NCBI GenBank assembly: GCA_965601925.1
Contig: OZ271854.1
Span: 3,392,001 to 3,456,000, forward strand
Length of the DNA stretch: 64,000 nt
Reading direction: 5' to 3'
DNA from: Alkalispirochaeta sp.
GTDB taxonomy: Bacteria; Spirochaetota; Spirochaetia; DSM-27196; Alkalispirochaetaceae
Shown: one piece after another, positions 1-64,000 of the stretch
How the letters are laid out: each line of letters starts with the position of its first letter
How positions within the stretch are numbered: the stretch's first letter is position 1
The notes under the pieces: generated by a model
The model's database searches: none
Told to the model about the DNA's origin: nothing
Seen by the model: the letters and a program-made list of their open reading frames with translations, nothing else
Program-made: the position numbers and the translations under genes

Positions 1-137
1 GCCTCCTCATCGCCGACATCGAGTGACCAGCCGTATTGCGTCGCGGCCCTTCGCAGAATCCCGTGGAGCTGTCCGTCGGGAATGCCGTCCGCCGCCAGGA
101 CGAGACGAACTATCCCATCATGTTCATCGTGGACCAT
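1..137 (-). CDS. Possible 5' part of a gene running off the window (MVHDEHDGIVRLVLAADGIPDG...)
   Basis: Open frame from ATG at 137 to the window edge, overlapping the end of the HtrA-like gene; no diagnostic motif. Confidence 0.3.
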   Translation of the reverse strand, partial: MVHDEHDGIVRLVLAADGIPDGQLHGILRRAATQYGWSLDVGDEE

Positions 138-1114
138 CGCCGCCACGGTCTCCTCCCGCGACGACCGCCTCGTGCGTTCCCGTGCGTCTCTTGGTCCGAC
201 GTCATCTCGCCGAGCGTCACCGACACGGTAGTCGGTTCTCCGGCGCGCACGATCCCGAGCGTCACCTCCTCGCCGCTCTCGCGTCCGTATAATCGGTGTG
301 CGAGGCTGTGAGGACCGTCGACCTGCTCGTCGTCGATATGCGTGATAATGTCTCCGTAACGCAGTCCCGCTTGAGCCGCCGCACTGTCGTCCCCTACCGT
401 AAGAACCACCGCCGCACTTCCCGTTTCTCCATCGCGGGGGAGGGTGATGGGCTCGGTCGTGACTCCGAGCACGCCCCGCCGACCTCGATGTGGGGGTGCG
501 CTCCCCTCCAGAATCGCCGCGATTTGATCGATCGGGAGCACGACGCTGTCGTTACCGCCCCGACCGGGAAGCGTCATACCGGTGATTGAGCCCACCGCAT
601 CGAAGACGGGGGCGCCGGCAAACCCGGGAAAGGCGGCGCTGTCGGTCTGAAAGTAGCTTCCGTCGCTTCCGATGCAGCGCACGATTCCCAGTCGCGCTTC
701 GACGCCTTCGGGAGAGGGAAACGCCACCGTTATCGCGACGCTTCCGACCTTCATATCCGACGCATTCGTGTCGGAGGACGCGGTCGATTTCAGCGCCCGA
801 ATTGCCTCGGTAAGCTCTGCGGGTGTCGACTCGGCGTCGGACGACGCAGCCTGCGGCGGTGATGACGTCAGGAGCGCCATGTTGACTCCGGGCCAAAATC
901 GTACGACGCGCCCCTCGATACCCTCTTCCGGAGCGTCGGCACGGACGATGGTGACGTGCTCACCCGCTTCGGCCTCGATGGTCGGCGTAAGATAGAGTCC
1001 ACCTCCTATGGCCACGGCACTCCGCGGTGCGGCGCCGGGGGCGCTCACCATGGCTACCGCCGGGCGCGCCGCCTCGACGAGCTCCGAGAACCCCTGTGAT
1101 AGTTCTTGCATCAT
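110..1114 (-). CDS. S1C/HtrA-like trypsin-fold + PDZ protein, catalytic triad apparently degenerate
   Basis: QTDSAAFPGFAGAPVFD matches the QTDAAINPGNSGGPL region; PDZ motifs LGV and AGLRYGDIITHID; AAAGGAGA RBS. Confidence 0.75.
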   Translation of the reverse strand: MMQELSQGFSELVEAARPAVAMVSAPGAAPRSAVAIGGGLYLTPTIEAEAGEHVTIVRADAPEEGIEGRVVRFWPGVNMALLTSSPPQAASSDAESTPAELTEAIRALKSTASSDTNASDMKVGSVAITVAFPSPEGVEARLGIVRCIGSDGSYFQTDSAAFPGFAGAPVFDAVGSITGMTLPGRGGNDSVVLPIDQIAAILEGSAPPHRGRRGVLGVTTEPITLPRDGETGSAAVVLTVGDDSAAAQAGLRYGDIITHIDDEQVDGPHSLAHRLYGRESGEEVTLGIVRAGEPTTVSVTLGEMTSDQETHGNARGGRRGRRPWRRWSTMNMMG

Positions 1115-1259
1115 GTATCATCTCCTTTCGCCCTTCCTATACCTCGATATCGAGGGGACGGCGATCCGTATGGAGAGAGGATAACGACGGCACAAAAGAG
1201 CGACACCACCCGGATGGGTGGGACCGGATACGTCGAGGGTACCGAATGGAGACGCGACC

Positions 1260-2414
1260 TCAGATGGCCAGGCGCATCTGCGTGGCGGTCTCTTCTCTCC
1301 GCTCGTCACGTTGCATGTCGGCGCCGAATCGTATTCCTACCTCCGAACACGCCTGCTCTACGTATGAAAGGTAATAGGTCCCCAGCATCGTATCCAATTG
1401 AGTCGGATTTTCCGTCTGATAGAAGTGTGCCAACGGCACTCGGCGAACGTTCCGTTCGCGCTTGGTAATGAGCTGCCGTCTACTCTCGTATCCTACCAGC
1501 CCCTTGTTGGTCACCGTTACCTGCATTTGGGGGCCCCGCTGGGGATTGTACGGATTGCCGGAGAACCGGTAGTTGAGACTGAGCAGACTGTTACTCGCCG
1601 CAGCGCGTTGGAACAGCTTCTCGCGGAACTCGGGACGGGCGAGGCGCGATGAGAGCTCATGTGGATGGGTGCGGATGTACTGATCTCGCTCGGCGAAGTT
1701 GAGAATCTGGGTTCGTTCGGCGTACTCCAGGAGCTCCATGAGCATTAATGCGATGTAGTCTGCGATCCGAAAACGGTTGGTATACATGAGTACCAGCTCC
1801 TGAATCGACCGCATGAGTTCCCGGCGGTCATGGGCGTCGGGGAGCACCGACAGGAGAAACCACGTCTCTCCGTCGATCGCGCTGATGATCTTGCGAATCA
1901 GCGCGATCCGCTCGGCGCGTTCATCCTCGCGCATGTCGCCGTCCTTCCGTATCTCCGTTACCGGTTCCAGGAGGAGACTGTGGCGGAGGACGCGAATCGA
2001 CCGCTCGTTCGTCTTGAGGTAATCCTGCATGTGGTGCGGCGAGGTCTCGGCGACGCGCTCTCGAATCAGCTCGAACGCCGAGCTCTCGCGGATGCGCTGT
2101 TTCAACTCCGGGCGAAATCGTTTCTCGAGCATCCCGATTACCGTTTGGCGCGTCACGGCCATAATAGCGCTCCGGCGAGTGAGGAACTCCGTCCGTTCGA
2201 TCTCGATTTCGTCAAGTAGTTCGTAGGCGACGAAGCGTTTCACGTTCTCCGGATCGTAGCGTCGCCATACGATGCCGCTGCCGCGATTGCCCTGCCGAGT
2301 GCGCAGCTCGCGTAGTGGAATCCGGCGGCGCGTGCAGTACTGAATGCCCGACTCGGTGAGAAGGTACTTGCCCGGTAAATCGACCATCTCGGCGCCCGGT
2401 ATTTGCGCAGCCAC
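1260..2414 (-). CDS. Hypothetical protein, C-terminus weakly anti-sigma kinase (HATPase)-like
   Basis: 384 aa ORF starting 3 bp after the STAS gene; LMELLEYAE, VTVTNKG and LGTYYL resemble degenerate N/G1/G2 boxes. Confidence 0.6.
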   Translation of the reverse strand: MAAQIPGAEMVDLPGKYLLTESGIQYCTRRRIPLRELRTRQGNRGSGIVWRRYDPENVKRFVAYELLDEIEIERTEFLTRRSAIMAVTRQTVIGMLEKRFRPELKQRIRESSAFELIRERVAETSPHHMQDYLKTNERSIRVLRHSLLLEPVTEIRKDGDMREDERAERIALIRKIISAIDGETWFLLSVLPDAHDRRELMRSIQELVLMYTNRFRIADYIALMLMELLEYAERTQILNFAERDQYIRTHPHELSSRLARPEFREKLFQRAAASNSLLSLNYRFSGNPYNPQRGPQMQVTVTNKGLVGYESRRQLITKRERNVRRVPLAHFYQTENPTQLDTMLGTYYLSYVEQACSEVGIRFGADMQRDERREETATQMRLAI

Positions 2415-2417
2415 GGG

Positions 2418-2786
2418 TCACGCCCCGTTAAGAGCGGTGTGAATCGCCGCGATGCTCTCCGCCTCCGTATCGTCGATCGAGAAGGCCGAAACCAGATTGG
2501 TGAAGGTTAACACGTCGCGAACCGTGTTCGACATTTGGCAGAGGCGCATCGGGAGGCGCTCGGAGAGGCGGTAGTGGAGGTTGACGAATACCCCGACGCC
2601 CGAGCTGTCGATGTAGGGCACGTCGGCAAATGAGAAGATCATCCCCCTCGGGCGGTTCGTATCGACCCACTCCATGATGCTCGATCGAATCGTTTCGGCC
2701 TGGTACAGCTCGATACGATCGAGAAAACGAACGATTCCGATACCGTCGACATCCTCGATTTCAAATAGGGAATCGCTGTGGCTCAT
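2418..2786 (-). CDS. STAS-domain anti-sigma factor antagonist
   Basis: VPYIDSSGVGVF motif with phosphorylatable Ser; start taken at ATG 2786. Confidence 0.85.
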   Translation of the reverse strand: MSHSDSLFEIEDVDGIGIVRFLDRIELYQAETIRSSIMEWVDTNRPRGMIFSFADVPYIDSSGVGVFVNLHYRLSERLPMRLCQMSNTVRDVLTFTNLVSAFSIDDTEAESIAAIHTALNGA

Positions 2787-2952
2787 ATTGCAACGGTGGC
2801 AGGGGATTGTCAGTTTTTCGTCAGGACGCTCCATCTGCCGCACGGCGGGTGAACCGACGGAACGATAACCACTCCCCCGGCCTCTTCATCGGAGACGTGC
2901 ACAGAGAGGCGGTCGCCCTAAACTGGCCGTGCGTCCCGTTGTCGGGATGGTG

Positions 2953-3762
2953 TCATGCTCCCGCAGCGCTCCCGGGCGACGAGCTTTTGAGAAAGCGCGA
3001 CAGTACCGGCAGGAGAGCCTTCGCGTTCACCATATGATCTTGCCCGGCGAGTCGCTCGAGTCGCGAACCGGGGATCGCCTGCGCCAGTTGGTCTGCAACG
3101 CGGTGAATTGACGCGGGGCTCTTCTCTCCCACGACGATTTGTGTCGGTACGGTGAGCGTTGCGGCCCGCTCCACCGGCGGAAGGTCTTTGGTAAGGGCGA
3201 TGTCGTAGGCGAGCGTGGGCGCCAAGGCACGCATCGTCTTCCAACCGGGGAAGAGGGGCAGGAGCCACGCAAATAGACGGGGCATGCCGATTCCTATGAG
3301 GAATGTGCGCAGCGCCTTTGCAGGCGTACCGGCGTTGAGGAGGGCGTGCACCTCGCGGCTCAACTCGTCATAGCTCCGTCGTTCCGCTTCGTCGTGAACG
3401 TACGACGGGTCGTAGACTACGACCCGTTCGACCGAGCCGCTGAGGCGCAAGGCGGCCTCAAGAGCCAAGACGGCGCCCGACGAGTGGCCGTAGAGGTACG
3501 CCGTGCCGCCGGCGGCCTCGATCATTGCTTCGATGTCTTCGATTTCGCGCTCCAGTGCGTAGGGCGGCGTATCTCCGCTGTCGCCGCGCCCCCGACGGTC
3601 GTAGTTGTAGACGGTAAACTCCGAGGCAAAGGCAAGAGCGTCCTCGCGGATCGGAGCGTATGAGCGGAAACAGGTTGCTCCGGCAATGTAGATGAGGGGC
3701 GGTCCATCGCCGAACGTGTCGTAGGCCAGGATCGTTCCATCTTTCGATCGCGTCGTCTCCAT
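2953..3762 (-). CDS. Alpha/beta fold hydrolase
   Basis: YDRRGRGDS, nucleophile elbow GHSSG, GQDH; AAGGAGG RBS. Confidence 0.9.
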   Translation of the reverse strand: METTRSKDGTILAYDTFGDGPPLIYIAGATCFRSYAPIREDALAFASEFTVYNYDRRGRGDSGDTPPYALEREIEDIEAMIEAAGGTAYLYGHSSGAVLALEAALRLSGSVERVVVYDPSYVHDEAERRSYDELSREVHALLNAGTPAKALRTFLIGIGMPRLFAWLLPLFPGWKTMRALAPTLAYDIALTKDLPPVERAATLTVPTQIVVGEKSPASIHRVADQLAQAIPGSRLERLAGQDHMVNAKALLPVLSRFLKSSSPGSAAGA

Positions 3763-3795
3763 AGTTGTGCCTCCTTATGAACGCTCGCATTCTGA

Positions 3796-3822
3796 AAATG
3801 AACTGGACGGTCCAGTTCATTT
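3796..3822. promoter_or_regulatory. Probable TetR operator, perfect palindrome AAATGAACTGGAC-G-GTCCAGTTCATTT
   Basis: 13 bp perfect arms between the divergent hydrolase and TetR genes; weaker related site near 3832-3850. Confidence 0.8.
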
Positions 3823-3889
3823 GCTTGAATCAAACTACACCGTCTGGTACTATTCGTCAACGAAAAACATGCAATCGGAAGAGAAGCGT

Positions 3890-4534
3890 ATGAAAGACGA
3901 AGGAGTTCCCGCGCTCACGGGGCGCTCGGCCCGAAAACACCGCGCGATACTGGAAGCCGCTACGGATATTTTTCTCGCAAAGGGATATCGCGACACGAGC
4001 ATGGACGAGGTGGCCGCCGGCTCCGGCGTCTCGAAGCAGACGGTCTACAAGCACTTTTCGAGTAAGGAGGCGCTCTTCATCGAGATCGTAGAGCGCATGG
4101 CCCTCTCTACGGGCGATCGTGTGCTTGCGACGATCGCTCGCTCGGACGACGGACCGACGGATATCGCCGACGTTCTCTACAGCTATGCCCTGCGTCAACT
4201 TCAAGAGGTGCTCAAACCGCGACTCCTTCAGCTTCGCCGGGTCGTTATAGGGGAGGCGGGGCGCTTCCCCGAGCTCGCACGGAGCTTCTACGAGAACGGA
4301 CCTCAACGGGCGATCGATGCTATTGCGGGTTTGCTGCGCGACGCCGACTCACGGGGATTCCTCAGGATCGAGGATACCGACGCCGCGGCGGCGCAGTTTA
4401 ACTGGCTTCTCATGGGCGAGCCGCTCAATCGAGCCATGTTTCTTGCCGACGCATCGATTCCGAGCGAGGATGGCATGAGACGCAAGGCGCGCGCCGCCGT
4501 TCGGGTGATGATCGCGGCGTACGCCGTGGGCTGA
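3890..4534 (+). CDS. TetR/AcrR family regulator (start 3869 or 3890)
   Basis: ILEAATDIFLAKGYRDTSMDEVAAGSGVSKQTVYKHFSSKEALF HTH. Confidence 0.92.
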   Translation: MKDEGVPALTGRSARKHRAILEAATDIFLAKGYRDTSMDEVAAGSGVSKQTVYKHFSSKEALFIEIVERMALSTGDRVLATIARSDDGPTDIADVLYSYALRQLQEVLKPRLLQLRRVVIGEAGRFPELARSFYENGPQRAIDAIAGLLRDADSRGFLRIEDTDAAAAQFNWLLMGEPLNRAMFLADASIPSEDGMRRKARAAVRVMIAAYAVG

Positions 4535-4712
4535 GAAACGCCCTGAGCACAAACGGCTCTTCGATGTCGGCGGCGCATCTACGGGGAGCTCCGTAGAGTA
4601 TGTTCACCCGGGTACGATATCATTCGTCGCGGCGCATCACCCGTGTTCCTCTCCGCACGCCTCGGACCGCCGACGATCTTGGACAAGCAGTACGGTGTGA
4701 GTACGATGTCGT

Positions 4713-5549
4713 ATGGGACCGGTCGAGAAGGCGTTGTGGTTCGTCGAGAGCCACTCGCGCGAACCTATTACGCTCGATACTATATCTCAGGCGTGCGGTG
4801 TATCGAAGTTTCATCTTTCGAGGGCGTTCACGGCGGTCACCGGATCGCCCATCATGCGATACCTTCGGAGTCGACGCCTGAGTATAGCGGCCCACAGGCT
4901 CGCCGACGGGGCGTCCGATATTCTGGACGTCGCCCTTGAAGCCGGCTACGCCTCCCATGAGGCGTTTACCCGGGCGTTTCATAGCCAGTTCGGCATCGTG
5001 CCGGAACGGGTTCGGTCACGCGGGACCACCTACGGCATCGACCTCACCGAAGCGATGAGCGTCCCGAGAGACGGCAATTCCGATATCGCCGATCCCGTTC
5101 TCACGCCCGTCGAGGGACTTCTGCTGGCCGGGACGAGCGCGCGCTACTCCCACAGCGCACCGGGCGGCATCCCCGGCCAGTGGCAGCGCTTTGCGACGTA
5201 TATAGCGAGTATACCCGGGCGAATCGGTGAGGATGCCTACGGCGCCGGCTATGACTTTGATGAGGAGGGGTGTTACTCCTATCTATGCGGTGTTGCAATC
5301 GCCGGTGATACTGCAGTGCCGCGCGAGTTCAGCCTCGTCGAGGTACCGAGCCAGTGGTATGCGGTTTTTACCCACAAAGACCACATCGGCGGGATCGGCG
5401 GCTCATACGCTGCGATCTGGCGGGACTGGGTTCCGGAACGGGCCTTCTCCATTGCCGACGCCCCTACGATCGAGCGCTACACGCCGAGCTTCGACGCGAC
5501 GACCGGGCGGGGAGGCGTGGAGATCCGGATTCCCCTCGACCGTGCCTGA
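4713..5549 (+). CDS. AraC family regulator with GyrI-like effector domain
   Basis: SKFHLSRAF and GYASHEAFTRAF HTHs; C-terminal IWRDWVP...IERY...VEIRIP. Confidence 0.9.
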   Translation: MGPVEKALWFVESHSREPITLDTISQACGVSKFHLSRAFTAVTGSPIMRYLRSRRLSIAAHRLADGASDILDVALEAGYASHEAFTRAFHSQFGIVPERVRSRGTTYGIDLTEAMSVPRDGNSDIADPVLTPVEGLLLAGTSARYSHSAPGGIPGQWQRFATYIASIPGRIGEDAYGAGYDFDEEGCYSYLCGVAIAGDTAVPREFSLVEVPSQWYAVFTHKDHIGGIGGSYAAIWRDWVPERAFSIADAPTIERYTPSFDATTGRGGVEIRIPLDRA

Positions 5550-5598
5550 CCGTGCGTTCCGCACCGCTTGCCATCGTCGCACGATCGAACGCGATCGA

Positions 5599-5985
5599 TC
5601 ATAGCCGGATCACATACGACGTCACGGACCGCACCGTATTCGCTTTCGTATTCTTGAAGGCGTAAACCTCGCAGAAGGCCTGCCTCTCCCCGTTCCCGAG
5701 TCGGCGCTCACCGTTGACGGCTCCCTCCCTGCCGTGGGTGATGATCTCGTACACGACGAGCTCCCCTATCTCGGACGCCCTCAGCACTCGGAAGGCCTCA
5801 AGAACGGCCGACGCGCCCGCTACGGTTTTATCGCCGACCACATCAAGGCGGATATCGTCCGTGACATTCTCGGCGATGAAATCCAGATTTCCCTCGGCGT
5901 ATGCGATGTGCCAGTCTCTGAGGAACCGCTTTCTCGGCGAAGGGCCGATATCGGCGTGGACGGCAATGTTCGGCATGAGATTCAC
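5599..5985 (-). CDS. SnoaL-like/NTF2 family protein
   Basis: 128 aa; VTDDIRLDVVGDKTVAG and ITHGREGAVNG pattern. Confidence 0.7.
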   Translation of the reverse strand: MNLMPNIAVHADIGPSPRKRFLRDWHIAYAEGNLDFIAENVTDDIRLDVVGDKTVAGASAVLEAFRVLRASEIGELVVYEIITHGREGAVNGERRLGNGERQAFCEVYAFKNTKANTVRSVTSYVIRL

Positions 5986-6052
5986 CCCCTTGTATTGAAC
6001 GACGAGCGTCTCGCGGATTTCGCGCAGAGGACGGGGACCATGGGGCGATAGC

Positions 6053-7039
6053 TCACGCTACCGGCTCCGCTTTTTGCCGCAGGTTGTTGAAGACCTTCCG
6101 GGGAACCCGCAGGCGCTCATCTTCGCCGTACAGCCTCGCAAGTTCGTCAAACCGTTCATCGGGCGAGCGCGTCAGCGCCGCAAGGCGGTCGTAGAAAGCG
6201 AGATCCTCTTCCGAGAACGTAATCTGCGCTCCGGGCGCGGCGCCCCACACGTCCCACGGGAGCATCTCCATCTTGTTCAACGCCGCCGCGTCGCGCACGA
6301 GGTTTCCGGCGATGAACCACAAGCCCCGCAAGCCCTCGTAGAAGCTGATTCCGAAGTGTTCGGGGTCCGCATGATCCTCGCGACAGCGCGTCCAGGCGTC
6401 GGCGGCGACGAGGAACCGTTCCCTCGATACATCGAGCACGTCCCAGTCGACTGCCAGCTTCTCTCGCCACACCTCGTCTAACTGGGCATCCACAACCACC
6501 CAGCGCGCCTGGTTCTCGTTCCAGTATTCGCACACCCAGTGATCTTCGTAGTGTCCGGAGCTGGTCGCAATCCTGACGGATTGCTGCTCGCCTCGGACGC
6601 GTACCGCAGAACTTGTCGAGGAACGCGTCCATGTGCGGCCGGGGCTGAAGTAGGTGGAAAAACCGCATCGGGCCCGTGCCGGGATTTCCTTGGCGCGGAG
6701 CATCGTCACGATGAGCTTGGTGAAGGCGTGGCACCGGCATCCGATCCTTTTGTCCGGCCCGCGGCGTGAGGAGAGCGGGCGGTCGTCGACGGCGACTATT
6801 CGATCGAACATCTCCCTTGCGGCGCGTACGTGGATGTCGGCGGCGCGCTCCTCAGAAAGAGCCACACCGTAGAAATCCCCCGCCACGACATCGTATATCC
6901 CGAGATGGTGCACAATCCGCACCATCTGCTCCACATCGACGGGAAGGTCCCGTAGCCGCGCGGCGTGTCCGCCCGCATCGGTCAGCGGACCGGGCGTCGC
7001 GTAGTAGTCGAGAATCCTCTTACGAGTCGTTATGTCCAT
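6053..7039 (-). CDS. Transglutaminase-like domain protein with an internal 28 aa insertion
   Basis: GCRCHAF, IPARARCGFSTYF, EDHWVCEYW, WVVVDAQ (Cys-His-Asp); GGAGGG RBS. Confidence 0.85.
   Translation of the reverse strand: MDITTRKRILDYYATPGPLTDAGGHAARLRDLPVDVEQMVRIVHHLGIYDVVAGDFYGVALSEERAADIHVRAAREMFDRIVAVDDRPLSSRRGPDKRIGCRCHAFTKLIVTMLRAKEIPARARCGFSTYFSPGRTWTRSSTSSAVRVRGEQQSVRIATSSGHYEDHWVCEYWNENQARWVVVDAQLDEVWREKLAVDWDVLDVSRERFLVAADAWTRCREDHADPEHFGISFYEGLRGLWFIAGNLVRDAAALNKMEMLPWDVWGAAPGAQITFSEEDLAFYDRLAALTRSPDERFDELARLYGEDERLRVPRKVFNNLRQKAEPVA
6555..6647. repeat. 84 bp in-frame insertion flanked by imperfect 9 bp direct repeats, containing two inverted repeats
   Basis: CCGGAGCTG at 6555 and CCGGGGCTG at 6639; GCAATCC-TGAC-GGATTGC at 6567-6584; GGACGCGT...ACGCGTCC at 6595-6630. 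Confidence 0.6.
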
Positions 7040-7178
7040 ACCGGCCCTCCTCGATTCGATACGTGCCCACAGTAACAGTCATCGGCGGCTCTCGTTTGAT
7101 AGTTCTTGCTCTTTTCGTAGTGGATCGTCGCGTTGCAAACGGCCCGACGATTGTGGCGTATACGTCTCCTCGGTCGAC

Positions 7179-7227
7179 TTGACATTGTCTCTTGCCGACC
7201 TTATAGTACCAATTAGTTCTGGTACTA
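7179..7227 (+). promoter_or_regulatory. Sigma70 promoter with overlapping ArsR-type operator
   Basis: TTGACA (7179)-N17-TATAGT (7202); palindrome TAGTACCA-N8-TGGTACTA at 7204-7227. Confidence 0.8.
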
Positions 7228-7238
7228 GGAGGTTCTAT

Positions 7239-7574
7239 ATGGTTGATACGCTCGATGCGACGTTCTCGGCCCTTGCGAATGCCACTCGTCGTGCCATTCT
7301 TGCCCGCTTGCGGGAGGGAGATGCCTCGGTCGCGGAGCTCGCCGGGCCCTTCTCGATGACCGTGCGGGCCGTTTCGAAGCACATTGCGGTCTTAGAAGCG
7401 GCGGGTCTTATCACAAAGCGCGTCGACGGCCAGCGTAGAGTGAGCACGATCCGTCTGGAGCCGATGCGCAGGGTCGATGTGTGGCTTACGGAGTATCGCC
7501 GCGTGTGGGAGCACCGTTTCGATGCTCTCGAAGAACAGCTGTCCTACGAGAAAGGAGAGGGCGATGAACACTGA
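7239..7574 (+). CDS. ArsR/SmtB family regulator
   Basis: FSALANATRRAIL...VSKHIAVLEAAGLI; AGGAGG RBS before ATG 7239. Confidence 0.9.
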   Translation: MVDTLDATFSALANATRRAILARLREGDASVAELAGPFSMTVRAVSKHIAVLEAAGLITKRVDGQRRVSTIRLEPMRRVDVWLTEYRRVWEHRFDALEEQLSYEKGEGDEH

Positions 7575-8073
7575 TAGGTACGCCGATACGCACACGATCC
7601 ATATCGAGCGGAGCTTCGCCGCGGCCCGAGAGCGTGTGTTTCGATACTGGGTCGACGCGGAAGCGATGCGTCTCTGGTTTGCACCGAAGGGCTACACGAC
7701 GATATCGACGAGCGTCGACGCGCGACCGGGCGGGAGCTGGGACATTCGTTTTCGGTCGGATTCTCACCCCGACGAAGTGTACGACGAGTTCGGTATCTTT
7801 CGCGAGATTATCGCTCCCGCGCGTGTCGTGTTTACCTTGACTCAGCGGGATCGCCACGGCAATGCGGGTCCCGAGACGATGGTCACCGTCGAGTTGACCG
7901 ATACGGGAACCGGCACGCATATGCGCTTTACTCAAACGGGATTCGACTCAATTACCGTACGGGACGCCCATATCGTGGGTCTACACAGCTGTTTCGATAA
8001 GATCGACTTCGATCTTGCCCGTCGTGGAGTAACGGTGTCGGGCGGGCCGTCGGGCCCGGAGGGCCAGCAATGA
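7564..8073 (+). CDS. SRPBCC/AHSA1-like ligand-binding protein
   Basis: IERSFAAARERVF...VDARPGGSW...ETMVTVEL; usual partner of ArsR. Confidence 0.85.
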   Translation: MNTDRYADTHTIHIERSFAAARERVFRYWVDAEAMRLWFAPKGYTTISTSVDARPGGSWDIRFRSDSHPDEVYDEFGIFREIIAPARVVFTLTQRDRHGNAGPETMVTVELTDTGTGTHMRFTQTGFDSITVRDAHIVGLHSCFDKIDFDLARRGVTVSGGPSGPEGQQ

Positions 8074-9500
8074 CCGACAAGATCATCGAAGGAACGAGGA
8101 ACGGCGAACCGCGTCGCCGGTTGGTTCTTGGGCTTCTGTGTACCGCATTCTTCACCGTCGTGACCGATTCGACGAGTGTGTTTACGGCGCTCCCGTCGAT
8201 CCAAAGCGATGTCGACTTCAACGGTTTGGGCGTCCACTGGGTGGTTACCGCGTTTGCTCTGACCTCCGGAGGCTTTTTGTTGCTGGGAGGGAGGCTCTCC
8301 GACCACCTGGGGCGAAGGCGCATGTTCTTGTGTGGAACGGGAATCTTCGCGGCGGCGTCGTTTCTGTGCGGGGTCGCGTGGTCGCCGGTGGTGTTGATTC
8401 TCGCCCGCGCCGTACAAGGTGCGGCGGGAGCGATCACTACGCCGGCGGCCCTCTCCATTCTACTGCGAACCTTCCCCGACGGGCCGAGCCGTAACAGGGC
8501 GCTCGGTATCTGGGGCGCCTTGGGTGGGATTGGAGCCACTGCGGGTCTATTGCTGGGCGGACCGGTTACGGAGTTCCTCGGGTGGGAGTGGATCTTCTTC
8601 GTCAACATACCTTTGGGAATCGCGGTTCTCATCGCGGGACGACTGGTGCTGGAGCCCGACGAACGGCGATCGCGCGAGACGCCTCGCTTCGATATAGCGG
8701 GAGCGCTCGCGGTTACCGGCGCACTCACCGTACTCGTTCATACCATCGTCGGTATTCCGCGCTACGGCTTGTCCGACACACGCACCCTCGGCGGGGGAGT
8801 CGCATGCGCGTTGTTGTTCGGTCTCTTCGTACACATCGAACGTCGGTCGGCGGCGCCCCTCGTGCCGTTTCGAATCTTCAGCTCACCGGTTCTGGTCGGC
8901 GGAAACGTGGTCGTGCTGGTTGCCGGTATGGCCGTCGACGGGATGTTGTACCTCTTCACCGTCTATTCCCAAGCCGTGTTGGGATACTCGGCGTTGCAGT
9001 TCGGCCTTACGATGACCGTCATGACCGGCTCGTCCGTCGTCGCCGTCTATCTCGGCCAGGAACTCGTGAGCAGATTCGGGTTTCGAGTCGTCGCCTCAGT
9101 CGGTATGGGCCTTCTCAGCCTCGCGTCTCTCCTTCTTGCCCGTTCGGCGGAACGAGGTGGGGCGGCCGCAGTTCCCGCGCTCCTCATTTTCGGCATCGGC
9201 ATGGGAGCCGCCTTCGTCGCGTCTCAAATCGCCGCGCTGAGCGACGTCGCCCCATCCGACGAGGGGCTCGCGGCGGGGATCGAGGAGACGTCCTTTGCAA
9301 TCGGTAGCCCCCTGGGGGTGGCGGTCGTCGCAGCCGTCTCTCGTACCTATGCCGATCGACCCGACGGATCGAACCTATCCGGCGTGACCGACGGGTTCGT
9401 CGTAGCCTTTGCCGCCGTTGCGCTTCTCACGACTATCGGACTCGTCGTGGCGACCCTACCCTTGAAACGAAGCACGACGATCTCCTCGACGAATCGATAG
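8070..9500 (+). CDS. MFS drug:H+ antiporter (DHA2-like)
   Basis: GGRLSDHLGRRR, LARAVQG, LGWEWIFFVNIPLG; many hydrophobic segments. Confidence 0.92.
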   Translation: MTDKIIEGTRNGEPRRRLVLGLLCTAFFTVVTDSTSVFTALPSIQSDVDFNGLGVHWVVTAFALTSGGFLLLGGRLSDHLGRRRMFLCGTGIFAAASFLCGVAWSPVVLILARAVQGAAGAITTPAALSILLRTFPDGPSRNRALGIWGALGGIGATAGLLLGGPVTEFLGWEWIFFVNIPLGIAVLIAGRLVLEPDERRSRETPRFDIAGALAVTGALTVLVHTIVGIPRYGLSDTRTLGGGVACALLFGLFVHIERRSAAPLVPFRIFSSPVLVGGNVVVLVAGMAVDGMLYLFTVYSQAVLGYSALQFGLTMTVMTGSSVVAVYLGQELVSRFGFRVVASVGMGLLSLASLLLARSAERGGAAAVPALLIFGIGMGAAFVASQIAALSDVAPSDEGLAAGIEETSFAIGSPLGVAVVAAVSRTYADRPDGSNLSGVTDGFVVAFAAVALLTTIGLVVATLPLKRSTTISSTNR

Positions 9501-9625
9501 CGCCCGTAGCGCGCGGTCGCGGTGCGCCCGCTGCACGCGCCGCGATCGCCGCCGACGGGCCGGTCGCACCTCCTGCGTTCGGGTCGAGCCCAACCTCGAG
9601 ATTCTCCGCTTTCAGTCCGACGCAG

Positions 9626-9653
9626 TAAGATGCACCAACTAAGATGCACCAAC
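9626..9653. repeat. Perfect 14 bp tandem duplication TAAGATGCACCAAC x2
   Basis: Read directly in the intergenic region. Confidence 0.85.
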
Positions 9654-9833
9654 ATAGAGGGCGACGCCGAGAAAGGTGCGAAATACCGACTTCACGACGG
9701 GTAACGACGGGCACACGCGACGGCGCTTTTTTGCGCTCCGACGATTCCCGCTCTTCGGGCACGGCAAAACGGTGCATGACTTGTAGGACGTACGGGACCA
9801 TACTTTCATCCAACGGGAGGATAGTAGGTGTGT

Positions 9834-10703
9834 ATGCAATGGCACGAAAAGATGAACGCCGCGGTCGACTACATCGAGGCGAACCTGACCGGCCAAATCG
9901 ATATTCTGCGGGCTGCGGGAATCGCCCACTGCTCGGAGTACCACTTTAGGCGCATGTTCGCCTTTGTGGCGGGTGTGCCGGTATCGGCGTACATCCGCCG
10001 GCGACGGTTGACCCTCGCGGCGTTGGATCTACACGCGAGGCGCGGCAGCTTGGGCGATGTCGCGGCGAGATACGGCTACCGATCACCGGAATCGTTTGCG
10101 CGGGCTTTTTCGGCCGTGCACGGGGTCGGTCCTGCAACGGCGACCGACGGAACGGCCGCGTATATCACGTGGCCGCGCATAGCCTTTTATCTCACGATCA
10201 AAGGGGGAACGCACATGGACGTTCGATTAGAAAAGAGACCGGAGTTCACGATCGTCGGGTTCAAGTGGCGCGTACCGGTTCAGTTTGAAGGGGTCAACCC
10301 CGCGATGGAATCGGCGGTGAACAGCCTCTCCGACGACGATTGGGCGCTCCTCGAGCGGCTTGCGGACACCGGACCGGGCGTCGTGCAGGCGATAACGAAC
10401 TTCGACGAGGCCCGCGCCGATGGGCGCGGCGAGTGCGACTATTACATCGGCGCCGCGACGAGCAGACCTGCGGGCGACCATGCGACCCTGCCGGTTCCGG
10501 CCGTTACATGGGCGATCTTCCGCTCCGTCGGGCCCTTTCCGCAGGCCCTGCAGCGAACGTGGGGCCGCATTTACGCTGAGTGGTTGCCGTCGGTGGATTA
10601 CGAATTGGCGGACGGTCCGGAGCTCTTGCGAACGCTGGACGAGGATACCGCCAAACAGGACCTCGCGTGCGACATCTGGGTTCCCGTTCGGAGGCGAATA
10701 TGA
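9834..10703 (+). CDS. AraC family regulator with GyrI-like domain
   Basis: MNAAVDYIEANL, SEYHFRRMF, YGYRSPESFARAF, IYAEWLP. Confidence 0.9.
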   Translation: MQWHEKMNAAVDYIEANLTGQIDILRAAGIAHCSEYHFRRMFAFVAGVPVSAYIRRRRLTLAALDLHARRGSLGDVAARYGYRSPESFARAFSAVHGVGPATATDGTAAYITWPRIAFYLTIKGGTHMDVRLEKRPEFTIVGFKWRVPVQFEGVNPAMESAVNSLSDDDWALLERLADTGPGVVQAITNFDEARADGRGECDYYIGAATSRPAGDHATLPVPAVTWAIFRSVGPFPQALQRTWGRIYAEWLPSVDYELADGPELLRTLDEDTAKQDLACDIWVPVRRRI

Positions 10704-11050
10704 AGATCAATCACGTCAATCTCACCGTCGCCGATGCTCAAGGTTCGCGGCGCTTTTTCGAGCGCTACCTCGGGCTCGTGCCCATGGAGGGAACCTCCGA
10801 TACGAGTCGATTTGTGGGTCTTCGCGATAGCGGCGGGTTTGTTCTCTCGCTCATGCAGCCGAACGATGGGACGGCCGTCTCGTATCCCGATTCATTTCAC
10901 ATCGGATTTTTGGATGTCGGCATTGAACGGACGCGGGCTTTGTACCGACGTCTCAAAGACGACGAGTATGCGGTTAATCCTCCGGGTTTTTTTCGTGAGA
11001 ACGAGTTTTACTTTCACACGCCGTGGGGATTCACGGTACAGGTTTCGTAG
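10700..11050 (+). CDS. VOC/glyoxalase family protein
   Basis: MKINHVNLTV...FHIGF...FYFHTPWGF; ATGA overlap with AraC. Confidence 0.88.
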   Translation: MKINHVNLTVADAQGSRRFFERYLGLVPMEGTSDTSRFVGLRDSGGFVLSLMQPNDGTAVSYPDSFHIGFLDVGIERTRALYRRLKDDEYAVNPPGFFRENEFYFHTPWGFTVQVS

Positions 11051-11078
11051 GAACCCGATCTATCTTCGGCGCGTGCTC

Positions 11079-11285
11079 CTATGTACCCGTGACTCGGTGA
11101 CTTTCACAACGCTGAACGATGATCGTCTCTACCGCTACGATGAATGTCGATGCGCATACGCGACGACCGACGACCCTCACATGGGCCGCGGCGGCATCCC
11201 GCGCGTCGAACACTGCATGAATATGGGGCGTTAGGCCGCGCTCTTCGACCATGCGCAGGAGGCGTTCGATGACGACGGCGCCCAT
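11079..11285 (-). pseudogene. Possible remnant of a zinc-type/MDR dehydrogenase C-terminus
   Basis: LLRMVEERGLTPHIHAVFDARDAAAAH resembles the LxPxIxxxFxLxxAxxAH tail; no N-terminal part. Confidence 0.35.
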
Positions 11286-11315
11286 GGATGAATGACAGGT
11301 CCCGTCGGGAGTCGT

Positions 11316-12017
11316 TCAGATTCCGGTCTGGCTCCGCGATAGACGTTCTCGCCGTCGCCAATGTTCGAACAGCGCCGCGTGGGACGTCGGAATCGACGCC
11401 GTCGAAGGAGACCACTCCGATATGCGATCGGTCCGGAAATGGCGGAAGTCGGAGCGTAGTTCGCACCACGCCGCGACGAGTTGTGAGGTTTCGAAGTACC
11501 CAATCGCCACGGGCCATATCGTGCGATCACTCGGTGTTCCGGCGGCGTCCCGGTATCGAATGCGAACTTTCCGCTCCGACCGGATCGACCTCCGGACGTA
11601 TCGCAGAAGCGCGTCGTCGACCGCAGACCGCTCGGCGTGCCCGATTACAAGACCGGCATCGCGTGCCACCTCTTCGACGGTGCGTATGCCGGTCGCCGAA
11701 ATCTTGTCGAGAGCGCTTCGCGAAGCGGTACCGAGAGCCGTATCGCCGTACGCGGCCACCCAACGGAGACCGAGGGCGAGGGCATCGATCTCGTCGCGGG
11801 TGAACGCGAGGGGAGGGAGCGTGTATCCATCACGCAACATGTACCCGACTCCCGCCTCACCTTCGATCGGTATCCCTTGGCGCCGGAGGGACGCTATATC
11901 GCGATAGATGGTACGCACGCTGACTCGGAACTCTCTCGACAGTTCGTGGGCCGTCACGGCGAACTCCCGTCTGAGGAAGAGGCTATTGAGCTGAAAGAGC
12001 CGTTCCGATCTCGTCAC
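11316..12017 (-). CDS. YafY-like HTH-WYL transcriptional regulator
   Basis: VSVRTIYRDIASL, GEAGVGY, AWCELRSDFRHFRTDRI; GTG start at 12017. Confidence 0.9.
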   Translation of the reverse strand: MTRSERLFQLNSLFLRREFAVTAHELSREFRVSVRTIYRDIASLRRQGIPIEGEAGVGYMLRDGYTLPPLAFTRDEIDALALGLRWVAAYGDTALGTASRSALDKISATGIRTVEEVARDAGLVIGHAERSAVDDALLRYVRRSIRSERKVRIRYRDAAGTPSDRTIWPVAIGYFETSQLVAAWCELRSDFRHFRTDRISEWSPSTASIPTSHAALFEHWRRRERLSRSQTGI

Positions 12018-12252
12018 TACCCATTTCTCGCAGAGATGTAGTCGAGGAGTCGGTTCGAAGGTACAGCGCTCACCGCGTTGAGTCCACCGCAGGCGCGGAC
12101 TGCCCAACGTTCTGCGGGACACCGTCTCGACTCCTCGCCGCCGCCCTCATCGAATCGGATACGTCGCAACCTCGATACGTATTGATACACGGCGGTCGGG
12201 AGCGATACGGTGAGGGAGAGGTTACACTCGAGAAAGGAAGGAAACTTCCGCT

Positions 12253-12618
12253 ATGATGTACATAGGACACGTATCGAAGCTCACCGGCGCCACACCGAAG
12301 GCCATCCGCCTCTACGAACGTATGGGGCTCATACCAACACCGCATCGCAAAGGGCGGTATCGTGTGTACACCGACCGCGACGTTCAATTGATCACGGTTA
12401 TCAAGAGGGCTCAAAGTTTCGGATTCCGGCTCGCGGAGATGAAGGAGTTGGTTCGCGGGCTCTCCTCGTGCGACGACTTTCCGTGGGAGCGAGCCGCCGT
12501 CTTGTTCACGCGCAAAATACGAACCGTCGATGCGCAGATCGCCCGACTGCAGACCCTCCATGACGAGCTGCGGAGCTTTGTGACGTTGCTCGAGGCGAAG
12601 CGGTGTAGCGACTCGTAA
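12253..12618 (+). CDS. MerR family regulator
   Basis: IGHVSKLTGATPKAIRLYERMGLI...YRVY...GFRLAEM. Confidence 0.9.
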   Translation: MMYIGHVSKLTGATPKAIRLYERMGLIPTPHRKGRYRVYTDRDVQLITVIKRAQSFGFRLAEMKELVRGLSSCDDFPWERAAVLFTRKIRTVDAQIARLQTLHDELRSFVTLLEAKRCSDS

Positions 12619-12625
12619 AAACTCC

Positions 12626-12657
12626 TTGACTCTGCCCTTAGGGACAGACGGTACGTT
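12626..12657 (+). promoter_or_regulatory. MerR-type long-spacer promoter
   Basis: TTGACT-N20-TACGTT with imperfect dyad TCTGCCCTTAGGGACAGA in the spacer. Confidence 0.65.
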
Positions 12658-12689
12658 CCGCTCAGAAGACATACCGTAGGAGGGAGAAG

Positions 12690-13313
12690 ATGGTCAAAAC
12701 AGTGATTATCAACGGCAATCCGAAGAGCAACAGCTTCTGCAAAGCCGTAGCGAATTCGTATGCGGACGGTGCCGCGGGCGCCGGCGCCGATGTCGAGATC
12801 ATGCACATCGGCGACATGAAGTTCGATCCGAACTTAAAAGAGGGATACGATGAGATCCCGCCGTTGGAGGCGGATCTCAAGAGGGCGGATGAGGCGATCG
12901 GAGATGCCGACCATATCGTCATCATTTCGCCGACGTGGTGGGGTACCGTCCCTGCGAAGTTAAAGGGACTGTTCGATCGCATTCTCCTTCCCGGAGTTGC
13001 GTTTGCATTCGATTCCGGCACGCCCTTTCCGCGAAGACTGCTCGCCGGAAAAACGGCTCGCATAATCGTTACGACCGACGCTCCCGTTTGGTATCATCGG
13101 TTTGTGTCGGGCGATCCGGTGGTGAAAACGGTAAAAGGGCTTACCCTCGAGTTTTGCGGCGTCGCGGTTACCGGTGTTTCGCGGTTCGGTCCGATCAAAA
13201 GATCTACGGATTCCCTCCGTGCAACGTGGCTACGCGCGGTGCGCGACACAGGCGCTCGTGACGCTGCACGCTTGCGAGCAAAACGACGGGGATCTCGACG
13301 CCGCGCGGCGTGA
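12690..13313 (+). CDS. Flavodoxin-like NAD(P)H-dependent (quinone) oxidoreductase
   Basis: INGNPKSNSF, PTWWGTVPAKLKGLFDR. Confidence 0.9.
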   Translation: MVKTVIINGNPKSNSFCKAVANSYADGAAGAGADVEIMHIGDMKFDPNLKEGYDEIPPLEADLKRADEAIGDADHIVIISPTWWGTVPAKLKGLFDRILLPGVAFAFDSGTPFPRRLLAGKTARIIVTTDAPVWYHRFVSGDPVVKTVKGLTLEFCGVAVTGVSRFGPIKRSTDSLRATWLRAVRDTGARDAARLRAKRRGSRRRAA

Positions 13314-13403
13314 TCTCGTATCGCACGGGAATCGAAAAGGGACCGCATTCGGTGGAAGTTCGCGTACACGGCACGACCGTACCGTGTGGGCCGGCCGTCG
13401 CCT

Positions 13404-15572
13404 CTACACTGTCTTGAACCGCGAGACTTCGTTATTAAGCGATGCCGCGGCGTCGCGGAGGCGGCGGCTCTCCGTTGCGAGTAGTTGCATCGATGAGCGT
13501 ATGCCCTCGGAGTTGGAGACGATCTCTCCGACGCCCCTTGTGACGACCGCCGACACGTCGCGTAGAACGGTCTGGGTTTTCAGCATGAGGTCCGTACCGG
13601 TCCGAATCTCCTCCGACCCCGCCTTGACGCTCGCCGTTACGTCGTTCAACTCGCCTACCGCGTTGGTGATCTCGCCGCCGCCGCTGCTCAACTCTCTGGT
13701 CGTCCCGTTAATTTCGGTAAAGGCGTCGAGTGCGCCGCGTACCTCACCGACGATGAGATCGAAGTCTTTCGCCGTCTGACGCTGATTCTTGCTCGTATCT
13801 TCAACCGAGGAGATAATCGCCTGCAGCGTCTCGGTGATCTGTTTTGAGCTTCGCCCCGCCTCGTCGGCGAGTTTGCGAATCTCCGCGGCGACGACGGCAA
13901 ATCCGCGTCCCGCGTCGCCGGCGTGCGCCGCCTCGATGGCCGCATTCATGCTCAGTAGATTCGTCTGAGCTGCGATGTTTTCAATGGATTTCGTCATGTC
14001 GCGTATCTGATCGATGCGCGCTACGACACCGTCGTAGAAGTTGCGGTTGGTCGCTTCGAATTGCGACTTGCCGCGCATTACCACGTCGGTAAGCTGTTCT
14101 ACGCTCTTCGTTTTGCGTTCGGTTATGGCCGCTACATTGTCGATCGAACTCATTATCTCGGTGATTGCGGCGCCGGTCTGTTCGACCATCGTCGCCTGGC
14201 TACTCATCTGATCGATCATTCCTCGGATGTTGTGCGTAATCTCCTCTACGGAGGTCACCGAGGTCCCGACCGCCGACTCGAGCCGATCCATTTGCTCCTC
14301 GATGGAGGCGATGTTCGTGACGATCTCGTTCATCGAGGTGTTCGTCTCATCGATGGATGATGTGAGCTCATCGGAGGCTCGTTGTTCCATCTCCGACGCG
14401 TTTTTGATATTGACCACCAATGCACAGATCTTCCCGACGAAGGTATTAAAGTTATCGGCGAGGCGTCGGATGTCGTCTTTGGTATCGACCGCCAGATGTA
14501 CCGTGAGATCTCCGTCTCCTTCGGCGAGATCGCCCAAGCTTCGAGACACGAAGTTGAGAGGAGTAAGAATAGTACGCGCCGATATCAGGAATGCCGCGCC
14601 CAGTATGATGAGAAAGATACCCCCCGTGACGAGCAGAGGCGTGACGACGGCTGAAAAGGTCTCCTGCACGATGATTTGCTTATCCGCGACGAGAAGCACG
14701 CCCCACTCGGATACGCTGGGCACGCGCCCCGTGCGAATCATCACCGTGCCGGCTCCGTCGGTAAGATCACCCTCAAAGTAAAACGACGACTCCGAGGAGA
14801 TCTCCGCGCGTAACGCCGCCGCTTCGGTGGCGTCGTAGCCGAAATCGGCAACCACGCGTTCCAGAGGAGTTCCCCACGCCGCGCGGTCCTCACTCCATAT
14901 GAGATCGGATCCGCGGTCGGAGAAGATCGAAAAGGAGGCGCCGTACTCCCGTCGCGTCTGTTCGTGGATGCGTTCGATCCAGGCAAAGCCCGTATCGAGG
15001 GCCGCAACTCCCAACAGCCGCCCATCGCGCGTTATCGGATGGGCGAGGCTAATCACCAACTCCTCGGCGGCGTCGCCCTCGGCGGTAAGATACGGATCGG
15101 TGATGAGAAGTCGGCCGGTACGCGCCGTCTCGACGTACCACGGACGTGTGCGGGCGTCGAAATCCGCCGGAAGGTCGAGCCACAGATTGGCAAACACCGA
15201 CGCGTCGGCCTCCGAGCCCACATACAGAAGGTTTATCCCGTCGCTGGAACCGAGGTTTTGCATGATCGTACGCTGGACCGCCCACTCCGCCGAGTTATAG
15301 TCCGACTCGGTTTCGATTTCCGGCAGGCGCCGCGTCACCTCGGCGATCGGATCGAGTAACGCCAGGTTCCCGAGTAGTTGGGATCGCTCTCGGAGCGTCG
15401 CATCGATCCGGTGTACCACTTGTTCGGTGATTAAACCGAGTCGCTCCTGCTCCGAACGAAATACCCGATTGTAGTTGAGCACTCCCAAGGCGACGGTAAT
15501 CGCCGCGAAAATGATCAAGGGGACAATGAGGTTAAATATGAGGAGCTTGAACAGGGTTGGGCGATAGCGCAT
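13404..15572 (-). CDS. Methyl-accepting chemotaxis protein, dCache-type sensor
   Basis: Two TMs, FDARTRPWY/TDPY Cache motifs, [31 protein letters not shown]. Confidence 0.95.
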   Translation of the reverse strand: MRYRPTLFKLLIFNLIVPLIIFAAITVALGVLNYNRVFRSEQERLGLITEQVVHRIDATLRERSQLLGNLALLDPIAEVTRRLPEIETESDYNSAEWAVQRTIMQNLGSSDGINLLYVGSEADASVFANLWLDLPADFDARTRPWYVETARTGRLLITDPYLTAEGDAAEELVISLAHPITRDGRLLGVAALDTGFAWIERIHEQTRREYGASFSIFSDRGSDLIWSEDRAAWGTPLERVVADFGYDATEAAALRAEISSESSFYFEGDLTDGAGTVMIRTGRVPSVSEWGVLLVADKQIIVQETFSAVVTPLLVTGGIFLIILGAAFLISARTILTPLNFVSRSLGDLAEGDGDLTVHLAVDTKDDIRRLADNFNTFVGKICALVVNIKNASEMEQRASDELTSSIDETNTSMNEIVTNIASIEEQMDRLESAVGTSVTSVEEITHNIRGMIDQMSSQATMVEQTGAAITEIMSSIDNVAAITERKTKSVEQLTDVVMRGKSQFEATNRNFYDGVVARIDQIRDMTKSIENIAAQTNLLSMNAAIEAAHAGDAGRGFAVVAAEIRKLADEAGRSSKQITETLQAIISSVEDTSKNQRQTAKDFDLIVGEVRGALDAFTEINGTTRELSSGGGEITNAVGELNDVTASVKAGSEEIRTGTDLMLKTQTVLRDVSAVVTRGVGEIVSNSEGIRSSMQLLATESRRLRDAAASLNNEVSRFKTV

Positions 15573-15768
15573 AGCATTTCTCCGCCTACAGTCGAGCTTA
15601 TGAACGTTTCACCAGTATATATAGTTTACATCGTGTATTTAGCCAATAGTGTTTAAACTATACCTCCCGGAAGCTGGTGGGACGCCGCAGGGCACTCGAT
15701 CCCCGATCGGTCGACGATTCCGGCTCGAGGGCGGGGCGCGGAAAAAGCGTTCAATGTCGTGTTCGATT

Positions 15769-15782
15769 TTGTACCGTTTCCA
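15769..15782. promoter_or_regulatory. Possible second LacI operator (minus strand TGGAAACGGTACAA)
   Basis: Shares TGGAAACG with the operator at 16949; lies between divergent MCP and LacI genes. Confidence 0.45.
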
Positions 15783-15926
15783 GTTGTTCCATCGATTCGA
15801 CGTGCGGTGTGTGTGATCTTCTTTCACGCCGGCGACACGACGGAGCTGCGAGCACCTCCGAACGCGGCGGACGCCTGCTGATGATCGCTTGTGTCGGAAG
15901 CGAAAATACGTTACAGATATTGGAGC

Positions 15927-16913
15927 ATGGCTGAAACAACGCATACTCGACCTACCATTCGCGATGTAGCGGCCGCCGCCGCAGTATCGGTGGGTACGGT
16001 GAGCCGGGTTCTGAATCGCCATCCGAATGTACACGAACGGACGCGCAGCCGCGTGCTTGAGGCCATGCGCGCGATGGGCTACGAGCCGGTATTCGCCGCC
16101 CAGGAGCTCGGCCGCGGCGCACGTCCGAGAATCGGCCTGTCGACCTCTGCAGGAACTCGACGTCTCGTTCCCTTTTTTCAAGTCTTTCGGGAACATTTGA
16201 CCCGGTCGATAGCCAACGACGGACTCTGGTTCACCGAGATATCGACGGGTCAGGACGGTTTACCGGAGTTTCTCGCCGACGGGATGGTGTTGTTCGGCAG
16301 CCACGATGACGATGCGCGGGTATTGTACCTGAAGGAGCGTGACGTGCCGTTTGTGCTGCTCGGCGCTCATCCCGACTGCTTTTCGGTCTCTTCCGACGAC
16401 TTTAGCGGCGGAGTATTGGCCGCGGAGCACCTTTTGCGACTGGATCACCGCGACATTCTGGTGTTATCCGGCGAACTGTCGGGTCAAGCTTCCCGCGATC
16501 GACTGGACGGTGCGCTCCATGTATTCGAGAAGCACGGAGTGGAGCTCCCCCGCGACAGCATCATCGATACGGAGATGACGTCGCTGGAGGGGTATCGCGC
16601 GACCCTTCGCGCTCTGGACGACGGATCCACGTGTACGGCGATTCTCGCCGCCGCCGATGAGCTGGCGGTCGGCGCCCGCACCGCATGCCTCGATAGGGGG
16701 CTGCGCGTTCCCAGAGATATGTCGATCGTCGGCTTCGACGATCTTCCGGAGATCGGGGAAGAGCTCACTACCATACATCAAGATTTTCAGGCGTTGGCCG
16801 ACACCGTCATTCGTCTGCTGCGTCGCGCAATCGAGGGAGAGCAGCCGGAACAGATCCGCGTCCCGGTGCGGTTAGTAACCCGCGGTTCAACGAGTCGTCG
16901 ATATTCCGCTTGA
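15927..16913 (+). CDS. LacI family regulator
   Basis: TIRDVAAAAAVSVGTVSRVLN; RVPRDMSIVGFDD. Confidence 0.95.
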   Translation: MAETTHTRPTIRDVAAAAAVSVGTVSRVLNRHPNVHERTRSRVLEAMRAMGYEPVFAAQELGRGARPRIGLSTSAGTRRLVPFFQVFREHLTRSIANDGLWFTEISTGQDGLPEFLADGMVLFGSHDDDARVLYLKERDVPFVLLGAHPDCFSVSSDDFSGGVLAAEHLLRLDHRDILVLSGELSGQASRDRLDGALHVFEKHGVELPRDSIIDTEMTSLEGYRATLRALDDGSTCTAILAAADELAVGARTACLDRGLRVPRDMSIVGFDDLPEIGEELTTIHQDFQALADTVIRLLRRAIEGEQPEQIRVPVRLVTRGSTSRRYSA

Positions 16914-16964
16914 CGTGCCCTTCAGAGGCGGTATAATCCAATGAGGAATTGGAAACGATTCCAA
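16910..16964 (+). promoter_or_regulatory. Sigma70 promoter and LacI operator of the sugar ABC operon
   Basis: TTGACG-N16-TATAAT; operator TTGGAAACGATTCCAA at 16949-16964. Confidence 0.8.
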
Positions 16965-16982
16965 AAGTTCAAGGAGGGCTGT

Positions 16983-18254
16983 ATGAAGATTTTTCGCCTC
17001 GTGTGCACGGTGGTTATGGCATGCGCATTGCTCGCCTCGGCGTTCGCCGGAGGAGCGTCCGAAAGCCCGGCGTCCGGGGATGACACCGTTACGGTGCGTA
17101 TCATGGGGTACGGCGGACCGGATCCCGCAATTGTGGTACGTCTTTTGGACGAAGTGATCGGCGCGGAGTTGGCGGCGGAGGGAATTGAACTGGTATACGA
17201 GCCCTTCGAAGGTGACTACAACGCACAGCTCTTCAATGCACTATCGGCGGGTACCGCAGGCGATATCGTCTACATTCCCGGCGAGACCGCCCCGGGCATT
17301 ATCGCGACGGGGCAGATACTCCCCATAGACGAGTACATCGATGCCGAACCCTATCTCGACTCGTTGATTGATATCTTCGTCGTCGACGGATCGCTGTACG
17401 GAATCCCAAAGGATTTCAACACGCTCGCGTTGCATTACAACCGCGATCTCTTTGATGAGGCGGGCGTCGCCTATCCCGACGAGACCGACACGTGGGACAC
17501 GCTGCGGGACAAACTGGCCGCCGTATCCGCCCTTGGACCCGATACATACGGTATCAGCATGCCGACCTTGTACGAGCGCTTCGGCTTTCTGCCGTTCTCA
17601 AACGGATGGTTGCAGTTCGATGCCGCCGGTGATTCGGACTTTCTCGATCCGCGCTTCGTCGATGCGATGGAATACCTGGTAGGATTGTATGACGACGGTA
17701 TCGCCGTACTACCGCAGGATCTCGGTCAGGGATGGAGCGGCGGTGCCTTGGCGACCGAGCGCGTCGGGGTCGCCGTGGAGGGTGCGTGGATACTCGGCTT
17801 TTTACGCGATCAAGCGCCCAATCTCTCGTTCGGTAGCGCGCCTCTCCCCCTCTCGCGAAGCGGAACGCGCGGAAACTTCGTCTACACCGTTGCATACGGT
17901 ATCAACGCCGCAACCGAGCACGTAGAAGAGGCCGTCGCCGTATTGAGGGCGCTGACCGGTATCGAGGCGCAGCAGTTTATTCTCGAGGAGGGATTGGCAA
18001 TCCCGAGCCGCGAGGCGCTGATTGATAACCCCTATTTTGATCGCGAGACGCCGGCGGCGCGGGCGAATCGCATCGTGTTCGAAGGAGCATCGGACGACCA
18101 CGTGCAGGGGTACCACTTCGGCGCGGTCGGTACCGACTGGTTTCAGCCGATCAACGCGGCGATTACCGCGGTCGTCACCGGGCAGGGTACGCTTTCCGAG
18201 GAGCTTCAGCGGGCACAAATCGATACCGAAGCGCTTATTGAGCGCAGCCGCTGA
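16983..18254 (+). CDS. Sugar ABC transporter substrate-binding protein
   Basis: Signal ending AFAGGASE; DGSLYGIPKDFNTLALHYNRDLFDEAG; AAGGAGG RBS. Confidence 0.92.
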   Translation: MKIFRLVCTVVMACALLASAFAGGASESPASGDDTVTVRIMGYGGPDPAIVVRLLDEVIGAELAAEGIELVYEPFEGDYNAQLFNALSAGTAGDIVYIPGETAPGIIATGQILPIDEYIDAEPYLDSLIDIFVVDGSLYGIPKDFNTLALHYNRDLFDEAGVAYPDETDTWDTLRDKLAAVSALGPDTYGISMPTLYERFGFLPFSNGWLQFDAAGDSDFLDPRFVDAMEYLVGLYDDGIAVLPQDLGQGWSGGALATERVGVAVEGAWILGFLRDQAPNLSFGSAPLPLSRSGTRGNFVYTVAYGINAATEHVEEAVAVLRALTGIEAQQFILEEGLAIPSREALIDNPYFDRETPAARANRIVFEGASDDHVQGYHFGAVGTDWFQPINAAITAVVTGQGTLSEELQRAQIDTEALIERSR

Positions 18255-18332
18255 CGAGCGAGCGGTTCTACGGTAATCACGCTCGACGGAAGACGATACG
18301 GTCGCGTCGAGCGGAATGGGGTGGGAAATACG

Positions 18333-19418
18333 ATGTCAAAACGATCAACTCTGGCGGCGTTCCTGTTTTTGCTCCCATTTCTTCTGGTGCTTTCGGTATT
18401 TTTTCTGTACGCTGCGGCGCGCGCGATCTGGTTCAGTTTCACCGATTTCAATCTCTTCAATGAGGCGTCGTGGGTCGGGCTACAGAACTATCTCGCACTC
18501 TTTCGAGAGCAGAACTTTCTCCGTGCCTTGCACAATTCGCTCGCGTTCGCCGCGGTCGTGACGACCGCACAAACTGTCGGAGCGTTACTCGCGGCGGCGG
18601 CGCTCAATAACAAGATCCGCGGGGTCCACGCCTTTCGCGCCGCCTTCTACATCCCGAGCACGGCGAGCTCGGTCGTTACGACCATCGTGTTTTTGTGGCT
18701 CTTTCAACGACGAGGCCTGATCAACCATCTGGCTACGCAGATTTCGGCGCGCGGGCCGTCGATTCTTACCTTTCTTGTGCTTGTCGTCGCTATTCAGACG
18801 GCCCAGGTCGCCGTAGCGCGTGTGCGCCGTCGTCCGGCCCACGCGGCGGAGCCCGCGTTTTTGCTGGGTGCGATCATATTGGCCGCCGCAATCACCTCCG
18901 GCGCTCGTATGTTGGGTGTGATCGAGATACGCGCCGTGGAACCGGTTGGATTCATTTGGTTGCAAACACGCCAGCGCATTCTCGGTGTTCCGATTCCTCT
19001 GATCGCGATCATGATCCAGAATACGTTCACGACGATCCCGACGTTCATGCTGTTGTATCTGGCGGCGCTTCAGGACGTCTCGCCCTCGCTATACGAGGCC
19101 GCGGATCTGGACGGAGCGGGGTGGTGGCAACGGTTTGTCGCGATCACGTTGCCCTCTGTTCGACCGATCACGTTCCTGGTGGTGACGCTCGGGTTGATCG
19201 GCACGCTTCAAATGTTCGACCAGGTGGCCGTCTTCGGCGATGCGGTTCCCCTGGAATCGGTCATTACCCTTTCGTACTTCGTATACGATCGCATGTTTCC
19301 CGGTGCGCAACTGCCCGAGGTAGGGCTTGCCAGCGCCGCGGCGCTTTTTTTGGCGCTGTTGACTCTCGTTATCGTTGCGATCCAGCGCGTGTGTATCGCC
19401 TCGGAGGTGGAGCGATGA
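18333..19418 (+). CDS. Sugar ABC permease (MalF-like)
   Basis: VGLQNY; LYEAADLDGAGWWQRF EAA motif. Confidence 0.92.
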   Translation: MSKRSTLAAFLFLLPFLLVLSVFFLYAAARAIWFSFTDFNLFNEASWVGLQNYLALFREQNFLRALHNSLAFAAVVTTAQTVGALLAAAALNNKIRGVHAFRAAFYIPSTASSVVTTIVFLWLFQRRGLINHLATQISARGPSILTFLVLVVAIQTAQVAVARVRRRPAHAAEPAFLLGAIILAAAITSGARMLGVIEIRAVEPVGFIWLQTRQRILGVPIPLIAIMIQNTFTTIPTFMLLYLAALQDVSPSLYEAADLDGAGWWQRFVAITLPSVRPITFLVVTLGLIGTLQMFDQVAVFGDAVPLESVITLSYFVYDRMFPGAQLPEVGLASAAALFLALLTLVIVAIQRVCIASEVER

Positions 19419-20836
19419 ACGAACTCCTTACGACCGACGCGTACCTTCAGCGTCGTCGATGGGCCCGCTTGGGGTTACTCTACGTGGTGTTGCTCAGCTT
19501 CGGGATGGTTTTTCTGGGACCGTTACTCTTTTCTACGCTGATGAGTCTCAAGGTCAACCCCTTGGACTATCCGCCGTCTCTCAGCATTCCGCAGCTCAAT
19601 CCGCGCAACTGGGCACAGGCGGGACGCCTGGGACGAGAAGGTGCGGGACGGCCGCTTCTCGGCGGGTTTGCACCGGGCGGCGAGGTCTCGTTTGCGTTCG
19701 AGGTGGTATTGCCCGACTCGGCTGAGAGCGAAACACCGATCGACGAAGGCAATGCCGTCGCGGTGACCATTCCCCGGCGGCGTCCCGGCGCCGGTCTTGG
19801 GGCGGTGATAGCTATCGACTACGCCGCCGACTACGCCGTTCAGCGGCTGGAGGTCATCGGGCGTAGCGAGATCGATACCGATGTCGGCGGCGGTACCTTA
19901 GTGACGTACCGACTCCGTGTAACCTATCCCGAACGCCCGGACGCGCCGACGATCGATCGACTGCCGGTGGAGATCGAGCTATCTCCGGGGGTACTCTTTG
20001 CCGCAGCCGATCTCGCTCCGAGCAGGTTGGAGCGGCGCGGGCGTATCGTAAGCTACGACAACGTTACCCCGGGGAGTCTCGGTTACATCCTTCATAACTA
20101 CGTTCGTGTGTTCCGGGAGGCCCGAAGCGTCTCCTCGGGAGAGAGTTTGTTCTTGCGCTGGATGGTCAACTCCGGGATCTACGCGATATTCCGCGTGATC
20201 AGCAACGTCATACTGGCGTCGATGGCCGGGTACGCGTTGGCGCGGTACCGCTTTCGTGGCCGGACGATCCTCTTTTTCGTCGTACTCTTTGCGCAGATGG
20301 TGCCGGCCCAGGTCACCTTCATCTCCAATTATCTGGTCATTCGCGACGGTGTCTTCGGGTTGTCCCGCATATTCGGCCGTACTACGCTGCTCAATACGTT
20401 AGCCGGCGTCATTATCGGCGGTACGGGGCCTTCCGCCTTCATCGAGGCGGGTAAGGTCTTTATCATGAAGCAGTTTTTTGAGACGATTCCCGCCTCGACG
20501 GAGGAAGCGGCGATCATCGACGGCGCGAGTCACTGGCAGCGCTTCGCGTTGGTGATGTTTCCGCAGGCGCGCCCCGCCCTCGGAGCCGTAGCAATCCTTA
20601 CGTTTCAAAATGCGTGGAACGATTTTTTCTGGCCCCTGGTAGTACTGACCTCGCCGGAGGAGGTGAAGACGTTGCCGATCGGACTACTCTCGTTTCGGCA
20701 AACGTACGGTTCCGCCGGCGACTGGGGACTCATTTTGGCCGGAGCCGTTCTGAGCGCCGTACCGGTCGTCACGATATTCCTCGTTTTCCAAAAATACTTC
20801 CTCCAGGGAATATCGCTCGGCGGAAGTAAAGAATAG
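19415..20836 (+). CDS. Sugar ABC permease (MalG-like) with a large soluble insertion
   Basis: AGYALARYRF, EEAAIIDGAS, WNDFFWPLV; ATGA-coupled start at 19415. Confidence 0.9.
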   Translation: MNELLTTDAYLQRRRWARLGLLYVVLLSFGMVFLGPLLFSTLMSLKVNPLDYPPSLSIPQLNPRNWAQAGRLGREGAGRPLLGGFAPGGEVSFAFEVVLPDSAESETPIDEGNAVAVTIPRRRPGAGLGAVIAIDYAADYAVQRLEVIGRSEIDTDVGGGTLVTYRLRVTYPERPDAPTIDRLPVEIELSPGVLFAAADLAPSRLERRGRIVSYDNVTPGSLGYILHNYVRVFREARSVSSGESLFLRWMVNSGIYAIFRVISNVILASMAGYALARYRFRGRTILFFVVLFAQMVPAQVTFISNYLVIRDGVFGLSRIFGRTTLLNTLAGVIIGGTGPSAFIEAGKVFIMKQFFETIPASTEEAAIIDGASHWQRFALVMFPQARPALGAVAILTFQNAWNDFFWPLVVLTSPEEVKTLPIGLLSFRQTYGSAGDWGLILAGAVLSAVPVVTIFLVFQKYFLQGISLGGSKE

Positions 20837-20859
20837 ACGCGAAAGGGACCGACCGACAC

Positions 20860-22788
20860 ATGCTGAAGACGTCCGCGATTACGATCAACTCACAGCGCAA
20901 CCGGGTCATAAAAGAGGACCGGACGTTTTGGGTCGCCGACGGGGCGGGAGATACCACATCGTCCGAACACGGGTTCTACGTCGGCGATACGCGTATCCTC
21001 TCGAACAATCGATGGGAGTACGACGCTCCGATGACGCTCCTGCAGGCCCATAGCCCACAGCCCGATCGTGCGGAGTTCCAACTCGCCGAAATCGACGGTC
21101 CGCACCAAACGACGGCGATCGCCCGAACGGTAACGATCACCCCCGGGTCCCTCTCAGACCGTATCACGATCCGGAACTTCACCGCCGCTCCCCGGCGTCT
21201 GTGCATCCGGTACTGCGGCGAGGCCGATTTTTCCGACCTATTTACGGTGCGCGGATTTCCGGCCGCCGCGAGCGGCGCGATCTCGGTCATGACGCCTCAG
21301 GAAGGCGACGACGAGGGTGAGACGCCGCCGCGTTTGTTCATGACCTATCGAAGCGCAACGTTCGGCGGGTTCTTCAAGCTCCACGCCGAGGGGTGCGGCG
21401 AGAGCGCGGTATCCCCCGACGGTGCATTTTCTCTGACGACCCGCATGACGCTCCGACCGAGGGAGACGTACACCGTTGAGGTCGTGCTCGTCGGTGACGC
21501 GGCGCCTATCGGTTTCGCGAGAGAGAGGCCGGTCGTGTCGTTGCCGACGTACGAGGCGTGGGAGTCCTCATTTCCGACGAACGGACACGACCGTTTCGAT
21601 GCGTTGCACCGTCGGGCGCTGCGCACTGCGATCTCCGATGTTCGCGCCCTCCTGCTTGCGACCGAAGACGGCCCGTTTCCGGCGGCCGGTGTTCCGTGGT
21701 ACGTGGCGGTCTTTGGGCGCGATGCCCTCATCACCGCCTATTTTTTGCGTCGCTGGCGGCCCGACCTCGTCGTGGCCGTGTTGCGCCATTTGGCCCGTTT
21801 CCAAGGAATGGACTATGACGGCGAAACCGAGGAGGCCCCCGGGAAGATCCTGCACGAGCTGCGACACGGAGAGTTGTCCGCGGAACGACGCATCCCGCAT
21901 CGCCCGTATTACGGTACGGTCGACGCGACCGCGCTGTACGTCATCGTGTGCGGCGTCGTCGACGATGTAGAGGTTGTGCGTGAACTTCGACCCCATTGGG
22001 AGGCGGCCCTTCGATGGATCGTAACCGACGGCGACGCCGATTGCGACTCCTTTGTAGAGTACGACGGCGGATCGACGAGCGCCGGAGGTACGGTCGTCCA
22101 AAGCTGGAAAGATAGTCACGACTCGATGTCACACGCCGACGGATCACTCGCCGACGGCTTGGTGGCCGGCGTCGAAGTACAGGGATACAGCTATGCCGCG
22201 TTTTGCGCCGCCGCGCGGATGTACCGGTCACTCGGCGACACCGCCGCCGCGCGGGACTGGGCTCGTCGCGCACGGATGTTGCGCTCGGCGTTCGATCGCG
22301 CCTTTTGGGTCGACAATCCGGGAACCTACGCGATGGCGTTGGACGGACGCAAAAGGCCGCTGTGCGTGCTATCTTCAAATGCCGGTCAACTATTGTGGAC
22401 CGGAATCGTTCCGAAGAGGCGTGCACGGTCTCTCGTGCGCGTCTTGTTCGGCCCGGAGATGTGGACCGGCTGGGGTATTCGCACCTTGGCGTCCACCGAG
22501 GAGCGATACAATCCCGTAAGCTATCACAATGGATCGGTGTGGCCCCACGACACCGCGATTATTGCACTGGGACTCATACGGTACGGGTACTACGCCGAAG
22601 CGGCGCGTATTCGTACGGCGTTGTTCGACCTCGCCGCCGGCGAAACGGATGCACGTCTACCCGAGCTGGTCGCCGGATACCCCCGCGGTGACGGTCCGCC
22701 CGTTCCGTATCCCGTCGCGTGTCGCCCTCAAGCGTGGGACGCAGCGGCCCTCATCGCCCTCGCACTCGAGCCGAATCCGGTGGGATAA
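20860..22788 (+). CDS. Amylo-alpha-1,6-glucosidase / glycogen debranching family enzyme
   Basis: AGVPWYVAVFGRD, PGKILHE, YYGTVDAT, WKDS, YHNGSVWPHD, CRPQAW. Confidence 0.9.
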   Translation: MLKTSAITINSQRNRVIKEDRTFWVADGAGDTTSSEHGFYVGDTRILSNNRWEYDAPMTLLQAHSPQPDRAEFQLAEIDGPHQTTAIARTVTITPGSLSDRITIRNFTAAPRRLCIRYCGEADFSDLFTVRGFPAAASGAISVMTPQEGDDEGETPPRLFMTYRSATFGGFFKLHAEGCGESAVSPDGAFSLTTRMTLRPRETYTVEVVLVGDAAPIGFARERPVVSLPTYEAWESSFPTNGHDRFDALHRRALRTAISDVRALLLATEDGPFPAAGVPWYVAVFGRDALITAYFLRRWRPDLVVAVLRHLARFQGMDYDGETEEAPGKILHELRHGELSAERRIPHRPYYGTVDATALYVIVCGVVDDVEVVRELRPHWEAALRWIVTDGDADCDSFVEYDGGSTSAGGTVVQSWKDSHDSMSHADGSLADGLVAGVEVQGYSYAAFCAAARMYRSLGDTAAARDWARRARMLRSAFDRAFWVDNPGTYAMALDGRKRPLCVLSSNAGQLLWTGIVPKRRARSLVRVLFGPEMWTGWGIRTLASTEERYNPVSYHNGSVWPHDTAIIALGLIRYGYYAEAARIRTALFDLAAGETDARLPELVAGYPRGDGPPVPYPVACRPQAWDAAALIALALEPNPVG

Positions 22789-22932
22789 CACGAGGGCGAG
22801 CATCGCTCAGCTCTCCCACGCCGATCGGCCCCGACGGCGTGGCAACCCGGCCTCCCGTGCGTACCGGTCATGGCCCGGTCGATCGTACGGCTCTTCGGCA
22901 TGCACATGGTTCGCTAACACCGAGATGGCACG

Positions 22933-24642
22933 ATGGGCGCTATGAGCAGTCGGGACGAGGCGGAAAAACTATCGGTCGTGATGGAACTGTTAAAGGAGAT
23001 CGACAACTTTCCCGACCATCCGCAGTCATTTTATCACCGGCTTCTCGATGTTGCGGTACGAGTGATTGACGAGGCGGAGTTGGGTACCGTATCGCTGGTT
23101 CGCGAAAAACGGTGGCGGTACGTTGCGACGATCGGCCACACGATGGAGAAGATGCTCGATTTGGAGCTGAACGCGGACTGGGAGCTATCCGGCGGCGAGG
23201 TGAAGATCGTCAATAACTTGGAGACACGGTATCAGGAACGCTTTCCACCGGACGTACGCCGGAGCTTCTTTGAGGCGGTGAGACCGACGCGCTACTCTCT
23301 CATCGGAAGTTACACTCTCGACGACGAGGCGCGGGTGGTAATCTCCGTCGACATTCCGATGGAACGAGATCGGACGTTTCGTCCCTTCTCCGTACGAGTC
23401 TTTGAGTCGTTTCTCAAACTGGCGGGGTCGTACCAGCGTTCCGTCTATAATCGAGAGCATCTACAACGAGCCAACGACCAACTCTTGCGCGTGAACGAGG
23501 ACCTGCAGCGATCCTACGACGAGATAAGCACACTGAACCACAAGCTCAACCAGATACTGGGGCTAACGAATTACTTTTCTCGAGACGAGCTCGATATCGC
23601 GGAGTTTTTCGATCAGTTGTTGGCGACGGCGCTCCTGGTCGTCGACGAGGCGGACTACGGGAGCGTGAGCGTCGTCCGCAACGGAGCGTGGCAGTTTCTG
23701 ACCGCCGTCGGCCACGACATCGATACGTTGCGACGTTTGGAGCTTCGGTCGCAGTGGTTCGATCTCGAAGAGGGGACTCGGGTTCACGCCGATATCGTCG
23801 GACTCAACGAAGGGCTCATGCCGGAGGAGGCGTATCGCGCCCTTGCACAGGCGACTCGGCCGATCGGGGTGACGGCGAGTATAAACGCCCGTGTCGCCGA
23901 GGACTTCTGGGTCGTTATCTCCCTCGATCGAGCCGCGGGGCGTGTGGGCGGATTCTCGTCATCGGCGACGCGTGTGATCGACGCGTTCAGCGCGATGGCG
24001 CGAGGATTCCTCAAGACGCGGCTCTACGCCGAACTCATGCACGCCGCGTATCTGCGGTTTGCCAACAAGCTCGCGATGGTCGCCGAGCGTCACCACAAAG
24101 ATACCGCCGCGCATAATGAGCGCGTATCGCGAGTATCGAGCGTGCTTGCCGATGCCCTCGGCATGGCTCCCCACCGCATTACCGAGATCGCCGATTTCGC
24201 CTCGTTGCACGACATCGGTAAGGTCTTCATCGATCCGTCGATCCTCACCAAGCCGGAACGACTGACGTCCGATGAGCGACGGGAGATCCAGAAGCATACG
24301 GCCTACGGCGAACAGTTACTCGACGATCCGTGGTTCGCAACGGCGCGCAACATCGCGCGCTACCACCACGAGCGATGGGACGGGAGCGGCTATCCCGACG
24401 GATTGGGCGGATCGGCGATACCGATGGAGGCGCAGATTGTCGGCGTGGCGGACGTATTCGACGCCCTGCGCTCTCGGCGGAGTTACAAGGCGGAGATACC
24501 CGCCGACGAGGTTCTCCGCCGCATGCGGGAGGGCGACGACCGCATGGCTCCGGGGCAGTTTTCTCCCGCCATACTCGCTGCGTTGGAGGCGAAGTTGGAT
24601 CTCATCGAGAGAGACGTATACGGCGGCAACGGCCCGGGGTAA
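22933..24642 (+). CDS. HD-GYP c-di-GMP phosphodiesterase with two tandem GAF-like domains
   Basis: LHDIGK, HHERWDGSGYPDGL, ADVFDAL; duplicated N-terminal module. Confidence 0.9.
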   Translation: MGAMSSRDEAEKLSVVMELLKEIDNFPDHPQSFYHRLLDVAVRVIDEAELGTVSLVREKRWRYVATIGHTMEKMLDLELNADWELSGGEVKIVNNLETRYQERFPPDVRRSFFEAVRPTRYSLIGSYTLDDEARVVISVDIPMERDRTFRPFSVRVFESFLKLAGSYQRSVYNREHLQRANDQLLRVNEDLQRSYDEISTLNHKLNQILGLTNYFSRDELDIAEFFDQLLATALLVVDEADYGSVSVVRNGAWQFLTAVGHDIDTLRRLELRSQWFDLEEGTRVHADIVGLNEGLMPEEAYRALAQATRPIGVTASINARVAEDFWVVISLDRAAGRVGGFSSSATRVIDAFSAMARGFLKTRLYAELMHAAYLRFANKLAMVAERHHKDTAAHNERVSRVSSVLADALGMAPHRITEIADFASLHDIGKVFIDPSILTKPERLTSDERREIQKHTAYGEQLLDDPWFATARNIARYHHERWDGSGYPDGLGGSAIPMEAQIVGVADVFDALRSRRSYKAEIPADEVLRRMREGDDRMAPGQFSPAILAALEAKLDLIERDVYGGNGPG

Positions 24643-24651
24643 CGGGCGCCG

Positions 24652-25656
24652 CTACGGTATCAGGAGTATTTTACCGATCGAGTCCCGTCGTTCCAAAAGC
24701 CCGTGCGCGTCGCGCGCATCGCGAAGCGGGAAGCGACCGGCGACCGTCACCGATACGTCGCCCGCGGCGACCCAGTCGAGGACCGTGGCCGCGCGTTGAA
24801 GCATCACTTCTCGATCGTCGTTGTAGGTCGAGAGGCTCGCCCACGTCAGCGACAGGGAGCCGCGGCTTGAGTATCCGGCAATCCCCGAAAGACGGTTGAT
24901 ATCAAACGGCGCTACATTGCCGCTCGCTAATCCGTATACCACCATATGACCGCCGGCGCGTAACGCCTCGAGCCCGGCATCGAAGGTCGTTCGCCCAACC
25001 GCGTCAAACACGGCGTGAACGCCGACGCCCGCGGTAATGCGCGCTACCTCCTCGACGACGTCGGTTTGGGTATACAGAATGGTTTCGTCGCCGCCGGCCG
25101 CACGAACGGCGATCGCCTTTTCCTCCGTGGAGCACGTACCGATCACGGTCGCGCCGCGCATTTTGGCGATTTGCGTCAACAGCAGACCGACGCCGCCGGC
25201 GGCGGCTTGAATCAACACGGTGTCGCCCGCTCGGATCGGGTACGCCTCGTGGCTTAGGGCGTGCGCCGTCATACCTTGGAGGAGGCTCGAGGCGGCCTGT
25301 TCGTAATCGACCGTCTCCGGTAGGGGAATGGTGAGCTCCTCCGGACAGGCGAAGTACTCGGCGTAGATACCGACCATGTGGCCCGCTACCGCGACACGTT
25401 GACCGACCGCAACGGTCCGTACCTCCTTACCGACGTCAATTACCTCGCCCGCCGCCTCTATGCCGAGAATCAACGGAAGTTCAATCGGATACGGATGACC
25501 CGAGCGGTGCTGGACATCCACGAAGTTGACTCCGATCGCGCGATTTCGAATCAGTACTTCATTCGCTTTGAGAGTAGGGCCGGGCACACGGCGAATGCGT
25601 AGGCTCTCGGCATCTCCGAATGCATCAATGGAAACGGCGTTCATCATCCTATCCAT
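24652..25656 (-). CDS. Quinone oxidoreductase (zeta-crystallin/MDR family)
   Basis: GVNFVD, LGIEAAG, AAAGGVG, GKILL. Confidence 0.92.
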   Translation of the reverse strand: MDRMMNAVSIDAFGDAESLRIRRVPGPTLKANEVLIRNRAIGVNFVDVQHRSGHPYPIELPLILGIEAAGEVIDVGKEVRTVAVGQRVAVAGHMVGIYAEYFACPEELTIPLPETVDYEQAASSLLQGMTAHALSHEAYPIRAGDTVLIQAAAGGVGLLLTQIAKMRGATVIGTCSTEEKAIAVRAAGGDETILYTQTDVVEEVARITAGVGVHAVFDAVGRTTFDAGLEALRAGGHMVVYGLASGNVAPFDINRLSGIAGYSSRGSLSLTWASLSTYNDDREVMLQRAATVLDWVAAGDVSVTVAGRFPLRDARDAHGLLERRDSIGKILLIP

Positions 25657-25667
25657 CTCTATCGCTC

Positions 25668-26687
25668 CTATATCCAGTGGAATCGATTGGGGCGTACATC
25701 GGCAAACGAATCGTCGATGTAGTACGGTACGATCGACCCGGTGGGACTCGATACGCGATCAAGACGTTCGAGCTCCGCGTTACTGAATGAGACCTCGGAA
25801 GCGTCGAGCACCTCGCGCGCCTGTTCAACCGTTTTGGGGCCGACGGCGACGTTGCACACCGCGGGATGGTGGAGACACCATCCGATAGCGAGTTGTGCCG
25901 GGCTACACCCTTTTGCTCCTGCAAGTTCGACCACCGCTTCCACCACGTCGAAGGCTCGCGGCACGAAGTGACGATCGGCCCAGTCGTTCGAATCGCTCAG
26001 CCGAGAGCCCGTCGGACGTTCCGCGTCGCGTCGGTACGTCCCGGTGAGAAAGCCTCCCGCCAGGGGAGACCACACCGTGACGCCTATCCCGTACGATTGC
26101 GTCATCGGAAAGAGTTCGCGTTCGGCGCGGCGGTCCAGCAAATGGTATGCCGACTGCTCGCATACAAAGCGGTTGAGTCCGTACTCTTTGGCGACCCACA
26201 GCGACTCGATGATCCTCCATGCGGCAAAATCGCTCGAAGCGATGTAGCGCACGTCGCCGGCGCGTACCAGGTCGTCGAGAGCCCGAAGCGTCTCGTCAAT
26301 GGGAATCCGCGTGCTGGGACGATGAATGTAGAAGACATCGATGTAGTCGGTGTCCAACCGCCTCAATGACGCACGGCACTGTTCAAGGATGTGTCGTCGG
26401 TGATTATTGCCGCTGTTGGGATCATCGGGATCCATCTGAACGTGGACCTTGGTCGCCAACACGACGCGATCGCGCCGTCCCGTATCTCGCAGTGCGCCGC
26501 CGACGATCTCCTCGCTCCGCCCCGCATTGTAGATATTCGCAGTATCGATGCAGTTAACACCGCGGTCCAACGCCTCGGCGATAATGGTCGTGGCCGCGCC
26601 GCGGTCGGTTACGCCCCCGAAGTTCATCGTACCCAGGCACAATCGGCTCACTTGAACTCCGGTACGTCCCAAAGAGACATAGTCCAT
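25668..26687 (-). CDS. Aldo/keto reductase
   Basis: LCLGTMNFG, DTANIY, LATK, SLRRLDTDYID, WSPLAGGFL. Confidence 0.95.
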   Translation of the reverse strand: MDYVSLGRTGVQVSRLCLGTMNFGGVTDRGAATTIIAEALDRGVNCIDTANIYNAGRSEEIVGGALRDTGRRDRVVLATKVHVQMDPDDPNSGNNHRRHILEQCRASLRRLDTDYIDVFYIHRPSTRIPIDETLRALDDLVRAGDVRYIASSDFAAWRIIESLWVAKEYGLNRFVCEQSAYHLLDRRAERELFPMTQSYGIGVTVWSPLAGGFLTGTYRRDAERPTGSRLSDSNDWADRHFVPRAFDVVEAVVELAGAKGCSPAQLAIGWCLHHPAVCNVAVGPKTVEQAREVLDASEVSFSNAELERLDRVSSPTGSIVPYYIDDSFADVRPNRFHWI

Positions 26688-26758
26688 ACTCTCACCTCCG
26701 TCTTGTATCGAGGGTACGAACGGACGGTGCCGGAGAGATAGTAATTTTGCGTCAGATT

Positions 26759-27646
26759 TCAGTCGGCGAGCCAGCGTGCGATATTGGCCGCCACACCGAC
26801 GCTGAAGAACTCGTCATCGCTATGAAAGCGGCGCGTGAAGTAGTCGGACGGCGTTCCACCCATAAAGTATCTGAAGTCTTTGATGAAGTGATTCTGGTCG
26901 TAGTAGCCGAACTGAAGATAGCCGTGTCGCTTGACCGCCGACTCGTGCTCTTTCAGATGCTTCAGCGTCGCCTTGAAGCGAATCACGCGGGCAAACCGTT
27001 TTGGAGATATCCCTACTGAGTCCAGGAAACGGCGCTCCAGCGTTCTGCGAGACATATGGGCGTCTTCACCGAGGAGTGCAATGGACGTTGCGCCGCGGCT
27101 CCGCAATATCTTCCCGACGAGGTACCCGATCGCTCGGTCCGGTTCGTGTCGCAAGAGGCGTCGTGTGAGAGCAGCCTCCAAGAGGTCGACACGCGCCTCG
27201 TTGCCGGATACGTGATACAGTTGCTCTTCCACTTCTACGAGGTCGTGCGACAGCTGGGCGAACGGGACGATCCGCCGGTAGAACTCGCCGGCCGGGATTC
27301 CCGTGAGGGCTCGCAATCCGAGGGGACGGAGCTTCACACCCAGCAGGTTGAGCCGCTTCGTTTCCGTCAAAAAGACGGTGCTTGTACGCTGACCCACGAT
27401 GTGACCGGTCTGTATAGCCGTAACGCCTCCGGTTGCACGTTCCCGACGCATGTAGCCGTCACCAAAACAAAAGATGAGGTCTACGTATCCGTCGGGCACC
27501 ATAAGCTCCCGTTTCCACGCCACGCTTTTCTTTTCGAGCGTCCAATAGCAGCGCACGTAGTTCCTCAGATGCGGACCGGGCCGATAGAGTGCGTAGCGCA
27601 ACGAGGGAGTATCAAAAAGGGTGTGGGGCGTGCGGTCTCGATTCAT
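26759..27646 (-). CDS. AraC-type helix-turn-helix regulator
   Basis: SRRTLERRF...GISPKRF; GYYDQNHFIKDF. Confidence 0.88.
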   Translation of the reverse strand: MNRDRTPHTLFDTPSLRYALYRPGPHLRNYVRCYWTLEKKSVAWKRELMVPDGYVDLIFCFGDGYMRRERATGGVTAIQTGHIVGQRTSTVFLTETKRLNLLGVKLRPLGLRALTGIPAGEFYRRIVPFAQLSHDLVEVEEQLYHVSGNEARVDLLEAALTRRLLRHEPDRAIGYLVGKILRSRGATSIALLGEDAHMSRRTLERRFLDSVGISPKRFARVIRFKATLKHLKEHESAVKRHGYLQFGYYDQNHFIKDFRYFMGGTPSDYFTRRFHSDDEFFSVGVAANIARWLAD

Positions 27647-27736
27647 CTTGTACGCCTACGGTACGCGCGGATACGGTCTACGCTAAGATACTCATCGAAG
27701 GAGCCGTTGCCGACCGTGCCGGCATCGATCGCGCCG

Positions 27737-29563
27737 TCAGACGCGATCGATGCGGAGTGCGGCGAGCTCTTCGGGGTCCGGCCCGTCTTGCGTCGACTCC
27801 TCGACTTGAAATTGCCGAATGCTTTCGTCGGTTCGTTCGATGAGCCGCCGATTTTGCCCCGTGAGATCGCGGACGTGGTCGACGGCTTTGTTGATCTCCG
27901 CCGTGCCCGCCGCAACCTCCTCTATCCCCGCGCGTACGGCGCCGCTCACCTTCGACAGCTCGTCCATACCGGTCTGAACGCCGATACTCCGCTGGCGCAT
28001 GTCGTTGGCCCGGTCTTGAACGTCGGTGGTCGATGAGGTGATCTCCTCCAAGGCGGCCAGAATTTGTCGGCTTCCCTCCGACTGCTCTTGCATGGCGTTG
28101 TGCACTTGGCCGTTGATATCCGTGACGATACCGATGCGTTTACTCACGTCGCTGAATGCCTGATCTACGACGTTCGATTGCGCGGATACCTCTTCAATCG
28201 CCGTGTTGATCTCCCGTAGTCGTTCACGAATCGAACTACTTTGCTCGTTGGAGTTGACGGCCAGCGTGCGAATCTCACTTGCGACGACCGCGAAACCGCG
28301 TCCCGATTCACCGGCGTGGGCCGCCTCGATCGCGGCGTTCATGGCCAACAGATTCGTGCGCTCGGCGAGATCGGAGATGATGGTATTGGCGCTTTGCAAT
28401 GCGTCGGACTGCTCGGTAATGGTGCGAATCATCGACAAGGTCGAGGCGAGCATCTCTTGTCCTTTGTCGCTCGCCGCCACGAGTCCCGCTATCTCGCGCG
28501 AAGCGTTCTCCACGTTGTCGGTGACGCTTTTGATGTTGGCGACCATCTGCTCGATACTCGCCGAGCTTTGCGTCACCGCGGCACTCTGTTCATTGATGAG
28601 GTCCGACACGTGCGTAATCTGGGCGATGATGTCGTCGGCGGCCGATGTCGCCGATTCGACGTGACGGTGCTGCGCTTCGATCCGGCCGGCGATCGAATCG
28701 GTCGTCGAGGCGATTTGGGAGACCGCGGCGGCGGTCTGTTCCGCGTTCGAGGCGAGCTCACCTCCCGACTCCGAGAGACCGGACAACGACGATCTCACGG
28801 CGACGACGATATCGTGGAGCTTGCCGATGAACTCATTGAAGTTCACCGCGACGCGCCCCACCTCGTTGCGGGATGTGGCGAAGTTGAGACGCACCCTGAG
28901 GTCACCGTCGCCCTGTGCGATATCGCCGATCGTCGCCTCCAAACGTCGTAGAGGACGTTGGAGGGACACTGCGGCCAGTAGTCCGAGTATCGCCGTCACG
29001 AGGGTAACGACGATACCCACCGTAAGCGTCGTCGCGGCGACGTTCCGTACGTTGCCGCTCACGTGAGTTATCGCCTCCTCGGCGCCGGCTTCGGAAAACG
29101 CCAGTAACTCACCGACGTGTGTGCTGAGCTGCTCGAACAACAGGTAGGTCTCCTCGACCGTCTTGTTGGCCTCGTTGTACGCATCCAGCTCTTGGCGCAC
29201 CAACGCAATCAGTTCCAACTCTTCGTCGCTAAGGTCGATGTTTTCCCTGGTCGCGAGAAATGCCTCGAGACGCGCTTCCAGTTCGTCCTGGGCGGCAAAC
29301 GTCTCGTATACGATGCGCTCGAACGGGATTTGCTGAATGTCCTGTTGCGCCAACAGTTGATAGCGCTGCTGATTGATACCGAGCTCGATCACAAATTGGC
29401 TGAGCTGAACGTACGCCTCGATCTCGGTATCACGAGCGAACTCAAGCTCGGTGCGCGCCGTTTGTATAAGGCGAATGGTAACGAGAGATTGACCGGCCAG
29501 GACGAGAACGAGCGGGAAGAAGACTATCAGGAGAATGCGGCGAATACTTGCATTTTGTAACAT
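27737..29563 (-). CDS. Methyl-accepting chemotaxis protein (short helical periplasmic domain)
   Basis: Two TMs, [31 protein letters not shown]. Confidence 0.95.
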
Positions 29564-29575
29564 CTGTCCGTCCTT

Positions 29576-30559
29576 TTATTGAACTGCGTCCACCATGGTA
29601 CGAAGGGCGAGCTGGACCCCGCGCATGTGGGCAAACACGTCGGCCGGTATCGTCTCGGCCTGGAGGGGAGGAGGGGGTACACGCTCCTGTAATTCCAAGA
29701 CGACCTTGATGCGGTGGAGCTCTGCGAGGATCGCAAGAGTCGTGTCGTACACATTGGTCGGTGTGATGGCACCGCCGGGGATCGGTGGGACGTAGAACGG
29801 AGGCATCTGCAGTCGCCGCTGCAGGCGTCCCAGGAGATACATGTTTACGAACGACTCCTGAATAACGTCGCGCGGCACGATCTCGCCGCTACCGGGTCGG
29901 GGATCGAGCGTTACCGCGACGTCCAGTCTGTCGGCTATGAGCGTCACCTCGGCGGCGATCGCCTGCGTGTTCTGCAACACGTACGACGGGCTGATCTCGT
30001 TGGTGAGTGCATCGAATGCGTAGCTCGCCTCCCACAAGGCGCGGTAGACGTCGGAGGGAGTTCGGCCGTCGACGAACACCGGCTCGACGATGCCGTCGTC
30101 GATGCCGAGCGCCGTTTTCAGGATACGTAATTCCGCAAGTATGCCGTCGATGTTGCGATATACGTTTTCGGGCAATACATCGACGAACGGGAGCGGCGGA
30201 ATCCGGATCGGGTCCATACCCATCGCCGTCTGAAAGCGTCCGATCTTGAGACGGAGTTCATTTGCCTTTGAAAAAACGTGTAGCGGTAGGCGGTTTGTCT
30301 GCCGTCCCGGATCGCGCACTTCACCGAGGGCGTCGCGGGCATTACGGATAACGTCGATCTCCGCGCGAACGCGGAGAACGTGTTGGTACACGTCGCTCGG
30401 TGTAATCGCCAGCCCCGAGAAATCGGGAGACGACTGCGCCGACGCCGGGTACGTCGATCCGACGGCCAGGGCGATGACTCCCCACAGTACCGCCGCGCGG
30501 GTGGATCTCCCCCGCCTCGACGGCGAGTCGCCGATGTCTTCTATTAATGGCATATACAT
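29576..30559 (-). CDS. Secreted hypothetical protein with about eight PxxV-helix repeats
   Basis: Hydrophobic leader ending ASA; repeats TPSDVY, LPLHVF, LPENVY, TPSDVY, SPSYVL, VPRDVI, TPTNVY, IPADVF. Confidence 0.75.
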   Translation of the reverse strand: MYMPLIEDIGDSPSRRGRSTRAAVLWGVIALAVGSTYPASAQSSPDFSGLAITPSDVYQHVLRVRAEIDVIRNARDALGEVRDPGRQTNRLPLHVFSKANELRLKIGRFQTAMGMDPIRIPPLPFVDVLPENVYRNIDGILAELRILKTALGIDDGIVEPVFVDGRTPSDVYRALWEASYAFDALTNEISPSYVLQNTQAIAAEVTLIADRLDVAVTLDPRPGSGEIVPRDVIQESFVNMYLLGRLQRRLQMPPFYVPPIPGGAITPTNVYDTTLAILAELHRIKVVLELQERVPPPPLQAETIPADVFAHMRGVQLALRTMVDAVQ

Positions 30560-30712
30560 GTAAGATAAGAATTCATACCCGCGGACTGCAAGGCTTTCGT
30601 GTGAAATGTGACGGCCTCCGGCCGCGCTTCGCTGAACCCGATCGAGGCCGCACCGTCACGAGACTCGGGTTCGGCGCCATTCATCCACCGCGGGACGGCG
30701 GCGCGAAACGGC

Positions 30713-31099
30713 CTACTCGTCCGAGTCGGGACATCCCCGGGGATGGATCAAAATTCGGTCGACGGCTTTGAGGACTCTCGCCGGCTCGAACGGTTTGACC
30801 ACGAAATCGCACGCTCCTTGAGCGAGCGCCTCGAGTACAATACGCTGCTGACCGACGGCACTGACAATGACGACGCGTGGATCCTCGAATTGCTCAACCA
30901 GACGCCTGAGCGCCACGATTCCGTTCGTTTTCGGCATCGAGATATCGAGCGTGACGAAATCAGGCTTGTACTGCGCGTACATCTCGATCGCCTCGTCGCC
31001 GTCACCCGCTTCCGCTACGATCTGGTACCTCGGTTCAAGGATTTCGCGCAGGCGAAGCCGCATTATAGCGGCGTCGTCCACGATAAGACCGCGCGCCAT
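30713..31099 (-). CDS. cheY: CheY-like single-domain response regulator
   Basis: LIVDD, TLDISMP, VSA, VKPF. Confidence 0.85.
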   Translation of the reverse strand: MARGLIVDDAAIMRLRLREILEPRYQIVAEAGDGDEAIEMYAQYKPDFVTLDISMPKTNGIVALRRLVEQFEDPRVVIVSAVGQQRIVLEALAQGACDFVVKPFEPARVLKAVDRILIHPRGCPDSDE

Positions 31100-31101
31100 T
31101 C

Positions 31102-31569
31102 CTACTCCTCTTCGACCAAGGCGATGTTGATCTCGAGCACTCCCATCTCGGACAGCATCCTGAGCGAGACCGTGGGGACGCGCAGAAAATCGAACCAGAT
31201 ATCCGATCCGGTAAACACGGCGGGTGTAGTCAGTTGAATAACCTTGTCCTGCCCCGCCAGTGCGATACTGGCTTGCCCGGTAATGATGTTTGCGATTTCG
31301 CCGACCGCGCTATTGACCAGTTTGCGAAGCTCGCTGGGGAGTTTGTTGGGAATCATCGCGTGGGTGATGTCTTGTGCGAAACTTCGGTCGACCGAATAGA
31401 CGACCTGGCCGCGCATGGAGCCGGTGATGCCGAGGATGATGCATACCGGCAGGCCCGGCAAGGGCGCCTCTTTTCGCATGAGGCTTTGACGAGTGAGTTT
31501 GATGCCGAGCTCTTTCTCGAACACGTATACGGCGCTGCGAATGAAAATATTCGCGTACTCTGCCTTCAT
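31102..31569 (-). CDS. cheX: CheX phosphatase
   Basis: LGITGSMRGQV, SAVGEIANIITG (ExxN), TTP. Confidence 0.9.
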   Translation of the reverse strand: MKAEYANIFIRSAVYVFEKELGIKLTRQSLMRKEAPLPGLPVCIILGITGSMRGQVVYSVDRSFAQDITHAMIPNKLPSELRKLVNSAVGEIANIITGQASIALAGQDKVIQLTTPAVFTGSDIWFDFLRVPTVSLRMLSEMGVLEINIALVEEE

Positions 31570-31575
31570 GGTACG

Positions 31576-33726
31576 CTACGCTCCGATCTCTTCACTCGGT
31601 ATGACGAGCGAAAACTGCGTGCCGCGCCCTTTTCGCGTCGAGAGGCCGATCCGTCCCCCCAAGGCGCGCACCGAATCGCGTACCACCGAAAGCCCGACGC
31701 CGCGTCCGGAGACGGCGGTAACCGCCTCCGCGGTTGAAAATCCCGAGACGAATACCATCTTCATGAGATCCTGCGGTTTCGTCTGATCGTCCATAGTCGT
31801 CATGCCGCGCTCCACGGCGCGCTCCTTTATCTTGTCCATCGGTATTCCGGCGCCGTCGTCCGATATCTCAATGCGAATCGAACCGTCCTCTTTGCTGGCA
31901 GCTACTCGTATCGTGCCCACCGGACTCTTGCCCGCTTTTTCACGATGCCGTGGGAACTCGATTCCGTGATCGACCATATTACGAACGAGGTGCTGCAGCG
32001 CATCCGAGAGTCCGTGGTAGACCACCGGAGAGACGATGATATCGTCCGATTCCACAACGACATTCACCCGTTTTCCGCGTGACGCCGCCAGTTGGTCGGC
32101 AAGATCCGCCGTTCTCGAGAAAAGATCCACGAGGCGGAGTCTCGAAATCGAATCCAAGGCGGTCAGAAGCTTCTCATCATCGGGGTGTTTGGCACGGGCA
32201 TACGTGTAAATGTCCCTGAGTACGCGACCGTCAACCTCCCTGACACCGGAGGCGCGCGTCCAGCTTTCGCCGAGCGCGGCGGTGACATAGGAAAGCTCCT
32301 CGTTATAGGCGCTGCGAAACTGAGCAATCTCCGGACCCAGCGGTTCGGCCTCTCCGAGTATGCCGTATTCGGCGAGCGTCGTTTCGAGGTCGTGCGCCAA
32401 GTGCGCAGTCTTTCGCATACGTAGAAAGCCCGCGTTCGATTTAAAGGTGTGTAGATCGCGCACCAATGCGTCGTGGTCCGCGTCGGTCGCGGTGTACGAT
32501 CCCGACGATACGTGCGATTCCAGCGTACCGAACAGCTCCGTAGCCTCCTCCACGAGATTCAGGAAATAGGGTCGTGCCGTAACGATCCGCAGCACCATTT
32601 CGCGCGTCGCGGTCTGCTCTTCGAGCTCTCTCTGCAGCGTCTCCGTTTCGGTGATGTCTCTGAGCGAGCACATTACCGTAGTCTTATCTACGGAGCGAAA
32701 GTTGAGCTCGACGATCTTCTCGTTGATGGTCACCGTGCGATCCATGACATCGAATACAACCTCGGGTCGGGACGAACCGGAGAAAACCAGTCCCATGGCG
32801 TAGATCAAGTCCTCCCGTTTCTGCGAGTCGTTGAAGAGCGTATCGGCGATGTTTTCACCTACCACCGATCGACCGAAAATCGCCGCGCACTCCCGCGAAA
32901 TCTCGGGGCGAATCGTTAAATCACTCCCGAAGGAGAGAAAACCCTCTCCGGAGAAATCCAGCAAACTCTGGATCGATCGCGTGCGCTCGCGTACCGTCTC
33001 CTCGAGGTTCACATTGGCCGTTCGCAATACGCGGAGACTGGTGAAGATGGCGATCAGCGAGAAGGTCAATAGGAGCAATATCAGAACCGCCGTGACGACA
33101 ACGGTCAGCCGTGTGACGCGATCGGCGGCCGACTGAATATCGTTACCGAACCCTTCGAGCGCCGAGGTTGCGAAGAACCACAGCTGTGCATTCGTCGCAT
33201 CGATCTCGAAGAAGGCGCGTTGGAGGTCGAAAAGCGTCGCGTCGTACTCTTGACCCAACGTCTCCTCGGCGAGGCCCGCGCGTATCTGGGCCAATACGTC
33301 GGAGACGTTCGTCCGGTCTACCGACGGCATCTCGAACTGCATCGACTCGAGCAGGAGGTCGTTTCCCGAGACGAAGCCGTTTGTCGTGATACTCCAGAGA
33401 TTTCTCGTCTGTCGTACTTGCTGGACTACCGTAGGCCCCAACAACGGAAGTCCTTCGTGAAACGAAAGATCGTCGAGCCGTTCGAATGAGTCCTCGAACG
33501 CGTTTCGCCACGTCTCGTGCGCCTCATCGAGTTCGGAGGCGGTATACAGGAGATCGTAGGTCACGTTTGAGAGGCGATACATGCTCTGGAGGGAGAGCTC
33601 GACGTCCAGTCGAAGAGACTGGAGCACTGTCGCGCGAGTGAAGGCAAACACCGTGAGGGCGATACCGATACCCGTTGCGACAAGGGTAAAAATCGTCACA
33701 AGCCGTAAGCGAACCGTATGTGTCAT
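31576..33726 (-). CDS. Membrane-anchored CheA-like histidine kinase (TM-sensor-TM, PAS-like, HPt, HATPase; no CheW/P5 domain)
   Basis: LHTFKSNA, HLVRNMVDHGIE, DDGAG, GFST, SGRGVGL; protein ends right after the HATPase. Confidence 0.88.
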   Translation of the reverse strand: MTHTVRLRLVTIFTLVATGIGIALTVFAFTRATVLQSLRLDVELSLQSMYRLSNVTYDLLYTASELDEAHETWRNAFEDSFERLDDLSFHEGLPLLGPTVVQQVRQTRNLWSITTNGFVSGNDLLLESMQFEMPSVDRTNVSDVLAQIRAGLAEETLGQEYDATLFDLQRAFFEIDATNAQLWFFATSALEGFGNDIQSAADRVTRLTVVVTAVLILLLLTFSLIAIFTSLRVLRTANVNLEETVRERTRSIQSLLDFSGEGFLSFGSDLTIRPEISRECAAIFGRSVVGENIADTLFNDSQKREDLIYAMGLVFSGSSRPEVVFDVMDRTVTINEKIVELNFRSVDKTTVMCSLRDITETETLQRELEEQTATREMVLRIVTARPYFLNLVEEATELFGTLESHVSSGSYTATDADHDALVRDLHTFKSNAGFLRMRKTAHLAHDLETTLAEYGILGEAEPLGPEIAQFRSAYNEELSYVTAALGESWTRASGVREVDGRVLRDIYTYARAKHPDDEKLLTALDSISRLRLVDLFSRTADLADQLAASRGKRVNVVVESDDIIVSPVVYHGLSDALQHLVRNMVDHGIEFPRHREKAGKSPVGTIRVAASKEDGSIRIEISDDGAGIPMDKIKERAVERGMTTMDDQTKPQDLMKMVFVSGFSTAEAVTAVSGRGVGLSVVRDSVRALGGRIGLSTRKGRGTQFSLVIPSEEIGA

Positions 33727-33902
33727 ATCGATCGTATCCTTGACGCTAAGTCATGATATTAGGAGAAGTACTCCCGACGCGCAAGGGACGAAGAGCCGAT
33801 TTTCGGGAATCGAGAGGACCCGTTTGCACCGAGAGCGTCGGCGGCCGACCCGCGCGATTTTCAAACGCGTCATGGTATGTCTCGGTCGGGGTGGGAGGGC
33901 GT

Positions 33903-34763
33903 CTACTCGCCGGTACGGCTCGTCGGGCGACGCTTGGCGCGAAAGTGCTCCGCCAAAGCGATCGGAATCTTCACCGTCTCGCCGACTTCGGTGCGTCGCA
34001 TGGCCTCAATTGCCACGGGGGGTAACGAAAACCAGTATGAAGCCTCGCGCCGGGCGCGCGCCGCGTCGCGGGACTCCAGCGCATCCACGACTTCGAGGAT
34101 CGATGCTTTTTCAAACGCCATATCTACATCGACACCCGCCGGGTCGTCCTTCCAGTGGCGAAGCGAACGAATGGAGCGTAACGCCGGCGAAAGGAGTGCG
34201 AACACCTTATTGTGCGTCGCGGCAAAGATCGTATCGAGATACTCGGCGAGCGACTCGCTGAACTCCCGCGTGACCGGCTCGTCCCCCCCGGCCGATACGA
34301 CCCGCACCGCCGTCGCCGCGTCGCGAGCGTCGCGCTCGGCAACGGTTATGTAGCGCTCGGCGGCGACGCGAATCCGCACGAGATCGTCCTCCGTCGCATT
34401 ACGCGCCGCCATGGCGAGCACTTCGGGCCACACGATGCGCGAGAACTCCTCCACATCCCACGCCGTGGCGCGCTCTCTGCGTAGCGCAAGACGGAGCGAG
34501 TCCGAGAAGGCGGCCATGGGCGAGGTGGTTACAAAGGCCCCGCGTCCGTGTTGTACGTCTACAAGACCCCGAGTAGCGAGGACGCGGGTGGCGTCGCGCA
34601 CGACGCTTCGACTCACCCCGAACAGGTCGGCAAGCTCAGGCTCGGTCGGAATGGGCTCTCCCGCTTTGAATCGTCCGGCGAGAATGTCCTCGGTCAAATT
34701 GTCGGCCAGCTCCTCCGCCATCGTTCTGCGTTGGAGGTGGCGGTGACCCCGTCGCTCGGTCAT
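33903..34763 (-). CDS. GntR/FadR family regulator
   Basis: IPTEPELADLFGVSRSVVRDA...HGRGAFV; FCD-like C-terminus. Confidence 0.9.
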   Translation of the reverse strand: MTERRGHRHLQRRTMAEELADNLTEDILAGRFKAGEPIPTEPELADLFGVSRSVVRDATRVLATRGLVDVQHGRGAFVTTSPMAAFSDSLRLALRRERATAWDVEEFSRIVWPEVLAMAARNATEDDLVRIRVAAERYITVAERDARDAATAVRVVSAGGDEPVTREFSESLAEYLDTIFAATHNKVFALLSPALRSIRSLRHWKDDPAGVDVDMAFEKASILEVVDALESRDAARARREASYWFSLPPVAIEAMRRTEVGETVKIPIALAEHFRAKRRPTSRTGE

Positions 34764-34792
34764 AACGTCAGCATAGCAGGGGGCAAAATACG

Positions 34793-34834
34793 TTGACAAG
34801 ATATTTTCATCATGTCATCATATGACATGATGAA
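34793..34834. promoter_or_regulatory. Probable GntR operator TTCATCATGTCAT-CAT-ATGACATGATGAA with upstream TTGACA
   Basis: Perfect 13 bp arms at 34806-34834 between divergent GntR and MFS genes; TTGACA at 34793. Confidence 0.8.
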
Positions 34835-34894
34835 TCTTTCGTATCACGGATTTACCGTCTCAACGGTTCACGAGCGACGTTTCGAGGGGGGTGT

Positions 34895-36172
34895 ATGACC
34901 GGCGCATATCTTCGTCGCGTTGCGATCGCTCACCAGACGCTGCATTGGTTCATCATCGGGCTCCTGACGCCGGTACTCAGCCTTATCCAAATTGAAAAAG
35001 GGCTTAACCTCGTCGAAATCGGCTTTACCACAACGGTCATGTCGATTGCCGTCGTGCTCTTGGAGGTGCCGACCGGGAGCGTGGCGGATACGATCGGGAG
35101 GAAGCGGACATACGTCCTGTCAACGGGGGTCCAGGGCGTCGGGTTGGTGCTCTTATCGGTAGCGACGGGCCTTCCCGGAGTCGCGGTGGGGCTCATGCTG
35201 TTCGGGATCGCGCGTGCCCTGTCGTCCGGTACCATGGAGGCTCATTTCGTCGACGAGTTTCAACGCCTCGCGCCGGAGGGCGACCTTCACGCCTTTCTGG
35301 CCCGAATCAATATCTTTGTATTGGCGGGCCTCGCCGTCGGCGGTTTGATCGGCGGGTATCTCCCGGAGACGCTCGGTGTCGTTCTCGCACGCGTCGATGT
35401 ATTCGATCGCTTCTCCGGCAACCTCATCGTCGCCGCGCTCATCGCCGCCCTCCAGGCGCTTTTGACCACAATCCTCGTTCGCGAGAGGTCGCCCGTCGCG
35501 GGCGACGAGAGAGGCGCCGCGATGGTCGAGCGCTTCAAGGCGGTATTGGAGACGTCGTTTCGTATCGTGCTTCGCGATCGTCTGGTCTTGGTACTCATGA
35601 TCGGCGCCGCGACGTGGGGAGTCGCATTTGCCGGCCTGGAGACGTTCTGGCAGCCCCACCTCGCCACGCTCGCCGAGGGGAACGGCGCGGAACGGACGAC
35701 GGCGGGCGGTACCGTCGTGTTCGGACTCGTTACCATGGGGTACTTTCTTGCGGGCGCCGTGGGAAGCGCTCTGGCGGTCGGGTTTTCTCGAGTGTTCCGC
35801 GGACGGTTGGCAAGCGTTGTGGCGGCGCTTCGGGTGGGTTGCGGTGTGCTGTTCGTAGCCCTCTCGCTTCAGCGTGGCGTCGGCTCATTTGCCGTGTTCT
35901 ATCTCACGCTCTTTTGCCTCAACGGCGTCGCCGGTTCTCCGGAGGAAACCTTGTTCAATGAAGCGGTGCCGGGGCGTGTTCGTTCGACACTGCTCTCGTT
36001 TCGCTCGCTCTCTCTCCAACTCGGCGGCGCGGTGGGCGCTCTCGTTCTGGGGTTGGTCGCCGAGTATCGCTCGATCGCCCTGGCGTGGCAGATCGCAGGC
36101 GCGGCGTTCGCCCTTTCCGCACTGTTATTCGTCCGGGCGGCGCGTGGTGAACGAATGTCTGTCTCGTCATGA
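34895..36172 (+). CDS. MFS transporter
   Basis: LEVPTGSVADTIGRK; about 12 hydrophobic segments. Confidence 0.9.
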   Translation: MTGAYLRRVAIAHQTLHWFIIGLLTPVLSLIQIEKGLNLVEIGFTTTVMSIAVVLLEVPTGSVADTIGRKRTYVLSTGVQGVGLVLLSVATGLPGVAVGLMLFGIARALSSGTMEAHFVDEFQRLAPEGDLHAFLARINIFVLAGLAVGGLIGGYLPETLGVVLARVDVFDRFSGNLIVAALIAALQALLTTILVRERSPVAGDERGAAMVERFKAVLETSFRIVLRDRLVLVLMIGAATWGVAFAGLETFWQPHLATLAEGNGAERTTAGGTVVFGLVTMGYFLAGAVGSALAVGFSRVFRGRLASVVAALRVGCGVLFVALSLQRGVGSFAVFYLTLFCLNGVAGSPEETLFNEAVPGRVRSTLLSFRSLSLQLGGAVGALVLGLVAEYRSIALAWQIAGAAFALSALLFVRAARGERMSVSS

Positions 36173-36317
36173 TCCGCCCAAATGTTTGGAGCGAGAGAAG
36201 TGTTGCGCTCCCGACGACAAAAGCGGGCGAGCGTCAAGGCGGTCAGCCAGGACTACTGCGCGACGCGGGCGCGCCGACGACGTCTTCTTTGCAGGACCGT
36301 CGATATCGTCTCGTCGT

Positions 36318-37631
36318 CTATTCCGCGATCAACGCGGTGTGAGAGAACCAGAAGTGTTGTACTCCCGGCGCAGGATCCAATCGTAATCCCTCTCGCGGTC
36401 CATCGACCGCCCTGCCGGCTGCGTTCCATCGACTTCCGGTAGCGCGATCCACTACCTCACCGCCGCGCGCCGACAGTTCTACCGGCTCGCCCTCCGTGGT
36501 CCGGGCGAAGAACACGTTTGCGCTTCCCACATCGTCGCCCTCGGCGATCCGTGCCGTGTCCAGGGCGCTTGCGGTTCCCGCTTCCCATATGGCGGCAAAG
36601 CGTTCCCCGCCGAGGGTGAACTCCACCACCCGTTCTCGACTGAGCACGGGGTAGGCCAGGGCGGTACTCTCTCCATTGTGCTCCAGGGATACGACGCGCT
36701 CCATGAGACTCCATTCACCGTTGATTGAGGGTGAACCGCCGCCGACCGGGGGGCGAAAGAGAAACGGTCGCTCGGCGGAGTCGTATCCGACGTACGGATT
36801 GGAACCGTATGCGCGGTTGAAGCCCGTGTTTCGGGAGAGTACGGCCGCCTCGGGCCACATCTCGGCCGCTTCGTCGAAGGAGAGCATCATGACGGGCACG
36901 AAGCGCAACCGCGTTCCCGCAAAAAAACCCGCTACGGCGTCTCCCGACGCCTGTTGCCACCACGATTCCGTCTGACGGTCGTACATGATTAAATTTGAGA
37001 AACGCAACCGGCCGGTCGTACCGAAATCGAGAACTGCGCCGTGATGGCGCCGATCGAAGGCGATGCCGGTGTTGCACAGCGGGCAGTAGGTAACCGTAAC
37101 CGGCACGCCGCCCACCACGTCGTTAACGATCTCGTGCCACGTGAGAACCTGCAAAGGGTAGATGTGAGCGGCCGCCTCGTCGTGCAACGGGTCGTCTTCT
37201 CCGTCCCTTCTGGCGACGACCGCCGACTCGATGACCAGGACCGGTTCGCGACGGTGTACCCACTCGCGCGCCGCCTCGACGGAGACGAACTGCGGATCGT
37301 CGATGGCCGGAATACCGTCCTTGGGCGGGCCGCCGGAGAGTACATCCGCAAAGGATATGGTCGACCGGGAAAAGTCGGTAGAGAACTCGTTGCCGGCGCG
37401 ACCGGGCACACCCTGATCGAGAAACTCCTCGGGAAGATCCATCCGTGCGACCGGCGGAGACGTCGGTAAGGCGCCGGGTGCGACGACCGATACATCGTCG
37501 CGACCGGCCGACGGCTCCGGTGCCTCGGCGCTTCCGACGGCGATCACGGATACCGGGTAGACCGCGGCCGCGGCGAGCACGAGTGCGATCCTGAAGGGTA
37601 AAGTGCGCGGCACCGTTCGGTTGCATCCCAT
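36318..37631 (-). CDS. DUF3179 family exported protein (CxxC)
   Basis: GGPPKDGIPAIDDP, WHEIVND, TYCPLCNTG, SNLIMYDRQTESWWQQ; GAAAGGAG RBS before ATG 37631. Confidence 0.85.
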   Translation of the reverse strand: MGCNRTVPRTLPFRIALVLAAAAVYPVSVIAVGSAEAPEPSAGRDDVSVVAPGALPTSPPVARMDLPEEFLDQGVPGRAGNEFSTDFSRSTISFADVLSGGPPKDGIPAIDDPQFVSVEAAREWVHRREPVLVIESAVVARRDGEDDPLHDEAAAHIYPLQVLTWHEIVNDVVGGVPVTVTYCPLCNTGIAFDRRHHGAVLDFGTTGRLRFSNLIMYDRQTESWWQQASGDAVAGFFAGTRLRFVPVMMLSFDEAAEMWPEAAVLSRNTGFNRAYGSNPYVGYDSAERPFLFRPPVGGGSPSINGEWSLMERVVSLEHNGESTALAYPVLSRERVVEFTLGGERFAAIWEAGTASALDTARIAEGDDVGSANVFFARTTEGEPVELSARGGEVVDRATGSRWNAAGRAVDGPREGLRLDPAPGVQHFWFSHTALIAE

Positions 37632-37741
37632 AGTGGCGCTCCTTTCACGCGCGATAAACCATGCATGTATATAAAAATATCGCGCCCTCTCTATGAAACG
37701 TCGAGTGAGGAGCCCTGCATCGGCGCGAAGTTCCGCGCGAT

Positions 37742-38590
37742 CTACCCGAGAGACATCAGCGCCACTCCGACCAGCGCCATGACGATTCCCATACTGCGAA
37801 CGGCGCCGACTCGCTCGCCGAAGAAGACGCGCGAAAGAAAGACCGTTTGGGCCGGCGCCGCCGAGGCGACGACCGTGACGATGGCGAGAAGCCCGTGACG
37901 CAGTGCCAGGACGAATGCGATGTTGGCCGCCATATCCAACGCCCCGGCGGTCAGCACGGCGGGATAGTGTGAGCGGATACGTCGGCGGCGGCGCGACACG
38001 ACGATCAAGAGCGCCATCGCAACGACCGAGGAGAGGCGCGCCGTCGCGAGGGGCCATACGCCGGATTGCTCGGCGGGTAAACTGATACAGATAAAAAAGA
38101 GGCCGAACATACCGCCGGCCAGAGCCCCGTCGGACCACGATTCGAATGTGCGCTTGCGATCGCGCGGCCCATGCATTCCATTGTTATGCCACGACATAAG
38201 GACGATCGCCGGGAGGCTCACGACGATCCCGAGACCCGCCGTCCATGTGAAACGTTCTCCGCCGATAAGACCGAACAATACCGGCACGACCGCTCCCAGC
38301 AGCGCCGCCAAGGGTGAGACGATCGAGACGTATCCGCGCGCGAGCCCGCGGTAGAGGAATGCGAGGCCGACCATGCCGGACAGTCCGGCCGCCGCGCCCC
38401 ACGCAAGATCGCGTGGTCCGGGAAAGGTCGATCGACCGTCGAGGACGGCAAAAATGAGTACGACTGCCAACCCGACGATCTGCGAATGGAGCATGACCGC
38501 AGGAACGGCATTCCTGCGGCTGGCGAGTCCGCCGGCGAAGTCGGCGGTTCCGAAGAACACGGCTGAAAGGGCTGCTAAAACGACGGCCAT
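37742..38590 (-). CDS. DMT/EamA family transporter
   Basis: FGTADFAGG, LYRGLARG..SIVSP, FFGERV; about 10 TMs. Confidence 0.88.
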   Translation of the reverse strand: MAVVLAALSAVFFGTADFAGGLASRRNAVPAVMLHSQIVGLAVVLIFAVLDGRSTFPGPRDLAWGAAAGLSGMVGLAFLYRGLARGYVSIVSPLAALLGAVVPVLFGLIGGERFTWTAGLGIVVSLPAIVLMSWHNNGMHGPRDRKRTFESWSDGALAGGMFGLFFICISLPAEQSGVWPLATARLSSVVAMALLIVVSRRRRRIRSHYPAVLTAGALDMAANIAFVLALRHGLLAIVTVVASAAPAQTVFLSRVFFGERVGAVRSMGIVMALVGVALMSLG

Positions 38591-38823
38591 GGCCGGAATA
38601 TAGCCCTTGGCTGGCGGTTCGGCGAGGCGAGGAGGTTTCGAACGGTGAGCAAAACGGTAGCGCGACATGAGGCGGCACCGGCTCGGAGGATTCCTGCCGT
38701 GCCGATCCTCCTCCGAGCGCACCTTCCGAGGAACGAGTCGGTAAGCCCCCGGCGACAGGATGATCGGAAAGAGCGGCCGGCGCCGATTTACATGCGCGGA
38801 GACGACGCCTATACTCGCCTATC

Positions 38824-39315
38824 GTGAGTAGCAACGCGCGCAAAGTCACCAATCCGTATGTCGGTCATGAGGGGTATCACTGCTTCGGCTGCGATCCCGA
38901 CAATCGGTCGGGACTTCGTCTGGAGTTTGTCGTGGAGGGGGCGGTGTTGAAGAGCACTTGGGAGCCCAGGGCGGAGTTGGAAGGGTATCCCGGGGTGATT
39001 CACGGCGGTATTCAGGCGACTCTTGCCGACGAGATCGGCGGGTGGTACCTCCACGCGGTGCGCGGTCAGGCCGGCATGACCAAAGACTTGCAGATCACCT
39101 ACCACAAGCCGGCGCTCACCACCGACGGCCCGTTTTTTCTGGAAGCGCGGGAGGTCGAAGAGTCGAGGCGGACGGTGACGGTAGCGGTCGAGCTTCGCGG
39201 GAGGAGCGGCACGGTATTCAGTACCACGCGCTGCGTGTACGTCGTCTTTTCGGATGAGGTGGCGCGCAAACGCCTCAGCTTTCCCGGGAAAGAGGCGTTT
39301 TTACCGTCCGAGTAG
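38824..39315 (+). CDS. PaaI family hot-dog thioesterase
   Basis: CFGCDPDNRSGL, GVIHGGIQATLADE. Confidence 0.88.
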   Translation: MSSNARKVTNPYVGHEGYHCFGCDPDNRSGLRLEFVVEGAVLKSTWEPRAELEGYPGVIHGGIQATLADEIGGWYLHAVRGQAGMTKDLQITYHKPALTTDGPFFLEAREVEESRRTVTVAVELRGRSGTVFSTTRCVYVVFSDEVARKRLSFPGKEAFLPSE

Positions 39316-39351
39316 CGATCCCGCACCGTCGGCCGGACGGGGTTGGGTGCC

Positions 39352-40014
39352 TTACCGCTCGATGGCACTGAACGATGCGCCGAGGGTGCGTACCATGGCC
39401 GAGCGAGCGAGATCGACGACGGGGACGCCGCAGCTATCGATCAGCGCCGAATCGGAGGTCGCGATCATATCCATCGCGAGTCCCTTGAGCGTGTAGTCCG
39501 CAGACCGGGTAACGTGTAATTCGACGGAGCAGCCGCCATCTTCGAGCTCGTCGGCAAGAAAGCGACCGTGCCGGCGACTGTGGGATACCGGCTCATCGAA
39601 GCAGAGTAGGATATGCTTGGGTTGGAGCGCAACGATCTCATCGGCGAGGATCGATATGGCACGCTCGATAAGCTCTCCGTTGCGAACCTTGCCGTGGACG
39701 CCGCCGATATCCCGGAGCAGGCCGTCGTCGGCCTCGAACACGCGAACGCCTCGGAGGTAGTTGGCGATGGTGAGCAAAACGTTGTGCCCGTCCACGCCGA
39801 TCGTTGCATTGCGAGCTACCCTCGGCGAGACCAGACGCCTACGGCGATCGTGTGCACGATCGGTGGTCGTGACGCCGCGAAACAGTATCTGACGCTCGTC
39901 GCGGTCGAGACGATGCCGGTCTCCCACCAGCTTAAGGCTCCCCGATGTCGGATACCCGCGATCGAGAAGCCATCGATACTCCCGTGTCGCCGCGGCAAAT
40001 GTACCTTCGCCCAT
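39352..40014 (-). CDS. DUF434-like protein (PIN/NYN-type acidic motifs)
   Basis: LLDRGYP...LVGDRHRL, VDGHNVL, DGLLRD, ATSDS. Confidence 0.75.
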   Translation of the reverse strand: MGEGTFAAATREYRWLLDRGYPTSGSLKLVGDRHRLDRDERQILFRGVTTTDRAHDRRRRLVSPRVARNATIGVDGHNVLLTIANYLRGVRVFEADDGLLRDIGGVHGKVRNGELIERAISILADEIVALQPKHILLCFDEPVSHSRRHGRFLADELEDGGCSVELHVTRSADYTLKGLAMDMIATSDSALIDSCGVPVVDLARSAMVRTLGASFSAIER

Positions 40015-40189
40015 ATGATCGTTTTAGTCTACGAGGGGCGGGAATCGTGACACAAGAGTCTTCCGAATCGAAGCAAAGGGTCCGAATGGTCGCGCCTCGA
40101 CGTAGGTCCCTCGCGCTACGACCCGACGCAGCGCACGCTACGCCGGGTCCGCATTTTCCACGTTACACGATACTGCAGCCGACGGCCCG

Positions 40190-41872
40190 TTACCCCACGA
40201 TGGCCGCGAGGTCGTCCTCGACGGTGGTCGTTACCGCGAGATCGAAGGTCTCCACCAACACTTTCGCGACCCCCGGGCTGAGAAACGCCGGCAACGTCGG
40301 GCCGATCCGTACACCCTTGAACCCGAGGGCGAGGAGGGCGAGAAGCACCGCCACGGCCTTCTGTTCGTACCACGCGATGTCGAACTCGATGGGAAGATCA
40401 TTGATATCTCCCACCTCGAAGATCTCTTTTAGCTTGAGGGCAATGACCGCCAAGGAGTAGCTATCGTTGCATTGCCCCGCATCCAGAACCCGCGGAATGC
40501 CGCCTATGTCACCGAGATCGAGTTTGTTGTAGCGATACTTGGCACACCCGGCCGTAAGGATGACCGCGTCTGCCGGAAGTGCTCGAGCCATATCGGTGAA
40601 GTAGCTTCTCCCCTTCTGGCGTCCGTCGCATCCGGCCATCACGACGAACTTTTTGATCGCACCCGACTTGACCGCGTCGACTACCGTATCGGCGAGGGCT
40701 GTAACCTGGGCGTGGGCGAATCCGCCGGTAATGGTGCCGGATTCCAACTCCGTGGGCGGTGGGCAACGCTTCGCAAGCTCGATGATCTCCGAGAAGTCTT
40801 TGCGCGACTCCGGCGCTCCGTCCCGATCGGGAATGTGCGTGATACCCGGGAAGGCGACCGCTCCCGTGGTGAAGATACGCTCCTTGTACGCGTCCTTCGG
40901 GGGAACGAGGCAGTTGGTCGTCATGAGAATCGGTCCGTTGAACGACGCGAACTCCTTGTCCTGGAGCCACCACGAGTTACCGTAGTTGCCGACAAAGTGA
41001 GAGTACTTCTTGAACACCGGATAGTAGTGCGCCGGAAGCATCTCGCCGTGGGTGTACACATCGACACCGCTGTCTGCGGTCTGCTCCAGTAGCTCATGCA
41101 GATCTTTGAGATCGTGTCCCGAAATAAGGATACCCGGGCGCGTCCCGACGCCGATATTGACCTGCGTAATCTCAGGGTTCCCGTAGGTCTCCGTGTTGGC
41201 GCGGTCCAAGAGTGCCATGACGGTGACTGCCGCGTTTCCCGTATCGAGGACGAGTTGCGTGAGCTCCTCGGCCGTCCCGGCGGTGACCGTTCCCGCGAGG
41301 ATTCGTATCACTTCGCGGTAGAGGGCGGAATCCTCGTACCCCAGGACCGCCGCGTGGTCTCCGTACGCCGCGATTCCCTTCACTCCGTAGATTGTGAGCT
41401 CCCGCAGCGCCCGAGCATCTTCATCGACCTCGGCGAGGATGGACGCCTCGGGAATCATGGCGTATAGCGCCGCTATATCACCCTCCGCGGCGCTCCACTT
41501 CACCGTACGGGGCAGATCGATCGTGGGCGCATGGCGTTGAATCGTCGCCGCAACGTCCCCTTTGAGTCGGAGTGTGAGCCCTATCATGTGCGCGAGACGC
41601 GCATCGTCGAAGGTGGCGTTGGTGATGGTTGCAAAGAGGGTGTGAAAAATCGTCCGGCCGCTCTCGACAACGGTCGCCTCAAAATCGACCGCTTTTTTGG
41701 TGTCGTCCGCAATGCTGCGATCGAGAGTCTCTACCGCCAGGGCGAGACCGCGGACCGCGTATACCAGAACGTCCTGAAGATTGGCCGTCGATTCCTCTTT
41801 GCCGCACACACCGCGCACCGTACACCCGATATTGCCCGCCGCCTCCTGGCATTGAAAACAGAACATGCTCAT
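40190..41872 (-). CDS. hcp: Hybrid cluster protein (hydroxylamine/NO reductase), class I spacing
   Basis: C-X2-C-X8-C-X5-C N-terminus; SGHD, HGEM, TNC, AGCDG, AGCAK, GQCND, WYEQKA; AGGAGG RBS. Confidence 0.97.
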
Positions 41873-41920
41873 ACAATTCCTCCTGGATAGAACTCAGTCA
41901 GTTTTTTTTGTGACTTCCCC

Positions 41921-41962
41921 ATTCTCCCGCACTCCCATAGCCGTGTAATTGACCCCGGTCAA
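41921..41962 (-). promoter_or_regulatory. FNR/DNR-type class II promoter of hcp
   Basis: TTGAC-CCCG-GTCAA at 41949-41962; candidate -10 GAGAAT (minus strand, 41926-41921) puts the box at about -41.5. Confidence 0.75.
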
Positions 41963-42543
41963 TTCGGTGATGTTTTATCGCATTCCCTTTGAGACCAGGC
42001 CGAACTGACCTCCGCCCCGGTCAGTTCGTTGTTGCTTTGCCGCGCTCCCTATGAGAACAGGCCGAATTGACCTCTGCCCCGGTCAATTCGTTGGCGTTTT
42101 CTCGCATTCCCTTTGAGACCAGGCCGAACTGACCTCCGCCCCGGTCAGTTCGTTGTTGCTTTGCCGCGCTCCCTATGAGAACAGGCCGAATTGACCTCCG
42201 CCCCCGGTCGATTCGTTGGTGCTTTGCCGCGCTCCCTATGAGAACAAGCCGAATTGACCTCCCCCCCGGTCAATTCAGTGGTGCTTTGCCGCGCTCCCTA
42301 TGAGAACAAGCCGAATTGACCTCCCCCCCGGTCAATTCAGTGGTGCTTTGCCGCGCTCCCTATGAGAACAAGCCGAATTGACCTCCGCCCCCGGTCAATT
42401 CAGTGGTGCTTTGCCGCGCTCCCTATGAGAACAAGCCGAATTGACCTCCGCCCCGGTCAATTCGTTAGTGCTTTCCTACATTCCCTCTAAGAATGGGCCG
42501 AATTGACCTCTGCCTCCGGTCAATTCGGTGATGTTTTCTCGCA
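41947..42543. repeat. Non-coding tandem array, 62-63 bp period: nine hairpin palindromes GAA(T/C)TGACC-N8/9-GGTC(A/G)(A/G)TTC plus one short-loop terminal copy
   Basis: Left arms start at 42001, 42063, 42125, 42187, 42250, 42312, 42374, 42437, 42499; linkers are homologous to each other; no ORF annotated between 41914 and 42527. Confidence 0.97.
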
Positions 42544-42604
42544 GCATACTCGTGAGCGGTCGTGCACCGCCGTCAACATGTGCATATCTGGGAGTCGCTA
42601 CGTG

Positions 42605-43471
42605 CTACTCCGGCAGCCTCGTGTCGTTCGCGAACTCGTCGAGGTGCCCGCCGCAGCGGATCGCAATTCGTAGTTCCTCGTGGAGTCGGTCCAGGCGGTG
42701 TAATTTCCGCGCCATCTCCACCTCCGCGTCGTTTCGCCGAATGACGTCGGTGACGCCGCCACGGGACAGGACGATTCTTCTTGAGGCGGAGAGCGCCAGG
42801 GACGGGTCGTGGGTGACGACCAGTACGATCTTGTCGGCCCCGCTCAAGAACGCAATCGCCTCGTGACGGTTGATTCCGGCGTTCTCGATCTCGTCTATGA
42901 GGACGATCGGCGAGACCGAGAGGAGGGCCGTGTCGGCTATCATAAGAGAGCGGGACTGCCCGCCGCTCAGTTCGGTGAGCTCGCGATCGGCGTCGATGGG
43001 CTCCCCGGTCAAGCGGTTGGCCGCCTCGATCACTTCGCAGACGACCGACTCGTCCACCTCGATGCCGCGGCTCTCTCCGTGAAGCTCCAAAAACTCGCGT
43101 ACCGTCGCGTCCATGACGAAGTTCATGTTCTGCGAAAGCTGCGCGACCAACCGTCCGCCGCCGGCGTAGCGACGCGACAGATCGGGCTCCTCTCCGTTGA
43201 TGCGTATCGAGCGTCCCGTGGGCGTATCTCCCTGGGCGAGCCACTCGATGTCCGCGAGGAGACGGCTTTTGCCGCTGCCGGTGGAGCCGACGATACACAC
43301 CACCTCCCCGGAAGAGATCGTCAACTCCTCGTACGTCTCCGCCGCGCCGGACTTGTCGTGTCCCGGCAGGATCGTCACGGTCTCGACCTCATGCTCGTTA
43401 TGAAGTGTCTCCGATTCGCCGGTGAGTGCCGCGATCGCTTCCGCGACCGACACGTCGTTCGTCGTTTTCAT
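42605..43471 (-). CDS. ABC-type ATPase with no adjacent permease
   Basis: GSTGSGKS, LSQNMNF, LSGGQ, VLIDE, VTHD. Confidence 0.92.
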   Translation of the reverse strand: MKTTNDVSVAEAIAALTGESETLHNEHEVETVTILPGHDKSGAAETYEELTISSGEVVCIVGSTGSGKSRLLADIEWLAQGDTPTGRSIRINGEEPDLSRRYAGGGRLVAQLSQNMNFVMDATVREFLELHGESRGIEVDESVVCEVIEAANRLTGEPIDADRELTELSGGQSRSLMIADTALLSVSPIVLIDEIENAGINRHEAIAFLSGADKIVLVVTHDPSLALSASRRIVLSRGGVTDVIRRNDAEVEMARKLHRLDRLHEELRIAIRCGGHLDEFANDTRLPE

Positions 43472-44175
43472 GAATGGTAATCTCCCGAGGTGAGCTCGAT
43501 TGTCGTCACGTTGCCGATCTGGTGAGCCGATCCGATTCGCTCTTCTCCCAAACAGTAGCTACACACGGCGCTCGGCATGGGATAGCGCAGGCGCGACCCG
43601 GTCACGCCCGCCTGCTCCGGCGCCTCGTCACGCAACAGTCGCGCCAACTCGAACGCTCCCTGGCCGGTAAGGCCGTTGATCGGAAGAATGCGAGAGCGCG
43701 GATTGGCGGAGTGAACCCGGGAAGCGAAGACTTCGCGCTCCGCTTGGCTCACTACGTCGCCTTTGGTTACTACCACGACGTCGGCGGTACGGAGCATGGG
43801 GCCGACCTTACGCGGCGTGTTTATACCACTTAAGTTGTCGATGACCGCCACGGCGTAGACGTCGCGAATGTGGGGCGAACAGCGGTTGCAGAGCCCGGCG
43901 GACTCGGTGAAGAGGATCGAGAAGTCGTGGCGATCTCCCCACGCAAAGGTCCGCTCGATGTTACTGGCAAAGTAGTGGTCCGGGCAGATCGATCCGGATA
44001 GACCCTTCTGGACCGGAATGCCGGCCCGCTCGTACCGTTCGTCGTCGTCGGTGACCAAGCAGTCGAACTTGACTACACCGGTGGCGATCTCCATTCTCCG
44101 GAGCTCTTGAATCGTTTTGAGGATGACCGAGGTCTTGCCGCACGATGGAGGGCCGGCGATCGTAACGAGCTTCAT
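43468..44175 (-). CDS. UreG/HypB/CobW-like (G3E) GTPase, Cys-rich
   Basis: GPPSCGKT, ICPDH, ESAGLCNRCSP, TKGD, CSYC; ATGA coupling on both sides. Confidence 0.88.
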   Translation of the reverse strand: MKLVTIAGPPSCGKTSVILKTIQELRRMEIATGVVKFDCLVTDDDERYERAGIPVQKGLSGSICPDHYFASNIERTFAWGDRHDFSILFTESAGLCNRCSPHIRDVYAVAVIDNLSGINTPRKVGPMLRTADVVVVTKGDVVSQAEREVFASRVHSANPRSRILPINGLTGQGAFELARLLRDEAPEQAGVTGSRLRYPMPSAVCSYCLGEERIGSAHQIGNVTTIELTSGDYHS

Positions 44176-45425
44176 GATATCTTCGCTCCTCGGTGCGGCA
44201 TGCGTCCGCCGGCGTCGGTGCGGTCGGCGACGAGGCGCGAAAAGGCGGCGGTCGTCCGCTCCAAGGTTCGCGGTAGTTCGTCGGACAACAGGAGGTCCCA
44301 GCCCGGCCACTGGAGCGGATGCGCCTCGGCGTCGAAATCGTCGTTTGCAGGGTGCGTGGAAGGAAAGAGTCCGAGACGCGTCAGGACGCGGCTCATCGAC
44401 TCACCGGCGATAACGTCGATGAGGGGCTGAATTTCCGGCCTGTCGGCTCGAGTAACCAGGAGAACCGGCGCCGTCAAGGCTCCGTCTTCGGGCCACACGG
44501 CGATCAACGGACTATCTTCGGTGATGGTCCGGGTAAAGAAGTAGGGCATGATGGTGATCGCCGGACGTTCGACGTCGTTCGTCGAGGCGGGACGGGCCGA
44601 GGAGATCATCTGGGCGGGGTGCATGGACTGAAACATATTACGGGCGAGTCTCTCGATACCTTCGGTCCCGAACGTGCGCTCGACACCGATAAGGAGTGAG
44701 TCGAAGAGGTCGAAGTCGCCGATCGGCAGCGCAAGGCTATTCTCGTACTCCGGCGAGAGGATCTCGGCCCAACTCTGCGGTACCGGCCTGTCTCCCAGAA
44801 GGTCGAGATTTACCATGAAGACTGCGGGAACCACCGAGATTACCGAAAAGGCTTTGTGCGGATCCGCCAATGAGTTGACCGTGCCGAGCGTGTTGAGCCG
44901 GGGCCACCCCGTGCGGTCTGCAAAGGCGCCGGAGTCTCTCAGCGAGCGAAAGCGCCGGTCGGTGAAGAACAGCCGGAACCCGGCGGAGAGAAAGATGTCC
45001 GGCAGATCGTCCACCGTCGGTTCCGACGAGATGTGCTCCTCCAGCCACTCCGTACCGGTGTATGCTGCTTGGAGGTTGCACGTCACCGCACTTCCCGTCC
45101 GTTCGCTGAACTGTGCTACGGCGCTCTCTAAGACGTTGGTCATCGGAATACGGATAGGGCATGGAACGAGGCCCGCAATCGTCACCGGGCGCGAGGCGCC
45201 GCTACCCCGTGCACCGTGTTTCGCCGCCCCGCGGAGTCGTAACAGGAGATCGGACGGCTCCAGCCCCACGGCTATCGCCGCCGAACGGACGGTGACGGCG
45301 ACGCCGAACCGCTCGAGCACGTCGCTATCCGTTATGCGCCGAAATCCCGCGTCGGCCAAAACGGGGATCGTCTGCGGAAATGCGCCGGTCACTTCGTATA
45401 TGGTGCTCGTCTCTTGTATCTTCAT
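44172..45425 (-). CDS. DUF1858-like domain fused to an ABC substrate-binding fold; no signal peptide
   Basis: N-terminal TIYEVTGAFPQTIPVLADAGF...AVGLEPSDLL; GLVPCPIRIP, PQSWAEILSPEY, VWPEDGA. Confidence 0.8.
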   Translation of the reverse strand: MKIQETSTIYEVTGAFPQTIPVLADAGFRRITDSDVLERFGVAVTVRSAAIAVGLEPSDLLLRLRGAAKHGARGSGASRPVTIAGLVPCPIRIPMTNVLESAVAQFSERTGSAVTCNLQAAYTGTEWLEEHISSEPTVDDLPDIFLSAGFRLFFTDRRFRSLRDSGAFADRTGWPRLNTLGTVNSLADPHKAFSVISVVPAVFMVNLDLLGDRPVPQSWAEILSPEYENSLALPIGDFDLFDSLLIGVERTFGTEGIERLARNMFQSMHPAQMISSARPASTNDVERPAITIMPYFFTRTITEDSPLIAVWPEDGALTAPVLLVTRADRPEIQPLIDVIAGESMSRVLTRLGLFPSTHPANDDFDAEAHPLQWPGWDLLLSDELPRTLERTTAAFSRLVADRTDAGGRMPHRGAKIS

Positions 45426-45431
45426 GGTGTT

Positions 45432-45473
45432 ACGATACGGAGCGAAAGACGATATGTAATTGACCGGGATCAA
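45432..45473 (-). promoter_or_regulatory. Second FNR/DNR-type box and candidate -10 for the SBP-GTPase-ATPase operon
   Basis: TTGAC-CGGG-ATCAA at 45460-45473, preceded by TGTAA as in the hcp box; minus-strand TATCGT at 45437-45432 with identical spacing. Confidence 0.75.
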
Positions 45474-45475
45474 GT

Positions 45476-46099
45476 ATGAACGATTTTTTTTCCGACCTGA
45501 GCGAGCGATCCATCGCCAAGCTGGAGGCAGCTCAGATAACGCGCACCGTCCCCGCCGGGGCGATGATTTTCCTCGAAGACGAGGAAGGGACGCAAATATT
45601 TCGCCTCTTGTCCGGTTCGATTCGGCTGTTTCGCACCGCGCCCGACGGTCGCGAGGTCACGATACACATGGTCCGACCCGGTGAACTCTTTGCCGAGATC
45701 GTCCTCTTCGAGCGTGATACCTATCCGGTCAGCTCGGTGACCGTTGAGGAATCGGTCGTGGCGATCATCCAGCGCAGGAGGGTACTGGCCCTCTTGGGCG
45801 ACGCGGCGTTTCGCGAGGAGTTCCTGCGTAACATCGTCGGTAAGATGCGCTTTCTCTCTCAACAGTTGTACATTTTGGCAACAATGGATGTCCGGCGTCG
45901 GTTGATTCGCTTTTTAGAGGTTCGCTACGGTCGAAAAGGTGCGATCGAGAGCGAGCTCTCCAAGCGTGACACCGCCGCAGCCATCTCCGTGCGTCCCGAG
46001 ACCCTCTCACGCACCCTCGCCGCCTTGAGCGACGAGGGGCTTTTGGAGTGGAAGGGCCGTCGGATTACCGTCGACGCCGCGGCGTGGAACGAGGTGTAG
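45476..46099 (+). CDS. Crp/Fnr family regulator (HcpR/DNR-like, no cysteines)
   Basis: cNMP-type domain GELFAE; recognition helix RPETLSR (ExxSR, FNR-type). Confidence 0.92.
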   Translation: MNDFFSDLSERSIAKLEAAQITRTVPAGAMIFLEDEEGTQIFRLLSGSIRLFRTAPDGREVTIHMVRPGELFAEIVLFERDTYPVSSVTVEESVVAIIQRRRVLALLGDAAFREEFLRNIVGKMRFLSQQLYILATMDVRRRLIRFLEVRYGRKGAIESELSKRDTAAAISVRPETLSRTLAALSDEGLLEWKGRRITVDAAAWNEV

Positions 46100-46227
46100 C
46101 GCAGCCGCTCTTTTGACGAGGCGGGCCGCGCAATACGAAGTGCGTGTTCATACCCGAGCCGGACCGTCGTCGCGATCACCGTGATCGAAAACGCCCCCTC
46201 TCGACCGGTATCGAGGGGGTAGACGAA

Positions 46228-47673
46228 TCAGCGTATGATCTCGCGCCAATCGAACCATTGACGCTCCGTATGGTTGTCCGACATCTGGTTGGCCACCGCG
46301 AGGCGATACCGCGGATCCTCCCAGGGGCTGCGCAGATTAAGGGGGGCGGCGCCGGCGGCCCCGTAGACCAACAGTTCGTTCTCGTCGAGGAAGACGATCT
46401 CTTCGCGGTAGTCGCCGACGAAGTCGAGGGCGTGGGCGTAGACGCGCATATCCTCGTGATGACGATCGACGACGTCCTCGTAGTAATTATCACGTATCTG
46501 AATACGAACACCGGCGACAACATCGTAGAGGCGTCCGTACTTTGAAGAAAAGACCTCGTCGATTCGGCGGTCACCGTCCCAGTCCATCGTGTACCCGTCG
46601 GTGACCTCCCGGTCGTGACGTAGGAGCTCTTCACCGGTGGCCGACAAAATTACCGCAAAGACGTCGTCGTCGTTGACGGGCCAGTGCACCAGTGTTTCGA
46701 ACCCCTCGCTATGCGGCGCAAACTCACCCACCGCTATCAGCTTGGCGTCTTCGTGCAACCCGGGCGACGACCATATCGGCGCGAGCGTAGCACCGTCCAG
46801 CATGGCGACGTGGAGGTGCTCGTAGGAGATCGCCACCTCGATGCCCTCGTGATCCGGGAGGAAATCGCCGGCGATCGCCTTATCGAGATGGTCGTAGTAT
46901 GGATCTTCGGCGCGCCACTCCTCGGGCGTCATGCGCATGGTTCGTTCACCCTCGGCGCTGTGCATGTACTTCGTCAGAAGCTCGTCGCGCCCGTCGCCGT
47001 CGCGATCGTAGGCCCACGGGTAGTGGGCGTATATCATCTCGCTGTCGTCGCCGTCTGTAGACCAGAGTAGATCGAGCCCGGCGTCGAAAACAAAGATGTC
47101 GCCCCGGCTGTTGCGCTCCTCGACTACGACCAACTCGGACGGGGTTCCGTCTCCGGCAAGGTCGGCTACGATCGTCTTCATACGTAGCGCCCGGTTTCGG
47201 TGATCGCTCTCGGGGTTGGCAATCGGCAGTGGGGCGACGGCCTCGATCGTACCCGTCGCTCCGTCGATCACGCGCATCTCCATCGTGCCCGACGCGGTCG
47301 CAAATGCGCCGGCGACCTCGGACATACCGTCGGAGTCGAGATCCCAGATGACATACTTATAGAAGTAGCGGTTTGAAGGGTGCGGCAGATCAAGCCCGCT
47401 CTCGTAGGTCCATAACAACTCAACCGTCTCGCCGTCGAAGGCGAAGGCTTGCATACGCGTTGAGTTAACGTGACGGACGAAATCGCGCGAATCACCGTCG
47501 TTATTCAGATCGCCGAAGTGTGCCGACGAACCGCGAAAATAGGCGTCTTCACTCGCGTATTCGCTGAGGTCGATGCTCAATTTGAGCTCCGGTTGTGGTA
47601 AGGAACTCGCCTGAGCAGCGAGGTGGCTCGTTGCCGCGATGAGCACCGAAAGTACCATTGCACACGTCTTCAT
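46228..47673 (-). CDS. Secreted FG-GAP-like repeat (Ca-binding beta-propeller) protein, distantly rhamnogalacturonan-lyase-like
   Basis: Signal peptide; GDLNNDG, WDLDSDGMSE, YDRDGDGRDE, MDWDGDRRIDE, DFVGDYREE; AAGGAGG RBS. Confidence 0.7.
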   Translation of the reverse strand: MKTCAMVLSVLIAATSHLAAQASSLPQPELKLSIDLSEYASEDAYFRGSSAHFGDLNNDGDSRDFVRHVNSTRMQAFAFDGETVELLWTYESGLDLPHPSNRYFYKYVIWDLDSDGMSEVAGAFATASGTMEMRVIDGATGTIEAVAPLPIANPESDHRNRALRMKTIVADLAGDGTPSELVVVEERNSRGDIFVFDAGLDLLWSTDGDDSEMIYAHYPWAYDRDGDGRDELLTKYMHSAEGERTMRMTPEEWRAEDPYYDHLDKAIAGDFLPDHEGIEVAISYEHLHVAMLDGATLAPIWSSPGLHEDAKLIAVGEFAPHSEGFETLVHWPVNDDDVFAVILSATGEELLRHDREVTDGYTMDWDGDRRIDEVFSSKYGRLYDVVAGVRIQIRDNYYEDVVDRHHEDMRVYAHALDFVGDYREEIVFLDENELLVYGAAGAAPLNLRSPWEDPRYRLAVANQMSDNHTERQWFDWREIIR

Positions 47674-47965
47674 ATCCGCCTCCTTGTTCGTATTACCCAT
47701 TTTCATGGCGGATCAGTGAGACGTGAACCTGCAAAACGTTGAGAAAAGGTATCATTTCTTGATCTTTTCGCCGTTCCAACCCGACCTGCGGCGCAACGAA
47801 GGGCAAAACGTCGGCGCCCTCGGTCATCGAGGCGGTGCGTGTGGATGCAGCATGAGGTCCGTGGCGTCCACCGACTCCTCATAATCGCGACCGGTGCGAC
47901 GCGTCACGGTGCGTCGGAGCGGTACACGTCGCACCTCCGACATTCGGTGCTCTGAGTACGCGCTT

Positions 47966-49777
47966 TTAGCGTTCCACTTTCTCGCGCCATACCAGCTCGA
48001 TTCCCGCGCCTCCGTCGTCGAAAAAGCGGATCGATCCGCCGAGTTGCGCCGATAGGCTGCGAACTAACGATAGACCGAGACCCTCGGAGTGCTGATGCGC
48101 CCCGTTGTATCCTCGTCCGTTATCCCGAACTACCAGTGCGACGCTGGAGTCCGAGGTGCGTTCCAGATCGATCGAGATCGTGAGCGGCGATCGTGCGTCC
48201 CTATCCGCCGCGGCGTGCTTTAGACTGTTCGAGATCAGCTCCGTGGTAATAAGACCCAACGGTACGGCCGTGTCCATGCGTGCGTGTACGTGCTCGATCC
48301 TCTTTTCTATCGCCACCGGAGGTATGGGACGATCCACGCCTCCCTCAGCCGACGTATCGATCAACAGGGAATACAAATGGTCGATAAGCTCGCCGAAATA
48401 GGTGTGCAGTGAGACGCGCTCCACATCGTCGGTACGGTATAACTGCTTGTGTACCAAGCCGATCGCCCGACAGCGATTCTTGAGCGTCGAGAGCACCTCG
48501 TTCGTCGCCTTGTCGGCCGCGTCATTCATCTCCAGAGAGACGAGGCCTTCCAATACTTGAAGGTTGTTCTTGATTCGGTGGTGCGATTCGCGCATCAGCA
48601 TCGATTTTTGGCTCACGGTGCGCGATAGTTGATCGTTGAGCGCTCGCACCCTCGTCTCGGAGTGTTTTATCCGCCGGGCGTGAAATCCCAACAGCGCGGT
48701 AATCGTCCCTAAAACGACCAGGACGATCGCCGCGACCATCAGCGCGTCGCCGTGTTGCTCGACAAACGTCGGACGATGGTTGAGTACGGTCGCTCCCGGT
48801 GGAACGGCCGCCATGTGCGCGTCGTACCGCATGAGGCCCGGCTCGTTTACCACGTACGTGTTGGGACTCTCGGTGACCGGATCGACCTCGGACGGCGCTC
48901 TGCCGGAGAGGATCGCGAGCCCCTGATCCGCCATCGTCCAACCTTGCTTGTATCCGTCGGTCACATATCCCGCGGTAAGGCCGAGATGGATCGAGAAATC
49001 CCACGCGCCCAGAACCGGTACGGAACTCGACTCCGCGATCTCCGGAATAATCTCTTCAAAGTTGAGAAAGCCGTCGGCTTCGGTGTAGTGAAAGTGAAGA
49101 TACAACAAGACCGAACGAGCCGGGAGCGATCCGACGCGGCGACGCATATCGGTCCTGCTGTCGGGAATTAAGTAGTGGAAGCGCACCTCGTCGGCATACA
49201 CCGGCTCAAGTTCCCGTATCACGCCTCGGTGGGTCTCCGCGATAGCGGTTGTGTCGCCCAATACGTATACGTCGGTGGTGTCGGGCCACAATGAACGCGC
49301 CAGTTCGATGTTGGCCTCAATGTCGATGCCCTCCACGACTCCGGTGAGCCAATCGTAGGCGGAAAGGCCGCCCATCGCCGAGAGATGATCGATGCCGCTG
49401 AATACTACCGGCGCGTCGGGTGCTATCGCGTCGCGGTACTCCTTTACCAGCGTGAGCGCCGCGTCGTCCGACACCAACACGAGGTCGATTGACATGTCGC
49501 CGTAGCGGTCGGACAGAAACGCGACGAGCGTCTCCACGCTGACGGCGTCGGGGTTGCGTTTTACGTCGAGGTACTCGATGTACAGTTCCACGGACGCGGG
49601 GGAGGCTGCAAATCGTTCGTCGATTCCCCGTTGGATAGCCCGATTCCACAGGAGTGTCTGGTGATACGAGTGGACGATCAATACCGAAGCGCTCGGCGCA
49701 GTACCGGCTCGGAGAGCGTGCGGATGCACGATCGAAACCGCGACGACTACGAACGTAAGGATCGTTGTACGCTTCAT
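47966..49777 (-). CDS. Sensor histidine kinase (HisKA_2 type) with ABC-substrate-binding-like periplasmic domain
   Basis: LIVHSYH, EYLD, TM, ESHHRIKNNLQ, ELISNSLKHA, DNGRG, GLGL. Confidence 0.9.
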   Translation of the reverse strand: MKRTTILTFVVVAVSIVHPHALRAGTAPSASVLIVHSYHQTLLWNRAIQRGIDERFAASPASVELYIEYLDVKRNPDAVSVETLVAFLSDRYGDMSIDLVLVSDDAALTLVKEYRDAIAPDAPVVFSGIDHLSAMGGLSAYDWLTGVVEGIDIEANIELARSLWPDTTDVYVLGDTTAIAETHRGVIRELEPVYADEVRFHYLIPDSRTDMRRRVGSLPARSVLLYLHFHYTEADGFLNFEEIIPEIAESSSVPVLGAWDFSIHLGLTAGYVTDGYKQGWTMADQGLAILSGRAPSEVDPVTESPNTYVVNEPGLMRYDAHMAAVPPGATVLNHRPTFVEQHGDALMVAAIVLVVLGTITALLGFHARRIKHSETRVRALNDQLSRTVSQKSMLMRESHHRIKNNLQVLEGLVSLEMNDAADKATNEVLSTLKNRCRAIGLVHKQLYRTDDVERVSLHTYFGELIDHLYSLLIDTSAEGGVDRPIPPVAIEKRIEHVHARMDTAVPLGLITTELISNSLKHAAADRDARSPLTISIDLERTSDSSVALVVRDNGRGYNGAHQHSEGLGLSLVRSLSAQLGGSIRFFDDGGAGIELVWREKVER

Positions 49778-49928
49778 CTTTTACTTTACTCGTTATAGAT
49801 GCGTCTCGCACGATAACTGTACACCCAATGTGCGGTGTAGGTACATCACTGCTCCGACGACAGTGCCGGTCGCGTCCGTTCGTGGGACGGGGGAGACGCA
49901 GGCGAAATGGTCGTGGCATAGTACACGA

Positions 49929-51419
49929 ATGGACAGCATTGGGGACGTACCGGAGGTACCGTTGGGCGAGCGCCTTGCGACGAAACGGATCGCTACGGGG
50001 CTGTGGCAAGTCGCCGGAGGGCACGGACCGATCGAGGTGAAGTCCGCCGTCGCGGCGATGGTCTCGCTCCACGACGCGGGATTCACCTCCTTCGATATGG
50101 CGGACCACTACGGTCCGGCGGAGGAGATCGCCGGTGCGTTTCGGGAGACGATGCGCGCCCGTGGTACGGCGTCGGGGCAGTTTTTCACCAAATGGGTACC
50201 GGAGCCCGGTTCGATCGACGCCGCGGCCGTCCGAAGGGCCGTCGAACGCTCGTGCACGAGGTTGGGCACCGATCGTATCGATCTTCTCCAGTTCCACTGG
50301 TGGGACTATCTGGAGCCCGGGTACATCTCCGCGATGGAGTCTCTCGCGGCGCTCAGGGAAGAAGGGCTCATCGGTGAACTCGGCCTCACGAATTTCGATA
50401 CCGCTCACGCCCGCATTCTCCTCTCGCTGGGACTCCCGATCGTCTCGAATCAGGTTCACTTCTCGCTCTTGGACGACCGCGCCGCGGGCAGCATGAGCGC
50501 GCTGTGCGCCGCGACGGGTATGAAACTTCTCTGTTACGGCACGGTGGCCGGCGGGTTCCTTTCCGAGCGCTGGTTGGGTAAAGCGGAACCCACGCACGCC
50601 GATTTGGCCGGTAATTGGAGTCTCATGAAGTACTACCGATTCATCCGCGTAATCGGGGGCTGGGAACTTTTCCAAGGGCTCTTGCGCGTACTGGATGGTA
50701 TCGCGCGTAAGCACCGCGTCGGTATCAGTAACGTGGCGACCAGGTGGGTCCTTGACCATTCCGCGGTCGCCGCCGTACTAATCGGCGCTCGGCTGGGAAA
50801 GTCGGAGCACATCGCCGACAATCTCCGCCTCTTCTCGTTCGCTCTCGACGCCGAAGATCGGGAGGCGATTCATGAAGTGCGCGCCCGGATCGCTCCGATT
50901 CCCGGAGACTGCGGCGACGAGTATCGCAAACCGCCCATTCTGACCGCCTCCGGAGACCTGTCGGACCACAAGACGCGTCGGTGGCGTATTCCCATCATCG
51001 AACGCGGGGACGCCGCAGACGATATCCGCGCGACCTACGGCTCCGGCACGACGTGGGAGGAGATGGCCTCCTATAGCCGCGCGGTGCGACACGGGCGGCG
51101 CATCGAGGTGAGCGGTACTACCGCGACGCTCTTTGACCGCGTCATCCCCCCGGGGGACGCCGCCGCGCAGGCTGAGGTGTGCATCGACAAGATCGAGGCC
51201 GCTTTGGAGGCTCTGGGCGGCAGGTTGGAGGATGTGGTGCGTACCCGCGTCTACGTACCCGCCGTGAAGGACGATTGGGAAGCCGTTGCACGGGTGCACG
51301 GCCGTCGGTTCGCCGGTATCAATCCGGTCAACACCCTCGTCGGCGCGCGATTGGTAGGGGACGAGTACCGCGTCGAGATCGAAGCGGAGGCGATCGTTCC
51401 CGATTCGGAATCGACGTGA
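49929..51419 (+). CDS. Aldo/keto reductase fused to a C-terminal Rid/YjgF domain
   Basis: GLWQ, FDMADHYG, DLLQFHWW; WEEMASYSRAVR, VSGTT, DVVRTRVY, VEIEAEA. Confidence 0.88.
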   Translation: MDSIGDVPEVPLGERLATKRIATGLWQVAGGHGPIEVKSAVAAMVSLHDAGFTSFDMADHYGPAEEIAGAFRETMRARGTASGQFFTKWVPEPGSIDAAAVRRAVERSCTRLGTDRIDLLQFHWWDYLEPGYISAMESLAALREEGLIGELGLTNFDTAHARILLSLGLPIVSNQVHFSLLDDRAAGSMSALCAATGMKLLCYGTVAGGFLSERWLGKAEPTHADLAGNWSLMKYYRFIRVIGGWELFQGLLRVLDGIARKHRVGISNVATRWVLDHSAVAAVLIGARLGKSEHIADNLRLFSFALDAEDREAIHEVRARIAPIPGDCGDEYRKPPILTASGDLSDHKTRRWRIPIIERGDAADDIRATYGSGTTWEEMASYSRAVRHGRRIEVSGTTATLFDRVIPPGDAAAQAEVCIDKIEAALEALGGRLEDVVRTRVYVPAVKDDWEAVARVHGRRFAGINPVNTLVGARLVGDEYRVEIEAEAIVPDSEST

Positions 51420-51444
51420 TTCGGAATCGAGGTAAGAGGAGCCC

Positions 51445-52116
51445 ATGAGTGATGAGCGCCGTCGCGTGCTGGAGACCTATATCCCCTTGGTACGGTTTCT
51501 CGCCCAGCAGCTGCCCGACACCGAGATCGTGCTCCACGACGTCTCGAGGCTTGAGAGCTCCATTATCGCCATCGAGAACTCGCACATCAGCGGACGCCGC
51601 GTAGGCGGGTCGGCGACCGATTCGGTGCTCCGTATCCTCAGGGACCAGAGCTATCGCGACAGCGACTTCACCTCGGCCTATACCGGCATCTCCGGGAACG
51701 GGAAGTTTCTTAACTCCGGTACCTTCTTCATAAAGCATGAGGGCGAGTTGATCGGCCTCATGTGCATGAACACCGACCTCACTCCGATGCACGCCCTGAA
51801 GAAAGCCGCCGAAGATCTCTTTGAATCGCGCTCACTCCCGCGCACGGCCGACGAGGTAACGACTCCACCGATCGAAGAGAAGCTCACGCAGTCGGTCAAC
51901 GACATACCGGTGGAAACGACGCTCCAGGTGATTCGTGAGATGGACATGCACCCCGAGCGAATGAGTCAGGACGAGCGTCGTCGTGTCGTCGCGGCGTTGG
52001 ATCGGCGCGGGGTATTCCTTCTCAAAGGGGCTATCGCAAGCGTCGCGCGTGCCTTGAAAGCGTCGGAGGCGACGATCTATCGCTACCTCCGGCAGGTTCG
52101 CGAAAACGGGGATTAG
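51445..52116 (+). CDS. YheO/DauR-like PAS-HTH regulator
   Basis: EIVLHD, SGRRVG, GLMCMN, GVFLLKGA, TIYRYL. Confidence 0.9.
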   Translation: MSDERRRVLETYIPLVRFLAQQLPDTEIVLHDVSRLESSIIAIENSHISGRRVGGSATDSVLRILRDQSYRDSDFTSAYTGISGNGKFLNSGTFFIKHEGELIGLMCMNTDLTPMHALKKAAEDLFESRSLPRTADEVTTPPIEEKLTQSVNDIPVETTLQVIREMDMHPERMSQDERRRVVAALDRRGVFLLKGAIASVARALKASEATIYRYLRQVRENGD

Positions 52117-52143
52117 CCGACCGTCACCGGTGTCCGAGGTGTG

Positions 52144-52190
52144 TTGACGGATAATTTGACAAATAATTATTATCGTAAAAAATATTTTTC
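52144..52190 (+). promoter_or_regulatory. AT-rich promoter/operator region of ridA
   Basis: Tandem TTGACGGATAAT/TTGACAAATAAT, TATTAT, palindrome AAAAATATTTTT. Confidence 0.55.
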
Positions 52191-52207
52191 CTAGCAGGAG
52201 GGGAAAG

Positions 52208-52594
52208 ATGAAGCACACGATCACCACCGATGCGGCCCCTTCGGCGATCGGCCCATACTCACAAGGCGTACGAGCGGGCCGATTCCTGTTTGTTTCCGGA
52301 CAACTGCCGATCGACCCGGCAACCGGGGAGTTTGTCGGTACCGATGTCGCGATACAGACGCGACAGTGTCTCAAAAATCTCGTGGCGATCGTACGTGCCG
52401 GCGGCGGATCGGAGAACTCGGTCGTGAAGACGACGGTTTTTTTGCAGAACATGGCCGACTTTTCGGTGATGAACGGGGAGTACGAGGCGGTATTCGTCGA
52501 CGACCCGCCGGCCCGTGCCGCCGTGGAGGTCTCGGCGCTTCCGAAGGGTGCCCTTGTGGAGATCGAGGCGGTCGCGTTGGTGGGGAACGACTGA
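52208..52594 (+). CDS. ridA: RidA family imine/enamine deaminase
   Basis: APSAIGPYSQG, SGQLP, VVKTTVFL, PARAAV, LPKGALVEIE. Confidence 0.92.
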   Translation: MKHTITTDAAPSAIGPYSQGVRAGRFLFVSGQLPIDPATGEFVGTDVAIQTRQCLKNLVAIVRAGGGSENSVVKTTVFLQNMADFSVMNGEYEAVFVDDPPARAAVEVSALPKGALVEIEAVALVGND

Positions 52595-52823
52595 TACGCG
52601 ACGGCGCATGCGACAGCTCGGTTTCCGATGCGGGGTCGATCGGGACCCGTCGCGGCGTGCGGGTGCGATTATCACCGCGCCGAGCACGGGGTGACGGAGT
52701 CCCGTTCGCCACCGTCGCCGACGAGTTTTTCGCTCTCGACCACAAGACGTACCGGGTCATCGTGCAAATCGGAAATCAAAACGGGCGCCCTACGGCGCCC
52801 GGGAACGTTCAAGAGGAGGCTTC

Positions 52824-54467
52824 ATGATGAAAAAAACGGCGCTGGCGCTGCTATCGTTGTGTGTCGCCGTACTGCCGATCTTTGCCGGTGGGCAAGGAGA
52901 GTCACAGGCGACCGAGTCGGTCATTACCGCGGCGTACGAGAGCGAGCCGGGTAATCTCAATACGATAATTTGGCCGACCACGGCGGATACCAACGTGACT
53001 CATCTGGTATACGATGCACTCGTCATCCCCGACGAGAATCTCGAAATGGTCGGACGGCTCGCCGAGGACTGGACGGTCTCCGACGACGGGACGGTCTATA
53101 CGTTTACCCTCCGTCGCGGAGTGGCGTGGCACGACGGAACGCCCTTTACCGCGGATGACGTCGCGTTCACGTTCACTGCGATGGCTCATCCGGACTACGA
53201 TATGGGGAGCACCGGTCGTGCACTCACGATCCGCGGTGCCGCGGAGTTTCGTGCGGGCGAGGCAAATAGCGTCGAGGGCATCGAGGTAATCGACGACCAT
53301 ACGATCCGCTTCACCCTCGTCGAGGCGTACGCTCCCTTCCTGTCGGATCTGTTCATCGGGATATTACCCGAACACGTGTGGAGCGAGGTCAATCCGACCG
53401 ACTGGGCGCAACATCCGGCCAATCGCGAGCCGGTGGGAACCGGTCCGTACCGCTTTGTGCAGTGGGAGGCGGGCCAGTACATCGAGCTCGAGGCCAACGA
53501 CGGCTACTTCGGCGGAGCGGCGGCGAACGATCGCTTATTCCTCCGATTCGGCGATCAGAATACGCTTCTGGCGAGTTTCGTCTCGGGGGCGATTGATATC
53601 GCGCCGGCACCGGCCGCGGAGATCGAGACGATCGAGTCGCTGGACTCCGCACGACTCGCCCTGGCCGATCAACTCACCTTCTTCTACATCGGATTCAATG
53701 TGCGAAACGAGCACTTTTCCAATCCGAATATCCGCATCGCCATGGCCCACGCCACGGACAAGGAGCAGATCGTCTCGACGATCCTCGGCGAGTTTGGGGA
53801 GGTGCAGCACGACATTTTCCCGCGAGGTCACTGGTCGCATAACCCGGAGACGCCTCAATTTCCCTACGATCCGGCGCGCTCCCGGCGTATGATCGAGGCC
53901 GAGGGCTACGTCGAAGGGCCCGACGGCTTTTATGTGCGCGACGGTGTCGAACTCGGCCTCACGTTGGAGGTTCCGACGGGCAAGCGGGAGCGCGAGCAGA
54001 CCGCCGTGCTTCTCAAACAGTACTGGGAAGAGGTCGGAATCAGGACCGAGCTCCGCTACCAAGATTTTCCGACTCTGGTGACGAAGCTCCTTCCGCGTAC
54101 TCAGGACGGTCGACAACGCGAGGTGACCGCCGAGGACTTCGACGCCTACATCCTCGGATTCGGCGTCGAGGCGGATCCCAATGAGTATCGCACCTATTTC
54201 CACTCTACGACGATGCCGCCCAACGGATACAATTTCTGCGGATACGTCGATCACGAGATCGATCGGCTCTTCGACGCTCAGTTGACCGCAACCGACTTCG
54301 ACGAGCGCCGAGAGCTCTTTTGGGAGATCTCGCGGCAACTGATCGAGGAGCAGGTGTGGCTACCGCTCTACTACCAGAAGCTCACCTTCGCCTATCACGA
54401 GCGCATCGGAGGGTTTACGCCCGACTATCGCGGTTTCACATTTAACGCGGCGGAGTGGACGAGGTAA
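52824..54467 (+). CDS. Peptide ABC transporter substrate-binding protein
   Basis: Leader IFAGGQGE; LAEDW, YTFTLRRGVAWHDG, VGTGPY. Confidence 0.93.
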   Translation: MMKKTALALLSLCVAVLPIFAGGQGESQATESVITAAYESEPGNLNTIIWPTTADTNVTHLVYDALVIPDENLEMVGRLAEDWTVSDDGTVYTFTLRRGVAWHDGTPFTADDVAFTFTAMAHPDYDMGSTGRALTIRGAAEFRAGEANSVEGIEVIDDHTIRFTLVEAYAPFLSDLFIGILPEHVWSEVNPTDWAQHPANREPVGTGPYRFVQWEAGQYIELEANDGYFGGAAANDRLFLRFGDQNTLLASFVSGAIDIAPAPAAEIETIESLDSARLALADQLTFFYIGFNVRNEHFSNPNIRIAMAHATDKEQIVSTILGEFGEVQHDIFPRGHWSHNPETPQFPYDPARSRRMIEAEGYVEGPDGFYVRDGVELGLTLEVPTGKREREQTAVLLKQYWEEVGIRTELRYQDFPTLVTKLLPRTQDGRQREVTAEDFDAYILGFGVEADPNEYRTYFHSTTMPPNGYNFCGYVDHEIDRLFDAQLTATDFDERRELFWEISRQLIEEQVWLPLYYQKLTFAYHERIGGFTPDYRGFTFNAAEWTR

Positions 54468-54523
54468 TGGGACCCACCGGCGGGGTGCGACGCCTCTCGT
54501 ATCCCCGCCGCTGCGCGTAGCCT

Positions 54524-55879
54524 ATGAAGAACTTCGCGGTCGAACTGCTCCGGCGCCTGATACGCGTCGATACCTCCAACCCTCCGGGAAACGAATGGGC
54601 GGCGGTCGAGCTGTTGGAGGGCGTCGCACGCGATCTTGGATTCTCGGCACGTACCTTTTGCACCGCCGACGGCCGAGGCAACATCGCGATCTCCTTTAAC
54701 GGAAGTTATCGCTCGCCGCTCATTCTTTTGAGCCACCTCGACGTCGTACCGGCGCCGAGTGAGCAGTGGACCTATCCTCCTTTTGAGGCGCGTCTCGTCG
54801 ACGGCGCGATTTGGGGGCGCGGCGCGATCGATACGAAGCAGCTTACGGTGATGCACCTCGTCGCCATGGCGATGCTCCGCGAGGCGGGAGCACGATTCGA
54901 ACGGGACGTACTCCTCGTCGCCACCGCCGACGAGGAGGCGGGCAGTCGCTACGGTTTACGCTCAATGCTCGCCTCCGGCGAAGCGGCGTGGTTCGACGGC
55001 GCGGAGGTGTTGACCGAAGGGGGCGGGTTTCCGCTCTTGGTCGAGGGACGGCCGGTATACCTCGTGCAGACCGGTCAAAAGGGGCTGGCGCAACTGCGCT
55101 TCATCGTGCGCGACTCACAGAAGCGCACCCCATTTTTCGCTGGAGCCGGAGTGGCCGCAACGGCCGGTCGCGTGGTCGCGGCATTGTGCGAGCGGGAGTA
55201 CGGAACCGACGATGAGATTCCCGCAACGTCGGCCGAGCTTATCGACGCCCTCGCGCCGCTGTACGGTCTTACCGTGGATCGGGCCTTAAGCAGTCGAGAG
55301 CGCTACGAAGCGCTCCGCACCCGCCTACCCCCCTCGATGGAAACTTTCGTCGGTGCAATGACGAAGAGCACCGTCGTTCCCACGATCTGGAAGGGCGGCG
55401 ACGCGTCGAGCCGGGACGACGGTATGCATGAGATATTCGTCGACGCGCGCCTCCTACCTGCAGCCGATCGATCCGTTCTGGACGGCGTCATCGAGCATGT
55501 CCGCTCAAAGACCGGCGTCACCGGAGAGGTGCTCGGCTTTGAGCGGGGATTCGAGTCGCCCAGGGATCGCCTCCTCTTCGACGCCATGGCGCGGGCAATC
55601 GCGTCGCGGCTCCGCTCTCACCGCGACGGAGACGGCGCACCGTTGGTCGTCCCCTTCATCAGCTCCGGCGGCAGCGACGGTCGATTCTTGAGGGCGCGGA
55701 GCTCAATGATCTACGGCTTCTCGCCGGTTCTCCCCGACCTCCCCTTCGATCGTGCGGTGAGCATGGTCCATGGGGTAGACGAACGTATATCGGTGGCGAG
55801 CCTCTGGTTTGGGTGCGAAGTGGTGTACGACACTGTGCGTCGTTATCTGGGAACGGGGAGCGTAGACGACGATGAGTAG
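54524..55879 (+). CDS. M20 family metallopeptidase/amidohydrolase, copy 1
   Basis: SHLDVVP, GRGAIDTK, ADEEAG, TEGGG, HGVDER. Confidence 0.9.
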   Translation: MKNFAVELLRRLIRVDTSNPPGNEWAAVELLEGVARDLGFSARTFCTADGRGNIAISFNGSYRSPLILLSHLDVVPAPSEQWTYPPFEARLVDGAIWGRGAIDTKQLTVMHLVAMAMLREAGARFERDVLLVATADEEAGSRYGLRSMLASGEAAWFDGAEVLTEGGGFPLLVEGRPVYLVQTGQKGLAQLRFIVRDSQKRTPFFAGAGVAATAGRVVAALCEREYGTDDEIPATSAELIDALAPLYGLTVDRALSSRERYEALRTRLPPSMETFVGAMTKSTVVPTIWKGGDASSRDDGMHEIFVDARLLPAADRSVLDGVIEHVRSKTGVTGEVLGFERGFESPRDRLLFDAMARAIASRLRSHRDGDGAPLVVPFISSGGSDGRFLRARSSMIYGFSPVLPDLPFDRAVSMVHGVDERISVASLWFGCEVVYDTVRRYLGTGSVDDDE

Positions 55880-57083
55880 TATGAGCGCCGAGGTCGCACG
55901 GGAGAAACTCGCTCAGGCGACACGCGCGTTGGGCGCGCACGGAATCGACACGTGGTTGATCCTCGGACGCGAGGGCGGCGACCCGGCGATATCGCTCCTG
56001 TTCGGCGCCCACGCAGTCCATACGGCGGCGATGTTCATCGACCCCGACGGGACGCATACCGTTATCGCCTCCCGGAGCGACGCCGCGCACTATGAAGAGT
56101 CGGGCCTCTTCGCTCGCGTGCTCCTCTACGATGAGGATCTCAGTCGGGTCTTTCGCGCCGAGTACCTGCGCCGTTCGCCCCGCACGATGGCGCTCAACAT
56201 CTGTGAGGACGATCACCTGTGCGACGGTCTCACCCGCGGACTTTACTTGCGCCTCGCGGATATGATCGGAACGGAGACGCTGACCGCCGTAGAGTGTTCA
56301 AGTCGGGCGGTTCTCTCCCGCGTGCGTTCGATCAAAACCCCCGCCGAAGTGGTGCGGATTCGACGCGCCGTCGATTGCACGTGCGATATCTTCGACGAGG
56401 TCGCCGGACGGATTACATGCGGGATGTCGGAGATCGAGATCGGCGATCTCTTTGTCGAGGGTATGGCCGCGCGCGGTGTCGCCAACGGCGTGAGCCGCGC
56501 CATGACCCCTCCACTGGTCTGTTTGGTTCGCGCCGGCCTCGCCCACCGCGAACCGCGGATGCATCGCAGCAGAGCCGGCGACATGATGGTCGTCGACTTC
56601 TCCGTCGAGGTTGACGGGTATGTCTCGGACATCGCGCGGACGTTTTATTTTCTCAAACCCGGCGAGAGCGCGCCGCCGCGAGACGTACAACACGCCTTCG
56701 ACACCGCGGTGGCCGCCGTCCACCGCACCGTCGAGACGATCCGTCCCGGCATGACCGGATACGAGGTCGATGCGGTGGGACGGCGCGTCGTAGAGGAGGC
56801 GGGCTATCCGACGATCCGCCACTCGGTAGGCCACCAAATTGGGCGCGAGGTTCACGACGGCGGCACGATTCTGGGCCTCCGGCGAACGCCGCCGCGTCCC
56901 GCCGTGGAGGGTGTCGTGGAGGCCGGAGAGGTCTATGCGATTGAGCCGACGGTGATCCAGGACGATGCGCTTCCGTCGTGTATCGTCGAGGAAAACGTTC
57001 TTATCGAGGACGATTCGGCGCGCCTCTTGAGCCGTCCCCAAAAGACGTTGTATCTGATTCCCCCGCCGGAGCGTCGTCCATGA
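55872..57083 (+). CDS. M24 (Xaa-Pro-type) peptidase, copy 1
   Basis: RSIKT, DFSVEVDGYVSDIART, GHQIGREVHD, IEP. Confidence 0.9.
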   Translation: MSSMSAEVAREKLAQATRALGAHGIDTWLILGREGGDPAISLLFGAHAVHTAAMFIDPDGTHTVIASRSDAAHYEESGLFARVLLYDEDLSRVFRAEYLRRSPRTMALNICEDDHLCDGLTRGLYLRLADMIGTETLTAVECSSRAVLSRVRSIKTPAEVVRIRRAVDCTCDIFDEVAGRITCGMSEIEIGDLFVEGMAARGVANGVSRAMTPPLVCLVRAGLAHREPRMHRSRAGDMMVVDFSVEVDGYVSDIARTFYFLKPGESAPPRDVQHAFDTAVAAVHRTVETIRPGMTGYEVDAVGRRVVEEAGYPTIRHSVGHQIGREVHDGGTILGLRRTPPRPAVEGVVEAGEVYAIEPTVIQDDALPSCIVEENVLIEDDSARLLSRPQKTLYLIPPPERRP

Positions 57084-58366
57084 CATCTCCGGTCGAGCTT
57101 CTTACGCGACTCGTGCGCGCCGACACGTCGAATCCTCCCGGGAACGAGTACGCGGCGGCGGCGGTCCTCGCACCCCTTCTGCGGGAGGCGGGGTTGACCG
57201 TAGAGGAGCTTTCGACGGCTTCGGGGCGCGTGAGCGTCATCGCCACTCTTGAAGGGGGAAGCGAGCCGCCGTTAATCCTGCTCTCGCATCTCGATGTAGT
57301 CCCCGCGGCGCGCGAACGGTGGCGCTACGATCCCTTCGGCGCCGAGATGCACGACGGCTTCATCTATGGACGCGGGACTCTCGATGCCAAACAGTTGACG
57401 GCGATGGAGACAATTGCCCTCCTGCGCCTTGCCGCTACGGGTAGGCGTCCGCGACGACCGGTTACGCTTGTCGCCGCCGCGGACGAGGAGGCGGGGAGTC
57501 GATACGGTGTGGAGTGGTTGCGACGCGAGCGGCCGACGCTCTTCACCCAACCGGGGACCGTCGTTTTGAGCGAGGGCGGCGGGTTCCCGATTCGCTACGG
57601 AGATCGTTGCCTCTATCCGCTTATCTGCGGAGAGGGGGGCCGTGCCCTGGTTACCGTACGGATCGATGGGCCGGGAGGACACGCGTCGAACCCGCCGCCG
57701 GATCACGTGTTGACGAAGATCGCCCGCGTCGTGGAGCGACTATCGTGTACCGACCTCGGACCGTTCGCTCATCCCGTTGTCGAAGCCTTCGATCGCGTCG
57801 TGTCGGAGGTCGCCGAGAGCTCCGATGGCGGTGGCGGTGTCGACGACTCGCGAGCGCGGGATTTACTCTCCGCTCTAAGGCGCCACGCAGGATACGCCGC
57901 GGCGGCGGTCACCCGACTCGATGCGGGGGTACGCATTAACGTGATACCGACTCGCGGAACGCTCGAGATCGAGCTGCGCCTCCCACCGGGTGTTTCTCCG
58001 GAGGCGGTCATGGAGAGGATCGTGGCGGGGATGGAGGCCGATACCGTCGAGTGGTCGGTCGAGTCGGTCGAGTCGGGCTTTCTCGCCGCGCACGAGGACG
58101 TAGTTCCCTCAGTGATAGAACGCGCGCTCCGCGCTCGACGGCCGCACGCGCGACTGCTGCCGATCGTGGCGCCGGGCCGCACGGATGGGCGATTCTTCGA
58201 CGCCGATCGGTGCTCGGTATACGGATTCTCACCGCTTCTCGACGACGATGCATTTCCTGATGTGCTCGATATGGTTCACGGATCGAACGAGCGCGTGTCG
58301 GTGGCGTCTCTCGAATGGGGAACGGATGTGATGTACGAGATCGTAGAGCGTTATGCCGGAGGATGA
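57080..58366 (+). CDS. M20 family metallopeptidase, copy 2
   Basis: SHLDVVP, GRGTLDAK, ADEEAG, GGHAS, HGSNER. Confidence 0.9.
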   Translation: MTSPVELLTRLVRADTSNPPGNEYAAAAVLAPLLREAGLTVEELSTASGRVSVIATLEGGSEPPLILLSHLDVVPAARERWRYDPFGAEMHDGFIYGRGTLDAKQLTAMETIALLRLAATGRRPRRPVTLVAAADEEAGSRYGVEWLRRERPTLFTQPGTVVLSEGGGFPIRYGDRCLYPLICGEGGRALVTVRIDGPGGHASNPPPDHVLTKIARVVERLSCTDLGPFAHPVVEAFDRVVSEVAESSDGGGGVDDSRARDLLSALRRHAGYAAAAVTRLDAGVRINVIPTRGTLEIELRLPPGVSPEAVMERIVAGMEADTVEWSVESVESGFLAAHEDVVPSVIERALRARRPHARLLPIVAPGRTDGRFFDADRCSVYGFSPLLDDDAFPDVLDMVHGSNERVSVASLEWGTDVMYEIVERYAGG

Positions 58367-59558
58367 TATGCCTGACGACGGGAAGAATATCGTGCGGGAC
58401 AAAATCGATCAGGCTCTCTCGTATATGCGCGATGAAAGCGTGGATCTGTGGATCATCTACGCGAGCGACCGCAGCGATCCGGTGTTGCCGCTGATACCGG
58501 GCGTCGCAACGGTGGGCCCCGGGGCCTTTCTCTTCGCCGCCGACGGCACTCGACACGCCGTATGCAGCGCCATCGACGCCCAGGATATCGAAGAGTCGGG
58601 GCTCTTCGACACCGTCTCGTCGTACGTCGCCACCGAGAGCATCGAGACGCCCTTGCGCGCCGCAGTTGCCTCCACGCCTCACCGACGCGTAGCGCTCAAC
58701 GTTTCGCAGGATTCGCCTCTATGCGACGGCCTCACCGAGGGGCGCTATCGGAGCCTCGTCGCAATGCTAGGCGGAGATGCGTTCGACGGCGAGTTCGTCT
58801 CCTCCGAGCGATTTCTCACGCGCGTGCGGAGCATCAAGTCGGAAGGGGAGATCGCTGCGATTCGCCGTGCGATCGAGGTCACGTGCGACATATATGATGA
58901 GGTGTTCGCCCGGCTGCATGTCGGGCTCACCGAGTATCAGATCGGTGCGTTCTTTGTGGAGGCGATGCGGCGACGCGGAGTAGTTAACGGCATAGACCGT
59001 AGTCTCAGTATGCCGATCGTCATGAAGGAGCGCTTTGCTCACCGGGCGCCGGGGGAGGCTATCGTCGAGGCGGGTGACCTCCTGATCATGGACTTCTCAG
59101 TCGAGGTGGACGAGTACGTTTCCGACATTGCGCGAACCGTCTATTTTCTGCGCCCCGGCGAGGGTGCGCCGCCGGAGGTGGTGCAGACGGCTTTCGACGC
59201 GGTTCACGGGGCGGTGACATCGGCGTTCCGGGCTATTCGGCCGGGTGTGCAAGGCTATGAGGTCGATCGCGCCGCCCGCAATTATCTTCTCGGACGGGGG
59301 TATCCGGAGATAACCCACGCCACGGGACACCAGGTCGGGAGGGCCGTGCACGACGGCGGGGTCCTCTTGGGACCTCAATGGGCGCGCTACGGTTCGGCGC
59401 CGAACGGCGTCATCGAGGAGGGGATGGTATTCACCATCGAGCCCACGATCATCGGTGAGGGTCGGCCCTCTTTCATCGTCGAGGATATCTGCGCCGTCCG
59501 CGAGGACGGTGCGGAGTTTCTCTCACGACGCCAAGATGAGCTCATACTCATCCGATAG
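58353..59558 (+). CDS. M24 peptidase, copy 2 (start 58353 or 58368)
   Basis: RSIKS, DFSVEVDEYVSDIART, GHQVGRAVHD, FTIEP. Confidence 0.9.
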   Translation: MPEDDMPDDGKNIVRDKIDQALSYMRDESVDLWIIYASDRSDPVLPLIPGVATVGPGAFLFAADGTRHAVCSAIDAQDIEESGLFDTVSSYVATESIETPLRAAVASTPHRRVALNVSQDSPLCDGLTEGRYRSLVAMLGGDAFDGEFVSSERFLTRVRSIKSEGEIAAIRRAIEVTCDIYDEVFARLHVGLTEYQIGAFFVEAMRRRGVVNGIDRSLSMPIVMKERFAHRAPGEAIVEAGDLLIMDFSVEVDEYVSDIARTVYFLRPGEGAPPEVVQTAFDAVHGAVTSAFRAIRPGVQGYEVDRAARNYLLGRGYPEITHATGHQVGRAVHDGGVLLGPQWARYGSAPNGVIEEGMVFTIEPTIIGEGRPSFIVEDICAVREDGAEFLSRRQDELILIR

Positions 59559-59566
59559 GAGCAGAC

Positions 59567-60526
59567 ATGGGGCGCTACATTGTGCGGCGGGTTCTTAACG
59601 CGATTCCTATTCTCATCGGTATCACGTTGTTGACGTTTCTCATTATGCAGTTAGCCCCCGGAAATCCGTTGCAGACGATGATCGATCCCAGGATTTCGCC
59701 GGAGGAGGTTGCGCGGGCCGAACGCAGTCTCGGGATGGATCGAGCGGCAATCGTTCAGTATTTCACGTGGTTGGGACAAATTCTCAAGGGTAATATGGGT
59801 TACACGGTGCGTACCGGACAACCGGTCGCGCGGCTCATTCTGGAGCGGCTGCCGGCGACGCTCTATTTGACGATTAGCGCCTTTGTCCTCAGTTTTACGC
59901 TCGGTGTGCCTTTGGGAGTCTACAGTGCGACCCACAAGTACTCCCTGGGAGATTACTCGCTCACCGTGTTCGCCTTTATCGGTATCTCGATCCCCTCGTT
60001 TTTCTTCGGTTTGGGACTCATCTTTCTCTTTGCCCTACGCGTGGGCGTGCTCCCGGCCGGCGGTATGTATACCATCGGCGCCAGGCTCACCGGCTGGGCG
60101 GCCTTCGTCGACCGGATCCGCCATCTCTTGCTGCCGGCGGTGGTACTGGCCCTGCCGAATCTCGCGACCGTCATGCGATTTACTCGTTCCAGTATGGTCG
60201 ACGTACTCAAGAACGACTACATACGTACCGCTCGCGCCAAAGGTGTCCGCGCGCGGGTGGTGCGCTACAAGCACGCCTTGCGCAACGCCCTCATTCCGGT
60301 AGTGACCGTCTTCGGCCTCTCGATTCCCTTTCTCTTCGGAGGCGCATATATCACCGAACAGATCTTCAACTGGCCCGGCATGGGGAGTCTGGGTATTCAG
60401 GCGATATTCTCGCGCGAGCATCCGATTCTGATGGGGCTCAATCTCATCACCGCCACGCTCGTCCTCGCCGGTAACCTCGTTGCCGACGTGTTGTACGCGG
60501 CGGTCGATCCGAGGATTCGGTACTAA
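59567..60526 (+). CDS. Peptide ABC permease (OppB/DppB-like)
   Basis: RYIVRR, DYIRTARAKG, HALRNAL, DPRIR. Confidence 0.93.
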   Translation: MGRYIVRRVLNAIPILIGITLLTFLIMQLAPGNPLQTMIDPRISPEEVARAERSLGMDRAAIVQYFTWLGQILKGNMGYTVRTGQPVARLILERLPATLYLTISAFVLSFTLGVPLGVYSATHKYSLGDYSLTVFAFIGISIPSFFFGLGLIFLFALRVGVLPAGGMYTIGARLTGWAAFVDRIRHLLLPAVVLALPNLATVMRFTRSSMVDVLKNDYIRTARAKGVRARVVRYKHALRNALIPVVTVFGLSIPFLFGGAYITEQIFNWPGMGSLGIQAIFSREHPILMGLNLITATLVLAGNLVADVLYAAVDPRIRY

Positions 60527-60529
60527 GGA

Positions 60530-61450
60530 ATGGCGACGATGCACGAAACACCCGCCGCCGACCCCGATTACGAACTCGCCCCGGAGCCGTACGGATTCCA
60601 CGTATACGCGTGGCGTCGGTTCCGTAGGAACGGGCTTGCCGTCGGTGGGTTGGTATTTCTCGCATTGTTGATTCTGATTGCCGTAGCCGGCCCGGTGATC
60701 GCTCCCTACGATCCGTACATTTCGCTGCGTCAGGCGGACGGGTCCCTGAGCGTTCTGGCGCCACCCTCAGAGGAGCATCTACTGGGGACCGACAGCTTGG
60801 GGCGCGACGTCCTGAGCCGTATGATCTACGGCGGGCGCGTCTCTCTCAGCGTCGGATTCGTTGCGGTCGTGATCGCCGTCGGCATCGGTATGATTCTCGG
60901 CTCTCTCGCCGGGTACTACGGATCGTGGGTGGACGCGATAGTGATGCGCCTCGTAGATGTGATTATCTCTTTTCCGGTGTTGTTTCTCATCATCACCATC
61001 TCCACGTTGGTCCGTCCCAACGTGTACACCGCCATGGTCGTGATCGGTCTCGTGCAATGGACCAACACGGCGCGGCTGGTGCGGGGGGAGATCTTACGCG
61101 TCAGGGAGTACGAGTTTATAGAGGCGACACGCGCCCTCGGCGCGAAAGGCGGTCGGATCATCGCTCTGCATATCGTCCCGAGTATCATGGCGCCGGTGGT
61201 CGTCCAGGCGACGCTCCAAATTGCGCGCGCGATACTGACGGAGGCCTCCTTGAGTTTTCTCGGCGTCGGGGTGCAGCAGCCGGTGCCGAGCTGGGGCAAC
61301 ATGCTCAACGAGGCGATGAGTCTCACCGTGCTCGCGACCAAGGTATGGATATGGCTCCCGCCGGGACTTGCGATACTACTCACGGTGCTGAGCATTAACT
61401 TCGTCGGCGACGGTCTGCGCGACGCCCTCGACCCCAAGCAGGAACGGTGA
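60530..61450 (+). CDS. Peptide ABC permease (OppC/DppC-like)
   Basis: HLLGTDSLGRD, EASLSFLG, GDGLRDALDP. Confidence 0.93.
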   Translation: MATMHETPAADPDYELAPEPYGFHVYAWRRFRRNGLAVGGLVFLALLILIAVAGPVIAPYDPYISLRQADGSLSVLAPPSEEHLLGTDSLGRDVLSRMIYGGRVSLSVGFVAVVIAVGIGMILGSLAGYYGSWVDAIVMRLVDVIISFPVLFLIITISTLVRPNVYTAMVVIGLVQWTNTARLVRGEILRVREYEFIEATRALGAKGGRIIALHIVPSIMAPVVVQATLQIARAILTEASLSFLGVGVQQPVPSWGNMLNEAMSLTVLATKVWIWLPPGLAILLTVLSINFVGDGLRDALDPKQER

Positions 61451-61457
61451 GTCGGCT

Positions 61458-61790
61458 ATGAGTATGACGACGCGATGGGAACGATGCCTCGCCTTAGCGA
61501 CGGAGCAAGACGCCGACGCGGTGTTGGTAACCTCTGCCGAGAATCGGCGCTATCTCAGCGGATTTACCGGAAGCAACGGCGTGCTTTACATCTCACCGAC
61601 GCGACGACTGCTCGTTACCGACCGGCGATACGGTTATCAGGCGGAACGTGAGGCTCCGGGATGGGATGTCACACTACACGGTCTCGACCGCGAGCGCGAC
61701 GTGGCGTGCATCGTCGCCGCCGGTGTTCGCGCCGCGTATCCCCACGCGACGCCGGGCCCACGGCGCTCGGTGCGATGTCCGAGTTGGTAG
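61458..61790 (+). pseudogene. Truncated aminopeptidase P / creatinase N-terminal domain
   Basis: ENRRYLSGFTGSNG...VTDRRY..QAERE, then non-homologous tail and stop; no catalytic M24 domain. Confidence 0.7.
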
Positions 61791-61797
61791 TCGAGCG

Positions 61798-62805
61798 ATG
61801 AAAGGGAAGGCCGAAATGCCGTGCGTACTCGAGGTCGACAATTTGCAAACGCAGTTTTTCTCCGACGATGGGACGATCACGGCGGTGGACTCCGTGTCAT
61901 TTCGTATGCACCGCGGAGAGACGCTCGGGATCGTCGGAGAGTCGGGGTGCGGCAAAAGCGCAACCTCCCTCTCGATCATGCGCCTCCTCCCCGAGCACTC
62001 GGGGAGGGTCACCGGCGGCCGCATTCTCTTGGGCGGGACCAATCTTCTGGACTTATCGGAGGAGGAGATGCGTACCGTCCGGGGCAATCGCATATCCATG
62101 ATCTTCCAAGAGCCGATGACGAGTCTCAATCCGGTCTACTCCGTGGGCGATCAAATCGAGGAGGCGATCTCCTCTCACGAGGATGTGAGTCGCAAGGAGG
62201 CCAGAGACAGAACCGTTGAGCTCCTGAGGATCGTGGGGATTCCCGCGCCCGAGCGGCGCCGCGCCTCGTATCCGTTCCAAATGAGCGGCGGTATGCGCCA
62301 GCGAGTGATGATCGCCATGGCGATGGCGTGTAACCCCGACGTCTTGATCGCCGACGAGCCGACCACGGCGCTGGACGTGACGATCCAAGCGCAAATTCTC
62401 GAGCTCATGCAACGAACCCAGGATGAGTTCGGTACGGCGATTCTCTTCATCACCCACGATCTGGGCGTCATTGCCGAGGTCGCCGACCGCGTGGCGGTGA
62501 TGTACGCCGGGCAAATCGTCGAGGCCGGGGGAGTAGAAGATATCTTCTACGCTCCGAAGCACCCCTACACACAGGGTCTCTTGAAGTCCATACCGACCGT
62601 CGAAGGGTCTGCGGAACGTTTGGAGACGATCGCCGGAACGGTGCCGAGTTCACGGCATGTGCCCGCCGGATGCCGCTTTCACCCGCGGTGCCCCCACGCA
62701 CGGGCGATGTGTCGTGACCGGATGCCCGACCAGATCGTCGTAGGAGACGAACATACCGCGCGGTGCCTTCAATACACGCACGCATGGAGGGGCACCGATG
62801 AATAA
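61798..62805 (+). CDS. Peptide ABC ATPase (OppD/DppD-like; start 61798 or 61816)
   Basis: [33 protein letters not shown]. Confidence 0.93.
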
Positions 62806-63802
62806 GTATCTTCTCCGCGTGGAGGAGCTCACAAAGTACTTCCCCGCAAAGAGGGGGCTTGCGATCGGGACGAGACCCGTGGTGCGCGCCGTCGACGGCG
62901 TGAGCTTGTCGATCCGCGCCGGCGAGACGCTCGGTCTGGTGGGCGAGTCGGGTTCCGGAAAGTCGACGCTGGGCCGTACCGTCCTACGCCTCTTGGAGCC
63001 GACCTCGGGACGCATCGAGTTCGACGGCTCGGACATCGTCCACATGGGGGGCGAGGAGCTCAGGCGATGGCGGCGGGAGGCGCAGATCATCTTCCAGGAC
63101 CCGTACGCCTCGCTGAATCCCCGTATGACCGTGGGACGAATCATATCCGAGGCCTTTGCCATACACGGTCTGTACCGCCGGTCCGAGCGCAATGAGCGCG
63201 TGCGGCAACTACTCGATGAGGTCGGTCTCCGGAGTGAACACGCCAAGCGGCATCCCCACGAGTTCTCCGGCGGACAGCGGCAGCGGATCGGGATCGCACG
63301 CGGAATCGCCTTGCATCCCCGATTTATCGTATGCGACGAGCCGGTCTCCGCCCTCGACGTCTCGATCCAAGCCCAAATCGTCAACCTTTTGAAGAGCTTA
63401 CAGCGGCGCCATGGGCTGTCGTATCTGTTCATCGCCCACGATCTCGGAGTCGTGCGCCACATTAGTGACCGTATCGCGGTGATGTATCTTGGAAAAGTCG
63501 TCGAGATCGCCGACCGAGACGAACTCATCGACCGCGCCTTGCACCCTTACACGCAAGCGCTTCTCTCGGCAATCCCGCGCCCGGAGCCCGGGAGGAGGCG
63601 AACGCGCGTCGTTCTCGCAGGTGATATTCCCTCGCCGGCCGACCCGCCCACCGGGTGTCGATTTCATACACGCTGCCCCCTCGCGACCGAGCGCTGCCGC
63701 ATCGAAGAGCCGGCCCTCACGGAGTATGCGCCGGGGCACGTCGCGGCGTGTCACTACGTAGAGGAACACGGGAGGCCCGACATACACGCGGTATCCGGTT
63801 GA
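62798..63802 (+). CDS. Peptide ABC ATPase (OppF/DppF-like)
   Basis: [34 protein letters not shown]. Confidence 0.94.
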
Positions 63803-63897
63803 GCGTTCCCGTCACGTTCGGAAGTTCTGCCGCACGACGATATCTCGACTAGGTATCTCGGAAAATGGGTGAGGATCTTGGATTACGGTGAGACGCG

Positions 63898-64000
63898 ATG
63901 ATTACGGTGAACGCCCTTTCGTATCGATACCGGACAACGGCGAGGATGCCGTACGCGATCTATCGTTCTCGATTCCGCGGTCACACGTGTTCGGATTTCT
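63898..64000 (+). CDS. 5' end of a probable ABC ATPase, with an apparent frameshift near 63930
   Basis: MITVNALSYRY, then in the -1 frame PDNGEDAVRDLSFSIPRSHVFGF. Confidence 0.5.
   Translation, partial: MITVNALSYRYRTTARMPYAIYRSRFRGHTCSDF

Follow-up and report, generated by a model that had tools for sequence, protein, structure and literature searches.

Bacterial REP/BIME elements, which are associated with TnpA-REP/RAYT proteins, are extragenic palindromes of 20–60 nt that carry a short conserved purine-rich tag and are patchily distributed between related genomes (PMC3733652, PMC8266576, PMC5581495). Clusters of REP sequences can be reiterated in tandem together with flanking DNA (PMC3733652). 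A different type of extragenic repeat occurs in promoters of Mycobacterium tuberculosis, where tandem repeats of the MIRU-VNTR type at lpdA, dop and cysG consist of imperfect units of the 54–57 bp class with variable G-runs, lie directly upstream of the gene, and vary in copy number with consequences for expression (PMC12817950). Two further systems concern hcp itself. The HcpR1 binding motif has been defined as wyTTGACnnnnGTCAArw (PMC1274295), and the SnoA locus of Bacteroides thetaiotaomicron encodes a single antisense RNA that overlaps the hcp promoter, has a hairpin over the HcpR site, forms a ternary complex, and is conserved in several Bacteroides (PMC13370916).

Here we analyze a stretch of 64,000 nt from the genome of an Alkalispirochaeta sp. 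(contig OZ271854.1, positions 3,392,001 to 3,456,000; hereafter the window), in which an array of nine palindromic units precedes the nitric-oxide-stress gene hcp. Like REP/BIME elements, the array consists of short extragenic palindromes that carry a purine-rich tag, are repeated head to tail along with their flanks, and occur patchily among related genomes. It differs from them in that its tag is the 9-mer GGGGC(A/G)GAG and not GTAG or CGTC, and in that the arms of the unit appear to derive from a transcription-factor box. The tag is common to four other arrays of the genome, which carry different hairpins, yet in the hcp units the compensatory change places it in the loop, where REP elements have an unpaired tag 5′ of the stem. 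Moreover, the hcp unit resides at a single locus instead of forming a dispersed family, and no Y1 gene, including a cognate RAYT gene, was found in the genome. As in the M. tuberculosis promoters, imperfect units with variable G-runs are arranged head to tail directly upstream of a promoter; unlike those repeats, the hcp units contain no −10 element at the conserved offset, are not intact regulator sites, and are known from one sample. The two single boxes of the locus fit the HcpR1 motif, flank hcp and a divergent regulator gene and are conserved in relatives, whereas the nine array units, with their N10/11 spacing, do not fit it. SnoA, with its hairpin built on the HcpR site of an hcp promoter, is by analogy the nearest functional precedent, and differs from the array in that the latter comprises nine copies upstream of the box, occurs in one genome, and is known from DNA alone. 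No published tandem array at an hcp promoter was found in a literature search that lacked most subscription journals, and the accessible portions of three reports (10.1101/2022.05.22.493013, 10.1101/279083, PMC5581495) did not contain the tag GGGGC(A/G)GAG.

The hcp locus and its HcpR-type boxes

The hcp gene (40190..41872, minus strand) encodes a hybrid cluster (prismane) protein of 560 amino acids (PF03063, E 3e-163). Upstream of it, also on the minus strand, lie genes for an ABC-type ATPase, the last before the array (42605..43471; PF00005), a CobW/HypB/UreG-type GTPase (43468..44310; PF02492), and a DUF1858 and solute-binding protein (44172..45425; PF13343, PF08984). The likely start codon of the latter is the ATG at 45425, which, judged from the arrangement of a box followed by 22 nt and TATCGT, would belong to a leaderless transcript. 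A divergent gene (45476..46099, plus strand) encodes an HcpR-like regulator of the Crp/Fnr family (PF00027, PF13545) with the recognition helix RPETLSR, whose ETLSR fits the ExxSR helix of Crp/Fnr proteins that, according to the original prediction, read TTGA half-sites.

A matrix derived from 14 distinct boxes of relatives (scores of the training boxes, 19.0–28.3) was used to scan the 5.05 Mb genome. The two best sites both fell into this locus. The first is a canonical HcpR1-type box, TTGAC-N4-GTCAA, in the hcp promoter (41949..41962; score 24.5), which is fused to the proximal end of the array, and the second (45460..45473; score 23.4) ends 2 nt ahead of the regulator start codon, an offset also found in 11 of 17 relatives. 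The third-best site in the genome, at G000:C1:837665, scored 18.2. Between 45423 and 45476, a single box serves two back-to-back genes; it is also placed to drive the likely leaderless transcript in the direction opposite to the regulator gene. Among the relatives, 15 of 17 regulator loci have a box within 150 nt upstream. A −10-like hexamer is located 22 nt beyond each box, namely GAGAAT for hcp (41921..41926, minus strand) and TATCGT for the box at 45460. The offset is as in the relatives, where the corresponding hexamer carries A as its second and T as its sixth base for 12 of 16 boxes. The predicted transcription start of hcp lies near 41914. Owing to the high-ranking box and the −10-like hexamer at the relatives’ offset, hcp has an ordinary predicted class II activator promoter, and the intact single box at 41949–41962 is likely the switch of hcp.

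Structure of the array

The gap between the ATPase gene, which ends at 42605, and hcp, which starts at 41872, holds nine palindromes with starts at 42002, 42064, 42126, 42188, 42251, 42313, 42375, 42438, and 42500. They are spaced by 62, 62, 62, 63, 62, 62, 63, and 62 bp and thus form units of 62–63 bp in head-to-tail orientation; TRF reported a period of 62 with 9.2 copies, 87% matches, and a score of 787. Together with a terminal direct repeat, the 561 bp of repeated sequence extend over 41957..42543 (minus strand). Stop codons in all six frames of 41873–42604 rule out a hidden ORF. Each unit has arms of the type GAA(T/C)TGACC and their complement around a C-rich loop of 8–9 nt, so that the half-sites are arranged as TTGAC-N10/11-GTCAA. 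In unit 2 (42001..42029, minus strand), for example, 10-bp arms enclose the loop GGGGCGGAG. Units 2 and 4 show a compensatory change across the loop, which supports the hairpin register initially proposed. The original prediction was accurate regarding the number and spacing of the units, the lack of a covering ORF, and the presence of half-sites of the locus’s own box at N10–11 instead of N4.

The linkers between the palindromes fall into three variants of a single sequence. Just 3 nt distinguish unit 2 from unit 4, no difference exists between units 6 and 7, and unit 10 differs by 14–18 from all others, which indicates several rounds of copying. A tenth palindrome, at 41949–41962, is the canonical N4 box, whose upstream arm is common to the array. 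Direct repeats of 26 nt (minus strand) mark the two ends of the array: the proximal copy (41957..41982) takes in the upstream arm of the box and is identical in 25 of 26 positions to the distal copy (42518..42543), with one mismatch. Taking out the 561 bp between these repeats leaves a plain single-box promoter.

The array is real. All seven short-read unitigs checked had sequencing depths of ~30, 56–59, and 120 where the assembly predicts one, two, and four copies, respectively. The reads come from a single sample, possibly that from which the assembly derives, sequenced in four runs whose contigs cover the array. The proportionality of depth and copy number rules out an assembly artefact. 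As to copy number within this sample, one contig of run X3 skips 186 nt and has three other letters past the joint.

Distribution of the array and its unit

An hcp match was obtained in 32 of 60 relatives, which are mostly represented by fragmented assemblies and include no close strain. Upstream DNA was compared in 25 of them; five more loci were left out because the gene start was missing, and one of the 25 regions comprised just 15 nt. The single box is kept in 16 of these 25 regions and the array was detected by TRF in none, the repeats seen there being one of 18 nt and one of 12 nt. G019 has the same order of ATPase gene, box, and hcp, with 15 nt between stop codon and box compared to 642 in the array genome.

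Searches for the unit by BLASTN, nhmmer, and a covariance model, the last among 150 of 561 candidates scored, yielded no second locus in the genome, and a DNA search of the 60 relatives matched only the coding end of hcp. With the covariance model, for which 54 candidates were scored in each genome, nothing convincing emerged from the remaining 98 genomes of the order; the best match outside the array genome (E 1e-4) lay inside a long ORF. A pattern search in 99 genomes of the order, which required exact arms and which diverged arrays would escape, returned scattered single matches only, four of them in genus g17 corresponding to a conserved intergenic stretch without repeats. Similar scans of sequence collections gave 44 metagenome and 61 genome loci, none of which had hcp, the regulator, or a Y1 gene (tblastn) or matched past the palindrome. 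As far as these searches reach, the array is lineage-specific. The unit matched no Rfam family at threshold (three matches, E 0.11–5.5, all far under the gathering score). A CRISPR array was rejected, since the linkers are three variants and not unique spacers and no Rfam CRISPR match was obtained; no cas family was found by Pfam among the ten neighbouring proteins scanned. CRISPR-like repeats with unique spacers and a period of 66–67 occur elsewhere, at G000:C1:453732-464936.

Tagged arrays elsewhere in the genome

TRF detected many intergenic hairpin arrays in the genome, and 34 clusters with periods of 20–150 were compared. The tag GGGG[CG][AG]GA is present in nearly every unit of five of these clusters, namely the hcp array and those at C1:267321, 2060589, 2356828, and 4987906, compared to a background of 0.8% per 62-nt unit. 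In its form GGGGC(A/G)GAG, it constitutes the palindrome loop of the hcp array (minus strand) and stands between the units of four other hairpin arrays, which are unrelated, intergenic, and have periods of 27–54. The variants CAGAG, CGGAG, and GGGAG as well as the variable length of the G-run are common to the hcp array and other arrays. Including a sixth tagged array, the G-run-tagged arrays other than hcp (5–18 copies, periods 27–54) are located at G000:C1:267321-267816, 2060589-2061002, 2356828-2357214, 4857094-4857346, and 4987906-4988134. These five have the G-run tag in common, and no hairpin common to all; the sixth, at 4857094, carries the GGGGCAAAA variant and repeats a terminator-like hairpin that resembles an adjacent one. 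The tagged arrays lie at unrelated genes and their hairpins are unrelated or only partly related. A comparison of the unit with the whole genome, as suggested in the original prediction, revealed no scattered copies of the unit itself and a recurrence of its architecture at unrelated genes.

In all six tagged arrays the tag is on the lagging-sequence strand (origin near 1.6 Mb), compared to 51% leading for the tag genome-wide; this bias corresponds to 1 in 32 (two-sided) for six arrays that were picked after seeing them. Relative to the neighbouring ORF, two arrays are in sense and four in antisense orientation. Uniform replication orientation with mixed ORF orientation points to an origin at the DNA level. 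One tagged single copy and three untagged arrays have the opposite strand orientation, and we regard the common replichore orientation of the tagged arrays as suggestive. Arrays with three tags were found in 2 of 401 genomes of the phylum, the array genome included, and are therefore not widespread in that sample.

Three of the five tagged arrays are built on a dispersed hairpin family. Its members have the form GCGTACC-[variable inner stem-loop]-GAGGAACGC, in which an internal bulge is fixed. The hairpin occurs in 43 copies in the genome (for example, at 6599–6626 of the window), in 39 of 99 genomes of the order, and in 17 of 21 genomes of the taxonomic family. Membership of the hcp unit in it was rejected, as no test sequence scored above shuffles (four of five scored, two of the five being multi-unit stretches). 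The tag is also placed differently: it forms the loop in hcp units, where the compensatory change pairs the arms across it, and sits at the base of the stem where the dispersed family occurs as single copies. Several other repeats were observed alongside these arrays. In a genome of another family, a 34-bp tandem array (L059, G034:C168), which likewise carries the GGGGGCGGAG tag, along with a related hairpin that is short, lies between convergent genes and is broken by an assembly gap. The regions C1:527400-527730 and 2356750-2357300 have near-identical AT-rich palindromic upstream DNA and a downstream hairpin, with different tandem units between them, and G000:C1:4042530-4042940 contains three 137-bp units, each of which starts with the 3′ end of a tRNA-like sequence located next to them.

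The RAYT-like transposase for which the original prediction had proposed a search was found neither with PF01797 and NF047646 nor with a custom HMM of the Y1 proteins of 24 relatives in the genome, which is 96.7% complete. Among the relatives, 21 of 24 Y1 loci compared (25 listed) have a related tag, GGGAC(A/G)GAG, upstream, in 12 of 24 in at least two copies that are partly in tandem. This sequence is one base off the tag of the array genome; the latter tag was found at one of the 24 loci. Upstream of the relatives’ Y1 genes with a Y---NP-like motif (L081–L105) lies GGGGACGGAG, at 21 of 24 loci, and it frequently forms tandem arrays whose spacers vary (L091, L105, L083). The array genome also contains an IS91-like Y2 transposase gene, split over two frames (G000:C1:3754219-3754721); it was discarded as a source, as its flanks contain no tagged hairpins.

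Origin of the array

Any account of the array has to accommodate the repeat, its fusion to the box, its loop in common with the tag of other arrays, and its absence from the relatives. These features are probably best fitted by a REP-cluster-like minisatellite that arose from the box, and not by a dedicated regulatory device. We consider it reasonably probable that the array is a non-coding hairpin minisatellite of this genome only, likely grown from the HcpR box of the hcp promoter by a process that would be the same as for the other tagged arrays, with hcp predicted to be switched by its single intact box. Among the options offered in the original prediction, a REP/BIME-like element that expanded at this site comes closest, except that dispersal of the unit and a cognate enzyme were not found.

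Such an array could have formed in three steps. On the plus strand, the palindrome reads TTGA-CCTCCG-CCCCGG-TCAA and contains two 6-bp spacers in a row, equivalent to a box with its spacer doubled. First, the box palindrome would have gained 6 bp to yield this sequence, which on the other strand places the tag GGGGCGGAG between hairpin arms. The longer palindrome and ~34 nt of flank may then have been copied head to tail, leaving the 26-nt direct repeats at the ends, and slippage or unequal exchange would finally have multiplied the units and mixed their variants. Candidate agents of the second step are a Y1 (RAYT-like) HUH enzyme that is now missing from the genome and hairpin-driven slippage at the replication fork.

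Slippage may also account for the array without any dedicated enzyme and without function, if a chance doubling of the spacer created the longer palindrome, local duplication followed, and the match to the tag reflects coincidence or a common preference for G-runs beside hairpins. Box spacers account for the loop in both of its 6-bp halves: CCCCGG is the genome’s own box spacer (in inverted orientation relative to hcp), and the spacer is exactly CCTCCG in the boxes of 2 of 16 relatives, with CCTCNN in 7 of 16. As doubling of the spacer alone can yield the tag, the latter is weakened as proof of a common mechanism and simple slippage is a real rival. It is also consistent with the lack of a detected Y1 gene, the untagged hairpin arrays in this genome, and unrelated AATTGACC/GGTCAATT tandem repeats in distant taxa. 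However, the loop variants found in the hcp units are among those that the tag shows in the other arrays, the tagged arrays have a common replication orientation, and a tagged array with a similar hairpin exists in another family (G034). We thus regard chance slippage as possible and, on balance, unlikely. Two additional proposals on how the unit relates to its surroundings were rejected. A derivation of the unit from the promoter core gave a best score of 18, a value also attained by shuffled sequences (370 of 5000 with dinucleotides and 571 of 5000 with mononucleotides shuffled) and by 197 of 5000 random windows, and a putative degenerate eleventh unit upstream was equalled by 1556 of 2000 shuffles.

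Possible functions of the array

For a minisatellite grown from the box, any effect on hcp is likely secondary and would be exerted by changes in copy number or by hairpins that form when RNA of the upstream operon extends into the array. A more specific role of the RNA is conceivable if transcription of this operon, for which induction by HcpR is predicted, continues across the array. The nine double-hairpin units could then make the upstream mRNA more stable, reduce read-through into hcp, or bind HcpR, as is reported for SnoA, the RNA with a hairpin over the HcpR site at the hcp promoter (PMC13370916). The sense strand folds well (z = −6.6) and contains three weak terminator-like sites compared to two on the other strand. 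In addition, a second, weak linker stem, which includes several U-G pairs and is workable on the sense strand, is kept in all three unit types. Across the units, 97.8% of cells are paired, and the pairing score was reached by 12 of 500 shuffles in a control that ignores the relatedness of units. Together with the kept second stem, this pairing could reflect selection on structure. However, two-sided changes are limited to 2 of 17 pairs and occur in related copies; the antisense strand folds as well (z = −9.4); the sister arrays are not oriented by transcription; and neither an Rfam family at threshold nor a covariance-model homologue elsewhere in the genome or in the 98 other genomes of the order was obtained. 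A conservation across a clade as for SnoA was likewise not observed with this model in the 99 genomes of the order (54 candidates scored each). A functional RNA therefore appears improbable to us.

Crp/Fnr dimers have a strict half-site spacing. The original prediction had considered a regulator-loading or decoy platform, with a period of about six helical turns placing all units on one face of the DNA. On such a platform, eighteen perfect or near-perfect half-sites beside the promoter would load, hold, or decoy the HcpR-like dimer and shape the induction threshold. The arms do correspond to the half-sites of the box plus flanks, are situated directly upstream of a true box, and are conserved across the units while the linker varies, a pattern also expected from hairpin-driven correction. 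The spacing TTGAC-N4-GTCAA is nevertheless found in the two single boxes and in no array unit. By arithmetic, N10/11 shifts the half-sites by 6–7 bp, or ~0.6 turn, from the N4 geometry. The best site in N4 register within the array scores 5.1, as opposed to 24.5 and 23.4 for the true boxes, and this background value is matched or exceeded at 1098 positions in the genome. A helical repeat of 10.4 bp per turn would keep the units in phase, whereas phase is lost at 10.5, with a drift of over half a turn, and at 11.1; the periods of the sister arrays correspond to 2.6, 3.5, 4.3, 4.5, and 5.1 turns. The array is also absent from the 25 relatives compared. Because of the deviating spacing, the background scores, and the phasing at 10.4 only, we do not accept a platform, which we consider very unlikely, and the units are, from their sequence, likely not proper regulator-binding sites, though weak binding to their half-sites is possible.

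Similarly remote is the bolder proposal that a tag-guided process captures a palindrome beside GGGGC(A/G)GAG, here an operator, and amplifies it in tandem, and that the product was recruited at hcp, where an HcpR-induced read-through RNA or the DNA array would titrate or recruit HcpR by its nine half-site hairpins and copy number would tune the defence against nitric oxide.

Biological significance

With the ancestral single-box state in relatives and direct repeats at its ends, the locus would clearly exemplify a repeat array that originated from a regulator’s own box. It illustrates that sequences resembling operators need not function as such when they are part of a repeat. The five arrays that have one tag in common and differ in their hairpins hint at an undescribed route to bacterial minisatellites. 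If the array tunes hcp, its copy number would act as a dial on the nitrosative-stress defence of the organism.

Follow-up and report, generated by a model that had tools for sequence, protein, structure and literature searches.

The SufBCD and SmsCB complexes are Fe-S scaffolds in which an ABC ATPase works without a membrane in the handling of clusters. How Fe-S enzymes are rebuilt after NO in strict anaerobes, and how the hybrid cluster of the hybrid cluster protein (HCP) is made, are to our knowledge open questions. The locus described here encodes a trio that provides a small, soluble candidate for these tasks in genetically workable anaerobes: a protein with a cytoplasmic binding-protein fold (SBP), a G3E-family GTPase and an ABC ATPase. 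In the literature searched, we found no functional characterisation of such a trio and no paper on GTPase-assisted HCP maturation. We regard it as an even call that the trio is a soluble, GTP- and ATP-driven machine which would, by putative biochemical steps, load or repair Fe-S clusters and here serve nitrosative stress.

Like HypB-HypA and UreG-UreE/F/D, the trio has a GTPase of the G3E fold with a CPDH motif resembling CPH, and an optional HypA-like zinc-ribbon partner. It differs from HypB and UreG in that its GTPase lies under both family cut-offs, has two CxxC motifs that add four invariant cysteines, and is accompanied by a fixed, often fused ABC ATPase and by the SBP, in genomes where tests for hydrogenase and urease were negative. 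With SufBCD and SmsCB it shares a membrane-free ATPase and, through a sister clade (clade II), a link to cysteine desulfurase and an Rrf2 regulator; however, its recurrent neighbours include no SufB/SufD-like gene, its partner is a GTPase, its D-loop differs and cluster assembly is for the trio a putative function. The SBP has an N-terminal domain related to that of RIC (YtfE/DnrN/ScdA), the genes of which belong to HcpR/NsrR nitrosative-stress regulons (PMC1274295, in excerpt), as is predicted for the trio, but it has no hemerythrin di-iron domain, the rest being an SBP fold, and the trio adds two NTPases. An archaeal set linked to coenzyme M corresponds in composition to clade II, as compared by description; the excerpt of its source (PMC12068725) gives it no SBP and no hcp link. 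Finally, the SBP fold and the ABC ATPase motifs recall the cluster-D importers PotABCD, FbpABC and AfuABC, whereas the trio has neither permease nor signal peptide, and its SBP begins with an N-terminal DUF1858 domain and, by a weak alignment, may have mostly lost the ferric tyrosine clamp.

Three coupled genes and their products

In the window, i.e. the whole 64,000-nucleotide stretch analysed, the trio consists of three minus-strand open reading frames, in the order SBP (417 aa, 44172..45425), GTPase (235 aa, 43468..44175) and ABC ATPase (288 aa, ABC_tran, 42605..43471). The ATGA coupling claimed for these genes in the original prediction was located at both junctions (44172-44175 and 43468-43471). 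On one side lies hcp (40190..41872, minus strand), encoding a 560-aa HCP that scores 704 bits against TIGR01703 (cut-off 361), and on the other a divergent Crp/Fnr-family gene (45476..46099, plus strand; Pfam cNMP_binding and HTH_Crp_2), the product of which is predicted to be HcpR; neither of these flanking genes in the window is a permease. The original prediction covered 42605..46099 and so takes in the regulator gene. A sigma-70 scan detected no promoter, and the plasmid collection gave only one chromosome record. Among 80 related genome loci, the order SBP-GTPase-ATPase is found in all informative ones; the SBP is present in 78/80 and the ATPase in 76/80, the misses being contig ends. The conserved trio occurs in many anaerobes, without a membrane partner or an export signal.

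Residues 3-60 of the SBP match Pfam DUF1858 (34.1 bits, cut-off 32.2) and the remainder matches SBP_bac_6, a type II SBP fold in which Cys89 (in a PCP motif), His269 and Met273 are invariant; Cys89 is kept in 75/75 aligned homologues. The predicted model (pLDDT 90) resembles AfuA, FbpA and P5PA. The N-terminal domain matches the Fe-S repair protein ScdA (E 0.001), and the DUF1858 domain is, as judged by sequence, a relative of the ScdA/RIC N-terminal domain. Replacement of RIC/YtfE by the trio was considered and rejected: ScdA_N is found in 16/66 trio genomes versus 4/66 hcp genomes without the trio. When the SBP is aligned with the genome's own FutA-like protein, at an alignment probability of only 34-72%, Tyr295 corresponds to one Tyr, Phe296 and Phe241 replace two more, and Cys89 is paired with the first-loop Tyr. 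Since this weak alignment leaves one tyrosine of the ferric ligands, which we take to form a His plus Tyr clamp, plain Fe(III) binding by the SBP is unsupported.

The GTPase passes the PF02492 cut-off (40.5 bits vs 20.7) and is below those of the HypB profile TIGR00073 (52.4 vs 121.2) and of the UreG profile TIGR00101 (28.1 vs 204.2). A P-loop (GPPSCGKT), a G3 motif (ESAG), TKGD and the metal-site motif CPDH are all present, as required of G3E proteins. Its closest folds are UreG (Z 18.3) and HypB (Z 16.3), with CPDH aligned to the CPH of UreG. All three motifs singled out in the original prediction, CPDH, CNRC and CSYC, were found, and C39, C64, H67, C96, C99, C205 and C208 are invariant in 80/80 aligned GTPases; these six cysteines and one histidine would be compatible with a role as Fe-S scaffold or carrier. 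Zn or Ni could alternatively be held by the cysteine motifs. CNRC comes immediately after the G3 motif, and GTP gating of CNRC is therefore likely; the model, built without metal, shows little order in the tail that holds CSYC.

The ABC ATPase was thought to have intact motifs, and this holds for Walker A, the Q-loop, LSGGQ, Walker B and the H-switch, but not for the D-loop, which is atypical (DEIENAGID in 65/68 aligned ATPases, the window copy being one of the three with Asn replacing Asp). Most relatives also have an N-terminal DUF1858-like domain, most of which is missing from the window ATPase. GTPase and ATPase are fused in a single chain in 86/92 long homologues, including those of Clostridium beijerinckii and C. 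saccharoperbutylacetonicum isolates, and such natural fusions are well suited to biochemistry. Three apparent SBP-GTPase fusions (P0186, P0188 and P0192) are likely frameshift or deletion artefacts and were left out of the counts. The idea of a soluble complex is thus borne out by gene fusion for the GTPase with the ATPase and has no such support for the SBP; a three-chain prediction with the SBP as partner scored 0.24 (mark 0.32), which neither supports nor opposes a complex.

In the proposed machine, the SBP fold would capture iron, sulfur or a released iron-thiolate species through the invariant cysteine of its cleft. The invariant cysteines of the GTPase would then retain the metal or cluster, CPDH lying where UreG has its CPH dimer site, CNRC being probably gated by GTP and CSYC being located in the tail. 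The ABC ATPase, often fused to the GTPase, would power release to a client, in the manner of SufC and without a membrane. A role in Fe-S repair would fit the trio. In the HcpR clade, HCP is a likely client, yet the HCP of most organisms needs no such machine.

Sister clades and the possible sulfur or metal cargo

A family search found 6338 GTPase clusters. A quick, unrooted tree, in which the outgroup branches are very long, has the HcpR clade (support 94) and clade II (support 100) each on one side of a branch. CPDH, CxRC and CxxC are retained in all 28 GTPases of loci L098-L125. In clade II, an ATPase, a GTPase and an Fe-S protein are encoded together in 38/38 full-length loci, with a cysteine desulfurase in 21/38 and sometimes CysK, CysD and an Rrf2 regulator; the SBP is absent. 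Elsewhere among the sister loci, the neighbours are NifH/NifD/NifK-like genes or a pair of genes for radical SAM proteins of the ThiC type. Chlorobia-like loci, and several clostridial ones, have the module within importer operons, which comprise a TonB receptor, a FecCD permease, an ABC ATPase of their own and a lipoprotein SBP, often with a methyltransferase or DUF364; the HcpR box is absent there.

Archaeal genes for an ATPase, a Ni-binding GTPase and a COG2000 Fe-S protein adjoin coenzyme M synthesis genes, and their role is stated to be unknown (PMC12068725, Fig. 2 legend). From this partial description and from archaeal Atlas clusters, of which those of Methanobacteriota score 0.99 against the window GTPase, we infer that these genes are homologous to clade II. 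The family would then include genes beside nitrogenase-like enzymes and, probably, the unexplained genes beside coenzyme M synthesis. The best reading of these loci is that the GTPase-ATPase pair is a fixed core, while the third partner (the SBP, or an Fe-S protein plus cysteine desulfurase) and the client vary by clade. More broadly, and as a tentative, somewhat unlikely proposal, the pair may be the core of an unrecognised ancient system of Fe-S assembly and delivery in anaerobic bacteria and methanogens, apart from ISC, SUF, NIF, MIS and SMS. Depending on the clade, its input would be sulfur supplied by a desulfurase or else iron or iron-nitrosyl supplied by a cytoplasmic binding protein that has been repurposed, and HCP, nitrogenase-like reductases and coenzyme M synthesis would each have come to make use of it.

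Sulfur would be as good a cargo as iron in view of what clade II is linked to, namely desulfurase, CysK, CysD and probably genes for coenzyme M. One alternative, which we consider unlikely, is a sulfur relay: persulfide or sulfide would travel on the invariant cysteines, and the NTPases would hand sulfur rather than metal to sulfur-requiring enzymes. HCP, which has a persulfide ligand, would be the client here. The desulfurase in 21/38 clade II loci and the ATPase, Ni-binding GTPase and COG2000 set beside the coenzyme M genes, given its putative homology to clade II (PMC12068725, in excerpt), speak for such a relay; but no desulfurase was found beside HcpR-clade trios, metal binding would be in keeping with the CxxC pairs and with a CPH site like that of UreG, and other clades lie in operons for metal-chelate import.

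These importer-operon loci without an HcpR box point toward imported metal chelates over repair. An equally improbable alternative to Fe-S loading is that the trio unloads metal chelates or tetrapyrroles (Fe, Ni, Co, haem or corrinoid) inside the cell, the SBP binding the chelate and the NTPases stripping and passing on the metal, with salvage of iron from damaged proteins under NO. The importer operons are joined in its favour by a HypA-like 80-aa zinc-ribbon gene, located 3’ of the ATPase in 41/80 loci; this gene was not found in the window's own genome, and its product has no solved relative other than generic zinc fingers. Against it, no conserved importer adjoins the HcpR clade, clade II has no SBP, and the classic nickel enzymes are missing from most trio genomes tested: [NiFe]-hydrogenase (PF00374) in 0/5, own genome included (control positive in 4), urease in 0/5 and CODH in 1/5. 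For these five genomes, the idea that nickel is supplied to hydrogenase, urease or CODH was discarded. A znpA lead in Fusobacterium proved irrelevant.

HcpR-type boxes and the distribution of hcp

An FNR-type box shared by the trio and hcp had been proposed, and both copies were identified: TTGACCGGGATCAA (45460..45473), 35 nt upstream of the SBP start and 2 nt upstream of the regulator start, and TTGACCCCGGTCAA (41949..41962), 77 nt upstream of the hcp start. Both are predicted HcpR boxes. The former agrees with profile 2 in Table S1 of Rodionov 2005 and has counterparts in L001, L002, L004, L048 and L061; boxes like the latter precede hcp in 5/6 related spirochaete genomes, the sixth having the GTAAC type. 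When three published box types were scored (the C. thermocellum type being added after its appearance in the data), an HcpR-type box was found to precede the SBP in 49/71 loci vs 7/840 other upstream windows, including loci where hcp is located elsewhere, and none of the three types was found in 22/71. In G252, G269, G275 and G292 the box type at the trio is also that at the distant hcp. The number of matches at up to one mismatch is by itself not above chance (3 vs 3.5 expected); position and conservation, unlike count, exceed chance. The trio is thus predicted to be induced together with hcp, which encodes a nitric-oxide defence enzyme. Homologues of the Crp/Fnr regulator, which has no cysteines, adjoin hcp in related spirochaetes.

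The stretch from the ATPase stop to the hcp box holds a tandem array of 9.2 copies of 62 bp (41953..42527; z -6.3), overlooked in the original prediction. Its unit holds a 10-11 bp hairpin of HcpR half-sites, the spacing of which is too wide. The array is a single copy in the genome, is absent from all other fetched loci and has a variant 186 bp shorter in sequencing run X3; Rfam gave only a sub-threshold match.

As anticipated, hcp co-occurs with the trio, being present in 62/68 trio genomes tested. It lies within 10 kb of the trio in 20/80 loci and elsewhere in the genome in 42/48 further genomes; of the 60 loci in which hcp is not adjacent, 12 (11 short contigs and L057) were left out. With G392 left out, hcp is found in 22/22 Clostridia that carry the GTPase family, against a base rate of 150/300, kin not being independent. 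The first proposal for the locus had been a dedicated maturase required for the hybrid cluster, comparable to CooC/CooT for the related CODH. This co-occurrence, the boxes in common and the proximity of hcp in 20/80 loci favour it, but the converse does not hold: the GTPase family is absent from 62/76 hcp-positive spirochaete genomes (present in 14/76) and from 128/150 hcp-positive Clostridia genomes (present in 22/150), including those with the HCPs most similar to that of the window (G183, G148 and G093). Conversely, G125, which is 99% complete, has the trio without hcp and without the box, and in L124 an HcpR-clade trio lies 5’ of a nitrogenase-like operon with both hcp genes far off. Since the majority of hcp genomes have no trio, the trio is not an obligatory HCP maturase, and a role dedicated to HCP is also countered by the GTPase-ATPase pair adjoining other Fe-S enzymes in sister clades. 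We therefore consider such a maturase quite improbable.

Crp/Fnr or Rrf2 genes directly adjoin the trio in many loci and SBP folds serve elsewhere as cytoplasmic sensors, both of which would suit a module that senses NO or iron through the SBP and the cysteines of the GTPase and adjusts HcpR, Rrf2 or HCP activity. This is very improbable, as DNA-binding and kinase domains are absent, the regulator family varies while the trio is fixed, and two NTPases are costly for sensing.

Export signals and permeases

By a hydrophobicity and lipobox heuristic, used in place of SignalP, no signal peptide was detected in the window SBP, and 73/75 homologues and 11/11 sister SBPs were unflagged for export, with 6/6 lipoprotein controls scoring high. 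Together with the DUF1858 match above the Pfam cut-off, this agrees with the unexported, DUF1858-like start originally described. The two flagged reading frames were called from upstream starts. Among genes directly beside the trio, no conserved permease was found: a same-strand multi-pass membrane gene adjoins in 5/55 loci with flanks, and the five belong to five unrelated clusters. The view of the operon as lacking a permease thus extends from the window to its relatives, and gene order, fusions, missing export signals and conserved HcpR-type boxes uphold that of a soluble, hcp-co-regulated system that is not a transporter. An orphan importer with its permease elsewhere, as the database label spermidine/putrescine implies, is extremely unlikely: the cluster-D SBP fold, the ABC ATPase motifs and the FecCD permeases beside some sister loci would suit it, but the SBPs lack export signals, the ATPase is fused to a cytoplasmic GTPase, the FecCD operons have their own ATPase and lipoprotein SBP, and clade II has no SBP. 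The labels spermidine/putrescine transporter and urease accessory protein are hereby corrected for thousands of proteins.

A conserved three-gene operon

The trio lies on the minus strand of a single-contig 5.05 Mb genome, the nearest named relatives of which are Alkalispirochaeta isolates and MAGs. It consists of an SBP-fold gene (44172-45425), a GTPase gene (43468-44175) and an ABC ATPase gene (42605-43471) joined via ATGA overlaps. The gene hcp, which encodes the hybrid cluster protein, is located 730 bp 3' of the trio, also on the minus strand, and a Crp/Fnr gene encoding a protein without cysteines is divergent from it. Adjoining this regulator, 46228-47706 (minus) encodes a predicted secreted FG-GAP/rhamnogalacturonan lyase family 11-like protein, for which no link to the module was seen.

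Confirmed genome matches numbered 445, and homologous loci were compared for the best 80 of them, covering Spirochaetota, Bacillota, Fusobacteriota, Bacteroidota, Deferribacterota and candidate phyla. In 78/80 loci the SBP gene is 5' of the GTPase gene, and in 76/80 the ATPase gene is 3' of it, all misses lying at contig ends. Recurrent neighbours are a zinc-ribbon protein (41/80), hcp (20/80), and Crp/Fnr and Rrf2 regulators. The zinc-ribbon protein (80 aa, Cys/His, weak HypA match) is encoded 3' of the ATPase, for example at L046:11722-11964 and in 40 other loci, and displays an MH[DE]GC start followed by CxxC, CPxC and TPC motifs; its gene is absent from the window's genome and from the Fusobacterium loci, where the ATPases are also short. 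Since 86 of the 92 longer GTPase homologues are GTPase-ATPase fusions, cultured Clostridium species among them, the GTPase is the constant partner of the ATPase.

A same-strand multi-pass membrane gene directly adjoins the trio in just 5 of the 55 loci with enough flank, and these genes belong to five unrelated clusters. A hydrophobicity heuristic that flags 6/6 lipoprotein controls gives a credible signal peptide for none of the SBPs. The original prediction of a permease-less trio with a non-exported SBP is thus borne out: the module is real and conserved and, judged from sequence, appears to be soluble and not a transporter.

All motifs listed in that prediction were found in the window. 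Those of the ABC ATPase are indeed present, but its D-loop is unusual family-wide, with Asn in the window copy versus Asp in 65/68. The SBP begins with a DUF1858 domain, for which a match (E 0.001) was obtained to the N-terminal domain of ScdA, an Fe-S repair protein; a second domain, related to DUF1858 (probability 95%), is found in most ATPases and is largely lost in the window copy. The SBP model (pLDDT 90) resembles AfuA, FbpA and P5PA in its cluster-D fold, although identity to them is 7-16%. The same genome encodes a FutA-like protein, to which the SBP aligns weakly; with what we take to be the ligand positions of that protein, the invariant Cys89 is placed at the first ligand loop, and only a single tyrosine of the ferric clamp has been retained. 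UreG and HypB are the nearest folds to the GTPase model (pLDDT 73.5), the low-confidence segments of which are its three cysteine loops; low confidence there would be expected if a cofactor orders them. In a tree with no reliable root, the GTPase family stands apart from the UreG, CobW and MeaB-like rows.

HcpR-type boxes and the relation to hcp

Palindromes of the TTGAC-N4-GTCAA type are located upstream of both hcp and the SBP gene. The genome contains 16 generic matches, the extended form being common to these two boxes only, and both fit HcpR profile 2 as given in Table S1 of PMC1274295. The suggestion of a box shared with hcp therefore holds, and it extends beyond the window: a published HcpR box of any of three types is found upstream of the SBP gene in 49 of the 71 loci with enough upstream DNA, whereas the 840 windows taken upstream of the other genes at these loci contain it in 7 cases, the third type having been included after its sighting in the data (39/71 with the first two alone). 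The box type at a distant hcp is identical to that of the trio in four genomes; in a fifth, G277, a scan of hcp for two of the types found neither. The F. nucleatum trio has a radical SAM gene, presumably FN0127, divergent from it. Because Table S1 of PMC1274295 gives an HcpR site for the Fe-S oxidoreductase FN0127, this site probably belongs to the trio. From these upstream sequences, we predict that the trio is part of the HcpR regulon.

Other palindromes were observed upstream of the SBP gene. GGTA-N6-TACC (5/71 loci versus 2/840 in the background), seen in loci L012, L033, L036 and L039, is a candidate Rrf2 operator, an Rrf2 gene being directly 5' of the trio in L012, L033 and L039. In the Proteiniclasticum loci L007, L015, L019 and L046, a variant box, GTATC-N4-GATAC (background 0/840), lies beside a Crp/Fnr gene and likely reflects altered HcpR specificity.

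Overlooked by the original prediction, a hairpin array (9.2 x 62 bp, 41953-42527) separates the ATPase gene from hcp. It begins at the HcpR box of hcp, the hairpin arms consist of more widely spaced HcpR half-sites, and two of its units carry a paired change on both arms. The array is unique within its own genome, and a variant three units shorter was found in sequencing run X3. It could act as a transcript stabiliser, a terminator or an HcpR titrator.

The proposed co-occurrence with hcp holds in one direction only. Among 48 genomes where the trio is elsewhere than next to hcp, 42 have hcp and the six in which it was missed are MAGs; once the 20 adjacent cases are included, hcp is found in 62/68 trio genomes tested. 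In even samples, hcp is present in 14/15 spirochaete genomes that match the GTPase strongly (base 76/251) and in 22/22 Clostridia with the GTPase (base 150/300); Bacteroidota give 13/13, a count without a base rate. Related genomes are not independent. The converse fails, the GTPase family being absent from 62/76 spirochaete and 128/150 Clostridia hcp genomes, and the module is thus not required for HCP. In the two spirochaetes of clade II, a sister clade, hcp was not found, and neither hcp nor an HcpR box was found in genome G125 (99% complete), which has the trio. An obligatory HCP maturase, as the original prediction of HCP cofactor assembly would imply, is consequently improbable; within the HcpR response, the module has an accessory role.

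Wider family and candidate function

CPDH, CxRC and CxxC are kept in more distant GTPases, beside which the ATPase is encoded in every locus long enough. In clade II, the ATPase and GTPase are accompanied by a 220-aa Fe-S protein (PF04060) in 38/38 full-length metagenome loci and by a NifS/IscS-type desulfurase in 21/38; SBP, zinc-ribbon gene and hcp are absent from all 82 loci. At L099:8871-9521 and in clade II loci, the 220-aa protein has PF04060 at its N-terminus, and its C-terminal domain, which lacks an annotation, conserves the motifs SCGCPxTH and CMxQxRH. According to the Fig. 2 legend of PMC12068725, methanogen coenzyme M genes have as neighbours an ATPase, a GTPase that binds Ni and an Fe-S protein of COG2000, their role given as unknown; going by their description these genes are probably related, and Methanobacteriota clusters were found at 0.99 against the window's GTPase in Atlas. 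NifH/NifD/NifK-like genes are beside the module at loci L102, L116, L117, L119 and L124, and paired ThiC-type radical SAM genes at L111. Four of these loci, from Clostridia (L116:2681-8172, L117, L119 and L124), display nitrogenase-like NifH/NifD/NifK operons with FecCD-type importers.

Because the common element of these contexts is anaerobe Fe-S and sulfur-requiring enzymes, we favour, at about even chances, a reading in which the trio would be a soluble GTP/ATP-driven machine for loading or repairing Fe-S clusters. Operon, sequence-based solubility, fusion, predicted co-regulation and conserved ligands are observed; that the SBP joins in a complex, what the cargo is, which way it is transferred and which client receives it are what we infer. 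The nearest rivals, each rather unlikely, are a sulfur relay and the unloading of chelates, either of which may coincide in part with cluster loading or repair. Weaker than these are the HCP maturase and, less probable still, a sensor. Least probable is an orphan transporter. The case nearest to a conserved permease, which would have refuted the original prediction, is provided by L106, L109, L113-L115 and L245-L254, where the module is inside TonB/FecCD importer operons; these operons, however, supply the permease with a separate ATPase and a lipoprotein SBP, alongside a signal-less SBP. On this reading the module is a candidate variant of the NTPase-driven metallochaperones. No paper characterising the trio operon was found in the literature searched, subscription journals being largely outside it.

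Elsewhere in the window, 49830-51419 (plus) seems, as read from sequence, to encode an aldo-keto reductase that carries a RidA-like domain fused at its C-terminus. Genes for a PAS/HTH regulator and for a RidA protein on its own follow 3' of it.
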